From a bacterium (lineage in GTDB: Bacteria > Bacteroidota > Bacteroidia > Bacteroidales > WCHB1-69): DNA of 64,000 nt. Position numbers and translations under genes: made by a program. The stretch is taken from NCBI GenBank assembly GCA_963643165.1, contig CAVIJD010000005.1, positions 11,436 to 75,435 of the forward strand, read 5' to 3'. The notes beneath the pieces were generated by a model, which saw nothing but the letters and a program-made list of their open reading frames with translations, did not search any database and was not told the origin of the DNA. Positions 1-64,000 of this stretch are shown here, in pieces (positions within the stretch are counted from its first letter, which is position 1; each line of letters begins with the position of its first letter).

Positions 1-1686
1 TTCACCATCCGGATGCGGTGTATGCGTTCGTGCTCCGCCAGCCCTTTGTTGATGCTTTCAACTTCGCGCTGCATCCGCTTGACGACTTCAGGTAGCGTGA
101 TCATCTCGTCGTTGTTGTCATAGTGTATCTTGTATTTGGCACACCAGAAATGGAGCGTGTCGAAGTCGGGCACGATGATGGCGGAGGCGAATTTCTCGTT
201 TTCGCCAATGACCATGCAGTTGTCGATGAAATGGGACTCGCGGAGTTTGTTCTCGAGCACTTGCGGGGCGATGTATTTGCCGGTCGAAAGTTTGAAGATC
301 TCTTTTTTGCGGTCCGTGATCTTGAGGTAACGGCGGTCTCCTTTGGTTTTGCCGTTGATGTCAACCATCATGCCGATGTCGCCCGTGTGGAACCATCCGT
401 CACTGTCAATCACCTGAGCGGTGTATTCGGGATCTTTGTAGTATCCCATCATCAGGCAGTCGCCTTTGGTGAGGATCTCGCCGTCTTCGGCCAATTGGAA
501 CTCTATGCAGGGCATGATTTCGCCCACGGTGCCGATGACGAACACGTCTTTCGTCGGGTTGTTGACGGCGATGACAGGCGACGTCTCGGTCATGCCGTAG
601 CCTTCGAACACGCGGAGCTTGGCGGCCGAGAAGAGACGGATGATGCGTTCCTGGATGGAAGACCCGCCCGATACGACAATCATGGGCTTGCCGCCGAAAG
701 CCTCGCGCCACTTGGAATAGACTAATTTGTCGGCGAGTTGCATCTTTTTCAGGTAGAACCAGTTGTGATTGTAATAGTCGTATTTTGTGGCCTCTTTGAA
801 AGCCCAGAAGTAAATTCTCCGTTTGATGCCTGTCATGTCCTTGCCGGCAGCATGCAGTTTGTCGAACATCATTTCCAGCACGCGCGGTACGGCACAGAAC
901 CCTACGGCGTGGATGTCTTTGAGGTCTTTGGCTATGGTGTTGAGTCCGCCCGCATAGTAGATGCTGGTGCCCAAAATCTGATAATGATAGTTGATGACTC
1001 TCTCATAGACGTGGCACAAAGGCAAGAAACTCAAGATGTTGCCCGTGTGGTCGTTTGTCTGCATCTTGGTGAGCGTGATGGCGTTGGTGAGGAAGTTCTT
1101 GTGCGACAGCATGACACCTTTGGGAAGCCCCGTGGTGCCGGAGGTGTAAATGATGGTCGCTAATTCTTCCGGCTTGATCTCAGCTTTGTTCTTTTCTACC
1201 GTGGGCATCCACTTTTCACGGTTGTCACGCCCTATTTTCAGCATTTCGAAGAATGAACGCTCGTCTTTGATGTCTGCAATCGTGAATACGTATGGGTGCA
1301 ACTCCAAGTCGGGCAGCGCCGGCGCCACGTGCTTGTAGATGGACTCGATGCCGATGACGATGCATTTCGAGTCGGAATGGTTCAGGATGTAACGATAGTC
1401 GTCAGGGGTGAGCGACGGATAAACCGGCACGTGAACCATTCCCGCCAACATGATGCCCATGTCCATGAAATTCCACGCCGGACGGTTGTTCATGATGGTG
1501 GCGACTTTGTCGCCTTTCTGTAGCCCGAGCTCCAACAAGGCACAGGCGATGGACTCCGAAATCTCTATGTATTCGTCCACGCTGAACTTGTGCCATTCTC
1601 CATTTTCTCTTCCGCAGATGATGTCACCCTTGGGGTAGTTTTCTTTCAGATGTTCGAGAATATCAAATAGTCTGGTAATCTTCATA
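1..1686 (-). CDS. long-chain fatty-acid--CoA ligase (AMP-dependent synthetase/ligase); C-terminal end lies beyond the left window edge
   Basis: Absent from the ORF track because it runs off the window. Hand translation of the minus strand from the ATG at 1686 gives MKITRLFDILEHLKENYPKGDIICGRENGEWHKF... It carries the AMP-binding signature IIYTSGTTGLPKGVMLSH and FEGYGMTETSP. The + strand ORFs listed here (123..725, 738..1163) are antisense shadows. Confidence 0.85.
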
Positions 1687-1848
1687 AGCAAATATTTTTT
1701 GAAAAATGACTGTGGGCGGCAAAGATAACAAAAACATTTAAAGGATACTTGTTTTTCTTGTGTGTTGTTTGCAATGAGTTGACTTTCAGTTAATTGTAAA
1801 ATGCGAAAAAAAAGAAGACCGGCAGGTGTCGGGATATTGAAAAAAGTG

Positions 1849-1856
1849 TATTTTTG
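1849..1856 (+). promoter_or_regulatory. Bacteroidota-type -7 box (TAnnTTTG) upstream of tRNA-Met
   Basis: tatttttg lies about 16 nt upstream of the tRNA 5' end. No convincing -33 TTTG was found. Confidence 0.35.
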
Positions 1857-1872
1857 CAGCCGCTTAACCAAT

Positions 1873-1946
1873 GGCGGGGTAGCTCAGTCGGTTAGAGCGT
1901 CGGATTCATAACCCGGAGGTCACGAGTTCAATTCCCGTTCCCGCCA
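1873..1946 (+). tRNA. tRNA-Met (anticodon CAT), elongator-like
   Basis: A 74-nt cloverleaf folded by hand. Acceptor GGCGGGG/TCCCGCC, D arm GCTC-AGTCGGTTA-GAGC, anticodon loop TTCATAA (CAT), T loop TTCAATT. The G1:C72 pair argues against an initiator. Met versus lysidine-modified Ile cannot be resolved from sequence. CCA is not encoded. Confidence 0.85.
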
Positions 1947-1958
1947 CAGGATTAAAAA

Positions 1959-1986
1959 AGCACTGGTTTTTCCAGTGCTTTTTTTG
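1959..1986. terminator. bidirectional rho-independent terminator between tRNA-Met and ligA
   Basis: 8-bp stem agcactgg/ccagtgct with a T-rich loop. An A-run precedes it and a T-run follows it, so it reads as hairpin plus U-tract on both strands. Confidence 0.6.
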
Positions 1987-2045
1987 TTTTGACGACGGAG
2001 CGTCCGGATTCTATGCAATGGGCGCAGTTTAACGCCAAGTACACA

Positions 2046-6247
<4,202 letters not shown>

Positions 6248-6284
6248 GGTGTAAATGAGGGTTGTGGATTTTGAGGGTGGACGA

Positions 6285-7802
6285 TTAAAGATTTACGACT
6301 TCAACGGCGCGGACTACTCGGCGGTGTATCTCGTCGATGCCGATGAGGTCGATGATGGTGAACAGTTCAGGTCCTTTTGCCGCACCTACGATGGCGATGC
6401 GCAGGCTGTTCAGAACCTGTCCCATGTTGAGTTCATTGTCGCGAATGTACTGCATGACGGCTTCAGATGCGGCAACCTTGTCGAACGGCTTGTGCTGACA
6501 AAGGATGGCGTCGATTTCGAGCAGACGTGCTCCGGTGCCCTCTTTCCAGCGCTTTTTCAGCGACTGCGGGTCATATTCTGTCGGGGCAACGAAGAAATAA
6601 TGGGCCTGTTCCCAGAAGTCTCCCGTGAAATTGAGCCGGTCTTTGATTAGTTCGATGACTTTCTTGACGTATCCGGCGTCGCTGGAGATGCCTTTCTCGT
6701 TCAAGACTTTTTCAAAATAAGGATAGAGTTCGTCCGCGTTTTTGCTGAGGATGTATTCGTGGTTGAACCATTTGGCCTTGTCGAGCGAGAATTTGGCGCC
6801 CGATTTGCTGATTTTGTCGAGCGAGAAGAGCTGTATCAGTTCCGGCAGCGACATCAGTTCCTGTTCGGTGCCCGGGTTCCAGCCGAGGAGCGCCAGCATG
6901 TTGATGACGGCCTCGGGCAGATAGCCGGCTTCTCGGTAGCCTGACGAGACCTCGCCGGACTTCGGGTCGCGCCATTGGAGCGGGAACACGGGGAAGCCGA
7001 GGCGGTCGCCGTCGCGTTTGCTGAGTTTGCCGTTGCCGTCGGGCTTGAGCAGCAGCGGCAGGTGGGCGAACTGCGGGGCATCCCAACCGAAAGCCTTGTA
7101 GAGCATTACGTGCAACGGGGCCGATGGCAGCCACTCCTCGCCGCGAATGACGTGCGTGATCTTCATCAGATGGTCATCTACAATGTTGGCCAAATGATAG
7201 GTGGGCATGCCGTCAGACTTGTACAGCACCTTGTCGTCGAGGAGGTTGGAGTTGACGACCACCTCGCCTCGTATCAGGTCATGCACGTGGATGTCGGTGT
7301 CGGCAGGGTATTTGAAACGTACCACATAGTGCTCGCCCGAGGTCAGCCTCCGCTGCGTTTCCTCTTCCGGAAGCGTAAGCGAGTTTACCATGCCCATGCG
7401 GGTGGAGGCGTCATATTGGAAGGTCTTTTTCTGGCTTTCGGCCTCCTTGCGCCGCGCGTCCAGCTGCTCGGGCGTGTCAAAGGCGTAGTAGGCCCAGCCG
7501 TCGTTGACCAGCTGCTCCGCGTAGGGCTTGTACAGTGCCTTGCGCTCCGACTGCTTGTATGGCCCATAGTCGCCGCGCCCGGTGCCGATGCCCTCGTCAA
7601 ATTCGATGCCCAGCCATTTGAAAGCCTCAATGATATATTCTTCGGCACCCTCAACAAACCGGGTCTGGTCCGTGTCTTCGATTCTCAACAAAAAGGTGCC
7701 GCCGTTTTTCTTTGCAAAAAGATAATTGTACAATGCTGTGCGTACGCCCCCGATGTGCAGAGGTCCCGTGGGACTGGGGGCAAATCTTACTCGTGGTTCC
7801 AT
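6285..7802 (-). CDS. gltX: glutamate--tRNA ligase
   Basis: Starts [19 protein letters not shown] (HIGH motif) and contains GKLSKRDG (KMSKS-type). Start moved to the ATG at 7802, because the 15 extra upstream codons of the track ORF overlap a predicted -7 box region. Confidence 0.92.
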
Positions 7803-7835
7803 ATTATATATTGTATGTCTTTTTATATAGGGGTG

Positions 7836-7843
7836 CAAAAATA
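7836..7843 (-). promoter_or_regulatory. -7 box (TAnnTTTG on minus strand) upstream of gltX
   Basis: + strand caaaaata is tatttttg on the minus strand, about 35 nt upstream of the gltX ATG. Confidence 0.4.
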
Positions 7844-7986
7844 ACATTTACTTTGATATGCTAAAGAGAACGCTTCTGCAAAAATAGCCAAACTCGCAGG
7901 CTGGTTTTGCTTGTAAAAAAGCGTACTTTTGCGCCTTGTTTAAAAAACGTGATTATATTCTATATCTAATTATAAAACAATATTTT

Positions 7987-8931
7987 ATGAAGAACATACT
8001 ATCTATTCTGAAGACCAAAAAATTCTGGGTTGAACTCCTCATCATGACAGTGGGCATGATGATAACGGCTTGTGCTGTCTATTATTTTCTCGTTCCCAGC
8101 AAACTCATCATCGGCACAATCTCGGGTCTGTCGATTGTGATCAGCGGCATTGCCGACAGCGCTTTTCATGTCAACCTTCCGGTTTCTGTGGTCATCTTTG
8201 TCGTGAATGCCATCTTGCTGGTGCTTGCCTATTTTCTCATCGGCAAGGAGTTCGGCATCAAGACGGTTTATACGGCCTTGATATTGGGACCGCTCACCGG
8301 TCTGCTGGAGCGTTTTTTCCCGTATCAGAATTTCATCAGCCCTGATGCCGCCTACCCCTCTGTGATGGGCGATATCTGGTTCGACCTCTGCTGTTTCGTG
8401 TTGCTGCTCAGTGCGGCGCAGGCGGTTCTGTTTTCCATCAACGCCTCTACCGGCGGCCTTGACATTCTGGCCAAAATCGTGAACAAGTACCTGCACTTCG
8501 ACATTGGCAAGTCGGTGAGCGTGGCCGGTGCCGTAATCTGCTGCACCGCTTTTGCCATCAACCCTTTCCAAATGGTAGTCATTGGTCTTATCGGCACCTG
8601 GATCAACGGTTTGGTGGTCGATTATTTCACGGCAGCGCTCAACAACCGCAAGCGTGTGTGTGTGGTTTCAAAAGAGTACGACCGCATTCGCCGCTATATT
8701 ATCGACGAGTTGGTGCGGGGCTGTACGCTGTATGAGGTCATTGGCGGCTACACGAATGAGAAATCCATTGAATTGGAAGCCCTGCTTACGAAAGACGAGT
8801 TTTCAAAATTGATGGAGTTTGTGAGCAAGAACGAGATTCACGCTTTCATCACGGCCGGTAACGTGAGCGAGGTTTACGGCTTGTGGTTCAAGGACAAAAA
8901 GCGGGTGAAACACAGTGTGGAAAGGCGATAG
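7987..8931 (+). CDS. YitT-family membrane protein (C-terminal DUF2179-like domain)
   Basis: Multi-TM N-terminal part containing GGLDILA, and a soluble C-terminal part GCTLYEVIGGYTNE...HAFITAGNVSEVYG. Start taken at MKNILSILK (7987). Confidence 0.8.
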   Translation: MKNILSILKTKKFWVELLIMTVGMMITACAVYYFLVPSKLIIGTISGLSIVISGIADSAFHVNLPVSVVIFVVNAILLVLAYFLIGKEFGIKTVYTALILGPLTGLLERFFPYQNFISPDAAYPSVMGDIWFDLCCFVLLLSAAQAVLFSINASTGGLDILAKIVNKYLHFDIGKSVSVAGAVICCTAFAINPFQMVVIGLIGTWINGLVVDYFTAALNNRKRVCVVSKEYDRIRRYIIDELVRGCTLYEVIGGYTNEKSIELEALLTKDEFSKLMEFVSKNEIHAFITAGNVSEVYGLWFKDKKRVKHSVERR

Positions 8932-8946
8932 AAAGCGCCTTTCCAC
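8917..8946. terminator. hairpin between convergent YitT-family gene and serine dehydratase gene
   Basis: 11-bp perfect stem gtggaaaggcg/cgcctttccac with an 8-nt loop that contains the YitT stop codon. No strong U-tract on either side. Confidence 0.4.
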
Positions 8947-8954
8947 TGGGCATC

Positions 8955-10154
8955 TCAGCTTTCGCGGTCCACGAGTGCGAGGCCTCCGGCGGAAGTCTCC
9001 TTGTAGAGGCTCGGCAGGTCTTTGCCGGTGAGGTTCATGGTTTTCACCACTTTGTCGAAACTGATGACGTGTTTGCCGTCAGAAAGCATCGAGAACAGGT
9101 TGGCGTCGAGGGCGCGGAGTGCGGCGAAGGAGTTGCGTTCGATGCAGGGTATCTGCACCAGTCCGCACACGGGGTCGCAGGTGAGCCCGAGGTGATGTTC
9201 GAGTCCCATTTCTGCGGCGTATTCAATTTGCCGCGGCGTGCCTCCAAAGAGTTGGTTGGCGGCGGCGGCAGCCATGGAGCAGGCGGAGCCTATCTCGCCT
9301 TGGCAGCCAACTTCCGCCCCAGAGATGGAGGCGTTAGTCTTGATGATGTTGCCGAACAGAGCGGCGGTGGCCATGGCCTTGAGGATGGCCTTGTCGGAAA
9401 AGTCGTGGCTGTGTTTCAGGTGATACAGCACTGCGGGCAGCACGCCAGCAGAGCCGCACGTGGGTGCGGTAACGATGACACCGCCCGATGCGTTCTCCTC
9501 GGCGGTGGCCAGGGCGTAGGCGGACACTAAGCAGCGCCCTTGCAGCGACGGCTTGTAGCTGCGCGCCTTCACGTAGTACGACGGCGCTTTGCGCTGCAGA
9601 TGAAGCCCGCCGGGAATGGCCCGGTCGTCTTGCAGTCCTCGCTCCACAGTGGCCTGCATGACCTCCCAACGCACTTGCAGATAGTCCCAAAGGTCAGACT
9701 CCTCGTGCTGTTCCACATATTCCCAAAACGACATCCCCTCGTGCTCAATGTGCTTCAGAATCTCGGCGACAGTCCGGTGCTCATAAACAGCTTTCGTCTC
9801 TTGCTGGGGCGTGCCGTCAGAGAGCGCGCCGCCGCCGATGCTATAGACGGTCCACGAGTCTATAAGTTGGTCTGTTGGGTCAAACGCTTCGTAGAGCATA
9901 GCGTTGGTGTGGAATTTGTGTACAATCTCGGGTTTCCAGACAAAAGTGACCGGCACCGGGGCGAGTGCCTCGGCGATGGTTTTGTCGGTGAGATGTCCCT
10001 TGCCCGTGGCAGCGAGGCTGCCGAAGAGGGTTACTTGATAACGTTGCGCCGATGGGGTGCGTTGCCGGAACTGCTCCGCGGCGAGGTGCGGCCCCATAGT
10101 GTGGCTGCTTGAGGGCCCATGACCTATGCGGTATATGCTTTTGATAGATTCCAT
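8955..10154 (-). CDS. sdaA: L-serine ammonia-lyase (iron-sulfur dependent, single-chain)
   Basis: MESIKSIYRIGHGPSSSHTMGP at the N-terminus, with the alpha-domain region GGVIVTAPTCGSAGVLPAVL further in. Start taken at the ATG at 10154. Confidence 0.9.
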   Translation of the reverse strand: MESIKSIYRIGHGPSSSHTMGPHLAAEQFRQRTPSAQRYQVTLFGSLAATGKGHLTDKTIAEALAPVPVTFVWKPEIVHKFHTNAMLYEAFDPTDQLIDSWTVYSIGGGALSDGTPQQETKAVYEHRTVAEILKHIEHEGMSFWEYVEQHEESDLWDYLQVRWEVMQATVERGLQDDRAIPGGLHLQRKAPSYYVKARSYKPSLQGRCLVSAYALATAEENASGGVIVTAPTCGSAGVLPAVLYHLKHSHDFSDKAILKAMATAALFGNIIKTNASISGAEVGCQGEIGSACSMAAAAANQLFGGTPRQIEYAAEMGLEHHLGLTCDPVCGLVQIPCIERNSFAALRALDANLFSMLSDGKHVISFDKVVKTMNLTGKDLPSLYKETSAGGLALVDRES

Positions 10155-10293
10155 TGTCAACTGTTTTTTGCAAATCAGAAAGTAACGCACCGTGTCGCCA
10201 TTTATTGCAGCGGCGTATGTTTTTGACGGTCGTGGAACAGACTTTTTTTGGTTGGCTCAGATTCAAGACAAAACAGTATCTTTGCCGCCGTTT

Positions 10294-11034
10294 ATGAAAA
10301 AAGCAAAATTTGGTTCTTTCCTTTGGCAGCATTTCCTGCTGCTGATTTCTCTTTTTGTGATGACGTTAGGCGTAGCCGTATGTGTGCGCAGCGGTCTCGG
10401 TTCCAGCGTCATATCGGCGATCCCATACGTTTTTGAGATGGCCGGCAAGCAGCGTCCTGCTGTCCCGTCGCTCACTATTGGGCAATACACCTACATAATG
10501 AACGCATTGTTGGTTTTAGGGCAGATTATTGTGCTGCGGCGTCGGTTTGAGCCGGTGCAGTTGTTGCAATTGGCAGTCGGTTTTGTGTTCGGGTCGCTCA
10601 TAGATGTCAACATGTTGCTCACGCAGTGGTTAGAGCCGTCCGGACTGCTGGCCAAGGTCATCACACAAGTGGCGGGTTGCACCATCTTGGGCACGGGCAT
10701 TGCGTTGGAGGTGCGTTGTGGTTCTGTCACCATGCCTGGCGAGGGCTTTCCCGTGGCTATCAGCATCGTTACAGGAAAGGAGTTCCCGAAGGTCAAAATC
10801 TGCGTTGACATTGCCCTCGTGGTTTTGGCCGTGCTCTTCTGCTACCTCTTTTTCGGGGCATGGCAGTGGTACATCGTCGGTGTGGGCACGCTTTTCGCGA
10901 TGGTCTATGTGGGGGTAGTAGTGCGCGCTGTAGGCAAGCACATCGGGTGGTTCGACCGTCTGTTGGCCTATCGTCCCGGCTTCCGTCGCTACATCTATGG
11001 TTTGGCCAAGTGGCTGTTCAAGTCCGACCGTTAG
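10294..11034 (+). CDS. polytopic membrane protein, YczE/DUF6198-like
   Basis: MKKAKFGSFLWQHFLLLISLF..., GVAVCVRSGLGSSVISAIPYV and GTGIALEVRCGSVTMPGEGF. The family assignment is from memory of the motif pattern. Confidence 0.6.
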   Translation: MKKAKFGSFLWQHFLLLISLFVMTLGVAVCVRSGLGSSVISAIPYVFEMAGKQRPAVPSLTIGQYTYIMNALLVLGQIIVLRRRFEPVQLLQLAVGFVFGSLIDVNMLLTQWLEPSGLLAKVITQVAGCTILGTGIALEVRCGSVTMPGEGFPVAISIVTGKEFPKVKICVDIALVVLAVLFCYLFFGAWQWYIVGVGTLFAMVYVGVVVRAVGKHIGWFDRLLAYRPGFRRYIYGLAKWLFKSDR

Positions 11035-11227
11035 CAGTGCATGTCCGGAGTCTCTTGCGGGCGATGTGAGACTTACGACATAAGGACTAAGACTTCAGAG
11101 CGTAGTGCGGGTTGTTACAAATTCCATCATAACTTGCAGTCAGTCTGGGGGCGTGTGTGGGGGGAGTTGTTAGTCTGCGTTTTCCTTGTGCGAGAGACGG
11201 AATGGGTCTGTGTTCTGTTCTGTGACT

Positions 11228-11381
11228 TTGGGCATCGGATATGCCAAATCATTGGCGGTGAAACCGTCGGGGCAAGCCGCATTCCAAGTCGTATGAGCCT
11301 CAGAGGGGCTCAATATCGTGGAAAGAGAGAAAGAACAACACGCGTAACGCCTCTACACTCTACATTCGTGTGGTAGCCGTG
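11228..11381 (-). mobile_element. R1-D: truncated, inverted copy of the R1 MITE-like element (left end only)
   Basis: The reverse complement of 11363..11381 is cacggctaccacacgaatg, matching the R1 left terminal inverted repeat at 17 of 19 positions. The following ~150 bp align to the R1 5' part with an internal collapse of the cattggcgg hairpin. More decayed similarity may extend toward ~11070. Confidence 0.7.
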
Positions 11382-11413
11382 GGGGGATAAAGACTCTGCA
11401 GGTGTGATAATTC

Positions 11414-11555
11414 CTACATTCCCTCATCAACACATAACGATGTGACGTTAGTCGGGACGGGGACTTCCATGTCGAGGTGGAATTGCACAGGGCCTTTCCC
11501 CAGTCTTTTGGCTCGTGTGTCTGCCCCTTGTAACTCTTGGGAGGGCGGCTGTCCG
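11414..11555. repeat. R2 copy 1: ~142-bp conserved 3' boundary repeat of cassette 1
   Basis: Differs from 12500..12642 at only 3 positions by hand alignment. Lies downstream (on the minus strand) of the 198-aa orphan gene. Confidence 0.85.
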
Positions 11556-11722
11556 CTAAAAATTTGGCGTACTTGTCCAACAGATAGGCATAGACCTTGG
11601 AGAAGAACTCCTGGGGACGACGGATATTGGCTTCAGCAAGCGTGCTTCTCCTGACCAGATAGTTCGTGCCGAGATGCCCGAGTTTGTGCGCCTCAGCCTT
11701 CCTGCCAATTGTATTTGTTTTA

Positions 11723-12319
11723 TCAGTTGTTCCGTTCCTCGCCGAAAAGTGTCTTCACACATTGGTCAAGCATGCGCTTCGCCGTTGACGCAATCGTGGC
11801 ATAATCACAGTCGCGCAACGTCACGGTTCCCCATTCCGGGGTCATTGCGGACACTATCTTGATGTATGCGTCCCAATATCTGTCGGTGCCCACCGTCCCC
11901 ACTGCGGCATTCTCCGTCCCTTTGTGACAAGTCAAGCAAGGTGTCGCACATTCGATGCCGTCCTTGGCAAGCTGCACGTGCGAGCCGTCGAATATGTTCC
12001 CAGGGATTTCGGCCTCATCGCCGACTTCGTCATTGAGGTAGCGAAAACACCGTAGTGTGCGGTCGTCGCAATCTATATGATAAATGAATTCCTCGTCGCC
12101 GTGTACACAACCATCGGGCTCATACGCGTCGCTGTATTGTGTTAAATGAGATACGATACTTTCCGGTTCCCAACAGTTGTGTTTCAATGTGTCCGCATAT
12201 TCCCTAAGCAATTTGACCAATTGCCTGCCGACACCTTCAGGGTACCCGTCACAGTGATGATAGACATACTGCGAATCCGTACCGGCTTTCTTAATGATGA
12301 TATGACATCTTGTGCTCAT
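11723..12319 (-). CDS. hypothetical protein (198 aa; YHHCDGYPEG motif, Cys-rich C-terminal half)
   Basis: MSTRCHIIIKKAGTDSQYVYHHCDGYPEGVGRQL...; no family recognised. An alternative start at the conserved leader ATG (12349, MLKIEVPYNT-) is in frame. Confidence 0.6.
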   Translation of the reverse strand: MSTRCHIIIKKAGTDSQYVYHHCDGYPEGVGRQLVKLLREYADTLKHNCWEPESIVSHLTQYSDAYEPDGCVHGDEEFIYHIDCDDRTLRCFRYLNDEVGDEAEIPGNIFDGSHVQLAKDGIECATPCLTCHKGTENAAVGTVGTDRYWDAYIKIVSAMTPEWGTVTLRDCDYATIASTAKRMLDQCVKTLFGEERNN

Positions 12320-12331
12320 AGTATTGTAGGG

Positions 12332-12434
12332 GACTTCTATTTTTAACATTTTCACACCGACCCTCTGAACTTTGTGAAGTTCGTTAGCCAAAATCCAAAG
12401 ATGTCGGGACGGCAAATGTATTGTTTTTCTGTTT
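12332..12434 (-). promoter_or_regulatory. R3 copy 1: conserved promoter/leader of cassette 1
   Basis: About 90% identical by eye to 14022..14124. Contains a minus-strand TAcaTTTG (-7 box, + strand 12413..12420), a ccgac...gtcgg stem and an ATG at 12349. Confidence 0.6.
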
Positions 12435-12499
12435 ATTTTACAGTCGTTTCAAAAATTTTCGACATAGTTGGTAAAATATTGTATGACAATATGTTACAC

Positions 12500-12642
12500 T
12501 CTACATTCCCTCATCAACACATAACGATGTGACGTTGGTCGGGACGGGGACTTCCATGTCGAGGTGGAATTGCACAGGGCCTTTCCCCAGTCTTTGGGCT
12601 CGTGTGTCTGCCCCTTGTAACTCTTGGGCGGGCGGCTGTCCG
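12500..12642. repeat. R2 copy 2: conserved 3' boundary repeat of cassette 2
   Basis: Near-identical to 11414..11555. Separated from the cassette 2 cargo by the R1-A insertion. Confidence 0.85.
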
Positions 12643-12736
12643 GTAAATTGACTACTTTTGCGCATTGACTACTTTTTTTATTGCAAGACATGGATAGTCA
12701 AAAGGGCTGACACCTTTCACGAGACATCAGCCCTAA

Positions 12737-13056
12737 TCACGGCTGCCGCACGAATGTAGAATTTAGAATTTAGAATTTAGAATGTAGAGGCGTTATGCGT
12801 GTTGTTCTTTCTCTCTTTCCACGATGTTGGCCCTCTTCGAGGACCTGTTTGACTCGGGGCGCGGCTTGCTCCGACGGCTTCACCGTCGGTTATGGTCATT
12901 GGCGGCTCAACGAGCCGCCAATGATGGGGCATCTCCGATGCCCGAACACTGCGAGAACTTCTTTTCCAGGGCTGACTTACGACTTATGATGGAAGAGGAG
13001 GCGATTTGCGCAACGCCCCAGCCGCGAACAGTTGGCTCGTTCGTGCGGTAGCCCTG
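12737..13056 (+). mobile_element. R1-A: internally deleted copy of the R1 MITE-like element
   Basis: Left TIR cacggctgccgcacgaatg (12737..12755), five tagaat-type heptamers and hairpins at 12871..12889 and 12897..12923. The right end 13038..13056 aligns to the R1 right TIR at 13 of 19 positions. It lacks ~340 bp between two gcgc(a/g)acgccc repeats. Confidence 0.75.
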
Positions 13057-13071
13057 TGAATCTTTGCCGTT

Positions 13072-13272
13072 CTATTTCCTCAGTTCGTTGACAAGGTCTT
13101 CAAGTATATACTGGTCGCTCATCAAATGCAGTCCCGTCTTGGGGTCGTTTAGTTGCTGGTAAACATTGGTGGAATAAAACAGGTCGAGTGCCCGTTCTGC
13201 ACTGATATGCAGTGTCTCTGCCAGAAGCATGATGATGCGGCTCTGTTTGCGCCATAACACGTTGTCTCTCAT
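13072..13272 (-). CDS. DUF3791-like small protein (second copy in triad)
   Basis: 66 aa: MRDNVLWRKQSRIIMLLAETLHISAERALDLFYSTNVYQQLNDPKTGLHLMSDQYILEDL. Pattern matches DUF3791 as remembered. Confidence 0.7.
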   Translation of the reverse strand: MRDNVLWRKQSRIIMLLAETLHISAERALDLFYSTNVYQQLNDPKTGLHLMSDQYILEDLVNELRK

Positions 13273-13275
13273 ATC

Positions 13276-13782
13276 TTAGTCCTCCTCTTCGGTTACGATG
13301 TTTGATGAAACGAATGTCAGGTACTTGTCCACTATTTCCTGGTTGAGTATGCAAAGCTGATGGTTTACAGCCTTGTATTTCAATTGTCCCAATGCTTGCT
13401 CGGCTGTGATGACTCCATTTTCATAGTCTTCCACAGTGTCGATGACGTTGTCGTTTGCCACGCCTCCCTCCACTATGTCGTATTGCTTTTGCAGGTTGCC
13501 ACCTCTACGGCAGTCTATAACATAGTTGAGCCATTCAAGGTCGTAAGCTTCGAAGGTCTTGATGTGGTAGTTGTTGGCTTTTGCCCCTTCTATGTCCAGG
13601 GTGAAGGTAGAAACCACGGCTTGCGCTCGTTTTCGTCTCTCTGCAATCACTTTGGCCCATGATTCGGCTTGTGTTTGTAGTTTTGTGAGATAGAAGCCTT
13701 GCCCGAAGTCCACGTTGTTTCTGCCCAACTTGACGAGCGGAGTGGTTACTTCCGTATATGACCCATGAAATATTGTTATCAT
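13276..13782 (-). CDS. DUF3990-like protein with ADP-ribosyltransferase-like H-Y-E motifs
   Basis: 168 aa: MITIFHGSYTEV...DFGQGFYLT...YDIVEGGVANDNV. The start overlaps the upstream gene's stop (ATGA at 13779..13782). Confidence 0.75.
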   Translation of the reverse strand: MITIFHGSYTEVTTPLVKLGRNNVDFGQGFYLTKLQTQAESWAKVIAERRKRAQAVVSTFTLDIEGAKANNYHIKTFEAYDLEWLNYVIDCRRGGNLQKQYDIVEGGVANDNVIDTVEDYENGVITAEQALGQLKYKAVNHQLCILNQEIVDKYLTFVSSNIVTEEED

Positions 13783-14012
13783 TGTTCAGCCTCCCAATTT
13801 AAGAGTGTTTCACTTATGTCATCTGCCACCCACTGTAGACTTTGCGTGTGTAGTTCTTCATACCGTTTGAAGAGTCGGTTGTGTATCAACCCCTGCTTCT
13901 GCAAGCGGTCGTGCATGTCTTTGCCGGATATGCCCAAGTTGCGTGCTCCACTTTCTATTGCCATTACTGCGAAGTGGATGCGCCGATATGTGTCATTGTT
14001 TTGAATTTCCAT
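13779..14012 (-). CDS. DUF3791-like small protein (first copy in triad)
   Basis: 77 aa from MEIQNNDTYRRIHFAVMAIESGARNLGISGKDMHDRLQKQGLIHNRLFKRYEELHTQS... The long N-terminal extension in the track ORF (to 14528) runs through repeats R3 and R1 and is rejected. The conserved leader ATG at 14039 is in frame. Confidence 0.7.
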   Translation of the reverse strand: MEIQNNDTYRRIHFAVMAIESGARNLGISGKDMHDRLQKQGLIHNRLFKRYEELHTQSLQWVADDISETLLNWEAEQ

Positions 14013-14021
14013 TTTGTTGGG

Positions 14022-14124
14022 TACTTCTATTTTTAACATTTTCACACCGACCCTCTGAACATTGTGAAGTCCGTTAGCCAAAATCCAAAGATATCGGTGC
14101 GGCAAATATAGTGTTTTTCTGTTA
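14022..14124 (-). promoter_or_regulatory. R3 copy 2: conserved promoter/leader of cassette 2
   Basis: Paralog of 12332..12434. Has a minus-strand TAtaTTTG (+ strand 14103..14110), a caccga...tcggtg stem and an ATG at 14039. Confidence 0.6.
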
Positions 14125-14149
14125 TGACTGTCAGGTAAACACAAAACAG

Positions 14150-14811
14150 CACAAGACCCGGGCGAATGCAGAATGTAGAATGCAGAGGCGTTACGCATGT
14201 TGTTCTTTCTCTCTTTCCACGATGTTGACCCTCTTCGAGGACCTGTTTGACTCGGGGCGCGGCTTGCTCCGACGGCTTCACCGTCGGTTATGGTCATTGG
14301 CGACTCAACGAGCCGCCAATGATGGGGCATCTCCGATGCCCGAGGACTACAAGAACTTCTTTGCCCCACGCACCATGCTAGGGCTGACTTGCCAACTAAG
14401 ATGGAGGATGTGGCCATCTGCGCGACGCCCTCGGAGAGGGCGAAAGCGGGCTGCCGCAGGCAGTCTGCTCCATAACCGGCGGTGGAGCGACCGCAAGGGA
14501 GCGGAACCGTCGGCTGCGACGCGCCCACGCCACCCTCGACCCTCGAAGAGGGCCAACATCAACGTCCAGGTCGGAGATCGCCGACTTCGCCAAGTACAAG
14601 CGGGAGTTCTTCGAGAAGTACATCGACCTTTCCAATGGCCTGCCGACAGACGGCACGCTGCGGCGCTTTTTCCAGAACCAGACCCCGAAGTCGTTCCGGA
14701 CCCGCTTTGCGGAATGGGCATCCTCAATCGTGCATGACAGCGCGCATGGCAAGGTCTTCAAAGCGCAACGCCCCAGCCACAATCAGTGGGCTCATTTGTA
14801 CGGCAACCGTA
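14150..14811 (+). mobile_element. R1-B: full-length R1 MITE-like element with decayed left TIR
   Basis: Nearly identical to 16894..17557 across its interior. Right TIR is catttgtacggcaaccgt. The left TIR matches at only ~12 of 19 positions. Confidence 0.8.
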
Positions 14812-14828
14812 TAAATCATGGCCGGAAA

Positions 14829-14860
14829 TTTGGCTGTGCGATATTATTTTTGTATTTTTG
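14829..14860 (+). promoter_or_regulatory. Bacteroidota promoter (-33 TTTG / -7 TAttTTTG) for the Fic gene
   Basis: TTTG at 14829..14832 and tatttttg at 14853..14860, spaced 20 nt apart, about 44 nt upstream of the ATG at 14904. Confidence 0.5.
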
Positions 14861-14903
14861 CCGCAAAATATGCGGCATTATTTGAATTGTATTACCGCAC
14901 AAA

Positions 14904-16205
14904 ATGACAAAAGGCATGTATATACACGAATATGACAATTGGACAGACTTTCGTTGGGACGATGCGCAGATAGCACTCAAGCTGGATGAGGTGACGCGAA
15001 AACAAGGACTGCTTTACGGCAAATTGAACGGACTTGGCTTTGACAGCCAACTCAATGCGATGGCAGAGAACTTGACACGCGACTTGCTGCATTCGTCAGA
15101 GATTGAAGGCATCCGTCTCAATGCAGACGAGGTGCGTTCGTCAATAGCACGGCGACTGGGTATTGAGAGCAAAAACAGCGTCCCGTCCTCACATTATATA
15201 GACGGAGTGGTGTCTGTAATGCTCGATGCTACCGAAAACTATGAGCATGTGTTAACCAAGGAACGTCTTTGCGGTTGGCAGGCGGCTTTTTTTCCAACAG
15301 GCTTCAGTGGGGGCAGTCAGATAGAGGTTGGCAAGTATCGCACTTGCGACGAACACATCGTATCGGGCTTCTTGGGCCGTGAACGGGTACATTATGTGGC
15401 GCCGTCGCCGGATAGAGTGGAAGCGGAGATGCAGAAGTTTGTCGATTGGTTCAACAGAGAACAACCCGTTTCGCCAGTTATACGCTCTGCTATTGCCCAT
15501 TTCTGGTTCGTCAGCATTCATCCTTTCGAGGACGGCAACGGCCGCTTGGCCCGCATCCTTGGTGACGTGTTCCTGTCACGAGGCGACCGCAGCCGCTTGC
15601 GTTTCTACAACATATCTTCCGAAATAAACCGTGACAAGAAGCATTACTATGAGGTGCTCGAACGAGTGCAGCATGGTGATGGCGACATAACGGAATGGCT
15701 GGTGTGGTATGTGGATACATTGTTGGCGGCTTTGGCTGAGGCAGATTCATTGGTAAATGGTGTACTCAACAAGTCGCTCTTCTGGCTCCGGGCATCGTCG
15801 GCGGCAATGAACCAACGCCAGACTGACACGCTGAACCTTTTCCTTGATGGCTATGAGGCCAAGATTACGACCAAGACGTGGGCCGACCTGAATAAATGTT
15901 CCAAAGACACTGCCGGCCGCGACATTCAGGATTTAGTGCTGAAGGGTATGTTGCGCGAAGATGTCCCTGGAGCTAAACGTCCAAGCTATTCCATTGTGTT
16001 CAGCGATGACGACCTCTATACATCTGACTTCACTGATGTAAGCGTGGAAGGAAATGGCAACGAGTATTATCTGTGTGCTATATATAAAGGTGTAACTTCG
16101 GTACGTGAGCGTATCCTTCGTCTTGATGCGGAACGATACGAACGTGGTGATCTGTCAAAAGAAAATTTGCTTGCCAAGTACTGCAGTTATATCGTAAAAG
16201 AATAA
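14904..16205 (+). CDS. Fic-family protein (AMPylase-type motif; DUF4172-like N-terminus; C-terminal wHTH-like extension)
   Basis: Canonical HPFEDGNGRLAR motif and an N-terminal inhibitory-helix motif SSEIEG, i.e. (S/T)xxxE(G/N). N-terminus is YIHEYDNWTDFRWD. Confidence 0.9.
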   Translation: MTKGMYIHEYDNWTDFRWDDAQIALKLDEVTRKQGLLYGKLNGLGFDSQLNAMAENLTRDLLHSSEIEGIRLNADEVRSSIARRLGIESKNSVPSSHYIDGVVSVMLDATENYEHVLTKERLCGWQAAFFPTGFSGGSQIEVGKYRTCDEHIVSGFLGRERVHYVAPSPDRVEAEMQKFVDWFNREQPVSPVIRSAIAHFWFVSIHPFEDGNGRLARILGDVFLSRGDRSRLRFYNISSEINRDKKHYYEVLERVQHGDGDITEWLVWYVDTLLAALAEADSLVNGVLNKSLFWLRASSAAMNQRQTDTLNLFLDGYEAKITTKTWADLNKCSKDTAGRDIQDLVLKGMLREDVPGAKRPSYSIVFSDDDLYTSDFTDVSVEGNGNEYYLCAIYKGVTSVRERILRLDAERYERGDLSKENLLAKYCSYIVKE

Positions 16206-16240
16206 AAGAGACACGGATGTCATTTGTAGAACACAAGTCT

Positions 16241-16328
16241 TAACCCAACATTGACTCTTCCAAGATGTTTTTCTTTTGTAGTCAGCAGTTTGCGTCATAG
16301 CATTTGCGTCGCTGTGTACTACAGATTT
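16241..16328 (+). repeat. left terminal inverted repeat of the composite IS
   Basis: Hand alignment to the reverse complement of 18518..18605 gives roughly 85% identity. The only block mismatch is cttttgt versus tgggggg. Confidence 0.75.
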
Positions 16329-16444
16329 CCTGACTTTGGCGGTCCGAAATCCGTCTTTGTGCTAATTGTTTGAATATTAGCAAATTAGTGATTTTGTGCA
16401 AATATTTTGGGTGAATCGCTGCTCCTTTTTGCTATCTTCACCGC

Positions 16445-16880
16445 ATGTTTGTACGCAAACGGAGGAATCGTTCAGGCACTACCAGTGTGGTAGTGATAGA
16501 CAAGAGTTCGCACCAATACAGACCTTCCCTTACAGACAATCATTGATCAATATCACGGGCTGTGGGTCGTGGAACGGGCTTTCAGGATATCCAAAGGCAA
16601 CCTTGAGATGAGGCCTATCTTCCACTTCACCGAAAAACGAATAGAAGCGCATATATGCATATGCTTCGTCGCTTACAAGGTCTATAAGGAACTTGAACGT
16701 GTCGTCAAGGAAATCAAACTTGGCATCAGTGTTGACAGACTCCTTGATATTGCGAAAACAATCATCACTCTGCAAGTCAAGATACCGGGAACTGACAACG
16801 TGCGTGCCAAGACACTTTTCCTGACTCAGGAACAGCAATCCCTACTGCCTCTTTTCAAGGAACTGGAAATCGATTCTTGA
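16445..16880 (+). pseudogene. IS1634/IS4-like transposase remnant with large internal deletion
   Basis: N-terminal MFVRKRRNRSGTTSVVVIDKSS then a stop. A different frame from ~16521 gives IIDQYHGLWVVERAFRISKGNLEMRPIFHFTEKRIEAHICICFVAY..., which is C-terminal YREK-region-like. The whole catalytic core is missing. Confidence 0.65.
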
Positions 16881-16893
16881 TTTGGGTGAATCT

Positions 16894-17557
16894 CACGGCT
16901 GCCGCACGAATGTAGAATTTAGAATTAAGAATGCAGAATGTTACGCGTGTTGTTCTCTCTTTCCACGATGTTGGCCCTCTTCGAGGACCTGTTTGATTCG
17001 GGGCGCGGCTTGCTCCGACGGCTTCACCGTCGGTTATGGTCATTGGCGACTCAACGAGCCGCCAATGATGGGGCATCTCCGATGCCCGAGGACTACAAGA
17101 ACTTCTTTGCCCCACGCACCATGCTAGGGCTGACTTGCCAACTAAGATGGAGGATGTGGCCATCTGCGCGACGCCCTCGGAGAGGGCGAAAGCGGGCTGC
17201 CGCAGGCAGTCTGCTCCATAACCGGCGGTGGAGCGACCGCAAGGGAGCGGAACCGTCGGCTGCGACGCGCCCACGCCACCCTCGACCCTCGAAGAGGGCC
17301 AACATCAACGTCCAGGTCGGAGATCGCCGACTTCGCCAAGTACAAGCGGGAGTTCTTCGAGAAGTACATCGACCTTTCCAATGGCCTGCCGACAGACGGC
17401 ACGCTGCGGCGCTTTTCCCAGAACCTGAACCCGAAGTCGTTCCGGGCCCGCTTTGCGGAATGGGCATCCTCAATCGTGCATGACAGCGCGCATGGCAAGG
17501 TCTTCAAAGCGCAACGCCCCAGCCACAATCAGTTGGCTCATTTGTGCGGCAACCGTG
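16894..17557 (+). mobile_element. R1-C: reference full-length copy of R1 MITE-like element (664 bp)
   Basis: Left TIR cacggctgccgcacgaatg (16894..16912). Right TIR 17539..17557, whose reverse complement is cacggttgccgcacaaatg (17 of 19). The interior encodes a decayed ISAs1-type N-terminal domain (EIADFAKYKREFFEKYIDLSNGLPTDGTLRRFSQNLNPKSFRARFAEWASSIV). Confidence 0.8.
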
Positions 17558-18518
17558 GACGACACGACACCGTCGCCTCCTTTGCGGTGAACCAGGCGAA
17601 AGCGGACGAGATGCTGCTCACTGCCGACTTCTTTGCGAACAAGACAGTCGGTATGAGCCTTGACCCGCTGCAGGCCATGGACAACTACGGAATGAGGGAC
17701 GAGCATGCGAAATGTATCGCTCTGCAGAAAGACCAACTCGGGCACAACCGTCTCAGAGCATGGCCTGAAAGCGGCAGACACGGCCGGATGCTCATCTGCT
17801 TCGTGGGGCTCATCCTCGCCTCATATGTCCGTTCGGTGTGGGAGGGTGACGAACTTCTCCGCAAGTGCTTCGACTCGACCGAAATCGTGCTGACCGAGAT
17901 GAGGGCCGTGCGTTGCATAGAGCAGATAAGTTCAACTTATCCGAGAAGGTCATCGAACGCATGGGCAGGACCCGGCAGAGATACCCGTCGATAGCCCGGC
18001 ACTATGCGATAGACTATGTCCCCGACAACGAGGAGCGGCCGAAGAACATGGCCGACATCCGCTGGCGGATAGCCGTGCCGGAGAATGTGGACAGGGACAG
18101 CGGCGTCTATTTCCTGCGCACAAACGTGCCGACTTTTGACGAGAAGACCGCCTGGGACTACTACAACCTGACGCGGGAGATAGAATGCACCAACCGCCAG
18201 TTGAAGACCGACCTCGGCCTGCGCCCCGTCTATCACCAGACCGACGGGCGTTCGGACGCCCACCTCTTCTTCGGGCTGCTGGCCTACTGGGTCGTGAATA
18301 CCATACGTCACAGGCTGAAGCAGAGGGGGATGACTCACTGTTGGACGGAAATCGTGAGGAGGATGTCAACGCAGAAGGCCATAACGACGAAAGCCGTCAA
18401 TGCCGTCGGCGAAAAGGTCCGCATGCGGCAGTGCAGCGAGCCGACGAAGGTCGCCAACGAAATCTACGAACTCTTGGACTACAAGAAAATGCCGTTCCGG
18501 AAAATCAAGATCGAATAA
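17558..18518 (+). pseudogene. two further transposase C-terminal fragments (IS1634/IS4-like), frameshifted
   Basis: Fragment 1: ...YGMRDEHAKCIALQKDQLGHNRLRAWPESGRHGRMLICFVGLILASYV...TEIVLTEMRAVRCIE, with a frameshift near 17930. Fragment 2: SGVYFLRTNVPTFDEKTAWDYYNLTREIECTNRQLKTDLGLRPVYHQTDGRSDAHLFFGLLAYW... ending at the right IR. No intact DDE core is present. Confidence 0.6.
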
Positions 18519-18605
18519 AATCTGTAGTACACAGCGACGCAAATGCAATGACGCAAGTTGCTGACTCCCCCCAAAAAACATCTTGAAAAAGTCAAAGTTG
18601 GGTTA
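18518..18605 (-). repeat. right terminal inverted repeat of the composite IS
   Basis: See 16241..16328. It starts at the stop codon of the last transposase fragment. Confidence 0.75.
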
Positions 18606-18868
18606 TTTTAGTCCAAACCGTTCAACCTGTTCGTAGCGGCATACGTTGTCAACCAGGTTCGTCAGGGTGTTTCAGGCCGCGTTCCGCGCAAAGCCTCCCC
18701 GTCACCCGCCCACAACTCATTGCCATGGCCAACCTTTGTCGCGTTGTTCTCCCCGCTGGAGTTGCGCTGACAGGACATCTCCACGAAACAATCCTCACCC
18801 CCTCGCTCGCCTCTGCACAATTTTTTCCCCTTTTCTGCGTTGTACTGCTTTAATTTAAATGCACGATT

Positions 18869-19699
18869 ATGAAGAAAACGATGATTTTAGTGTGCGCCGT
18901 TGCGATGTTCTCTGCCTGCGGCTCGCAAAAGAAAGACTCTGAGCCGCAAACGGGCGCGAAGTCGCTGGTGCTGTACTATTCGCAGAACGGCACGACGAAG
19001 AAGGTGGCCGAACTTATCAGCCAGAAGACAGGCGCGGACCTGGAGGCTATCGATGCCGTCAACCCCTACGACGGCGATTATGACCAAACTATTGCCCGCG
19101 GCAGACAGGAGATTGAGGCTAAGGTTCTGCCGGACATCAATCCGCTGAAATGCAACATTGGGGATTATGATACGGTCTATCTCGGCTTCCCCGTATGGTT
19201 TGGCACGTATGCACCGCCGATGGGCAGACTGATTAAGGATACCGACTTCTCCGGCAAGGTGCTGGTCCCGTTCTGTACGTTCGGAAGCGGCGGCCTGGAG
19301 TCGAGCGTGGCTAACCTCAAGGCTGCTCAGCCCAACAGCACGGTGCTCGAGGGCTTTGGCATCCGCGCGGCCCGCATGGATGCTGCCTCCGCCGAACTTG
19401 ACCAGTTTCTGATGCGCCTCGGCATCCTGCCCGGCACCGCCGAGCCACTGCCCCAATATGGCACCCCCGCACCTGTGACGGCCGAGGAGAAAGCACTGTT
19501 TGACGAGGCCTGCGGCGACTATCCTATGCCGCTGGGCACCCCCGTGAGCGTTGCCAAAGCAGATGGTAAGGATTGCTCTTACTATTGCTTTACTACCGAT
19601 AGCAAAAGTCCGGAAGGCGAAACGATGTCTTTCAAGATTTATGTGGTAAAACCCGCCGCCGAGAATAGTAAGGCCGAGTTTACAAAGGTGGTGCGTTGA
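18869..19699 (+). CDS. flavodoxin-like protein with lipoprotein-type signal peptide
   Basis: MKKTMILVCAVAMFSACGSQ, then a flavodoxin-like SLVLYYSQNGTTKKVAE...VYLGFPVWFGTYAPP, plus a ~100-aa C-terminal extension. Confidence 0.75.
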   Translation: MKKTMILVCAVAMFSACGSQKKDSEPQTGAKSLVLYYSQNGTTKKVAELISQKTGADLEAIDAVNPYDGDYDQTIARGRQEIEAKVLPDINPLKCNIGDYDTVYLGFPVWFGTYAPPMGRLIKDTDFSGKVLVPFCTFGSGGLESSVANLKAAQPNSTVLEGFGIRAARMDAASAELDQFLMRLGILPGTAEPLPQYGTPAPVTAEEKALFDEACGDYPMPLGTPVSVAKADGKDCSYYCFTTDSKSPEGETMSFKIYVVKPAAENSKAEFTKVVR

Positions 19700-19730
19700 C
19701 ACCCCCTCACCATTGCATTCTGAAAAAATC

Positions 19731-19770
19731 GAATCCCCGTCAACGCTCCAAATGGCAATGACGGGGATTC
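19731..19770. terminator. bidirectional terminator between flavodoxin-like gene and riboflavin kinase gene
   Basis: 12-bp perfect stem gaatccccgtca/tgacggggattc with a 16-nt loop. The A-run upstream on the + strand gives a U-tract for the minus-strand transcript. Confidence 0.55.
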
Positions 19771-19806
19771 CTTTGTCTTTATTAGGTCAATCATTCAATC
19801 ATTCAA

Positions 19807-20214
19807 TCATTCCATATCAAGCGCAGGCGGGACTACGGTTGGTTGGCCTGTTGCAAAGAACTGCTTGACGGCTTCGCGGTCGTGCTCCATTTGCCTGATG
19901 AGCTCATCCGTACCCGAAAACTTTTTCTCGTCACGGACTTTGCTGACGATGCAGAACGAGATGTTTTTTCCGTAAATGTCTTGTCTGAAGTCGAAAATGT
20001 TGATTTCGACGGTCAGGGCGGTCATGTGTAGGGTGGGGCGGCTGCCTACATAGAGCATGCCATAGTGGAGCGTGTCGTCAATGCACACCTTTACGGCGAA
20101 CACGCCTTTTTCGAGAATCACATTGTCGACTGTCTGCAAGTTTGCCGTGGGGAAGCCGAACGTCTCCCCGTTGTGCAGGCCGTGGATGACGGTGCCGCTT
20201 ATCCAACTGCCCAT
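19807..20214 (-). CDS. riboflavin kinase domain protein (monofunctional, no FAD-synthetase domain)
   Basis: MGSWISGTVIHGLHNGETFGFPTANLQ...YVGSRPTL...EINIFDFRQDIYGK...KVRDEKKF matches the C-terminal kinase half of RibF. Start taken at 20214, immediately after the sufB stop. Confidence 0.75.
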   Translation of the reverse strand: MGSWISGTVIHGLHNGETFGFPTANLQTVDNVILEKGVFAVKVCIDDTLHYGMLYVGSRPTLHMTALTVEINIFDFRQDIYGKNISFCIVSKVRDEKKFSGTDELIRQMEHDREAVKQFFATGQPTVVPPALDME

Positions 20215-20215
20215 A

Positions 20216-21667
20216 TTATCCGATGCTTCCGGCCAGACTGATGCTGAGCAGCTTTTGAGCTTCAACGGCAAACTCCATCGGAAGTTTGCCTAACACGTCT
20301 TTGGCGTATCCGTTCACAATCAGGCTGATGGCGCTCTCTTTGTCGATGCCGCGCTGCTGGCAGTAGAAGAGCTGGTCTTCCGAAATCTTGGAGGTGGTGG
20401 CCTCATGTTCCACGACAGACGAGGGGTTTGCGCATTTGATGTCGGGCCAGGTGTGCGCTCCGCAGGCATCGCCCATCAGCAGAGAGTCGCACTGCGAGAA
20501 GTTACGCGCGTTTTCGGCGTTCTTGGCCACTTTCACGAGGCCGCGGTAGCTGTTTTGGCTTTTGCCCGCCGAGATGCCCTTTGATACGATCAAGCTTCGT
20601 GTGTTGCGTCCCAGATGGATCATCTTGGTGCCGGTGTCCGCCTGCTGGTAGTTGTTGGTTACGGCCACGGAAAAGAATTCGCCCACCGAATTGTCGCCCA
20701 GCAGCACGCACCCGGGGTATTTCCACGTTATGGCCGAGCCGGTTTCCACCTGTGTCCACGATATTTTGGAGTTTGCGCCTTTGCACAGGCCGCGTTTCGT
20801 GACCAGGTTATAGATGCCGCCGTTCCCGTCTTTGTCGCCGGGATACCAGTTCTGTACAGTGGAGTATTTGATTTCAGCGTCTTTAAGGGCCACCAGCTCC
20901 ACCACGGCGGCGTGCAGTTGGTTCTCGTCGCGTTGCGGTGCGGTGCAGCCTTCCATGTAGCTGACGTAAGCCCCCTCGTCGGCAATGAGCAGCGTGCGCT
21001 CAAACTGTCCCGTGCCGGCTGCGTTGATCCTGAAGTAGGTGGAGAGTTCTATCGGGCATCGCACGCCTTTGGGGATGTAGCAGAATGAGCCCTCGCTGAA
21101 CACGGCGGAGTTGAGGGCGGCATAGAAGTTGTCGGTGTAAGGGACCACAGAACCTAAATATTGCTTTACCAGTTCGGGGTATTGCCGGATGGCCTCGCCA
21201 AAGGAGCAGAAGATGATGCCTTGCTTCTTCAGGGTTTCTGAAAAGGTGGTTTTCACGGAAACGGAGTCCATGACGGCATCCACGGCTACGCCTGCGAGGA
21301 TTTTCTGTTCTTGGAGGTTGATGCCCAGTTTGTTGAACGTATCTACCAACTCGGGGTCGGCCTCGTCGAGGCTGTTCAGCTGCTTTTTCTTCTTCGGAAT
21401 GGCAAGATAGGTGATGTCTTGGTAGTCAGGGCGTTTGAAGTCGAGGTGTCCCCACTGGGGCTCTTTGAGGGTGGTCCAGTGCCGGTATGCTTTCAGCCGG
21501 AACTCGAGCAGCCATTCGGGCTCTTCCTTGCGGGCCGAGATCATACGGATGACTTGCTCGTTGAGGCCTTTGGGGAAATCTTCGATGTCGATATTGGAAA
21601 CGAATCCGTATTTGTATTCGTTTGTGGTTATCTCGTTGAGAATGTTCTGGTCGTTTTCTTCTTTCAT
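20216..21667 (-). CDS. sufB: Fe-S cluster assembly protein SufB
   Basis: 483 aa: ...[21 protein letters not shown]...[18 protein letters not shown]...[22 protein letters not shown]. Confidence 0.93.
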
Positions 21668-21701
21668 TGTTGTTGGGGTGAGGGGTGTTTCTGGACGGTG
21701 C

Positions 21702-22646
21702 TCATTCTTGTTCCATCAAAAAACGGGCGACTTCCATGCCGGCCACGGCGCCGGAGGCCGCGGCTATGATGGCTTGGCGGTAAACAGGGTCTTGCACGTC
21801 GCCGGCCGCCCAAACGCCCTCGATGGCGGTGCGGCAGGTGCCGGGTTGGGTGACGATGTATCCTTGGCTGTCAAGTTCGAGTTTCCCCGCGACAAGGTCG
21901 GTGACGGGGGTCACGCCGATGGCTTCAAACACGCCATCTGCCGCGAGGGTGGTTTCCTCTTCCGTCTCTTTGTTTTTGATGCGCAGTCCGGTCACTTTCT
22001 TGATGAACCCTTTCCGTTCCCCGCAGATTTCGAGGGGGAGCGAGTTCCAGCAGACCTCAATGTTCGGGGCGGCAAACACCTGTTTCTGCAGTGCCATGGT
22101 GCCCCGGAACTGGTCGCGGCGATGCACGATATAGACTTTGGTGCAGAGTTTGGACAGGTAGAGGGCGTCTTCCAGGGCGGTGTCGCCGCCGCCGATGACG
22201 ACTGTGGTTTTGTTCTTGAAGAAGTTGCCGTCGCAGGTGGCGCAAGTGGAGACGCCGAAGCCGCGGTATTCCTGTTCGCCGGGCAGGTTGAGCCAGCGGG
22301 CCTGCGCTCCCGTGGCTATGATGACGGTGTCGGCTATGATCTCCTGCTCGTCGTTCAGCATGCAGCGGAACGGGCGCGCGGAGAAGTCAATGCTGGTGAT
22401 GAAGCCCGGAAGCATGCGCGTGCCCGTGCGGAGCGCCTGACTGCGGATGTCGTCCATGATGACGGCCCCGGACGCCGTTTGCGGGTATCCCGGAAAATTC
22501 TCCACCTCAGGGGTGATGGTTAACTGGCCGCCGGGCTGAATGCCTTCGACCAGCAACGGGTTGAGGTCGGCACGCGATGTGTAAATGCCGGCGGTGTAAC
22601 CGGCAGGACCTGAGCCTATGATGAGGCATCTGACATGTTCTGACAT
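21702..22646 (-). CDS. trxB: thioredoxin-disulfide reductase
   Basis: [12 protein letters not shown], redox-active [17 protein letters not shown] minus-strand -7 box (+ strand caaaaata) lies just upstream of the start, near 22677. Confidence 0.93.
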
Positions 22647-22728
22647 AATATTGTTTGTCTGTTTTTAATCGGAGTGCAAAAATAGTCTTTTTATCCGTTG
22701 CTGCGGATATGCGAGATGACAGTCGCGC

Positions 22729-23202
22729 CTAATAACTGGAACGGGAGTTCATGACGATACGCCACTCGTTGCCCTGTTCGTCAGTGTACTCGAAAATCAT
22801 CTCCCGCCTCGAGAGTTTCTTCACGGAGGCGGTGTAACTGTATTTCTTGCCCAAGACGGTGAACTGCATGACCAAGTTTCGGTAGTTATCCTCAAAAAAC
22901 CAATTTCCGTAGGTTGACTTCCGGTATTCGCCGTTGTGGTAAGCCATCACCTGAAGAATGTAGTCGGCATAGATGTAATAGTAGGTGCCGGGGTTGTTGG
23001 CCAAGCAGCCGGTCTCGCTGATGGCGGTGCTTGCGGTGGAGTCTATCTGTGTGCCGTTGAGGTAGGTGTGCGTGATTTGCCAGAAGCCGACAACGCGGTA
23101 TTCGGGGTCGTGAAAGCTGAGGCCGGGACCTTCGGGATAACGGCATCCCGCCAAGACGAAAAGCGCGCAGAACACGGCGCAAACGGTTTTGAAGTTTTTC
23201 AT
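22729..23202 (-). CDS. lipocalin-like lipoprotein
   Basis: Lipoprotein signal MKNFKTVCAVFCALFVLAGC. YRVVGFWQITHTYLNG resembles lipocalin-like domain proteins of Bacteroidales. Confidence 0.6.
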   Translation of the reverse strand: MKNFKTVCAVFCALFVLAGCRYPEGPGLSFHDPEYRVVGFWQITHTYLNGTQIDSTASTAISETGCLANNPGTYYYIYADYILQVMAYHNGEYRKSTYGNWFFEDNYRNLVMQFTVLGKKYSYTASVKKLSRREMIFEYTDEQGNEWRIVMNSRSSY

Positions 23203-23220
23203 AGGGTAGGGCTCTTGAGG

Positions 23221-23910
23221 TTAAATTTCCGGTTTCAGCAGGTCATAGAGTTGCTGCATGCCGGTGGTGGCTTTTTCTTTTATGAAATGAACTTTACGGC
23301 GGATGGGTTGCACATCTTTGGGGTCAATGACGTAGATGTCAGTCTGTTGCGGGGCGTAGTAGAGCAATCCGGCCGCGGGGTAAACGTTGAGTGAGGTGCC
23401 TACGATGATGAGGATGTCGGCCTTCTCCACCTCGGCCACGGCCTGGTCCATCATGGGCACGGCCTCGCCGAACCAGACGATGAAAGGACGCATGCGGGCG
23501 CCGTCGGGGGTGCGCTCGGCATGGCCGATGGCGCGGTAGCCGATGTCTTCAACGAATTGCTTGCCGTTTTCGCTGCAGGCCTTGGTGGCTTCGCCATGCA
23601 GGTGGATGACGTGCGTGGAGCCGCCGCGTTCGTGCAGGTTGTCGATGTTCTGCGTGACTACAGCCACGTCGTAGTACGATTCCAGGGCGGCTACCAGCCG
23701 GTGTGCCTTGTTAGGCTCCGCCTTCGCCAGCTCGGCCCGGCGCGCGTTGTAAAAGTCGGTGACTAAGTCGGGGTCGCGCTGCCATCCCTCAATGGAGGCC
23801 ACGTCTTCAACCCTGTAGTTCTCCCACAGCCCGTCGCTGTCGCGGAATGTCTTGATGCCGCTCTCGGCACTGATGCCCGCTCCGGAGAGAACAACTATCT
23901 TCTTGCCCAT
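23221..23910 (-). CDS. cobB: NAD-dependent protein deacylase (Sir2 family)
   Basis: VVLSGAGISAESGIKTFRD, VTQNIDNLHERGG, IHLHG. Confidence 0.9.
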   Translation of the reverse strand: MGKKIVVLSGAGISAESGIKTFRDSDGLWENYRVEDVASIEGWQRDPDLVTDFYNARRAELAKAEPNKAHRLVAALESYYDVAVVTQNIDNLHERGGSTHVIHLHGEATKACSENGKQFVEDIGYRAIGHAERTPDGARMRPFIVWFGEAVPMMDQAVAEVEKADILIIVGTSLNVYPAAGLLYYAPQQTDIYVIDPKDVQPIRRKVHFIKEKATTGMQQLYDLLKPEI

Positions 23911-24108
23911 CGTGAATGTGTTTTTATAAGATGATCTTTGTTTGTTGTTGTGCTGTTACTTTCTCAAAACTTGCAAGTTGCATATTTTGCAAACCTGAAA
24001 AATGAAACGCAGCAAAGTTACATAATATTCTGTTTGCCGCCACTTTCGAGACCGCTTCTTTTCTCGACGGCAGAAATGTCGGTCGAGCATTTGTCTTGGA
24101 ACGCAAAA

Positions 24109-25818
24109 TCAGTCGTCAAAGGCTATTCTGCGGCGGAAATGACGGGTAGAGCGGCTGTCGTTGCGGATGATTTCCGTGTCGGCTTCAGGAAACTCCTTGA
24201 TGGCCATGGTGCTGCGTTTGTGAACAGGGTCGTACTGAACCCAGGGCACGGGGACTTTATGAATGTGGCCGTCGCCGCCAAAAACGGAAATATAGTCCAA
24301 ACGGTTGGTTCCGGAGAAGCCATACGCTTGAATTTCAATCTCTTTTGTCCCGTTGTCGTTGCTGTGCAATAAGGAGGTTTTCAGAATATTGGGGGTTATG
24401 CTGCGGGGATGCATGAAGCCAGACTCCCCTTTGAAGTTTGCAATGGATTCCCATTCCCAGAAGGAAGAGTCCCCGAGGAGGTCGCGCCCGTAGATCTCCT
24501 TGCGGGTGCGTGTCTGCTGGTAAAGCGGGATGGAAAGCAGCGGCGCGAAGGCGAAATAGACGGCCCTGAAATATTCTTGGTTTACCCGCAGGAAACGTTG
24601 TTTCACGATGTCGAAGTTGTAGTCCATCCATTTTTCGGGGTCGGTGTTGATGTCGAATTTCTGCAGGTGCTTGGGATAGACGACGTTGATCATTTTGGTC
24701 TTTACTATCGTGAAGTCGTCGCCATAGCCATATTGCTTGTCCTGCATGAGCGTCACAAGTGCCTTCTGGGCCAAAGGCGTGAACAGCAGGCGGTATTGCA
24801 CCTCGTTGTCGCGGTCTTTGGTGGAAAACAGCACTTCAAAGTCCTGGTTGGCCATCATGGTGTAGTCGCTTTCGTCGTTCATTTTCCGCGAAAAGCGTTC
24901 AAGGTTCTTGCGTTTGATCTTCTTCTTGAGGTCAACGAATGGTGCATCATCGGAGAGTCCCTCGGGTTCTCGCGAGAACGACAGGTCGGGGGCGGCCTCG
25001 TTGGCATACATCACGAAGGTTCTGTCTTCATATAGCGGGCAGGGTTTGGTGACTGAAGCCGTGAGGGTTTCGGACCTGGTCACGTAGTGTGTCTTCCCGT
25101 CCGAGTCGGTGACCTCTTCTTCCCAATAGATGGTCAGGTGTCCCGTGTAGGTTTTGACTCCCATTTGGAAATTGCGGGTCGTGGCGATGACGAAAGGGTT
25201 GCCTTTTATCTCGCCGCTGTGGGAAAACAGCACGGAGGAGTCTCGGTTCAGCGAGCCGGTATAGCCGAACTCTTCGCTTAACTGTTTGACTCTTGCGGCG
25301 TTGAAGTAGGGGTCGAAATGGATGTTCGGCACGGTCTTCTCAATCAGTTTCGTCGGGATGTCCCAACTGAACAGGGCGTTGAGCGACTTCATCTGGGCCT
25401 GTGCTTCTTGTATCAGGGTTTTGCGTTTCGTGTTAAGGTCGGAGATGACCGACGTTAGTACCCTGATTTTTTTTTGCACGGCAGTGAAAGCCAACACAAT
25501 CAAGGCTATGCCGAGTACGATGAACAACACGATCATCCAGGTGTTGGCGGCGACTGTGTAAGAGATGAACGGCAGCAGAAACAGCACGACAGCGGCGGCA
25601 ATCATGAGCCATTTCAGCCATTTGAAACCGCTTATTTTGTTGGTGTTATTGGCGATCAGTTCGTTGACATATTCAATTTTCTTGCAGGTTGCTTTGTTTG
25701 CTTCTTTGTCAACGGCTGCTTTCTGTTCGATTTCGGCAAATGCTTCCTCGGCATTCTTGCGGAAAGCATCCTTCAACTCGTCCCGGTAACGTTCTAAAGG
25801 TTCGTGTATGTCGTCCAT
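24109..25818 (-). CDS. hypothetical membrane protein (569 aa) downstream of LemA
   Basis: N-terminal coiled-coil-like segment, two hydrophobic helices (WLMIAAAVVLFLLPFISY, WMIVLFIVLGIALIVLAF) and a large C-terminal domain with no recognised motif. Confidence 0.65.
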   Translation of the reverse strand: MDDIHEPLERYRDELKDAFRKNAEEAFAEIEQKAAVDKEANKATCKKIEYVNELIANNTNKISGFKWLKWLMIAAAVVLFLLPFISYTVAANTWMIVLFIVLGIALIVLAFTAVQKKIRVLTSVISDLNTKRKTLIQEAQAQMKSLNALFSWDIPTKLIEKTVPNIHFDPYFNAARVKQLSEEFGYTGSLNRDSSVLFSHSGEIKGNPFVIATTRNFQMGVKTYTGHLTIYWEEEVTDSDGKTHYVTRSETLTASVTKPCPLYEDRTFVMYANEAAPDLSFSREPEGLSDDAPFVDLKKKIKRKNLERFSRKMNDESDYTMMANQDFEVLFSTKDRDNEVQYRLLFTPLAQKALVTLMQDKQYGYGDDFTIVKTKMINVVYPKHLQKFDINTDPEKWMDYNFDIVKQRFLRVNQEYFRAVYFAFAPLLSIPLYQQTRTRKEIYGRDLLGDSSFWEWESIANFKGESGFMHPRSITPNILKTSLLHSNDNGTKEIEIQAYGFSGTNRLDYISVFGGDGHIHKVPVPWVQYDPVHKRSTMAIKEFPEADTEIIRNDSRSTRHFRRRIAFDD

Positions 25819-25903
25819 GGCTCTGGGTCCTGCGTGATTAGGTTAAACGGGAATGTGTGGCAGACAGGGCATGCGCACATCCTGAATTGCAGCATAGGGC
25901 GGC

Positions 25904-26566
25904 TTAAAAGAAAACCTGTCTGGCGCGCTCTTTGGTTTCGGCGGAGACGGTGAATGGGATGCGGGTGGTGTATCCGGCGCGGGCGGCGACAATCATTTTG
26001 GTAGGCCAGTCAAAGATGTCGCGGTTCCATTGATAAACCGTGTCGTTGTAGAGGCTGCGGGCAGCGGTGATCTCTTTCTGGAGGTAGGAGTTCTGCTGCA
26101 TGGCGTCTGCAATGGCGGCGTGGGCTTTCAGTTCGGGGTAGGCTTCCACTTGCGGGAAGAGGCGGGCGTAAGCCCGGTCGATGTTGCGGGCCACCTCGTT
26201 GCGGTCTGCGTTGGGGTTGATGCCTCCGCGATAGGCCGCCACGGTCTTCATCACGTCCTTGTCAAGGTCAATGGCCTTTTCGAGCAACGGGACAACATTC
26301 TGGAGGATCTGCACCCGCTGTTCCAGGTAGTTGTCGATGGTGGAAGCGTCTGCCTGTATCTTCTGCTGCAGTTGCTGGAAGTAGTTTTTGGCCTTGACTT
26401 TCATAATCAAGAAGATAAGGCCGGGCAGGATGCCGCAGACCCACAGCAGGACCTCAAAAATCGTAGAGCCCACGCCGATGGTGACGGGCAGTTGTTTTTC
26501 AATAACATTGACATCGCGTCCCTCGGGGTTGACGGTCGCATTCATTTCGTCTAATTCATTTGCCAT
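25904..26566 (-). CDS. LemA-family protein
   Basis: One TM helix, then ...VEAYPELKAHAAIADAMQQNSYLQKEITAARSLYNDTVYQWNRDIFDWPTKMIV, typical of LemA. A -7 box (+ strand caaatgta) lies upstream. Confidence 0.8.
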   Translation of the reverse strand: MANELDEMNATVNPEGRDVNVIEKQLPVTIGVGSTIFEVLLWVCGILPGLIFLIMKVKAKNYFQQLQQKIQADASTIDNYLEQRVQILQNVVPLLEKAIDLDKDVMKTVAAYRGGINPNADRNEVARNIDRAYARLFPQVEAYPELKAHAAIADAMQQNSYLQKEITAARSLYNDTVYQWNRDIFDWPTKMIVAARAGYTTRIPFTVSAETKERARQVFF

Positions 26567-26675
26567 AGGTTGTGTGTTTATAAGTGGTGATACTTTTCCC
26601 TGTTTTCAGAGGACATTAAAACGCGGCAAATGTAACGTTTTTTTTGAATGGGACATTTTTTTTGGGCGATAAATT

Positions 26676-27163
26676 CACGGCTGCTGCACGAATTTAGAAT
26701 TTAGAATGTAGAGCGTTACGCGTGTTGTTCTTTCTCTCTTTCCACGATGTTGGCCCTCTTCGAGGACCTGTTTGACTCGGGGCGCGGCTTGCTCCGACGG
26801 CTTCACCGTCGGTTATGGTCATTGGCGGCTCAACGAGCCGCCAATGATTGGGCATCTCCGATGCCCGAACACTGCGAGAACTTCTTTGCCACGGGCCGAC
26901 TTACGACTTATGACTTATGAGGGATGATGTAGCGACTTGCGCAACGCCCTCGGAGAGGGCCAACATCATCGTGCTGGTCGGAAATCGTCGACTTCGCTAA
27001 GAACAAGCGGGAGTTCTTCGAGAAGAACATCGACCTTTCCAATGGCCTGCCGACGGACGACACGCTGCGGCGCTTCTTCCAGGACCTGAACCCGAAGTCG
27101 TTCCGGGCCCGCTTTGCGGAATGGGCATCCTCAATCGTGCATGACAGTGCGCATGGCAAGGTC
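26676..27163 (+). mobile_element. R1-E: right-truncated R1 copy abutting the 3' end of the phosphofructokinase gene
   Basis: Left TIR cacggctgctgcacgaatt... It lacks the 112-bp segment present in R1-B/C. It encodes the best-preserved ISAs1-like stretch (26975..27139: WSEIVDFAKNKREFFEKNIDLSNGLPTDDTLRRFFQDLNPKSFRARFAEWASSIV). Homology stops at 27163. Confidence 0.8.
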
Positions 27164-28270
27164 GTCCCCGAAAGACATCCCGATGCCTCGGGCGGTGTGA
27201 ACCAGAAAGTCTTTGTCGGGACAGACAAGATGCGGGGTCCGCAGCGCCTCTTCCAAAGACACATGTGTGATTTCGGGGTGCCTGTAAACCACAAGGTTGC
27301 CGTATTTTTGCTCTTTCACCAATTCGAAGGCCTTGACGCCGAACTCGGTGGCCAGGATGCGGTCGAACGCCACAGGCGTTCCTCCGCGCTGCAAGTGCCC
27401 CAACACGGTTACGCGGATGTCGTGCTCTACGCCCAATTCCAGGAGCTCTTGCCGGAGCACTTCACCCACGCCTCCCAACTTGATGTGGCGGTCGCCTACG
27501 GCAGTCGGCGCCATGCCCGTGACTTTCCCGTCCGCTTTCTTGGCGCCCTCGGCAATGACTATGTTGCAGAAGCCCATGCCGTTTTTGTAGCGGGTTTCGA
27601 TTTTCTTGGCGATGCTTGCGGGGTCGTAAGGGATTTCGGGGATGATGCAGACCTCGGCGCCGCCGGCAATGGCCGTGTGCAGGGCTATCCAGCCGGCATC
27701 GCGCCCCATGACCTCCATGATGAACACCCGGTTGTGGCTGTCCGCCGTGGTGACTAACTTGTCGAAGGCCTCGGTGGCAATCTGCACCGCCGTCTGAAAC
27801 CCGAAGGTGAAGTCGGTGCTGCTCAAGTCGTTGTCAATGGTTTTGGGGACGCCTACCACGGGAATGCCCATGTTCTGGAGTTGTAGCGATATCCGCTGCG
27901 ACCCGTCGCCGCCGATGTTGATGACGGCGTCGAACCCCATCTCTTCAATGCGGCGTTTCATCAGTGCAGAACGGTCTTCTATGACCCATTGCCCATTCCC
28001 GTTTTTGACGGGAAACTGGAAAGGACCGCCTTTGTTCGTGGTCTTGATGATGGTGCCGCCCTTGACGTGCAGTCCCGACACGCTCTTTTCGGTGAGCTCT
28101 ACGATCTCGATGTTGTCTTTCAGGATGCCGTTGAACGACTCGATGCATCCGTAAACTTTCCACTCCTCGGGCTCGAGGCCGGCACGTTTCACGATTCCGC
28201 GGATTACCGCGTTCAGGCCGGGGCAGTCGCCGCCGCCCGTGGCTACCAGTATTTTATGGGTTTTAGACAT
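27131..28270 (-). CDS. 6-phosphofructokinase (ATP- or PPi-dependent not resolved); last 9 codons and stop derived from R1-E
   Basis: MSKTHKILVATGGGDCPGLNAVIRG, NIGGDGSQ, EVMGRDAGWIAL. The C-terminal ...GIGMSFGDD is followed by LAMRTVMHD*, which is encoded by the antisense of the R1 element. Confidence 0.88.
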   Translation of the reverse strand: MSKTHKILVATGGGDCPGLNAVIRGIVKRAGLEPEEWKVYGCIESFNGILKDNIEIVELTEKSVSGLHVKGGTIIKTTNKGGPFQFPVKNGNGQWVIEDRSALMKRRIEEMGFDAVINIGGDGSQRISLQLQNMGIPVVGVPKTIDNDLSSTDFTFGFQTAVQIATEAFDKLVTTADSHNRVFIMEVMGRDAGWIALHTAIAGGAEVCIIPEIPYDPASIAKKIETRYKNGMGFCNIVIAEGAKKADGKVTGMAPTAVGDRHIKLGGVGEVLRQELLELGVEHDIRVTVLGHLQRGGTPVAFDRILATEFGVKAFELVKEQKYGNLVVYRHPEITHVSLEEALRTPHLVCPDKDFLVHTARGIGMSFGDDLAMRTVMHD

Positions 28271-28313
28271 AGTGGCTGCAAGTTTTGTTTTAGCGGCGCA
28301 AAAATAGGAAAAA

Positions 28314-28340
28314 TGAAAAAAGCCCGGAACATTCCGGGCT
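28314..28340 (-). terminator. rho-independent terminator downstream of rplY
   Basis: Stem agcccgga/tccgggct with a 4-nt loop. On the minus strand it is followed by a T-run (the + strand A-run at 28314..28320). Confidence 0.65.
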
Positions 28341-28366
28341 CTGTGTGGGTTGGATTTTCGGAAAAA

Positions 28367-28963
28367 TTATGCTTCCGTAGTTTCGCCCTCGCCTTCTTCG
28401 GTGTCGTTGGAGGCAACCACGTTGCGGGTCTGGTTCACGGAGACGATGACCTTGTTGGGATTATCTACAATGGTCAGGTTGTCAATGGCAATGTCGCCAA
28501 TCTTGATCATGTCCTCGATGTCCAGTTTGGAGATGTCTGCGGTGATGTCTTCAGGAATGTGCTCCAGAAGACCGCGCACTTTGAGCTTGCGCACTCTCTT
28601 GTGGAGGAAACCGCCCTTAAGAACGCCAGGAGACGTGCCCGTGATCTTGAAAGGTATCTCGATGGTGATGGGCTTGTTGTCGGTGACTTCGAGGAAATCG
28701 ACATGCAACAGCTTGTCGGTGATGGGGTGGAACTGCGTCTCTTGAACAATGGCACGGTAGGTGTTGCCGTCGAGACTGATCTCTGCATATTTCACTTCCG
28801 GAGTGTAGAGGAGATTCCTGAATTGGCTCTCTTCCATGACGAAAAGTTTCTGCTCTTTTCCGCCGTACAGCACACAAGGAATCATTCCGTTAAGCCGTTG
28901 TGCCTTGGCATCTTTTTTCCCTACGTTCTCGCGAAGAGAACCGCTCATAGATACTGATTTCAT
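28367..28963 (-). CDS. rplY: 50S ribosomal protein L25 / general stress protein Ctc
   Basis: MKSVSMSGSLRENVGKKDAKAQRLNGMIPCVLYGG...HPITDKLLHVDF with an acidic C-terminal tail. Start at 28963; the upstream extension of the track ORF is rejected. Confidence 0.88.
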   Translation of the reverse strand: MKSVSMSGSLRENVGKKDAKAQRLNGMIPCVLYGGKEQKLFVMEESQFRNLLYTPEVKYAEISLDGNTYRAIVQETQFHPITDKLLHVDFLEVTDNKPITIEIPFKITGTSPGVLKGGFLHKRVRKLKVRGLLEHIPEDITADISKLDIEDMIKIGDIAIDNLTIVDNPNKVIVSVNQTRNVVASNDTEEGEGETTEA

Positions 28964-29059
28964 ATTGTTCTTTTTTTTGAAAAAAATTGATTTTTTAAAC
29001 GGCGGCAAAAGTACGAAAAATATCAGACGGTTCAACTTTCGGTGCGCTTCATTTTTTAG

Positions 29060-29067
29060 TATTTTTG
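29060..29067 (+). promoter_or_regulatory. -7 box (TAttTTTG) for nnr
   Basis: tatttttg at 29060..29067. It overlaps the track ORF start (29065), which supports the downstream ATG at 29089. Confidence 0.4.
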
Positions 29068-29088
29068 CGCCCTGACACGATTTGGAAT

Positions 29089-30678
29089 ATGGAATTTCCG
29101 GAAAATATAGAATTTCCACTGGTCTTGACGGTCGCGGAGACGCGCGACAGCGAACGGTTTACGATGAAAGAGCGGCACATCTCCTCGCTCCAGTTGATGG
29201 AGTGCGCCGGGATGGCATGCGCCCGCAAGATTGTCGGTTATGTGGAGCGGCACGGCATCCGCAACGTCCTCGTTTTCTGCGGTCCGGGCAACAACGGCGG
29301 CGACGGACTTGTGATTGCCCGCGCGCTGTCGCAGCATCCGTGGCAGAACTTACGCCCCGCTGTGCAGGTAGCGCTCTGCCGCGAAAACGACTCCCAAGGC
29401 ACGCCCGAACTGCTGGCAAACCTGAACTTGTGGAATGACATCGTCTGCAGTGACGACAGTTGTTCCACCGTGTTCTTTGACGGCAACTCAAGTCTTGACA
29501 TTCTCGCGGACACCCTTGTGGTGGACGCCATTTTCGGCATCGGGCTTTCCAGACCTGTGACCGGCCTCTATGCCGCCGCCATCCAAGCCATCAACGCTTC
29601 CGGTGCCGTGACGGTGGCGGTTGACACCCCCTCGGGACTCTTCTCCGACAAGGCGACCCCCCACAACGCGGCGGTGGTCAAGGCCCGATATACTTTGAGC
29701 GTACAATTTCCAAAAGCGGCTTTCTTCCTGCGCGACACCTATCCCTATTGCGGCAATGTCACGGTGGTGGATGTGGGCATGATGCCCTCGCCAGACTCGC
29801 CGCCGCGTCGTTTTTACCTCACCCGTGAGATGGCGGCCGCATTGCTGCGAAAGCGGCATCCTTTCGCCTCCAAGCACGACTTCGGCCACGGCTTGCTGGT
29901 GGCCGGCAGCGCCGATATGCCCGGTGCTGCTGTTCTTGCCGCAACTGCCGCGCTCAAAGGCGGCATCGGCAAGGTTACTTTGCATACCCCGCAACTTGCC
30001 GCGTGCCACCTGCCCGCACGCTTGCCCGAGGCTATCCTCCATCCCGACGCCGACGAACGGCACTTGAGCCGGATTGACTGGGACTCACTGCAACATGACA
30101 TCAATGCCGTTGCCATAGGACCGGGACTGGGTACGCATCCCCAAACCGTTGCCGCCGTGAAAGAATTGCTCGACAGGGTGCGCACCCCTCTCGTCATAGA
30201 TGCCGACGCCTTGAATGTGCTCGCCGCCAACAAGACTTGGCTCGCTTTTCTCCCCGCTTACAGCATATTGACGCCGCACGTCAAGGAGTTTGAACGGCTG
30301 GCGGGATCTTGTCAGGATGACTTCGAACGGCTGGAGAAAGCAAGGGAATTTGCCCTCCGCTTCAGCATAGTGTTGGTACTCAAAGGTCGATATACTGTGG
30401 TGTCGCTCCCCGACGGACGACAGTTTTTCAACACTACGGGCAACGAAGGCATGGCTACGGCAGGCTCCGGCGATGTGCTTGCCGGTCTGCTGCTGTCGCT
30501 GAGGGCACAAGGCTATACGCCCGAAGCCGCCGCCCTGCTGGCCGTATATCTGCACGGCTTGGCCGGCGACCTTTGCAGAGACGAGAACTCCTCGCACAGC
30601 GTCACGGCATCTGACCTCCCCCGTTATTTCGGAAAGGCTTTCCAGCTTATCGATGAAACGGAAGATGATTACTTGTAA
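29089..30678 (+). CDS. nnr: bifunctional NAD(P)H-hydrate epimerase / ADP-dependent dehydratase (YjeF family)
   Basis: N-terminal domain VFCGPGNNGGDGLV. C-terminal kinase-fold domain with GPGLG and ATAGSGDVLAGLL. Confidence 0.88.
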   Translation: MEFPENIEFPLVLTVAETRDSERFTMKERHISSLQLMECAGMACARKIVGYVERHGIRNVLVFCGPGNNGGDGLVIARALSQHPWQNLRPAVQVALCRENDSQGTPELLANLNLWNDIVCSDDSCSTVFFDGNSSLDILADTLVVDAIFGIGLSRPVTGLYAAAIQAINASGAVTVAVDTPSGLFSDKATPHNAAVVKARYTLSVQFPKAAFFLRDTYPYCGNVTVVDVGMMPSPDSPPRRFYLTREMAAALLRKRHPFASKHDFGHGLLVAGSADMPGAAVLAATAALKGGIGKVTLHTPQLAACHLPARLPEAILHPDADERHLSRIDWDSLQHDINAVAIGPGLGTHPQTVAAVKELLDRVRTPLVIDADALNVLAANKTWLAFLPAYSILTPHVKEFERLAGSCQDDFERLEKAREFALRFSIVLVLKGRYTVVSLPDGRQFFNTTGNEGMATAGSGDVLAGLLLSLRAQGYTPEAAALLAVYLHGLAGDLCRDENSSHSVTASDLPRYFGKAFQLIDETEDDYL

Positions 30679-30697
30679 TTAAAACAAATGGACATTT

Positions 30698-32098
30698 ATG
30701 ATGAAAAGAATCCTATTTCAGACCATATTGCTTTTGCTTGCCCTGCCGCTGGCTAACGGGCAGACGGAAATAAAGCTGCAATTGAAGAACCTCCGGTGCG
30801 ACACGGTCAGCATACAAGCCTATAACGGAGAAAAGAAGGGGCGCCTCGTGCAGGCCAAGCCTTTTGCTGTGGAACTGACGTTCAAAAGCAAGGCGCGCCT
30901 CGAGCCGGGACTTTATTGGGTGATGGGTGACAGCACCGTGCTCTGCGAGTTTCTGCTGTCGCCGCGCGAGAGCCAGAAGTTCACAATACAAATTGATACG
31001 GGCAGCGTGGTCTTCCAAAACAGTGCCGAAAACACCCGCAACTTGGAATATGTGAAGCGGATAGGGGAGTATAACCGGCAGTTTCTCGCATTTGACCAGG
31101 AATTCAAGGATGCGCAACGCTCCATGCCGCAGTATATGCTGAAAGTGTTCGCCGACTCGCTCTCGGCCAAGGCGCGGCGACTGAACGCAGAAAAGACCGC
31201 ATGGCAACAGCAAACTGTCCGCGACAACCCCAACACCCTGTTGGGCTCTGTCGTGCAGGCCTCCATCGACATCCCCGAGCCGCCCGAAGAATATTACCGT
31301 AACCGTGACCTTTACCTGCAATATTATGTGCAGCATTTCTTTGACGGCTTCCCGTGGAACGACCCCGACGTGTTCAACACCCCCGTCAGCGACAACAAAA
31401 TCGGGGACTTCTGCAATATCATCTACCAACTCGACCGCCCTGACCTTGACACCTTTGTCGTTGCCACGCTCGACAAGGCCAAGTCAAACGAGCAGTCGCT
31501 GTACCGCCTCTTCGACCGGCTGGAGAAGATCCTCGGCAGCATCACCTCGCCCTACAAAGTGGAGCATACCTACATCAAGATGCTGCAGAACATGCTGGCC
31601 TATCCCAACTTGGACGAGAACCGGCAACGCCGCTACGAGCGGGAACTGAAAAACATCAACAAGAACCTGGCGGGCGACACCGTGCCCGACTTCCGGATGG
31701 TGACCGCAACGGGCGACACTCTCTCGCTGTATGACATCCAAAGCGAGTATATGATTCTCTATCTGCAACATCCCACCTGCCCCACGTGCCGCGAGGTGCG
31801 TGGCAGAATGGCCCAGTTCTCGGCACTCAATTCGGCCATAGACAAGGGAAACCTGAAAGTGCTGACAGTCTATTTTGAGGACGACCCGGAAGTGTGGGCG
31901 CAGTATGTCCGCTCCCCGGAAGCCAACGCCCGCTATATGCACGGCTGGAACTTTGACCAGACAATCGATGAGCAGATGCTATACGATACCAGAACAATAC
32001 CGTATATGTTTCTGTTGGACAAGAACAAACGGGTGGTGAAGAAAGATTTGCTGGTTAACGAGATAGAAGATTTCATAAGAAGGCTCGGGCTCGACTGA
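30698..32098 (+). CDS. secreted thioredoxin-like protein (DUF5106/TlpA-like, CPTC active site)
   Basis: Signal peptide MMKRILFQTILLLLALPLANG and a C-terminal thioredoxin fold YLQHPTCPTCREV. Confidence 0.7.
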   Translation: MMKRILFQTILLLLALPLANGQTEIKLQLKNLRCDTVSIQAYNGEKKGRLVQAKPFAVELTFKSKARLEPGLYWVMGDSTVLCEFLLSPRESQKFTIQIDTGSVVFQNSAENTRNLEYVKRIGEYNRQFLAFDQEFKDAQRSMPQYMLKVFADSLSAKARRLNAEKTAWQQQTVRDNPNTLLGSVVQASIDIPEPPEEYYRNRDLYLQYYVQHFFDGFPWNDPDVFNTPVSDNKIGDFCNIIYQLDRPDLDTFVVATLDKAKSNEQSLYRLFDRLEKILGSITSPYKVEHTYIKMLQNMLAYPNLDENRQRRYERELKNINKNLAGDTVPDFRMVTATGDTLSLYDIQSEYMILYLQHPTCPTCREVRGRMAQFSALNSAIDKGNLKVLTVYFEDDPEVWAQYVRSPEANARYMHGWNFDQTIDEQMLYDTRTIPYMFLLDKNKRVVKKDLLVNEIEDFIRRLGLD

Positions 32099-32167
32099 AA
32101 ATCGCTTTGTTGAATCATCTTTCAGACAATCAATACAATATTCAATTCATAAAATCATCAAGTTACA

Positions 32168-33574
32168 ATGAAAAAACTATTTCTGATTACGTTGGGCGTG
32201 TGCTGTATGGGATTTGCCATGGCGCAGCCCGCAACCAAAGGAGGCGGTCTCACCGTTGAACAGGTCAACGAACTGAAAGGCTCTTACAAGGCCACTCCGG
32301 GCGACAAGGCTTTGCGCAACGCTGTGGTGGCCAACAGTATCGACAAGTTGGCGCGCAATTACGAAAACAGCACCGCGTTTGACGCCCATTTTTCCAACCG
32401 AGTGCCCTCGCAAGCCATCACCGACCAGGAGTCGTCCGGACGCTGCTGGATGTTTACCGGGATGAATGTGCTCCGTTCAAAGGCCATTGCCCGTTATGAC
32501 CTCCCCGCTGATTTCCAGTTCTCGCAGTGCTACACGTTCTTCTGGGACCAGTTGGAGAAAGCCAACCTGTTTTTGCAGGCCGTGCTCGACAACCGCGCAA
32601 AATCCATCAACGACGAAACCGTGCAATGGCTCTTCAAGAACCCGCTGAGCGACGGAGGCCAGTTTACGGGCGTGGCTAACCTGATTGACAAATACGGCAT
32701 TATGCCGAAAGACGCAATGCCCGAAACCTACAGCAGCAACAACACGGGACGTATGTCGGAACTGATAAAGCTGAAACTCCGGGAGGATGCCCTGCAACTC
32801 CGTGACATGGCCAACAATAAAAGCACAACCGAGAAGATGCTGCAAGACAAGAAAATGGAAATGCTGAAAACGGTTTACCGTATGCTGGCCTATACGCTTG
32901 GCGAACCGCCCGCACAGTTTACATGGACCCGCCGCGATGCCAAAGGCAACGTGGTGAGCACCGAAACTTATACCCCGAAATCGTTTGCCGAGGCTTTTGT
33001 GAAAGAGGATTTCTCTACCTATTATATGATAATGAACGACCCTACACGCCCTTACTACAAGGTCTATGAAATTGAATACGACAGACATGTCTATGACGGA
33101 CAGAACTGGAAGTACCTCAACCTGCCGATGAATGAAATCGCCGACATGGCCATCGCTTCCATCAAAGACAGCACGATGATGTACTTTTCGTGCGACGTGG
33201 CCAAGTTCCTCGACAGAGAAAAAGGCTATATGGACATCAACAATTACGATTACGGCTCCTTGTTCGGCACTACCTTCGGGATGGACAAGAAACAGCGCAT
33301 CGAGACCTACGCCAGCGGCTCGTCACATGCCATGACGCTCTGCGCCGTGGACCTGGACAAAGACGGCAAGCCCGTCAAGTGGATGGTCGAAAACAGCTGG
33401 GGTAGCAAATACGGGCACAACGGCTTCCTGATTATGACCGACGAGTGGTTCAACGAGTATATGTTCCGTCTGGTGGTGGAAGAGAAGTACATCCCCGCCA
33501 AGACACTCAAACTTTTCAATCAGGAGCCTGTCATGCTGCCGGCATGGGATCCTTTGTTTGCTCCGGAAGACTAA
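32168..33574 (+). CDS. pepC: aminopeptidase C (C1-family cysteine peptidase, bleomycin-hydrolase type)
   Basis: QESSGRCWMFTGMN (catalytic Cys), ...SSHAMTLCAVD..., ENSWG. Confidence 0.88.
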   Translation: MKKLFLITLGVCCMGFAMAQPATKGGGLTVEQVNELKGSYKATPGDKALRNAVVANSIDKLARNYENSTAFDAHFSNRVPSQAITDQESSGRCWMFTGMNVLRSKAIARYDLPADFQFSQCYTFFWDQLEKANLFLQAVLDNRAKSINDETVQWLFKNPLSDGGQFTGVANLIDKYGIMPKDAMPETYSSNNTGRMSELIKLKLREDALQLRDMANNKSTTEKMLQDKKMEMLKTVYRMLAYTLGEPPAQFTWTRRDAKGNVVSTETYTPKSFAEAFVKEDFSTYYMIMNDPTRPYYKVYEIEYDRHVYDGQNWKYLNLPMNEIADMAIASIKDSTMMYFSCDVAKFLDREKGYMDINNYDYGSLFGTTFGMDKKQRIETYASGSSHAMTLCAVDLDKDGKPVKWMVENSWGSKYGHNGFLIMTDEWFNEYMFRLVVEEKYIPAKTLKLFNQEPVMLPAWDPLFAPED

Positions 33575-33592
33575 GTTATCATTGGTTTGGCA

Positions 33593-33624
33593 ATTCAGGT
33601 TCCGGACATGACCGGAACCTGAAT
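33593..33624. terminator. perfect 13-bp hairpin downstream of pepC
   Basis: attcaggttccgg-acatga-ccggaacctgaat. There is no U-tract, so terminator function is uncertain. Confidence 0.35.
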
Positions 33625-33648
33625 CTGTCAAAATATAAACAGCCAACA

Positions 33649-34068
33649 ATGAAAAAGACACTCTCAACAATACTGTTTCTGTTTTGTGCCGTGACACTTT
33701 TTGCACAGAAAGCTGATGAGATTTGCGGAATATACCATTCCGTGGACCCGTTTTCAAAAGAGGGGTCGCAATGCCAGATTTACCGCGCCGCCGACGGCAC
33801 TTACGAGGCTAAAGTGGTTTGGGTGGAGAACCCGAAAAAGAAAAACCAACTTGGACTGGTCTTTATGACAAAATTGACCTATAATGCCAAAGAGTCAGAG
33901 TACCAGAAAGGTAAACTGAAATATCCGGGCAAGCCGGGCACCTACAGCACCTATATCAAGATGTCTTCCGACAAGAACACCTTGCACATGCGGGGCTATT
34001 TAGGCATGTCGTTTCTTGGCAAAACAGTTGACTGGCACCGCGAGAGCAAGGTGCGGGTGCAGAAATAG
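33649..34068 (+). CDS. DUF2147-like secreted protein
   Basis: Signal peptide MKKTLSTILFLFCAVTLFAQ, then ICGIYHSVDP...YEAKVVWVENP...GKLKYPGKPGTYSTYI. Start at 33649; the track ORF start at 33445 overlaps pepC. Confidence 0.55.
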   Translation: MKKTLSTILFLFCAVTLFAQKADEICGIYHSVDPFSKEGSQCQIYRAADGTYEAKVVWVENPKKKNQLGLVFMTKLTYNAKESEYQKGKLKYPGKPGTYSTYIKMSSDKNTLHMRGYLGMSFLGKTVDWHRESKVRVQK

Positions 34069-34079
34069 CGGATGTTCCC

Positions 34080-34670
34080 CTATTTCGTACACTCGTCAAG
34101 CATCTCCCACAGCAGTCGTGTGGGCAGCCCCATCACATTATAGAACGAACCGCTGATGGCGCGGATGCCGATGCAGCCTATCCATTCCTGCACGCCGTAG
34201 GCTCCGGCCTTGTCGAGGGGCTTGTAGCGGTTGACGTAGTACTCAAGCTCTTCTTCCGAAAGTGCGGCGAAAGTGACCTCGGTGGAACGGTAGTCGGTCA
34301 GCGTTTTCCGGCTTGTGGCAACGGTGAGTCCGCTATACACGGTGTGGGTGCGTCCTGAAAGTGTTTGCAACATGGCCAGCGCATCCGCTTCGTTTTTCGG
34401 CTTCCCGATGATTCTCCCGTCGGCCACTACAATCGTGTCGCAGGCTATGAATATCGCATCCTCGTTTTGCGCATCGATGTCAATGCCCGAAAGTTTGAGC
34501 CTCGACAGGAACTGAACCACCTGCTCGGGCGGCAAGGAGGGGTCGTAAGTCTCCTCTACATCCACTTTCAGGATTTCAAAATCAATGTCCATGTCCTGCA
34601 TAAGCGCCCGTCTTCTGGGCGACTGAGAAACCAGGTATATCTTATAGTCGTGAAGTTTTTCTAAAAGCAT
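34080..34670 (-). CDS. maf: Maf-family nucleoside-triphosphate pyrophosphatase
   Basis: IYLVSQSPRRRALM, ...DKAGAYGVQEWIG. Confidence 0.88.
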   Translation of the reverse strand: MLLEKLHDYKIYLVSQSPRRRALMQDMDIDFEILKVDVEETYDPSLPPEQVVQFLSRLKLSGIDIDAQNEDAIFIACDTIVVADGRIIGKPKNEADALAMLQTLSGRTHTVYSGLTVATSRKTLTDYRSTEVTFAALSEEELEYYVNRYKPLDKAGAYGVQEWIGCIGIRAISGSFYNVMGLPTRLLWEMLDECTK

Positions 34671-34740
34671 TTTTTTCGTTTTTTTGTATCCCGTTTTTCC
34701 GTTCTGAGCCTGTTCGCTGAAAGAATGAAGGCGGGCAATG

Positions 34741-36105
34741 TCACATCACGGTTTTTTCCATCGTTTCGGTAATCTCCTGTTTGAGTTCGCAAAGTCGTCG
34801 GTACTCGGCCGATTTCTTGTGCCGCTGTGCCTTGAAATAGTCGTTCAGTTTCTTGAGGGCTATTTTGTAGTAGTGGGAGAAGAATTCGGTGCCGAACATG
34901 GCAAGCAGATACGCCAACGCAATCAGGAAGTGCTTGCTGACAGCCCAAACTGCCCCAAACATGATGAGGTAGAAGATGGGAAACGCGATGATGGTGCCGA
35001 TGACGTATTGGAACGAGGAGTGCAACATCGGGTCTTTGACGCGGTTGGTGAGTCGGCGGGTGATGTATTCGGGGATGAAGTTGTTGACGAAGCCGAACAA
35101 GAAGAGCGGCAGCGAGACAATCATGAGAAAGATGCGCCACAACAGCCTGAAGAAGGAGAGTTTGCGGTTTATAACCCAGTTTTGCAGTCCCATTTTCTTG
35201 AGGAGCGTCAGATACTCGCGGGTCTGCGTCATCAGCTGTGTGAAGGCGTTGTTGTCGTCGGCCTGCAGTTGCTTGAGCCGTGCGATGATGGTCATGGCGG
35301 CGTCTTTCTGGTGCGGCAGGTAGTTGGGACGCAGTCCTTTGCTGCGGAGCAACGGGCCGCTCATCATCTGCGTGAGTGACTCAATCTCGTTGTAGTACTC
35401 CGGAATGTCAATGTCGGGGGTGAGTTCTTTGACGCAGGCCCGCGCCTTTTCGTTGAGGGCGTGGTAGCCCCGGTCGTGGTTCTCTTTGTAGGTGTCGAAG
35501 AACTCTTCGATGGTGAAAGGCTTGCCTGCGGTGACCATCAGGTCGCTGTGAAATGAGAAGTAGTTGGAATAGTGTATGTTGAGCGGCAGAACCTGAAGTC
35601 CCAACTTGAAGTCGTTGAGTTCTTCGGCGGCAAAGGCGATACGGCAGAAGCCTTTCTTGAAAGTGTTCATGTAGTGGCCGTGCTGGTGCGTGGCCTCGGG
35701 GAAGATGACTAAGGTGCCTCCGTTGCGCAGCACGCGGGCGGCGCGGTTGTAGATGGCCAAGTTGCTGCGCACGTCGCTGTAACTGCCGTCACGGGTCCTG
35801 AATGTCGGCAGGATTTTGAGGAAGCGCAGGATCCGTGCCACTTTGTCTTTCTTGAAGATGTCGCCGCGCGCGATGAAGACGGGCTGCCGGCGGTCTTTGA
35901 ACATGGTGTGCAGGATGGCCATGGCGTCCATCAGGCCGTTCTGGTGGTTGGCGATGACGATGGTGGGCTGGCCTTTGGGCGGTATGTTCTCTTTGTTGAG
36001 GATGTAAAAATGACGGTAATAGATGTGGTTGTGCAAGATGCACAGGAAGTTCATGTAGAAGTCGTATTGCTTGTCGAACTTGTCGATGTTTTCGAACGAA
36101 ATCAT
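34741..36105 (-). CDS. PlsC-like lysophospholipid acyltransferase with C-terminal membrane domain
   Basis: IVIANHQNGLMDA (HX4-5D-like acyltransferase motif), VIFPEATH, and C-terminal TM helices. Confidence 0.7.
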   Translation of the reverse strand: MISFENIDKFDKQYDFYMNFLCILHNHIYYRHFYILNKENIPPKGQPTIVIANHQNGLMDAMAILHTMFKDRRQPVFIARGDIFKKDKVARILRFLKILPTFRTRDGSYSDVRSNLAIYNRAARVLRNGGTLVIFPEATHQHGHYMNTFKKGFCRIAFAAEELNDFKLGLQVLPLNIHYSNYFSFHSDLMVTAGKPFTIEEFFDTYKENHDRGYHALNEKARACVKELTPDIDIPEYYNEIESLTQMMSGPLLRSKGLRPNYLPHQKDAAMTIIARLKQLQADDNNAFTQLMTQTREYLTLLKKMGLQNWVINRKLSFFRLLWRIFLMIVSLPLFLFGFVNNFIPEYITRRLTNRVKDPMLHSSFQYVIGTIIAFPIFYLIMFGAVWAVSKHFLIALAYLLAMFGTEFFSHYYKIALKKLNDYFKAQRHKKSAEYRRLCELKQEITETMEKTVM

Positions 36106-36117
36106 GATGCGGTGCCG

Positions 36118-38283
36118 TTATTCGATGATGTCCATTTCCTCAATCAGGTTGTGCGCGCCCGCGAATTTGTCCACGATGAACAAGAAGTAGCGCGTGTCGA
36201 GGCTGATGTTGCGGCAGCGGCTGGCGTCATAGTAGATGTCGCTCATGGTGCCTTCCCAGACGCGGTCGAAGTTGACGCCGACGAGCTGGCCGTTGGCGTT
36301 GATGACCGGACTGCCGGAGTTGCCGCCCGTGGTGTGGTTGCCCGCAATGAAGGCCACGGGCAGTTTGCCCTCTTTGTTGGCATAGCGGCCATAGTCCTTG
36401 CTCTGCCACAACTGTTTCAGTCTCGGGTCAACGTGGTAGTCGTAAACGTCGGGGTTCTCTTTTTCCATGATGCCGTCAAGGGTGGTGTAGTACTCGTACT
36501 CGATGCCGTCGGCGGGCTCAAAGCCTTTCACCTGGCCGTAGGTGACGCGCATGGTGAGGTTGGCGTCCGGATAGAACACCTTGGCGGTGTCTTTCTCCAT
36601 CAGGGCTTTCACATACTTGCGGTAAAGGGTGTTGAGTTTGTCGGTGTTGCCGCTCAGTTCCATATAGTTCTGGACATAACTGTCATATACGGCCTTGTAG
36701 ATGCGCAGCAGTTCGGAGTTGGCGGTTTTGGCTATCTGTTTGGGTGAGGCCTCTTTCACGAAGCGCACAAATTTGTAACTGTCGGTGAAGTAGGGGGCGG
36801 TGGTGGCTTGGGCATCCCACAACTGGGTCATGCGTTGGCGTACCGTGTTTTCGTCCTGGATGTACGGGTGCAGCTCGGCGGGAATGAGCTCGGGTTTCTC
36901 TTTGGTGAAATAATAGGTGAAGAGTTCAATGAAACACTCGCGGTCAATGGGGGTGCTGTAGGCTTTGTGGAACGACTCGTGCTTTGACAGCATCTTGGTG
37001 CGCGCGCTCTCAAGTGCGATTTCGCTGCCTTTGGCGAGCGGCTCGGCGAGGATGTTGTAATAGTGGCGCACCAGGTTCAGCATGATTTCAGGGCCGAAAA
37101 AGCACTCTGACACGAATGTCACGGCGTCGGTTTGGTCGGCAATGTCTTTGTACAGTCCTTTCATGTCGGCGATGAGGGTGCCGTATTGTTGTTGGCGGGT
37201 GGCGTTTTGTGTTGCCCACTGTTGAAATTCAGTCTCGGCCTGCTGTTTCTTCTCGATGACGCGGCATTCGCGGATGCCTTTGGTCTCGCCTTGCCATTTT
37301 TTCCAGCCGTTGGAGATGCTGTTGGCCTTGGCGGAATACATGAGGCGGGTGGTGGGGTCGAGGTTCATCTGCCGTTTCATGGCGTCGAGGCGTATGGTGC
37401 GCGCGTCAATGGCGATGGGGTTCTGGATGTTGGCGGTGATGTTGACGCCGTCGGAGAGCAGAAACTGGCGGGTGCTGCCCGGATAGCCGAACACTAAGGT
37501 GAAGTCGTTCTCTTCGATGCCTTTGATGGAGACGGGGAAGTATTTTTTGGGCTTCATCGGGATGTTGTCGGCGGAGTAGTCGGCGGGCTTGCCGTCGGGG
37601 GCGGTGTAGATGCGGTACAGGGAGAAGTCGCCCGTATGGCGCGGCCACATCCAGTTGTCGCTGTCGCCGCCGAACTTGCCGATGCTCTCGGGCGGCACGC
37701 CCACGAGCCGGATGTCGCGGTAGGTCTCGGTCACGAACATGAAATATTGGTTGCCGTAGTAGAACGGCTTGATGGAGGCGCTGTAGCCGTTGCCGTCAGT
37801 GGCTTTCTTGGTCTCGGCGGCTATGTTCTGCTTGATGGTCTGCTGCCGTTTGCTGTCGTCCATGTCATCGGTCACGTTGCGGAGCACCGCCTCGGTGACG
37901 TCCTGCATATAGACGAGGAAGGTGACGGTGAGCCCCTCCATCGGGATCTCTTCGGACTTGCTCTTGGCCCAGAAGCCGTTTTGCAGGTAGTTGTGTTCCA
38001 TCGTGCTGTGCGACTGGACGTAAGAGTAGCCGCAATGGTGGTTGGTGAGCAGCAGTCCTTGGCTGGAGATGAGTTCGGCGGTGCAGCCGCTCCCGAAGAG
38101 CACGATGGCGTCTTTCATGCTGTGGTGGTTGACGCTGTAAACGTCTTCAGCGGTCAGCCGGAAGCCTAATTGCTGCATTTCAGCCTCGTTGTATTGGAGG
38201 AACAGCGGAAGCCACATGCCGCCGTCGGCACGGACGAACCCTAACAAGGCACAAAACAGGGAAATCAGTAGAGTTTTTTTCAT
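36118..38283 (-). CDS. S46-family dipeptidyl peptidase (DPP7/DPP11 type)
   Basis: Signal peptide then ADGGMWLP, LLLTNHHCGY, TTGGNSGSPV. Confidence 0.88.
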   Translation of the reverse strand: MKKTLLISLFCALLGFVRADGGMWLPLFLQYNEAEMQQLGFRLTAEDVYSVNHHSMKDAIVLFGSGCTAELISSQGLLLTNHHCGYSYVQSHSTMEHNYLQNGFWAKSKSEEIPMEGLTVTFLVYMQDVTEAVLRNVTDDMDDSKRQQTIKQNIAAETKKATDGNGYSASIKPFYYGNQYFMFVTETYRDIRLVGVPPESIGKFGGDSDNWMWPRHTGDFSLYRIYTAPDGKPADYSADNIPMKPKKYFPVSIKGIEENDFTLVFGYPGSTRQFLLSDGVNITANIQNPIAIDARTIRLDAMKRQMNLDPTTRLMYSAKANSISNGWKKWQGETKGIRECRVIEKKQQAETEFQQWATQNATRQQQYGTLIADMKGLYKDIADQTDAVTFVSECFFGPEIMLNLVRHYYNILAEPLAKGSEIALESARTKMLSKHESFHKAYSTPIDRECFIELFTYYFTKEKPELIPAELHPYIQDENTVRQRMTQLWDAQATTAPYFTDSYKFVRFVKEASPKQIAKTANSELLRIYKAVYDSYVQNYMELSGNTDKLNTLYRKYVKALMEKDTAKVFYPDANLTMRVTYGQVKGFEPADGIEYEYYTTLDGIMEKENPDVYDYHVDPRLKQLWQSKDYGRYANKEGKLPVAFIAGNHTTGGNSGSPVINANGQLVGVNFDRVWEGTMSDIYYDASRCRNISLDTRYFLFIVDKFAGAHNLIEEMDIIE

Positions 38284-38307
38284 GTTGATGACTATTATGG
38301 GGTTAAG

Positions 38308-38328
38308 GGGAGCGGTTGGTCCGCTCCC
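38308..38328. terminator. hairpin between the DPP-IV gene stop and the S46 peptidase gene start
   Basis: gggagcgg-ttggt-ccgctccc. The weak T-run is on the + side only; orientation and function are uncertain. Confidence 0.35.
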
Positions 38329-38343
38329 AGGAATTTGCTTTTT

Positions 38344-40524
38344 TTAGAGATTATTCAAGATGTATTTGGCCAGTTTCTTGTAGAGGTAGGCGCGGGTGTT
38401 GCCGCCCATGATGAAATGGTTCTTGTTGGGGAAGAAGAACTGGTCGTACTCGACTTCGGCCTCATTGAGGGCTTTCACCAGTTCCATGGCGTTTTGGAAG
38501 TGTACGTTGTCATCGGCGGTGCCGTGGATGAGCAGGTACTTGCCTTGCAGTTTGCTGGCGTAGGTGGTCGGGGAGTTGAGGTCGTAGCCGTCGGGGTTCT
38601 CCTGCGGGGTTCTCATGAAGCGTTCGGTGTAGATGTTGTCATAGTAGCGCCAGTTGGTGACGGGAGCCACGGAGATGGCCATCTTGAAGGCGCCGTCGCC
38701 CCGGAACAGGGAGAGGGCGGAGAGGTAGCCGCCGAAACTCCAGCCCCAGATGCCGATGCGGCTGCCATCCACATAGGGGAGGGTCTTGAGCCAGTTGGCG
38801 GCGGCAATCTGGTCGATGGCTTCGTACTTGCCCATCTGCTGGTATATCACTTTCTTGAAGGCGTCGCCACGGGTGGCAGTGCCGCGGCCATCGACGCATA
38901 CGGAGATGTAGCCCTGCTGGGCAAGCATCTGATAGAAAGCGAGATCCTGCGCACCCGAGTAGGCGTTCATCACTTGCTGACTGCCGGGACCGCCATAGCA
39001 GTTCATCATGACCGGGTATTTCTTGGACGGGTCAAAGTCGATGGGCTTCAGCATCCAGCCGTACAGCTCTACGCCGTCGGCCGTGGTGAAACGGATGATC
39101 TCGCGCTTGGCGAAGCCGTAGTCGTCCATGGTCTTCTGCACGCCATGGTTGTCGTTGAGCACACGCAACTCTTTGCCGGCGGCGTTGCGGATGGAGTATT
39201 GCGGCAGCACGTTGAGCGAGGAATAGACGTTGCGGTAGAAATGGCCGTTAGGACTGAAGTCGGTGCTGTTCCAGCCGTCGCCGCTGCTGAGCATCTTTTT
39301 CTTCTTGCCCTCAAAGTTGATGAGGTAGAGGTCCCGGTTCAACACGTGGCTCTCGTTGGAGAGATAGTAGATCTGCTGCTTGTCTTCGTTGACGTATTGG
39401 ATCTCGTTCACTTCCCAGTTGCCGGAGGTCAACTGTTTGATTTCGCCGCCGAAGGTTACTTTGTAGATGTGGTTGAATCCGTCCCTCTCAGAGGTGACAA
39501 TCATCGTCTTGCTGTCTTTGAGGAAATAATAGTTGTCGGTGACGTCGAGCCACTTTTCGTTCTGGTCGGTATAGATGATGTCTTGCGTGCCCGTGAGGGT
39601 GTTGTAGCGGATGAAGTCGAGGCGGTTTTGGTGGCGGTTGAGTTTGAGGATCACGGCGTCACGGCTGTTGGGGAGCCAATAGACGCGCGGGAAGTAGCAG
39701 TTGCTGTTGTCGCCGAGGTCTATTTTGGTAAGCTTGCCGCTGTTGAGGTCATAGACAAAGACATCTACCAGCGAGTTGTCTTCGCCGGCTTTCGGGTATT
39801 TGTATTTGAAGTCGGTGGGGTAGAGACTGTCGTAGAGGGCGAAGTTGTACTCTTTGACGCGGCGTTCGTCGAAACGGAGGAACGCGAACTTGGTTCCGTC
39901 GGGCGACCACGAGGCGGCCTGCGACATGTCGAGTTCTTCTTCATACACCCAGTCGGCATAGCCGTTGAGGATGGCGTTCTCCTGCCCGTCGCGGGTGATG
40001 CGGGTGACTGCGCCTGTGGCCATGTCCTGCACGTAGAGGTTGCACCCCTTGGCAAAAAGCGCGTGCCGGCCGTCTTCCGAAAGTTCGGCAAAGTGCAGTT
40101 TCTCGGTTGTGTCCGACACCATCGTCAGCGTTTTCTTTTCCAGGTCATAGACGTAATAGTAGGCGAGGGTGGAGCGCCGCCAGATGCTTTCCATATCCAC
40201 GGCTATCATCATCCTCTTCTCGTCGTTGGAGAAGGTATAGTCGCTGAGGTTGCCCATCGTCACGCGACCGTCACTGAGGCTTTTCAACTCTTCGTTGCTG
40301 ACTATCGTGCCGATGCGGTCGCCGCTGCTGAAACTGTAACGGTCGATGCCGCCGCGCTTCACTACGGTGTAGTCGTCACTGACGGGCATGGCGGTGTAGC
40401 CCGCGACCCCGCGGGGATAGAAAGCGTAAAGGTTCCAGATTTCGTCGATTGTGATTTTCTTGTTTTGTGCCAGACAGCAGAACGCTGAAGTACACAGCAG
40501 AATAAAAAGCAGATGTTTCTTCAT
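38344..40524 (-). CDS. S9-family dipeptidyl peptidase IV
   Basis: 726 aa with a signal peptide, an N-terminal beta-propeller region and catalytic GIWGWSFGGYLS. A -7 box (+ strand caaaagta) lies upstream near 40547. Confidence 0.88.
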   Translation of the reverse strand: MKKHLLFILLCTSAFCCLAQNKKITIDEIWNLYAFYPRGVAGYTAMPVSDDYTVVKRGGIDRYSFSSGDRIGTIVSNEELKSLSDGRVTMGNLSDYTFSNDEKRMMIAVDMESIWRRSTLAYYYVYDLEKKTLTMVSDTTEKLHFAELSEDGRHALFAKGCNLYVQDMATGAVTRITRDGQENAILNGYADWVYEEELDMSQAASWSPDGTKFAFLRFDERRVKEYNFALYDSLYPTDFKYKYPKAGEDNSLVDVFVYDLNSGKLTKIDLGDNSNCYFPRVYWLPNSRDAVILKLNRHQNRLDFIRYNTLTGTQDIIYTDQNEKWLDVTDNYYFLKDSKTMIVTSERDGFNHIYKVTFGGEIKQLTSGNWEVNEIQYVNEDKQQIYYLSNESHVLNRDLYLINFEGKKKKMLSSGDGWNSTDFSPNGHFYRNVYSSLNVLPQYSIRNAAGKELRVLNDNHGVQKTMDDYGFAKREIIRFTTADGVELYGWMLKPIDFDPSKKYPVMMNCYGGPGSQQVMNAYSGAQDLAFYQMLAQQGYISVCVDGRGTATRGDAFKKVIYQQMGKYEAIDQIAAANWLKTLPYVDGSRIGIWGWSFGGYLSALSLFRGDGAFKMAISVAPVTNWRYYDNIYTERFMRTPQENPDGYDLNSPTTYASKLQGKYLLIHGTADDNVHFQNAMELVKALNEAEVEYDQFFFPNKNHFIMGGNTRAYLYKKLAKYILNNL

Positions 40525-40685
40525 TTACTCGTTGATTTTAGAGCCGCAAAAGTACTAAAAAAATAGTGAAGCGTATCTTGTGGCAAAAGAGCGTGGCAAA
40601 ATCGGCTGTCACGCTCCGGGGCGGTTTGCCTCTTTTTTGTATATTTGCCGCCGTTTTATTATAATATGTTTAAAAACAATAGACT

Positions 40686-41987
40686 ATGAAACTTGATTGT
40701 CAGAATGTACAGTTTGCCGTCTCTCAGGCAACGATGAATGAAAACGCTCCCCAAGCGGTGGCTGCTTACCAAACGACCGTCGGCAAAACCGGACGAGGCA
40801 ATGATTTTCTCGGCTGGCTCGACCTGCCCGTCACGGTGTCAGACCAAGAGTTGGAAACCATCGAGAACTGTGCGCGTTCTCTTTCGGCCATAGCACAGAC
40901 GGTGGTGGTTGTCGGCATCGGCGGCTCCTATCTGGGCGCGCGTGCCGTCATCGAGGCCCTGCAACACAGCTTCAGGCCTATGGTGGAAGAGAAAACGCCG
41001 CTTATACTGTATGCCGGCAACAATATGAGCGAAGACTATCTCCACGATCTGCTGGATGTGCTGGAGAACCGCGACTATGCGCTGGTGGTCATTTCCAAGT
41101 CGGGCACCACGACTGAACCGGCCATCGCCTTCCGCATCCTCAAGGAGCATTGCGAGCGCAAATACGGCAAGGAGGATGCCCGCCGCCGCATCGTGGCCAT
41201 CACCGACCGGGCCCGCGGCGCCCTCAAGTCCATCGCTGACCAAGAGGGCTATGCACAGTTCGTCATCCCCGACAATGTGGGCGGCCGCTATTCTGTGCTC
41301 ACGCCCGTAGGACTGCTCCCCATAGCCATAGCCGGCTTTTCAATACGTAAACTTATGCAAGGCGCGGCTGAAATGAGACAGCAACTGTTGGCCGAGACCA
41401 GCATTGACCGGAATCCCGCCATGCAGTATGCCCTGCTCCGTAACCTGCTCTATGATGCCGGCTACAAGATTGAACTGATGACCTCCTTTGAGCCTAAATT
41501 GTACTATTTTATCGAATGGTTCAAACAACTCTTCGGCGAGAGCGAGGGCAAAGAACAGAAAGGCATATTCCCCGCCGGGGCCGTGTTCTCCACCGACCTC
41601 CATTCGTTGGGACAATATATCCAAGAGGGTACACGACAACTGTTTGAAACCATCCTTACTGTCGAAAAGCCACAGCAGGAGGTGCCCATACCGTATGACC
41701 CACAAGACATTGACGGTCTCAACTACCTGCAGCACCGTTCTGTACACGAAATCTGCCACATTGCCCAGAAAGGCACGGCACAGGCACACCTCGACGGCAA
41801 AACGCCCAACCTCTCCATCACCGTGCCGGAAATCAGCGAGCACACGCTGGGCGAGCTGATCTTTTTCTTCGAGTTCAGCTGCGCCGTCAGCGGCTATATG
41901 CTCGATGTCAACCCCTTTGACCAGCCGGGCGTGGAGGCCTACAAGCACAACATGTTCGTGCTCCTTGGCAAACCGGGCGTGAAATAA
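40686..41987 (+). CDS. pgi: glucose-6-phosphate isomerase
   Basis: GNDFLGWLDLP, VVVGIGGSYLGARAV, ISKSGTTTEP. A TAtaTTTG box sits at 40640..40647. Confidence 0.92.
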   Translation: MKLDCQNVQFAVSQATMNENAPQAVAAYQTTVGKTGRGNDFLGWLDLPVTVSDQELETIENCARSLSAIAQTVVVVGIGGSYLGARAVIEALQHSFRPMVEEKTPLILYAGNNMSEDYLHDLLDVLENRDYALVVISKSGTTTEPAIAFRILKEHCERKYGKEDARRRIVAITDRARGALKSIADQEGYAQFVIPDNVGGRYSVLTPVGLLPIAIAGFSIRKLMQGAAEMRQQLLAETSIDRNPAMQYALLRNLLYDAGYKIELMTSFEPKLYYFIEWFKQLFGESEGKEQKGIFPAGAVFSTDLHSLGQYIQEGTRQLFETILTVEKPQQEVPIPYDPQDIDGLNYLQHRSVHEICHIAQKGTAQAHLDGKTPNLSITVPEISEHTLGELIFFFEFSCAVSGYMLDVNPFDQPGVEAYKHNMFVLLGKPGVK

Positions 41988-42025
41988 AACTGAACCTATT
42001 TTTATTATTGTAACAGACAGACTTG

Positions 42026-43495
42026 ATGCACACGTTCATCTTCGTTTTTTTCGTCCTTTACGTCATACTGCTTTTTATTATCACCGGCATCACCTCGCGC
42101 AAGGCCGACAACAGCACTTACTTCACGGGCAACCGCAAGTCACCGTGGTTTGTGGTGGCTTACGGCATGATCGGGAGTTCGCTCTCCGGCGTCACGTTCA
42201 TGTCGGTGCCCGGTGATGTATATACCACGCAGTTCACCTACCTCGGGGTCGTCATCGGCTATATACTGGGCTATATCCTCATCGCCCAGATGCTGTTGCC
42301 GCTCTATTACCGCACTAACGTCACCTCCATATACGAGTACCTCGGACAGCGCATAGGCAACGAGGCGCACAAAACCGGCTCTGTGCTCTTTTTTATATCG
42401 CGGCTGTTAGGTTCTGCGCTTCGTATGTATTTGGTAATCTTTGTGTTGCAGGTTTTTGTGTTTGACGGGTGGAATATCCCGATCTGGCTCACGTCTGTCG
42501 TCATGATTGTCATCATCCTGCTCTATACTTTCCGGGCCGGGCTCAAGACTGTAGTGTGGACTGACTTGTTGCAGACTACCTTCCTCATCGCGGCGTTGGT
42601 GATAACAATCGTATTCCTGCTCAATCACATGGGCGGATCGTTCGCAGACATCTGGCAGCAGATGGCCACCGCCGGCAAGGGGGGCGCCGATTGCCGCACC
42701 GTCTTCAACACTGACTGGCGCAACAACAGCTATTTCCTCAAACAGATCTTCGGCGGCATGTTCATAACTATAGCCATGACGGGGCTCGACCAGGACATGA
42801 TGCAGAAGAACCTGTCGTGCAAGACCCTGAAAGACGCGCAGCGCAACATGTTTTCCTTTACCTCTATCTTGGTGGTAGTCAATATCTTGTTCTTAGTGTT
42901 AGGCGGTATGTTGCTCGTGTTTGCGCAGAGCCAGGGCATCGACATCGCCTCCATGCCCACCGACCGCATCTATCCCGAGATCGCTTTCAACTATCTGGGC
43001 AAAGCGGGAGCATTAGTCTTCATCTTCGGGCTAATCTCGGCGGGCTTCTCTTCAGCCGACGGCACCTTCACCGCCCTTACCACCACTGTATGTTACGACA
43101 TCCTGAAAATCGAGAAACGTTATCCTGACGCGCACCGGCAGACGGTGGTGCGCCGCGTGGTGCATTTGGTCATCTCCGCGCTCTTCTTGGGGGTCATCAT
43201 CATCGCCTCGAGCCATCACAACGATGCCTTGATTCGCATCATCTTCATGGTGGCGTCATACACCTATGGCCCGTTGCTCGGTCTCTTTGCATTTGGCATC
43301 TTCACCAAGCGTGAGATTCCGCAGAAACGGCGTTTCATGGTCCCCGTGATTTCCGTGGCGGTGCCGGTACTATGTTATATATTGTCAAAAAACTCCGTCA
43401 ACTGGCTGTGCGGGTATAAGTTCGGCTACGAGTTGCTCATTGTGAACGGCCTTCTTGTCTTCGTGTCCCTGTTGGCGGTCAGCAAGAAAAGATAG
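42026..43495 (+). CDS. sodium:solute symporter family transporter
   Basis: About 13 hydrophobic segments; YFTGNRKSPWFVVAYGMIGSSLSGVTFMSVPG. Start at the ATG at 42026; the track start at 42023 is a TTG. Confidence 0.8.
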   Translation: MHTFIFVFFVLYVILLFIITGITSRKADNSTYFTGNRKSPWFVVAYGMIGSSLSGVTFMSVPGDVYTTQFTYLGVVIGYILGYILIAQMLLPLYYRTNVTSIYEYLGQRIGNEAHKTGSVLFFISRLLGSALRMYLVIFVLQVFVFDGWNIPIWLTSVVMIVIILLYTFRAGLKTVVWTDLLQTTFLIAALVITIVFLLNHMGGSFADIWQQMATAGKGGADCRTVFNTDWRNNSYFLKQIFGGMFITIAMTGLDQDMMQKNLSCKTLKDAQRNMFSFTSILVVVNILFLVLGGMLLVFAQSQGIDIASMPTDRIYPEIAFNYLGKAGALVFIFGLISAGFSSADGTFTALTTTVCYDILKIEKRYPDAHRQTVVRRVVHLVISALFLGVIIIASSHHNDALIRIIFMVASYTYGPLLGLFAFGIFTKREIPQKRRFMVPVISVAVPVLCYILSKNSVNWLCGYKFGYELLIVNGLLVFVSLLAVSKKR

Positions 43496-43629
43496 TCCGC
43501 GGCGCACGAGGGCACCTTGTGTTCGCCGCTTTGCTGACATTTGGCAAAGCCGAAAACTAAAAAACCTTATTCGTCTTCGGGACATTGAGAAGCAAGCATG
43601 ATGGCTTTGCGGTTGTTTTTATCCAGTCC

Positions 43630-44253
43630 TCAAACCCCAAGCACCCTGACGTCGCCTTTGCCCTCGCGCACGACTACGATGCTGTCGCCCGTGCAGTCGA
43701 TGACGGTGGAGGGCACGTTGCCGCCAAAACCGCCGTCAATGACGATGTCAACCATCTTCTCGTAACGCTCGTGGATGAGCTCGGGGTCGGTGGTGTATTC
43801 GATGATCTCGTCGTCGTCTTTGATGGAGGCTGACAAGATGGGATGCCCCAACTGCCGCACTATTTCCAGTATGATGTTGTTGTCGGGCACGCGCACACCT
43901 ACGGTCTTTTTGTTGCTCTGCAGCAACTTGGGCACGTTGTTGTTGGCCTCCAAGATGAAGGTGTAAGGTCCGGGCAACGCCTTTTTCATCGTCTTGAACA
44001 AGGTGTTAGAGATGGGCTTGGCAAAGTCGGAAAGATGACTCAGGTCGGAGCAGATGAAGGTCATGGAGCTCTTTTTCTTCTTGTCCCCTAACAATTCCGC
44101 GATTCTCTCTACGCTCTTCTGCTTGAAGATGTCACACCCGATGCCGTAGATGGTGTCGGTAGGGTAAATGACGATGCCCCCGTCGCGCAAACATTGCACT
44201 ACTTTGTCGATGAAACGCTGGTTCGGATTCTCAGGATATATTTTAAGTATCAT
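43630..44253 (-). CDS. tsaC: L-threonylcarbamoyladenylate synthase (YrdC/Sua5 family)
   Basis: GGIVIYPTDTIYGIGCD, PGPYTFIL, VGVRVPDN. Confidence 0.85.
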   Translation of the reverse strand: MILKIYPENPNQRFIDKVVQCLRDGGIVIYPTDTIYGIGCDIFKQKSVERIAELLGDKKKKSSMTFICSDLSHLSDFAKPISNTLFKTMKKALPGPYTFILEANNNVPKLLQSNKKTVGVRVPDNNIILEIVRQLGHPILSASIKDDDEIIEYTTDPELIHERYEKMVDIVIDGGFGGNVPSTVIDCTGDSIVVVREGKGDVRVLGV

Positions 44254-44280
44254 AGTTACAATAAAAGGGCAAATAAAAAA

Positions 44281-44378
44281 GGGTAAGCTACTTGTATCGC
44301 ATCGCTACAACCTACATGCCCTTGCTGTATTCCTACCCTGGGGGAGTTAGTAGGGAGCAGATCGTACAAGACTTACCC
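44281..44378 (-). ncRNA. ffs: signal recognition particle RNA (small bacterial 4.5S type)
   Basis: A 98-nt long hairpin (GGGUAAG...CUUACCC closing stem). The minus strand carries the domain IV core CAGG-GUA-GGAA-UAC-AGCA. That is a GGAA tetraloop closed by GUA/UAC, compensatory relative to E. coli UCC/GGA, flanked by the conserved CAGG and AGCA loop strands. A U-run follows the hairpin and a -7 box precedes it. Confidence 0.7.
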
Positions 44379-44383
44379 GGCCG

Positions 44384-44391
44384 CAAAAGTA
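44384..44391 (-). promoter_or_regulatory. -7 box (TActTTTG on minus strand) for the SRP RNA gene
   Basis: + strand caaaagta. Its last G lies 6 nt upstream of the predicted RNA 5' end at 44378. Confidence 0.5.
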
Positions 44392-44412
44392 TAAAAAAAA
44401 GCGAACGGTTCG

Positions 44413-45828
44413 TCAGTATCCCAAAATTTTAAGCATCGACTTGTAACTCTGTTCTTTAGCGAACAGTTTGGTGCATATTTCACCGTCTTCGTCACGATAA
44501 ATGATGATGTGTTTGGGAGCGGGAGTCATGCAATGTTGTATTCCGCCGTAGCCTCCGAGCGCCTCCTGGTAAGCGCCGGTGTTGAAGAGCCCGATGTACT
44601 GGATTTCGTCGGTGTCTTCGTACGGATACTCCTCCGACACGATGCGGGGCAGGAAGACGGCGTTGAGGTGCGCCTCGGAGTTGTAGTAGTCGTGACTGTC
44701 GCAGGTGAGGCCGCCCAAGAAGACACGTTCGTACTCGCGGTCCCAATGGTTGATGGCCAGTATGATGAACTGCTGGTTGATGGCCCACGAGTCGGGCAGG
44801 GTGGTCATGAAGGAACTGTCAATCATGTTCCACAACTCGCGGTCGTTCTGCCGTTTCTGCTGCAGCACGGAGAAGAGCACGCCGCTTGCCTCGCCGACGG
44901 TGAAGGAACCGAACTCGGTGAAGATGTCCGGCTCTTCTACGCCCTCGCGGTTGCAGATCTGCTTGATCTGCGACACAATCTCTTCGGCCATGTACTCATA
45001 GTCGTACTCGAACGACAGACTGTTTTTGATGGGGAAGCCGCCGCCGATGTTGAGCGAGTCGAGTTCGGGCGAGATTTTCTTGAGGTCACAGTACAGGTTC
45101 ACGCACTTGGTGAGCTCGTTCCAATAGTAGGCGGTGTCGTTGATGCCCGTGTTGATGAAGAAATGCAGCATCTTGAGCTCGAACTTGGGGTTGTTCTTTA
45201 TCTTTTCCTGATAGAAGGGCAATATGTCGTTGTAGCGGATGCCGAGCCGCGAGGTGTAGAACTCAAACCGAGGCTCCTCCTCGGCGGCAATCCGTATCCC
45301 GATGTTGCATTTGGTCTGGATGTTCTTGTCTAATAAGTCGAACTCTTTCTTGCTGTCCAAAACGGGTATGGTGTTCACAAATCCTTTCTCTAACATCGAC
45401 GAGATGTTGTCAATGTAGGGCTGACGCTTGAATCCGTTGCAGATGATGTAGTTGTCTTTCTGAAACTGACCGCTGTCGTGCAAGGTCTCGATCAGGTTCA
45501 GGTCGAAGGCCGATGAGGTCTCTAAATGCACGTCGTTTTTCAATACTTCGGAAAGCACAAACTCGAAATGCGAACTCTTGGTGCAATAACAGTAATGGTA
45601 ACTGCCTTTGTAGTCGGACTTCGCGATGGCGACATTGAACCACCTTTTCGCTTTCTGTATGTTCTGCGATATCTTGGGCAAATAGGTGATCTTGAGCGGC
45701 GTGCCGTATTGCTTGATGATGTCCATGAGGGGCACGTCGTTGAAAAGCAATTCGTTGTCTTCAACGTTGAACTCTTCCTGCGGAAATTCGTAGGTTTGCG
45801 AGATGAGGTCGATGTACTTGGTTTTCAT
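44413..45828 (-). CDS. type III PLP-dependent decarboxylase, short Bacteroidota arginine decarboxylase type
   Basis: MKTKYIDLISQTYEFPQEEF...YGTPLKITYLP...YCYCTKSSHF...LNIGGGFP. Start at 45828, with a -7 box (+ strand caaaaata) just upstream. The 57 extra codons of the track ORF are rejected. Confidence 0.75.
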   Translation of the reverse strand: MKTKYIDLISQTYEFPQEEFNVEDNELLFNDVPLMDIIKQYGTPLKITYLPKISQNIQKAKRWFNVAIAKSDYKGSYHYCYCTKSSHFEFVLSEVLKNDVHLETSSAFDLNLIETLHDSGQFQKDNYIICNGFKRQPYIDNISSMLEKGFVNTIPVLDSKKEFDLLDKNIQTKCNIGIRIAAEEEPRFEFYTSRLGIRYNDILPFYQEKIKNNPKFELKMLHFFINTGINDTAYYWNELTKCVNLYCDLKKISPELDSLNIGGGFPIKNSLSFEYDYEYMAEEIVSQIKQICNREGVEEPDIFTEFGSFTVGEASGVLFSVLQQKRQNDRELWNMIDSSFMTTLPDSWAINQQFIILAINHWDREYERVFLGGLTCDSHDYYNSEAHLNAVFLPRIVSEEYPYEDTDEIQYIGLFNTGAYQEALGGYGGIQHCMTPAPKHIIIYRDEDGEICTKLFAKEQSYKSMLKILGY

Positions 45829-46093
45829 TTTTGAATCCGACTGATTTAAATTGGCTGCAAAAATAGAAAAAAATGAACTCGAATTGTTTTTTGCCCGACA
45901 ATCCGAGTCGCCCGGATTTTGTTTGTGGTGAAGATAAATGTGCTCCAAATGTCTGTTTTCTGTCTTTTGAGGGTTTGATTCTCCTTTCTTTTCTGTCAAT
46001 TTCGCTCCATTTGAATTGCAACAAACACATTTATGCTATTTTTTGTATTTTTGCCGTCTCTCTGAAAAAAATTAATTTTGTTTAACTTGCTTT

Positions 46094-46939
46094 ATGACAA
46101 TACCAGATAAAAACTATTTCCCGTTTCTCGCCGGTGAGGAGGCTATGCATGATTTGACCCTCCGCATCAGAGATGTTATGATGCGATATGTCGAGAATAG
46201 TCACCTGAAGTCGCTTGTTTTGGGCATCTCGGGCGGCATCGACAGCGCTTTGTGTGCCGCACTGCTGAAGCCCGTCTGCGAAGATCTCCACATTCCGCTC
46301 ATAGGCCGCTCTATCACGATCGAGACGAATCACGACGATGAAATTGCCCGCTCTATCGCGGTGGGCGAGGCTTTCTGCCACGATTTTCAGCACCTTGACT
46401 TGACAGATGCCTATTTCGAGAACCGCAAACTGCTGGTGAACCTCGATGACACACACCTTTCAAAGATGCGCCAAGGCAACATGAAAGCCCGCATGCGTAT
46501 GTTGGTGCTGTTTGACCTGGCCCAGCTGCACCACGGCATGGTGGTCTCTACCGACAATTACACGGAATACTTGACGGGCTTCTGGACGCTGCACGGCGAT
46601 GTGGGCGACTACGCGCCAATCCAACACCTCTGGAAGACGGAGGTCTATGCACTTTCCACATTCCTGCTTGGTGAGGAGAACGAACAACAACGCCGCGCCC
46701 TGCAGTCGTGCATCGATGCGACTCCCGTGGATGGACTCGGCATCAGCAAAAGCGACTGCGACCAGTTGGGCGTGCCTAATTATTTTGAGGCAGACCGCAT
46801 CTTCGCAAGATTCTTCAGCGGAGACAACTCCTTGTGCGACCATACGCTCATCAAACGCTATTTTGCCTCAGAATACAAACGGCACAATCCCGCCAACATT
46901 TCACGTTCCGTGCTCATTGGCGATGAACAAAACCAATAA
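46094..46939 (+). CDS. nadE: ammonia-dependent NAD+ synthetase
   Basis: LVLGISGGIDSA (PP-loop). A TAttTTTG box sits at 46046..46053. Confidence 0.88.
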   Translation: MTIPDKNYFPFLAGEEAMHDLTLRIRDVMMRYVENSHLKSLVLGISGGIDSALCAALLKPVCEDLHIPLIGRSITIETNHDDEIARSIAVGEAFCHDFQHLDLTDAYFENRKLLVNLDDTHLSKMRQGNMKARMRMLVLFDLAQLHHGMVVSTDNYTEYLTGFWTLHGDVGDYAPIQHLWKTEVYALSTFLLGEENEQQRRALQSCIDATPVDGLGISKSDCDQLGVPNYFEADRIFARFFSGDNSLCDHTLIKRYFASEYKRHNPANISRSVLIGDEQNQ

Positions 46940-46949
46940 TTCCACAACG

Positions 46950-47789
46950 ATGTCTTCCACATTGATTATTGATGCCGGTGCCACGAAGACTGCTTTCGCA
47001 CTGGTTGAAGACCGTTCAGTTGTCTGCACGTACAAGGGCGCGGGCATCAATCCTAACTATTGCTCCGATGATGCGATAAACAAGGTTCTGTCCTCTTTTA
47101 TGACACAGAACAAGGTGTCGCACGTGTCGCATGTTCACTATTACGGAGCGGGATGTGCCTCGGCGGAGAATGCCGGCCGGATAGGCTGCCTGCTGCAAGA
47201 CTTTTATCCCGATGCCGTCGTTTCCGTTTGTTCAGACCTGATGGCAGTTTGCCGCGCGTTGAGCAACAACAAGTCTTCTATTGTGGCCATATTGGGCACG
47301 GGCGCCGCCACTTGCCAGTTTGACGGCCGTTCGGTCGTGGCGCGTGCCCCCTCCTTGGGCTATATGCTCGGCGATGAGGGCAGCGGAACCTATCTGGGCA
47401 AGCAACTTGTGACGGCTTTCATGCGGAATGAACTCCCCGCAAGCCTTTCCGCCGAACTGCGCAAACAATACAACCTCTCATTCGACAAGGCTATCCGGCG
47501 CATCTACAGTGAGCCGTCGCCTAACCTTTTCTTTTCCTCTTTGGCACCGTTTGTCTCCCAACATCTCGACGACCCGTTTGTGCTACAGATGGCTACGGAG
47601 AGCTTCCGCCGGTTCTTCGCAGTGCAGAAAGTCTGCTACGAAGAGAGCGAAACACTGCCCTGGATGCTCTCGGGGGCGGTGGCTTTCAACTTCCGGGAGG
47701 TGGTGCAAGCGGCTGCCGCCGAAGAGAATTGCCACGTCCAGACGATCGTAGAGTCGCCGATGGAGTCGCTGGTGAGGTATCATTTTTAA
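46950..47789 (+). CDS. BadF/BadG/BcrA/BcrD-type ATPase (N-acetylglucosamine kinase-like)
   Basis: MSSTLIIDAGATKTAFALV..., YGAGC, ILGTGAA, GYMLGDEGSG. The track ORF start at 46599 lies inside nadE. Confidence 0.75.
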   Translation: MSSTLIIDAGATKTAFALVEDRSVVCTYKGAGINPNYCSDDAINKVLSSFMTQNKVSHVSHVHYYGAGCASAENAGRIGCLLQDFYPDAVVSVCSDLMAVCRALSNNKSSIVAILGTGAATCQFDGRSVVARAPSLGYMLGDEGSGTYLGKQLVTAFMRNELPASLSAELRKQYNLSFDKAIRRIYSEPSPNLFFSSLAPFVSQHLDDPFVLQMATESFRRFFAVQKVCYEESETLPWMLSGAVAFNFREVVQAAAAEENCHVQTIVESPMESLVRYHF

Positions 47790-47809
47790 CTATTAGGTCC
47801 TGAAAAATT

Positions 47810-48217
47810 ATGCAGAGTATTATCGCTGATGAAAAAGAGTTGAAACAGGTGGCGAAGGCCATTCTTGAAGCCTATCCGCAAGAGCGTGTTTTCGGCTTTT
47901 ACGGTGAGATGGGGGCGGGTAAAACTACGCTCATCAAGGAGATGTGCGCCCACCTGGGGGTTGACGGCATGACCTCGTCACCCACGTTCGCAATCGTGAA
48001 TGAGTATTGGACACTGACGGAGCCTGTGTATCATTTTGACTTTTACCGGATTGACGGTCCGGAGGATGCGGTCCGCATTGGTTTTGAGGAGTACATCTAC
48101 AGCGGCAATTATTGTTTCATCGAGTGGACAGAGAAAGTGCAGCCGCTGCTGCCCGACGAGTATGTGCGGGTTACGATTGAACGGGTGGATGAAACAAAAC
48201 GGAGGTTCAGTTTCTGA
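47810..48217 (+). CDS. tsaE: tRNA t6A37 biosynthesis ATPase TsaE
   Basis: FYGEMGAGKTTLIK, SPTFAIVNEY, HFDFYR. Confidence 0.9.
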   Translation: MQSIIADEKELKQVAKAILEAYPQERVFGFYGEMGAGKTTLIKEMCAHLGVDGMTSSPTFAIVNEYWTLTEPVYHFDFYRIDGPEDAVRIGFEEYIYSGNYCFIEWTEKVQPLLPDEYVRVTIERVDETKRRFSF

Positions 48218-48239
48218 AAAATGTAATAATTCGACATCT

Positions 48240-48953
48240 ATGAGTTCTGACGGATTGATTTTGGAGGACAAGTTGCCCGGCACGCAAGAGCAGCAGGTCA
48301 CGGTTGAGTTTCCGGTCCGCAAATGTGCGGTCGCTTTTGTCAAGGACAAGTCTCCGTCGGCAGGTTTTGCCATCATCACCCCGGAGGCGGCAGGAACTTT
48401 AGTGGCGCACAATGTCCTTGTGTTCATGCAGCGCGGCTTCTCCGAGGGGTCGCCCTATACAGACATGGATTATGCCGATGTGGGCGTGCGCTTTGAGGAT
48501 GACCTGTTCCGTCTTGCCGAGGCTGCCAAACTGCTGGTCAAGTTTTCTCCTTTCACGGCAGACGACATAGCCCGGTTCAAAGACGGTCAGGTTCTGTTTT
48601 CCAATTGGATGGATGACGAGATTGATGCCGAGACGGTCAGGATGATGAACGAAAAGGGCATCACGGCGATGGCGATGGGCAAAATCAAAGACGACAAGGG
48701 TGTCTCAATCACCGAAAGGATTTTGTCGGAAACGCTTTCGCCCAAAGCCCTCGGCATTGCTTTCTCGGCATTTTTGCTTCCGTGGATTGAGTGTCTGGTG
48801 TTCAGCACCATGATGAAGTTCACGTTGCAGAAAGAGCCTGCGTTGATGCAGAGTGTATATGCCTTTGCCGGCCACCTGTGCAGCAAGGAAATCGCCGAGC
48901 GGCTGCACCTCCCGTGGAAGAGTGTCGTTTCCCTCTGCTGGGATATGAATTAG
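48240..48953 (+). CDS. alanine dehydrogenase/PNT N-terminal-domain-like protein (no obvious NAD-binding domain)
   Basis: AIITPEAAGTLVAHNVLVFMQRGFSEGSPYTDMDYADVGVRF...LLVKFSPFTADDIARFKDGQVLFSNW resembles the AlaDH N-terminal domain. Start at the ATG at 48240. Confidence 0.5.
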   Translation: MSSDGLILEDKLPGTQEQQVTVEFPVRKCAVAFVKDKSPSAGFAIITPEAAGTLVAHNVLVFMQRGFSEGSPYTDMDYADVGVRFEDDLFRLAEAAKLLVKFSPFTADDIARFKDGQVLFSNWMDDEIDAETVRMMNEKGITAMAMGKIKDDKGVSITERILSETLSPKALGIAFSAFLLPWIECLVFSTMMKFTLQKEPALMQSVYAFAGHLCSKEIAERLHLPWKSVVSLCWDMN

Positions 48954-49051
48954 CGGTCCGTCTCCGTCCGTTGGCGGCAAACCGGCTATTCCTGCAGTCT
49001 TATCTTCACGTCGTTCAACTCCAAAAACGGGGTCTTCTGACACCGCAACCA

Positions 49052-50239
49052 CTATTTCTGCAATCTTATCTTTATATCATTCAGCACATTCATATAGTTG
49101 ATGAATGCCTGATAGGGCGACGGATAGACGTCGAAGTTTCGTTTCACGGACTTGTGTCCGATCCATCTCGAACTCATAAAGTTGAAATGGTCGGCGGCCT
49201 GCAGGCGGAGCCAGCAAAGCCGTGCGTCTGGGTCGGTGGACTTGTTGTAGAGGTCTTCCAGTTTGTACAGTTGCCGGAACGCTTCCTGTTGCAGTTCGTT
49301 GCCTAACCACTCGTTGGTGTCTTTCTCTTCGCCGGAGCAAGATATGGGCCACGGCGCGTGCATCGTGGCGGGGTCAAGGTCAAGACTGGTAGTCTCTTTG
49401 GGTGTGATGAAAGAATAGTTGGTGTTGGCAGACAGTTTTCCGACGAGGTCGCGGAAGAAGTCGAAGATGCCCGTCTCTTCGGTATAGTACTCGCCGATGG
49501 TCTCATAGTCCCAAAACAGGTTGATGAGTGGGTTGTCGCAATGGGCGTTGCTGTCGTCGAGGAAACTGATGTACTTGTCGGCGGTCAGCGGGTACTGGTC
49601 CCAGGTGGTGTCGCAGAAGCGCAGCGTGATGTCGTCGCAGAGGCGGTAGGAGCGCAGCAGCAGTCTGACGTCGGTTTGGTAGGGGTTGCAGTAGAGGAAG
49701 AGCGGGCTTTTCCAGCCGAGGATGTGCCGTGCGCCCTCGGTGAGCACGACGCGGTAGCCCATGTCGCCGAGCCATTCGCCGATTTCGTCCGAATAGATGA
49801 TTTCGGTGTTGCAGAAAGAGGTCGGTTTGATGCCGAACGTTTCCTGTAGCAGTTCCTCTTGCCGGTGCACTTGTTCCACAAAAGCCTCTTTACCGTGCAG
49901 AGAGGCGAGGCTGTGCGTATAGGTGCTGCCTGTGATTTCAACGCTGCCCGTGGCCAGCAGTTCCTTGAAACTGTCAATCACTTCCGGGCAGTAATTCCGG
50001 AAGAGCATGATCGAACTGCCGGAGATGCTGAAACTGAGTTTGAATTTGCCGGGGTTCTGCCGTATGAGGTCGAGCATCATCTTGTTGGCGGGCAGATAGC
50101 ACCGGTCGGCAAGGCGGCGGGCCATATACTGGTTCTGGTAATTGTCGAAATAGTCGTGGTTCTGGTTTATGTCGAAAAACCGGTAGGTTCTGAGCCGGTA
50201 GGGTTGGCTGATCTGGAAATGGAAGCAAATTCTATTCAT
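49052..50239 (-). CDS. glycoside hydrolase family 57 protein
   Basis: ICFHFQISQPYRLRTYRFFDI...EITGSTYTHSLASL. Sits in a glycogen gene cluster. Confidence 0.8.
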   Translation of the reverse strand: MNRICFHFQISQPYRLRTYRFFDINQNHDYFDNYQNQYMARRLADRCYLPANKMMLDLIRQNPGKFKLSFSISGSSIMLFRNYCPEVIDSFKELLATGSVEITGSTYTHSLASLHGKEAFVEQVHRQEELLQETFGIKPTSFCNTEIIYSDEIGEWLGDMGYRVVLTEGARHILGWKSPLFLYCNPYQTDVRLLLRSYRLCDDITLRFCDTTWDQYPLTADKYISFLDDSNAHCDNPLINLFWDYETIGEYYTEETGIFDFFRDLVGKLSANTNYSFITPKETTSLDLDPATMHAPWPISCSGEEKDTNEWLGNELQQEAFRQLYKLEDLYNKSTDPDARLCWLRLQAADHFNFMSSRWIGHKSVKRNFDVYPSPYQAFINYMNVLNDIKIRLQK

Positions 50240-51515
50240 AGTGCATCAATTTTTCATAAATGGTTTTGAGTTTTTTGGCGGCGTTTTCCCATTTGAGGTT
50301 GTGGACCTCTTCAATGCCTTTGGTGCTGAGCAAGTCGGCCAGGGCGGGGTAGTGCAGTATTCCGTAGATGGCGTCGGCGGTGGCGTCGATGTCCCAGAAG
50401 TCAACCTTTACGGCATAATGCAGCACCTCGGCCACGCCCGACTGTTTGGATATGACCACGGGGATGCCGGCCTGCATAGCCTCGAGGGGCGATATGCCGA
50501 ACGGCTCCGAGATGGAGGGCATGACATACACGTCGCTCATGCCGAAGAGGGTGTCGATGTCGTCGCCGCGCAGAAATCCTGTGAAATGGAAACGGTCGGA
50601 GATGCCGAGTTCCGCCACGCGGAGGATGACGTGCTGCATCATGTCGCCGTCGCCGGCCAGTACGAAGCGCACGTTCGGGTCTTTTTCGAGCACGCGCCGT
50701 GCCGTCTCCACAAAGTAGTCCGGACCTTTCTGGAAGGTGACCCGGCCGAAGAAGGTGACAATCTTCTCGGGCACGGTTTTGTGGCGGCGGATGTGGTCTT
50801 TGACCGGGGTTACGGCATTGTGGAGCGTATAGACTTTCTCGGCGGGGATGCCGTAACGTTCGATGACGATGTTGCGGGTAAGGTCGCTGACGGCGCACAC
50901 CGCATCGGCGGCCATCATGCCCTCGCGTTCTATGTTGAAGACATATTCGTTGCGGTTGTTCTCGCCCGAACGGTCAATTTCGGTGGCGTGGATGTGTACG
51001 ACCAATGGTTTGCCGCTCACGCGCTTGGCGGCTATGCCGGCGCGGTAGGTCAGCCAGTCGTGGGCATGGATGATGTCAAAGTCCTCAGTGTGCGCAATCT
51101 CGGCGGCAATTTCCGCGTAGCGGTTCACCTCTTCCGCGAGGTTGCTGCCATAGCCGCCGTTGAAAACGTACCTGCGCTTCTCTCCGGAGGCCTCGGTGAG
51201 CACGCCGCTCTCAATCTGGTTCACGACATTGAAATAGTCGTCCATGCCGACGTACGGTATCAGCCTTGAGTTGAACTGTATGAAGGAGGTGCATTTGTCA
51301 TCGGCGAAGAAGGCGGTGTGGCGTGGGTCAACTTCAACGCCGCTGGCATTGACAATCTTGACATACCGCTCGTCTTCCATGCCTGAGGCTTTGGGCATGA
51401 CAAATGTGACTTGCACGCCGTTCTGTGCCAAGCCTTTGGTGAGACCGTAGCAGGCCGTTCCCAGCCCTCCCGAAATATGGGGCGGAAATTCCCACCCGAA
51501 CATCAATATTTTCAT
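50232..51515 (-). CDS. GT4-family glycosyltransferase (glycogen synthase-like)
   Basis: MKILMFGWEFPPHISGGLGTACYGL, VMPSISEPFGISPLEAM. Overlaps the GH57 start by 8 nt. Confidence 0.8.
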   Translation of the reverse strand: MKILMFGWEFPPHISGGLGTACYGLTKGLAQNGVQVTFVMPKASGMEDERYVKIVNASGVEVDPRHTAFFADDKCTSFIQFNSRLIPYVGMDDYFNVVNQIESGVLTEASGEKRRYVFNGGYGSNLAEEVNRYAEIAAEIAHTEDFDIIHAHDWLTYRAGIAAKRVSGKPLVVHIHATEIDRSGENNRNEYVFNIEREGMMAADAVCAVSDLTRNIVIERYGIPAEKVYTLHNAVTPVKDHIRRHKTVPEKIVTFFGRVTFQKGPDYFVETARRVLEKDPNVRFVLAGDGDMMQHVILRVAELGISDRFHFTGFLRGDDIDTLFGMSDVYVMPSISEPFGISPLEAMQAGIPVVISKQSGVAEVLHYAVKVDFWDIDATADAIYGILHYPALADLLSTKGIEEVHNLKWENAAKKLKTIYEKLMHYE

Positions 51516-51569
51516 GTCAAACGTCTAATTTCACTGTTGTGTATTTTCATGTTGTTTCCAATATGCCGT

Positions 51570-53513
51570 TTATTTGAAGTGTTCAATCCGCCATTTCATA
51601 TAGAGGAGTGCGGACACGCTCCAGGCCTGCGAGATGCAGCCGTTGGGCTTGTGCGGCGGGTCGCCGTCGGTGATTTCCGAAATGGTGGATATGCCGTAGG
51701 TTTTCATGCAGCTGTCGAAGTTGTACAGCAGTCGTTGCAGCACGGGGAGCGCCGATTTGCGGTAAACCGCCAGCATGCCGTCTGTGAACGGGTAGAGCAG
51801 CCAGATCCAGCAGGTGCCCTGGTGGTAGGCGGCGTCGCGCTCGGCCTGGCTGCCCGCATAGTGACCCTTGTAGTCGGGGTCTTTCGGGGAGAGCGAGCGG
51901 ATGCCCTTGTCGGTGAGCAGTTCCTCGCACGTGCGCTTCAGGACTAACTGGCGGATCTTCTCGCTTATTGGGGTGTATGGCAGCGACGCCACAATCATCA
52001 TGTTGGGGCGTATTTGGAAGTTCTTGTAGCCACCATCGACATAGTCGGCAAGATAGCCCATTTCCTTAGACCAGAAGGTGTCCTTGAAGACTGTCGGGAA
52101 GTCGTGTATGATGTGTTCCCATTCTTTCACAAAGCGGTTGTCTTTGGCCAGATGGGCCATCTCGATGCTGAATTTCACGGCGTTGTACCAGAGTGCGTTG
52201 ATCTCGACTTGGCAGCCTGTGCGCGGGGTCACGGGGCGGCCGTTCACGATGGCGTCCATCCAGGTGAGCGCCAGTCCCTCGCCGCCGGCATAGATGAGCC
52301 CGTTGTCGAGCATGCGGATGTTGTTGAGTGTGCCCTGCCGGTATGCGTTGAGAATGCTTTCCATAATCGGGCCGTACTCGTTCCAGATGCTGCGCTGCGT
52401 GTGGGTATATTCGGCATAGAGTTGCAAGGTGCGGAAGAACCACAGCGGGGCATCTACCGAGTTGTAGGCCGCCGTGGTGCCGTTGCCGCCGATGTTGGGG
52501 AACAGGCCGCAGTTCAGTTCCTGTACCATGTTGTCGATGACCTCCTTGCAGAGTGCTGGGTTGTCGAGCGCCAGCGTGAGGCCGGGCAGGGCGATGAAGG
52601 TGTCGCGTCCCCATCTGCCGAACCACGGATAGCCGGCAATGACTTCCGTTTTGCCGTTCCTTTTCACGATGAACTGCTCGGCGGCGTTGCGCAGGCAACT
52701 GAAATAGGAGGAGCGGGCGGTGTGTTTGCCGAGCTCTTCGTTGTAAAGGTTCTCCAGGTCGGCCGGGTCTGTCGGCTCCGTGCCGATGGAGACGTACAGG
52801 GTGTTGCCTTGCAGGTCGGCGGTCAACACGCCCGGGGCGAAAAGGTCTTCGTGGCCGTCATAGCCGCGCCGGATCTCTTCGGCATACTCGATGTTGTAGT
52901 ACCAGTCGGGGCGGTGCTCGTACTTCGCCGGGGCGGAACATTGCAGATAAACGGGCGTGTAACGGTCGTAAAGACAGAAGCCGACGCCGTTTTCTGCACT
53001 TCTGAAGCCCGCGTTCACCTCATTGTTGGCGTGAGTGAGGCGGTGTATGGAACGGAACGCCAGCAGCGGCTGGAACTGTATGGACGCCGACTCGAAGTTG
53101 TCCAGAATCGTGTATTTCAGTATCAGACGGTCGGCATTGTTCAGGAAGAGGATCTCTTTGGTGAAGTTGAACTTGCCGACGCGGTACAGGTAGGTGGGCA
53201 CAGGGTCGGCGGTGAATTTCTGCAGGTATTTGTTCCCTTTCGGGTCTATGAATCCGCCTTTGTACTGGTGTATGCTGAGGTGAAAGTCCATGTTGTTGAT
53301 TACGATGGTTTCGTTGAGGCACGACACCAGTACGTGCCGCTCGTGGTCGATGTTGTCTTGCGGCACGATGAACAGGCCGTGGTATTTCCGGGTGTTCAGC
53401 CCCGCAAGCGTGGTGGTGGCAAATGACCCTGTACGGCTACAGCGCAACAGCTCGCGCTGCGTGGAGTAGTTCAGGTTGACAAGGTCAGATTTGTCGAATT
53501 CTATGTAACTCAT
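51570..53513 (-). CDS. glycogen debranching enzyme (amylo-alpha-1,6-glucosidase family)
   Basis: N-terminal GLNTRKYHGLF and C-terminal GYPWFGRWGRDTFIAL...ISQAWSV. A -7 box (+ strand caaagata) lies upstream. Confidence 0.82.
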   Translation of the reverse strand: MSYIEFDKSDLVNLNYSTQRELLRCSRTGSFATTTLAGLNTRKYHGLFIVPQDNIDHERHVLVSCLNETIVINNMDFHLSIHQYKGGFIDPKGNKYLQKFTADPVPTYLYRVGKFNFTKEILFLNNADRLILKYTILDNFESASIQFQPLLAFRSIHRLTHANNEVNAGFRSAENGVGFCLYDRYTPVYLQCSAPAKYEHRPDWYYNIEYAEEIRRGYDGHEDLFAPGVLTADLQGNTLYVSIGTEPTDPADLENLYNEELGKHTARSSYFSCLRNAAEQFIVKRNGKTEVIAGYPWFGRWGRDTFIALPGLTLALDNPALCKEVIDNMVQELNCGLFPNIGGNGTTAAYNSVDAPLWFFRTLQLYAEYTHTQRSIWNEYGPIMESILNAYRQGTLNNIRMLDNGLIYAGGEGLALTWMDAIVNGRPVTPRTGCQVEINALWYNAVKFSIEMAHLAKDNRFVKEWEHIIHDFPTVFKDTFWSKEMGYLADYVDGGYKNFQIRPNMMIVASLPYTPISEKIRQLVLKRTCEELLTDKGIRSLSPKDPDYKGHYAGSQAERDAAYHQGTCWIWLLYPFTDGMLAVYRKSALPVLQRLLYNFDSCMKTYGISTISEITDGDPPHKPNGCISQAWSVSALLYMKWRIEHFK

Positions 53514-53667
53514 TGCTGTGTGTTTTCAAATCATGAGGTTAAACAAGACATACGAATGCTCACGTCACATTCATAATGACGTGGCAAAGATAAGAAAATT
53601 AGCGGGGTGGTGCGGGAAAAAATATTACGTTATGGTTATATTTTTCACACCGTGGCACTATTTTTTT

Positions 53668-54678
53668 TTAGTCGCTGATGTGTTGAAGCATCACGGCGGC
53701 GGCGGAACGGGCGTCCTGTATGGTGTCGCTGAGGCTCATCGGGCGTTTGCAGGAGCCGGCGACGAACAGTCCGTCGCGAGCGGTGAGGTTGTCCTCCATG
53801 TGGGGCGACTTGCTCTCGGCGAAGCCGTAAAGTCCTTGTATTCCGGCACTTTCTGCTAAGGTGCGGGTGCCGTCAGAGGCGCACATGCCCACCATCAGCA
53901 CCAGCAGGTCGGTGTTCATTGTGAGGGGCAGTCCCATCAGGGTGTCTTCGGCTTTCAGCTGTATGCGGTTGTCGTAGGTTGAGGCCGCCTCGGAGATGCG
54001 CCCTCGCACGAAGTTGATGCCGTAGGTCTCCTGGGCGGTGCGGTACATTTCCTCGAAGCCTTGTCCCCACATTCTGAGGTCCATGTAGAAGATGTAAACG
54101 TCCGTGTCGGGCAGCAAACGTTTCACTTCGATGGCTTGTTTCACGGCGGTCACGCAACATATCTTGGAGCAGTAGTGATTGCCCGTCTTCTCGTCGCGGG
54201 AGCCGACGCATTGCAGGAAAGAGACCTGCTTCGGCTTTTCGCCGATGTTGTTCAGCACCTTGTTCTCGCCGATCATGCGCTCGAGTTCCAGCGAGGTGAT
54301 GACACCGTTGTAGATGCCGTAGCCCAGCTCTTCTTTCAGACGGGCGTCGAAGACGCGGTATCCCGTGGCCAGCAGCACATGGCGGAACGTGTGATGACGG
54401 CCTTGCCCGTCGGTGAGTTTCCACTCGCCGTTTTCAAGAGCCAGGTTCACGACGGGGGTGTCGTAAAGGACTTTGATGTTCCCGTTCTTGGTCTTGTCGC
54501 TCAGCAAGGAGACCAGTTCGGAAGCTGCCCGGAAGTCGGGGAACAACAAGGCCTTGTCGCGCAGGTTGTCGAGACCGGTGAGGGAACGTTCGAAAATGGT
54601 GACGTGGTGTTTCTGTGCGAGGACAGAAGCGGCTTCTATGCCGGCGGGTCCGGCTCCGATTACTGCGATGTTTGCCAT
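53668..54678 (-). CDS. HdrA-like FAD-dependent oxidoreductase
   Basis: MANIAVIGAGPAGIEAA, and FLQCVGSRDEKTGNHYCSKICCVTAVKQA, the HdrA-type Cys motif. Confidence 0.7.
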   Translation of the reverse strand: MANIAVIGAGPAGIEAASVLAQKHHVTIFERSLTGLDNLRDKALLFPDFRAASELVSLLSDKTKNGNIKVLYDTPVVNLALENGEWKLTDGQGRHHTFRHVLLATGYRVFDARLKEELGYGIYNGVITSLELERMIGENKVLNNIGEKPKQVSFLQCVGSRDEKTGNHYCSKICCVTAVKQAIEVKRLLPDTDVYIFYMDLRMWGQGFEEMYRTAQETYGINFVRGRISEAASTYDNRIQLKAEDTLMGLPLTMNTDLLVLMVGMCASDGTRTLAESAGIQGLYGFAESKSPHMEDNLTARDGLFVAGSCKRPMSLSDTIQDARSAAAVMLQHISD

Positions 54679-54735
54679 TATGCTGTTGTTGTTGCGGGTT
54701 CTGGTTTGTGCTTTTGCTTGTTCAATGAAAGTGGT

Positions 54736-55791
54736 CTATACTTTAAGGGTGGACGGACGGTCGGGGAAAGCAAGCATCTTTCCGGATATGCCCGTGTATT
54801 TGGTGTCCGGGTCGTAGGGGATGCCGATCTTGTTGAGCAGGCTTTCGCATTGGATCTGGTGCATCTGCAGTCCGAGTTCCCACGGGTTGTACCCGAGCAG
54901 CAGTCCGGCCATCTCTTCGTAGGTGAGCACGGGGATGCCGTACCCCTCCTTGTCGTAGGTTTTGTGTTCCATCTCGGCGATGGTGTATTGCCATTTGTCG
55001 AGGAACATGGCGCAGCCCGGACAGTTGGCCACGATGAAGTCGGGCTCGTAGGGCTCCATCGACTCGAATTTCTTTTTGGAGTTGGCCACGGAGTAGCCTC
55101 TGTTTTCCTGCACGAGGTATTGTCTGAAGCCGAAGCCGCAGCAGTGCCGCCGTTCGGGATAATCGACCACCTCGCCGCCCCAGGCTTCAATCATGCCGGC
55201 GAGCACGTAGGGAAACTCAGCTTTGCCGACGCCGTGTTTGGGGAAAATCTTGGCATAGTGGCAGCCGATGTGCTCCACCACGCGCAGCGGCTTGCCCGTA
55301 TAGCGGTTCACGAGTCGGTGTTTCATCTTCTCTTTCAGCTCGAACCGGAACTTGTAGATGATGTCGGAGGGGTGGGCGACGTTCTTGGGGAGTTTGAAAG
55401 TGCGGCCCGTGGCCTCCTTTAGGTACTGCCGCGCCTGCTCCAGCAACTCCGGCTTCTCCGACCATTTTTCCACTATTTCCGTAATCACCCCGAACGAGGT
55501 GACGCACGACGGGACATAGTTTTCATAGCCGCGCTCGGTCATCAACGAGAAGAGGCGCGCCACCACGGTCATCGTGGTCTCGAACGGCACCACGTCGGCG
55601 TGGTAGCCTATGCCCGTGCAGGTGTGCTGATGCGAGGAGTCGTAAATGTCTTTCCCCAGATCGTTGCGCAGGATGTTGAGAAATGCGGCCTCCGACCCCG
55701 GAAAGAATGTCTGGCGGATGCAGCTCCTTTCGTAAAAAAAGTGGTCATCGGCGATGTCTTTCTGATATTCGTTCCAAAAGCGTTTCTCCAT
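54736..55791 (-). CDS. HdrB-like protein with two CCG-type cysteine-rich domains
   Basis: Cys clusters CVTSFG...GCHYAK and RRHCCGFGFRQ...ANCPGCAMFLDKW. Confidence 0.65.
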   Translation of the reverse strand: MEKRFWNEYQKDIADDHFFYERSCIRQTFFPGSEAAFLNILRNDLGKDIYDSSHQHTCTGIGYHADVVPFETTMTVVARLFSLMTERGYENYVPSCVTSFGVITEIVEKWSEKPELLEQARQYLKEATGRTFKLPKNVAHPSDIIYKFRFELKEKMKHRLVNRYTGKPLRVVEHIGCHYAKIFPKHGVGKAEFPYVLAGMIEAWGGEVVDYPERRHCCGFGFRQYLVQENRGYSVANSKKKFESMEPYEPDFIVANCPGCAMFLDKWQYTIAEMEHKTYDKEGYGIPVLTYEEMAGLLLGYNPWELGLQMHQIQCESLLNKIGIPYDPDTKYTGISGKMLAFPDRPSTLKV

Positions 55792-55872
55792 AATCCGGTT
55801 CTGTTGTCATTGCGCCTATATAGGCAAAAAAACTTGCCGGCTAATTCGTCGGCAAGTAAATTGGTGATTTAG

Positions 55873-55946
55873 TGGAGCGTACGGGAGTCGGACCCGTGAC
55901 CTCCTGACTGCCAGTCAGACACTCTAGCCAACTGAGCTAACGCCCC
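55873..55946 (-). tRNA. tRNA-Ala (anticodon GGC)
   Basis: Reverse complement is GGGGCGTTAGCTCAGTTGGCTAGAGTGTCTGACTGGCAGTCAGGAGGTCACGGGTCCGACTCCCGTACGCTCCA. Anticodon loop is CTGGCAG and the G3:U70 alanine identity pair is present. CCA is not encoded. Confidence 0.88.
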
Positions 55947-55995
55947 AAAATGCCGCAGGGATGTTATAGGTCACCCCTGCCGGCAGAGTTTTTCA

Positions 55996-56310
55996 TCACA
56001 CTTTGATCTCTACGTCAACGCCGCTGGGAAGCTCGAGCTTCATCAAAGCGTCGATGGTCTTCGTGGTGGTGCCGTAAATGTCCAGCAGTCTCTTGTAGGT
56101 GGAAAGCTGGAACTGTTCTCTCGACTTCTTGTTCACGAAGGTGGAACGGTTTACGGTGAAGATCTTGGTGTGTGTCGGCAACGGAATAGGGCCGACCAAA
56201 ACAACCTTGTCATCCTTGACGCCGTTTACAGTCTTGACGATTTTCTCGGCAGACTTGTCAACCAGCGTATGATCGAATGATTTTAATTTAATTCTAATTC
56301 TGTGACTCAC
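55996..56310 (-). CDS. rpsJ: 30S ribosomal protein S10
   Basis: [21 protein letters not shown]...[28 protein letters not shown]. Confidence 0.93.
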
Positions 56311-56365
56311 TTTTGTTTGTTTTTAATTATTACGTAATATGTTTTTTTCCTGTACTTCTTTTTTT

Positions 56366-58459
56366 TTAAAGAATAAACCTTCCGGTAGTCATAATATACT
56401 CTTTCACGTCGGCGGGAACTTCAGCGTACTTGAGGAACTCCATATTGAATGTGGCGCGTCCTTGGCTCATAGAGCGCAGAGTGGTCACATAGCCGAACAT
56501 CTCGGCCAGCGGCACTTGCGCCGTAATCACCTGGTAGCCCACTTTGGCGTCAATCTGCTCCAGTACCGAGCGGCGGCGGTTCAGGTCGCCCGTCACGTTG
56601 CCGATGTACTCGTCCGGAGTGGTGATTTCCACCTTCATGACAGGTTCCAGAATGGCGGTGTCGATTTTCTTGAGGGCGTCTCTGAAGCCTACTTTGGCGC
56701 AGATCTCAAACGCAAGCGCGTCTGAATCCACAGGGTGACAGGAACCGTCAATGGCGGTGACGGCCATGGCTTCCACGGGGAAGCCGTATTTGCCGTTCTG
56801 CATCGCGATCTTGAAGCCCTTCTCGGCACCGGCCAGGTACTCTTTAGGCACGTTGCCGCCTTTCACTTCGTTCTTGAACTGCAACCCTTTCTCGGTTGAC
56901 GGCAGCGGTGCCATCTCAAACTCGAGGTCCGCAAATGAGCCCTTGCCGCCGTTCTGACGCTTATATACAGCGCGGTGGCGTACAGCGCTTTGGAGTGCCT
57001 CTTTGTAGGTGACGCGCGGCTTGCCGTGGTTGCAATCGACGTTGAACTCGCGCTTCAGGCGGTCGAGCAGGATGTCGAGATGAAGCTCGCCCATGCCGCT
57101 GATGAGGGTCTGTCCCTGGTCGTTGTCGTTGTTGACCACGAATGTGGGGTCCTCGTCTGACAGCTTGGCCAAAGCCTGCATCATTTTGTCCTCGTCGTCT
57201 TTCGTCTTGGGCTCGACGGCGATTTGGATCACCGGTTCGGGGAAGACGATCTGTTCGAGGATAATCGGATGCTTGTCGTCGGTGAGGCTGTCGCCGGTAT
57301 GGATTTCCTTCATGCCCACTAATGCCACGATGTTGCCTGCGCTGACGGTCTCGAGTTGCAGTTGCTTGTTGGAGTGCATCTGCATGATTTTCGACACGCG
57401 TTCGCGTTTGCCGCTGTTGGCGTTATAGACGGTCTCGCCGCTGTTGAGTTTTCCGGAATAGACCTTGATGAAGGTGAGTTTGCCCACAAACGGGTCGGTT
57501 GCGATCTTGAAGGCCAATGCCGCGAACGGTTCGTTCTCGTCGGCCTTGCGTGTCTCTTCCGCGTCTGTTTTGGGGTTGATTCCGGTGATGGCGGGCATGT
57601 CGGCAGGGGAGGGCAGGTACATCACGATGGCGTCCAGCAGCCGTTGCACGCCCTTGTTCTTGAACGAGGAGCCGCACAACACGGGTTGGACTTTACGTTC
57701 GATGGTAGCCTTTCGGATGATGGGAATCAGTTCTTCGGCGGTGATGCTGTCGGCATCCTCGAAGTAGCGTTCCATCAACTGCTCGTCCTGTTCTGCCAAA
57801 GTCTCGAGCATCAGGTTGCGGTACTTGGCGGCCTCGTCTGCCAGCTCTGTAGGGATTTCAACCTCTTGGTAGGTCGTGCCCTGGTTCTCCTCGTCCCAGC
57901 GGTAGGCTTTCATCTCCAGCAGGTCGATGACGCCGCTGAAAGAGTCTTCCTCTCCGATGGGAATCTGGACAGGCATTGGCGAGGCTTTGAGTTTCTCGCG
58001 GATTTGCTCCACCACGGCGTAGAAGTTGGCGCCTGAGCGGTCCATCTTGTTGACGTAGCAGATGCGGGCGACGTCGTACTTGTCGGCCTGGTGCCAGACG
58101 GTTTCCGACTGTGCCTCCACGCCGCCTACGGCGCAGAAGATGGCCACGGCGCCGTCGAGGATGCGCAGGGAGCGTTCCACCTCAACGGTGAAGTCAACGT
58201 GCCCTGGCGTGTCGATGATGTTGACCTTGTAGGCTTGCGAGCGGCAGTTCCATGTCACGGTGGTGGCGGCGCTGGTAATCGTTATGCCGCGTTCCTGCTC
58301 CTGCACCATCCAGTCCATGGTGGCCGTGCCCTCGTCAACCTCCCCGATCTTGTAGTTCTTGCCGGTATAGAAGAGGATACGCTCGGTGGTCGTAGTCTTC
58401 CCCGCATCAATGTGAGCCATGATGCCGATGTTGCGAATATGCAGAAGATCTTCAGCCAT
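56366..58459 (-). CDS. fusA: elongation factor G
   Basis: [34 protein letters not shown]. 697 aa, in the str cluster. Confidence 0.95.
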
Positions 58460-58534
58460 TTTTCGTTCTCTTTTACCGTTCTACCGTGTGGAGTGTTATA
58501 TATAATATATTGTATGAATTCCGGAAGATGCCGT

Positions 58535-59002
58535 TTACATGCGCATGTGAGCGAAAGCCTTGTTGGCCTCGGCCATTCTGTGGATTTCCTCTTTCTTCTT
58601 GAATGCTGCGCCTTCTGACTTGTAAGCGGCCATGATTTCCTGGGCAAGCTTGTCGGCCATCGTCTGTTCGTGGCGTTTGCGTGCGTATGAAATCAGGTTC
58701 TTCATGCCTACTGACTGCTTTCTGCCCGGCTTGATCTCCTCAGGGACGGGGAGGGTAGTGCCGCCCACGCGTTTGCTCTTGACCTCAACGCTCGGGGTGA
58801 CGTTCTCCAGGGCTTTTTTCCACACTTCGAGGCCGTTCTCGTTCGTCTTCTCGGAAACGATGTCGATGGCCTTGTAGAAAATTTCGAAAGCAAGGTTTTT
58901 CTTGCCTTTCAACATAATGTTGTTGACGAATTTCGTTACCAACTCGTCGTTATATCTCGGATCTGGAAGAATGATCCTTTTCTTTGCATGTGAATTTCTC
59001 AT
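58535..59002 (-). CDS. rpsG: 30S ribosomal protein S7
   Basis: [25 protein letters not shown]...[11 protein letters not shown]. Confidence 0.93.
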
Positions 59003-59085
59003 GTTATTGTATCTTCAATATTGTTATTTACTCTTGAATCGCCAATCCCGGCGTTCAATTTACTTTTCTTGGGGATGTTTGGGGA

Positions 59086-59463
59086 TTATTTCTTTTTAGG
59101 TCTCTTGGCACCGTATTTGGAACGTCCCTGCAGACGGCCGTCAACGCCGGCGGAGTCGAGCGCGCCTCTGACGATGTGGTATCTGACACCCGGAAGGTCC
59201 TTGACACGGCCTCCGCGCACCAGCACGATGGAGTGCTCCTGCAGATTGTGTCCTTCGCCCGGAATGTAGGCGTTGACCTCCTTGCCGTTGGTCATTCTCA
59301 CCCTCGCCACTTTACGCATGGCTGAATTAGGTTTTTTCGGGGTTGTGGTGTAAACCCTCAAGCAAACGCCGCGTTTCTGCGGACAGGCATCCAATGCCCT
59401 CGACTTACTCTGTGAAGTAAGCTTCTGTCTTCCTTTTCTTACTAATTGTTGAATTGTAGGCAT
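59086..59463 (-). CDS. rpsL: 30S ribosomal protein S12
   Basis: [12 protein letters not shown]...[17 protein letters not shown]...[14 protein letters not shown] -7 box (+ strand caaaaata) lies upstream near 59524. Confidence 0.95.
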
Positions 59464-59655
59464 ACAATTTGATTTGTTAAACTTTTTATTTATTACGTAT
59501 TATACCCTATTTTTAGGGCGTGCAAAAATACACTTTTTTTGTTTCTGTTCAACTGGCTTGATTTTAAATATTTTGACTCTTCGCGAGGGTGAAATTTGTT
59601 GTGGCAAAACAAACGGAATCCCCCCGTTTCTGTTCGGGTTGTTGCCGTCCGCCTC

Positions 59656-61335
<1,680 letters not shown>

Positions 61336-61669
61336 ATAATCTGTGTTGTTGTGTCGTTTTGAAAAGATTTTTTTTGTTTTGTAAAAACGTTTCTGTTTCA
61401 GCGACTTAATTTGTCTTAAAACGGCTGCAAAACTATAAAAAAATGCGTTGTGAAACATTGTTGATAAATTTTCTTGCAATCGTGTGAGAAAATAATTATA
61501 TTTGCTGCGTTCTTTTTGAGCAAAACTAAAACAGACTCTACCCTTACTCACTACGCTCTTTCAGCACTCAATAGAGAAGACTACTTGCCGCACGCTCATC
61601 GGACTCGTTCTTTTACTTGTGATCCGACAACACTACTATTCTCTATAATATTAATTAAACAAAAGTGCT

Positions 61670-64000
61670 TATGAAAAAGATTTTACTATCTGCAATTGCG
61701 CTGCTATTTGCCGCTTTAGGGGCAGTGGCGCAATGCGATGCACCGTCAGACGTGCATGTAAGTGCAACGTGGCGCAATGCCAAGGTCACTTGGCGTTCCC
61801 CGTTGATGAACGATCCGATGACGCTAGACTATGGCGTTCCTCAAACGGGCCGGGTAGGCGCAGGCGTCATTCCTTATTCTATGGGTGTCCGCTATCCGGC
61901 CGATTCAATGCAGCAGTTCGCCGGCAAACGTCTCAGTTCCGTGTCATTCTACCCCGGAGAGTCCATGGACTACACCCTCAACATCTACTCCGGCGGCACG
62001 ATGAGCGGCGACACGAGTTTGTCGGGCTGCACATTGTTGCACACACAGACCATCCCCGCCTCCTCCCTCACGGTGGGAGCGGTCAACCAGATTGTCCTTT
62101 CCTCGGTGCTGACAGTCACGGGGTCGGAAGATCTTCTCGTTTCTTTCAGTGTCGCGCCAACTTCCGAGGCCTATCCGTTCGGCTTCGGCTACACCAATGG
62201 CATCGAATGGCAGACAAACCTCGTCAGTGAGGATTCAAATGCCACCTGGCAAACCTGGCACATATCAAGCCAACCTACGCCGGGCCTTTTCCTGCAATGC
62301 CATTTCGTTGACGTTAATGTCTGTTCTATTACGGCATTCAACATTTTCCGCGACAATGTATTGCTGAACACAGACCCTTTATGTGTTCATTCTTATCTTG
62401 ACACATCTGTGGTGCCCGGACAGCAGCATTGCTATACGGTACAGTCCGTTTGCGGCTCCACAACTACCGATGCTTCGCCTTTCTGCCTCAACATTCCCAC
62501 ACAGCCAACCTGTTATCCGATGGTGGGCAACGGAACTGAAGGTGTGAATTATCTCCCCTTGGCTTGCTTTTACCGATATTCGTATAGCCAGCAGATCTAT
62601 ACGGCTTCCGAAATCGGGGCGCAGAGCGGCACCATCGCCTCTATCACGTTCCAGTATTTCTACAACGAGCCCTACACTTGGAACAATGTTACCATCTATA
62701 TGGCCAATGTTGCTGATTCTGTGTTTGCCAGCAGCAGTTCCTGGATTCCAGCAAGCGAACTCACAGAGGTCTATAGCGGCCCCATCTATTGCTCCAATGT
62801 GGATTCCAACAACGTGACGGTTGACTTTGACCAGAGTTTCGAGTGGGACGGCAGCAGCAATGTGGTGGTCGCCATCCTAAACGGACATGGGTCCTACGAC
62901 GGCTCCAGCAGCCGCTTCTATGCCCATACCACGGTCGGGAACCGCACCCTTTACAGACAGAACGACAGTTCACCCTACAACATCAACACCTCGATGGGTT
63001 CCGGAAACTTAACCACAAACAGAACAAACATGCAGTTCTGCTTCGGTCCGGAGCCTAACTGCTACAAGCCTACCCACCTGGCAGTGTCTAACATCACCTC
63101 TTCGGGCGCTACGCTTACATGGAGAAGACATTCCGAAAACGACAACAGCTGGGAAGTGATGGCCGTTCCCTCCGGCTATCCCGTCAGCAGCGGCACGCCC
63201 ATAACGGTATCCGACACGACTTATACGCTCACTACCCTTCAGGACGATACCGAATATGATGTCTATGTCAGAACGGTTTGCTCCGGCACCGACCAAAGCG
63301 ATTGGGTGAAGAAGTCATTCAGAACCCGCTGTATTACCCATACCGGCGTTCCTTACGTTGAGAACTTCCAAGGCTACGGAAGTGGCGGTTCGGAGACGTA
63401 CCCGTACTGCTGGTCCCGCATGACCAACAACACGACACAGTATCCGTATATTAACAGCAACAACGAGCTGTACTTCTATTCATACGGTGATTATTACTCT
63501 CTGGCTGCTTCGCAGGCACTTGACCTCTCCAACTATGCAGAGAACACGCTGGCGCTCAGTTTTGAGATTGCCAAAAGTTCCACTAACTATGGCCGCCTCG
63601 ATGTGGGCATCATGACAGACCCGTCAGACATCAATACGCTGACCATCCTGAAGTCATACTATCCTTCTGACATAGTTGCGACGAATGCGTTCCAGACGGA
63701 GTACATAACGCTGACGCAAGCCTACACGCAGCCGGTCTATCTTGCTTTCTACGCACCTTCCTCACCTGTTTCCAACTATGTTTTAGTGAAGAATGTGAAG
63801 GTGGATTATGTTCCGACCTGTCTCGCACCTTCCGGTCTGACCATTTCAAACGTGACGGGTACTGCCGCCACCATCTCCTGGACGGAAGCCCTTTACGGCG
63901 CGCAAGGCTATAGCCTCGAATACGGCGTGCCCGGTCAGCAGATGACTACCATGCCGGTTCAAGAAAACTCGTATATGCTCACCGGCCTCACCCAAGGCAC
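61670..64000 (+). CDS. large secreted Fn3-repeat surface protein (N-terminal 777 codons; continues beyond window)
   Basis: Not in the ORF track because there is no stop in the window. Hand translation from the ATG at 61670 gives MKKILLSAIALLFAALGAVAQCDAPSDVHVSATWRNAKVTWRSP... It stays open to the edge. Fn3-like units include PTHLAVSNITSSGATLTWRR...TEYDVYVRTVC and APSGLTISNVTGTAATISWTE... Confidence 0.75.

Follow-up and report, generated by a model that had tools for sequence, protein, structure and literature searches.

A repeated promoter-leader module and insertion sequence debris in a defence-type islet of a Bacteroidales genome

Integron cassettes are mostly promoterless and depend on a common Pc, with an adjacent IntI and its attI, and with attC at the 3' end of the cassette. 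The rAID-1 loci are recognized by a 5' XerD-like recombinase followed by at least two co-directional downstream genes with a GC content of 41% or less (10.1101/471110). Putative mobile promoters (PMPs) are defined as sequences of at least 50 nt with at least 80% identity that lie between -150 and -50 of non-homologous coding sequences (PMC3575422). In the survey by Matus-Garcia, Nijveen and van Passel (2012), most PMPs occur as pairs of about 92% identity within one genome, while some families are common to several taxa and some are tied to insertion sequence (IS) elements (PMC3575422).

A preliminary description of a 64 kb stretch of DNA from a gut Bacteroidales genome (the window) reported two tandem units with unrelated cargo, each starting with a shared promoter/leader (R3) and ending in a conserved 3' boundary (R2), and proposed that they form a cassette scaffold. 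Had the cassette reading held, the locus would have represented a new gene-capture system in the Bacteroidales. The portable expression signal and the swappable cargo stand up to analysis, but the 3' boundary does not, as R2 is a transposase fragment. Features of the locus are listed in Table 1; coordinates refer to the minus strand except where noted.

Table 1. Features of the islet, with window coordinates
Feature	Position	Strand	Description
R1a	11227..11381	-	Inverted partial R1 IS left end, 32 nt past R2b; inverted repeats
R2b	11414..11560	-	Second ISX-fragment copy with 56-nt tail
ISX internal transposase-gene fragment	11470..11709	-	Codons ~88-150; blastn, tblastn and protein matches
MSTRC-family gene	11723..12319	-	198 aa; MSTRC...YHHCDGYPEGVG protein family, phage genes among relatives
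R3b	12324..12433	-	Promoter-leader ahead of MSTRC-family gene
R3b -7 box TACATTTG	12420->12413	-	TAnnTTTG match
AT-rich upstream part of R3 module ('spacer')	12434..12500	-	25% GC; homology to L028
R2a	12501..12647	-	First ~90 nt internal ISX transposase-gene fragment (codons ~118-150), then ~56-nt tail
ISX left-end fragment	12633..12736	-	Hairpin and transposase-gene start; blastn 71-76% to L006, L007, L009
R1b	12737..13062	+	MITE-like, internally deleted R1 IS; TIRs CACGGCTGCCGCACGAA / TTCGTGCGGTAGCCCTGTG; between triad and R2a
Second DUF3791 gene	13072..13272	-	66 aa; Pfam E 2e-7; PADLOC PDC-M13C E 1.1e-14
DUF3990 gene	13276..13782	-	168 aa; Pfam E 6.4e-46; best PADLOC model PDC-M13B, E 9.2e-50
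DUF3791 gene	13779..14012	-	77 aa, native ATG at 14012; Pfam E 2.6e-10; PADLOC PDC-M13A E 3.4e-12
R3a	14014..14123	-	Promoter-leader ahead of DUF3791/DUF3990/DUF3791 triad; 92% identical to R3b
R3a leader hairpin	~14101->14043	-	Fold
R3a -7 box TATATTTG	14110->14103	-	TAnnTTTG match
ISX right end including terminal inverted repeat	14122..14160	-	Adjoins 5' edge of R3a
R1c	14164..14830	+	Truncated 5' part of R1 IS; encodes DDE_Tnp_1_assoc fragment; repeat families
DUF4172-Fic gene (SoFic-like)	14904..16205	+	Islet's third accessory gene; Pfam; PADLOC SoFic E 1.8e-44

Organization of the islet and its two units

Positions 11035 to 18868 form a small islet of accessory, defence-type genes with conserved housekeeping genes on either side, and two insertion sequence families have fragmented it repeatedly. 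The islet contains the Fic gene, the DUF3791/DUF3990/DUF3791 triad, the MSTRC-family gene and otherwise only IS fragments. Homologues of the upstream DUF3791 protein are 76-78 aa long and start at the same methionine. DUF3990 belongs to the ADP-ribosyltransferase clan (PMC7955679). Homologues of the triad on four other contigs (78-82% DNA identity) lack R3 and have unrelated upstream DNA, the homology beginning about 7 nt ahead of the native ATG. The 198-aa gene of the second unit, first taken for an orphan, belongs to a family of 75 homologous database clusters, and 10 of the 10 sequences retrieved begin with MSTRC. Its product matches phrog_1987 and has a homologue (P0003) on a phage-like contig of 98.7 kb; the AF2 model (pLDDT 78) had no match in the PDB, and no PADLOC model matched the gene.

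The units are interleaved in the order R3-cargo-R2-R3-cargo-R2. The R3 copies (14123->14014 and 12433->12324) align without gaps over 110 nt with 101 identical positions (92%; nhmmer E ~1e-37), in keeping with the ~90% over ~103 bp estimated at first. The R2 copies (12647->12501 and 11560->11414) are likewise near-identical, as had been claimed, but differ at four positions of 147 rather than three (143/147, 97%; nhmmer E ~1e-54), and the gap from R2a to R3b is 67 nt rather than 65 bp. Similarity between the units is confined to R2 and R3, except that a faint similarity runs on for ~20 nt 5' of R2, so the preliminary description was right about the dissimilar cargo but not entirely about the spacers between cargo and R2. 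In both units the cargo is trimmed closely: R3 stops 2-5 nt short of the native ATGs (the start codons being set by homologues), and IS-derived DNA begins 12-13 nt past the stop codon. Such tight trimming is not obviously predicted by random rearrangement, and it counts against the explanation that we favor below.

Each repeat is present in just two copies in the window, and the divergence of R3 (8.2%) does not differ significantly from that of R2 (2.7%; Fisher p = 0.08). Both observations, together with an IS-rich setting that promotes rearrangement, would fit a plain segmental duplication of an R3-gene-IS-fragment block in which one gene was subsequently replaced or lost, with R3 having no wider significance. 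Such a duplication leaves a gene replacement running from start to stop codon unexplained, and the relatives of R3 described below make it unlikely.

R2 and insertion sequence fragments

The first ~90 nt of R2 is an internal piece of a dead IS4-family transposase gene (DUF4372 plus DDE_Tnp_1) from an element referred to here as ISX. Positions 1-88 of R2 match ISX with nhmmer E values of 1e-16 to 3e-17. In unit B the ISX fragment begins 13 nt past the stop codon of the MSTRC-family gene and runs into R2b, covering its first ~90 nt; by blastn this tail is 84% identical to ISX over 212 nt, and its translation matches 176 DUF4372/DDE_Tnp_1 proteins carrying PF14294 or PF01609, the best with 80-94% identity. 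At the DNA level the region maps to a reference ISX element with terminal inverted repeats (TIRs) in L006, L007 and L009, and the reference copy in L006 shows the TIRs and a likely 7-bp duplication. The reference transposase scores 186 bits on the NCBIfam IS4 model NF033592 (cut-off 115).

Other parts of ISX also occur in the islet. In the left-end fragment a hairpin resembling a terminator (12733->12699, -20 kcal/mol) precedes UUUU, and the fragment joins R2a where an internal deletion has occurred between two copies of the repeat TTTA(C/G)CGGACAGCCG. The right-end relic (14160->14122) aligns with nt 1388-1427 of ISX in L006 with a local score of 21.5, which none of 300 shuffles reached (10.0 +/- 1.4), and it is the sole TIR-like site with five or fewer mismatches on the minus strand. 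ISX is incapable of transposing here because the window holds fragments (one right-end relic plus internal pieces) and no intact copy. The second IS family is R1. The R1 insertion noted previously between the triad and R2 is an element with terminal inverted repeats (R1b), PF13808 matches the R1d frame equivalent to R1c (E 1.6e-9), and several assemblies break at R1a, where their contigs end.

These findings bear on the possibility that the locus is a cassette platform, with R3 and R2 as the 5' and 3' boundaries and a site-specific recombinase of the integron or rAID type encoded elsewhere. Such a platform could account for the interleaved order, for cargo that ends within a few bases of its start and stop codons, for the different cargo behind R3 in other genomes and for a tandem pair of R3 copies in L027. 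The locus is not an integron-like cassette array, however, because its 3' repeat is a piece of a dead transposase gene. The two R2 copies reach different points of ISX on their 5' side and therefore mark no defined site. Neither strand of R2 folds better than its dinucleotide shuffles (z = +0.34, -0.09 and +0.33), bearing out the earlier remark that R2 is unlike an attC palindrome, and R2 is missing beside the R3 copies of L027 and L028. We infer that R2 is non-functional and is not a recombination site. As the preliminary description had stated, no integrase or tyrosine recombinase is visible: neither an integrase nor a recombinase appears in the gene and Pfam tables, which extend ~9-10 kb to either side of the islet. 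At least five MAG or Logan assemblies from this species, independent of one another, contain unit B, and one other assembly (99.5% identity to the window) contains unit A; the strain comparison that had been suggested revealed no cassette gain, loss or reordering across at least 11 same-species assemblies, all collinear with the window. No additional units turned up when GTDB representative genomes, JGI metagenomes and IMG/VR were scanned for exact patterns. A cassette platform thus appears highly improbable. That half of the proposed scaffold is transposase debris is a caution against misreading IS-rich islands.

The R3 module, its relatives and the order of the repeats

The motif TAnnTTTG is the -7 box of Bacteroidetes promoters, and it occurs at the same position within R3a and R3b, consistent with the earlier proposal that each unit has its own promoter. 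Downstream of the box, R3 is predicted to form a hairpin of two conserved helices (for R3a, z = -2.45 for the full 110 nt, or -2.76 when folded from the predicted transcription start; covariance-model score 113 bits). The hairpin loop, GGACUUC, is complementary to GAAGUCC just 5' of the start codon, and this possible pseudoknot helix is invariant across five R3 sequences. Three of the five family members have hairpin z values of -2.2 to -3.0, and the other two (the second L027 copy and the L028 copy) fold no better than shuffles. In the alignment of the five sequences, paired cells make up 94%, versus 29-52% when the partners are slid. Compensatory changes occur at two pairs, with a covariation score of 0.215 versus 0.156 +/- 0.02 (reached by 4 of 500 shuffles), though this evidence is thin because there are just five distinct R3 sequences. 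Rfam gave no match to R3 or R2, whether at the gathering threshold or with E <= 5.

R3 has relatives, 69-91% identical, in two further contexts within the Bacteroidales. In L027 two copies lie in tandem within 800 nt, both with a degenerate -7 box, and one fronts the candidate defence pair HEC-02A/B. The copy in L028/L029 fronts an LRR_5/Por_Secre_tail (LRR/T9SS) gene. The preliminary description had allowed that R2 and R3 might be restricted to this locus or might always accompany homologous cargo; for R3, family copies in other genomes show the former to be false, and their different downstream genes the latter. R3 had also been taken for a shared promoter/leader, a view that agrees with its position directly ahead of unrelated genes here and of other cargo elsewhere. 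The L027 pair suggests more regularity than chance would give and as such counts against the explanation favored below.

The 'spacer' 5' of R3b is homologous, without a shift in register, to the sequence preceding the L028 copy (score 20.5, z = 5.9). It belongs to the R3 module and is no neutral gap, bringing the module to ~185 nt in full. The spacer plus R3b is homologous over ~185-200 nt to an intergenic region of L028 that is free of IS elements. This homology and the R3 relatives that precede unrelated genes in two further contexts without synteny argue against the plain segmental duplication considered above.

It had been allowed as well that both repeats might be the ends of one IS or MITE. 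R2 does lie inside an IS; R3 matched no IS, although the right end of the IS4-family element abuts R3a. That R3 is an outward-reading IS or MITE end, which inserts upstream of genes and drives them, is nonetheless suggested by this junction, by R1 left ends near R3 (40 nt 5' of the second copy in L027, 300 nt away from R3b), and by the published survey, in which 210 putative mobile promoters are known IS sequences (PMC3575422). Reference copies of ISX, however, stop at the TIR with no R3 beyond it, and R3 lies outside the R1 TIR. Neither R3 nor the spacer plus R3 has terminal inverted repeats, the module ends scoring no better than shuffles (189-233 of 500 score as well). The upstream flanks of the R3 copies are dissimilar except for the R3b-L028 pair, and no IS is present near the L028 copy. 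We consider a mobile-element end very unlikely.

The locus is probably best explained by reuse of a promoter-leader, IS debris and ordinary recombination in a defence-type islet, with no dedicated cassette machinery. Transcription would start a few bases past the -7 box of R3 and the 5' end of the RNA would fold into the hairpin, so that unrelated genes would share one transcription signal and probably also a common control of mRNA stability or translation. Transcription of the triad probably ends at the hairpin from the IS left end. The R3-R2-R3-R2 order most likely arose by homologous recombination or duplication between repeats, since it would result from a tandem duplication and equally from a circle integrating by a single crossover, and the IS insertions and deletions would have followed this rearrangement. 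What remains is a case of promoter-leader reuse: in at least three genomic contexts, one signal of ~100 nt with a conserved hairpin precedes unrelated genes, most of them of defence type.

Bacteroidales do not use Shine-Dalgarno-based initiation. It is possible, as a tentative extension of promoter-leader reuse, that R3 and its AT-rich upstream part constitute an undescribed Bacteroidales 'adaptor', a promoter with a structured leader that is copied before acquired accessory or anti-phage genes and places them under shared post-transcriptional control. The loop may pair with the GAAGUCC box, and the cargo may comprise PDC-M13, HEC-02, the MSTRC-family gene and the LRR/T9SS protein. If functional, the R3 module would help to explain the expression signals of horizontally acquired defence genes in Bacteroidales and would give engineers of these bacteria a small native part for expression.

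Comparison with known systems

The locus resembles IS4-family elements with a DUF4372 N-terminus in matching their transposase gene, left-end hairpin and right TIR, and database copies of such elements are often truncated or internally deleted like the fragments here. It differs in lacking the bounding TIRs and target-site duplication of an intact element. The triad (A/B/C), the neighboring Fic gene and the cargo of one L027 copy (A/B) match the PADLOC systems PDC-M13, SoFic and HEC-02, respectively; these are candidate systems proposed from genomic association and are recognized here by sequence matches.

Integron arrays and rAID-1 loci both fit poorly, as was anticipated: IntI or XerD-like recombinases and an attC fold are absent, and the GC content is too high. 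The locus shares with integron arrays its tandem units, unrelated cargo and a repeated element 3' of each unit. It lacks an IntI integrase, however, its 3' repeat is an IS fragment rather than an attC-like imperfect palindrome, and each unit has its own TAnnTTTG box, with a strong terminator-like hairpin between the units. Similarities to the rAID-1 loci of Ross et al. are the Bacteroidales host, co-directional accessory genes, a repeated intergenic sequence (a repetitive motif between ORFs in rAID-1, R3 and R2 between the two units here) and a GC content below that of the backbone (46.6-51% versus 54%). Unlike rAID-1, there is no recombinase gene in the locus tables, the GC contents of the triad (46.6%) and the MSTRC-family gene (51.1%) exceed the 41% limit, there are only two units and the cargo is other than T6SS immunity genes.

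R3 falls within the definition of a PMP, being 92% identical over 110 nt from about -110 to -5 of two genes with unrelated products, and like most published families it is a pair at 92% identity. It differs from PMPs in that it reaches right to the start codon, carries a conserved leader hairpin and fronts candidate anti-phage systems in two of its four gene-linked copies.

Two tandem units in an accessory islet

The two tandem units described on the minus strand in the preliminary description are present in the window, and profile searches of the whole window recover exactly two copies of the promoter-leader repeat R3 (E ~1e-37) and exactly two of the 3' repeat R2 (E ~1e-54). The upstream cargo consists of the DUF3791/DUF3990/DUF3791 triad, the downstream cargo is the MSTRC gene, and 67 nt separate R2a from R3b. 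The window is assigned to the Bacteroidales by its small SRP RNA. A contig of MAG GCA_963627375.1 is 99.5% identical to the window, and no fewer than 11 further assemblies from this species show collinearity as far as their contigs extend, usually to within the R1 copy R1a or to the end of R2b. The two-unit arrangement is therefore genuine and stable among the sampled population, and these assemblies give no instance of cassette gain, loss or reordering among strains.

Coordinates of repeats, genes and insertion-sequence remains (window positions unless a contig is named)
Feature	Position	Strand	Remarks
R3 (R3a vs R3b)	14123->14014 vs 12433->12324	-	110 nt, ungapped, 101/110 identical
R2 (R2a vs R2b)	12647->12501 vs 11560->11414	-	147 nt, 143/147 identical
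Accessory islet	11035-18868		between DUF6198 membrane-protein gene and flavodoxin gene
MSTRC gene	11723-12319	-	198 aa
DUF4172-Fic gene	14904-16205	+	PADLOC SoFic model, E 1.8e-44; divergent neighbour of triad
ISX internal gene part	11709->11470	-	84% over 212 nt
Same ISX internal gene part, shorter span	12647->12557	-	
ISX left-end hairpin and transposase start codon	12737->12633	-	
R1 element with terminal inverted repeats	12737-13062	+	between triad and R2a
Other R1 copies	14164-14830, 16893-17570, ~26680-27166	+	
R1 copy	11227-11381		inverted
R1 in contig L027	10459-10817 and 17839-18606		
Small SRP RNA gene	44277-44391	-	TAnnTTTG box TACTTTTG directly before, at 44391->44384

Both units lie in an accessory islet containing a SoFic-like Fic gene, the triad (a PDC-M13 A/B/C match), the MSTRC gene, fragments of the IS4-family element ISX, R1 copies and a broken IS1634-like element. 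The GC content of the cargo (46.6-51%) is lower than that of the backbone (54%). Since the Fic gene adjoins the triad divergently, three defence-type units are found in one 8-kb islet. No recombinase gene, such as might have been expected at the edges of an array, is present within ~9 kb on either side of the islet. In contig L013 (5001-5491), from one relative, a PDC-M13-like triad has lost the DUF3990 gene, its two DUF3791 genes being adjacent and flanked by AAA_14/DUF4143 ATPase genes.

The 198-aa protein, previously labelled an orphan, is a member of a family of small proteins characterized by invariant M1-S2-T3-R4-C5 and Y-H-H-C-D-G-Y-P-E-G-V-G residues and a later HGD..Y.Y motif. The protein has no Pfam, NCBIfam or PADLOC match, its gene matches phrog_1987, and its AF2 model, which is confident for residues 1-110, has no PDB fold match. 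On a phage-like contig of 98.7 kb, a homologue with 38% identity is encoded among small genes, beside an NrdD that contains an intein.

The second IS family, R1, has terminal inverted repeats CACGGCTGCCGCACGAA and encodes a DDE_Tnp_1_assoc fragment. Five copies or fragments occur in the 64 kb, four of them inside the islet, and one copy, of 326 bp, is a MITE-like derivative formed by deletion. Just inside the left end of R1, a 7-nt motif of the AGAATTT/GAATGTA type is repeated in tandem, with 3-4 units in the window and an expansion to ~20 in L027. A 2.4-kb element at 16241-18605, which has 88-nt inverted repeats at its ends (86% complementary), IS1634/IS4-like transposase fragments and an inserted R1 copy, looks like a nested, dead IS. 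Elsewhere in the window, a GC-rich, coding-like 97-nt direct repeat (59892-59988 vs 60738-60834, 72% identity) suggests a pair of homologous domains within a single gene and not a mobile repeat.

R2 and the remains of ISX

When translated, the interval from the 198-aa gene to R1a matches 176 proteins, the best of them at 80-94% identity and with DUF4372 (PF14294) and DDE_Tnp_1 (PF01609) domains. The reference copy of ISX, in contig L006, is ~1.43 kb long with terminal inverted repeats TTATTGCTGTCCGGTAAAAC and GTTTTACCGGACAGCAATAA, and the reconstructed transposase scores above the NCBIfam IS4 cut-off. R2 is a fragment of this IS4-family member and not an element in its own right. Based on the mapping of the window to ISX, the piece behind the triad is an ISX copy with an internal deletion, located between two TTTA(C/G)CGGACAGCCG repeats, and the piece behind the 198-aa gene is a different truncation of the same ancestral ISX fragment. 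Both R2 copies share a ~56-nt 3' continuation. These last 56 nt were considered as ISX-derived and compared with contig L028, and neither the similarity nor the homology (30/500 shuffles) is significant; nor does the 67-nt spacer show significant similarity to an ISX right end in degenerate form.

A structured RNA or an attC site was considered for R2 and rejected. Its predicted fold is no better than that of shuffled controls on either strand (z ~0), which agrees with the initial view that R2 is not a simple attC-like palindrome. Given its match to ISX and the lack of a fold above shuffles, R2 is transposase debris, neither attC-like nor another kind of boundary site.

The core of the ISX right terminal repeat, TTTACCGGACAGC, recurs twice in the same orientation inside the L006 element (6013-6031 and 6345-6362), once at the transposase start and once ~330 nt downstream, and the ISX copy in the window (12650-12633) is deleted exactly between both internal sites. 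Many database ORFs of ISX carry a truncation, duplication or frameshift in the vicinity of codons 88 and 120-150 (e.g. P0076, P0088, P0148).

The R3 promoter-leader and its relatives

The TAnnTTTG sequence acts as the -7 promoter motif in Bacteroides. This Bacteroidetes motif occupies an identical position in R3a and R3b, where it would have the same role. The box before the small SRP RNA gene provides an internal example of the spacing from -7 box to transcript start. The RNA predicted from just 3' of the -7 box of R3 forms a long hairpin (z = -2.2 to -2.8) whose loop, GGACUUC, is complementary to GAAGUCC just 5' of the start codon, both boxes being nearly invariant.

R3 stops 2-5 nt short of the native start codons. 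All sequences read from homologues of the 198-aa protein begin with MSTRC, and DUF3791 homologues are 76-78 aa long with a first Met corresponding to that at 14012. An in-frame MLKIEVP extension was considered as the true N-terminus and rejected because the homologues begin at the downstream Met. In place of the internal ATG of R3 the second L027 copy has AAG, and in L028 a stop follows that ATG after 7 codons; since the ATG is not conserved the extension is incidental. R3 as the native leader of the triad was likewise rejected. DNA homology with four other triad loci runs from ~7 nt before the ATG (14012) to the last stop codon, none of these loci resembles R3 in its upstream region, and extended DUF3791 N-termini are unlike the R3 peptide. 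R3 is therefore not the ancestral leader of the triad and was placed before both genes. A MITE was also considered and rejected, since the module lacks terminal inverted repeats. Neither R3 nor R2 matches Rfam at the gathering threshold or at E <= 5, and a literature search for the core of R3 yielded nothing but unrelated primers.

R3 recurs with other cargo elsewhere. Two copies lie on L027, a 100-kb ENA contig, separated by 800 nt and by an R1-like IS end. No clear gene follows the first, which shares 91% identity with R3a; the second, more diverged and with a 21-nt insertion, immediately precedes genes that match HEC-02A/B, a candidate system in PADLOC. The HEC-02A-like ATPase gene (L027 10984-11985) is interrupted in frame by a stop that follows codon 51, just beyond Walker A, and is either a pseudogene or affected by a sequencing error. 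In L028/L029 a single copy precedes an LRR_5/Por_Secre_tail gene, and no IS lies in the vicinity. R3 thus occurs in other genomes with other cargo, and neither ISX nor R2 is found near the L027 and L028/L029 copies.

A profile of the R3-encoded peptide found 3 ORFs among 1.84 billion representative proteins, and the DNA of these ORFs yielded the copies in L027 and L028/L029. A merged IUPAC 34-mer for either R3 or R2 had no match in GTDB representative genomes or JGI metagenomes, one R3 21-mer had none in GTDB genomes and a second none in JGI metagenomes, R3, R2 and the family core pattern were absent from IMG/VR, and distant-mode blastn against plasmids and phages gave no match. Since L027 contains the 21-mer not found in GTDB genomes, and the JGI copy P0317 has an L027-type variant of the region covered by the JGI-scanned 21-mer, the exact patterns were too narrow or the collections scanned were the wrong ones, and these negative scans bound the abundance of R3 and R2 only weakly.

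In the five-sequence R3 alignment the two-helix hairpin is kept, with 94% of cells paired vs 29-52% with slid partners. Compensatory changes occur at two hairpin pairs and four one-sided G-U to Watson-Crick changes in one family member; the covariation score of 0.215 vs 0.156 +/- 0.02 was reached by 4 of 500 shuffles. The L028 copy is preceded by DNA that aligns in register, as a homologue, with the 67-nt spacer 5' of R3b (z = 5.9), and the module is therefore ~185 nt long. The triad-side module was cut by insertion of ISX, whose right terminal repeat now abuts R3a.

Possible history and relation to known systems

R3 would initiate transcription, with predicted starts near 14100 and 12410 on the minus strand, and provide a 5' stem-loop acting on mRNA stability or translation, and the ISX left-end hairpin (12733->12699, -20 kcal/mol, then a U run) probably terminates the triad transcript. 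The A-B-A-B order probably arose by homologous recombination, either through tandem duplication or through single-crossover integration of a circle carrying R2-spacer-R3 and the triad, with IS insertions and deletions following. Divergence of R3 (8.2%) and R2 (2.7%) does not differ significantly (p = 0.08), so one-event and two-event histories are not separated. This scheme does not explain why the two cargo units are trimmed so tightly or why L027 has a further pair of R3 copies in tandem, nor does it account for the 56-nt tail of R2.

Of the cassette scaffold originally proposed, swappable cargo behind a portable expression signal is supported, while the conserved 3' boundary and the capture mechanism are not. 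The judgement that neither integrons nor rAID arrays fit cleanly holds, since the locus lacks defining features of both. Unlike integrons, it has neither IntI nor attC, and its units carry separate promoters; unlike rAID-1, it has no XerD-like recombinase and its GC content exceeds 41% (criterion per 10.1101/471110). R3 itself qualifies as a putative mobile promoter under the operational definition given in PMC3575422, and what remains novel is a small, apparently undescribed promoter-leader family of five sequences, with a predicted role in expression, that is linked to defence-type genes.
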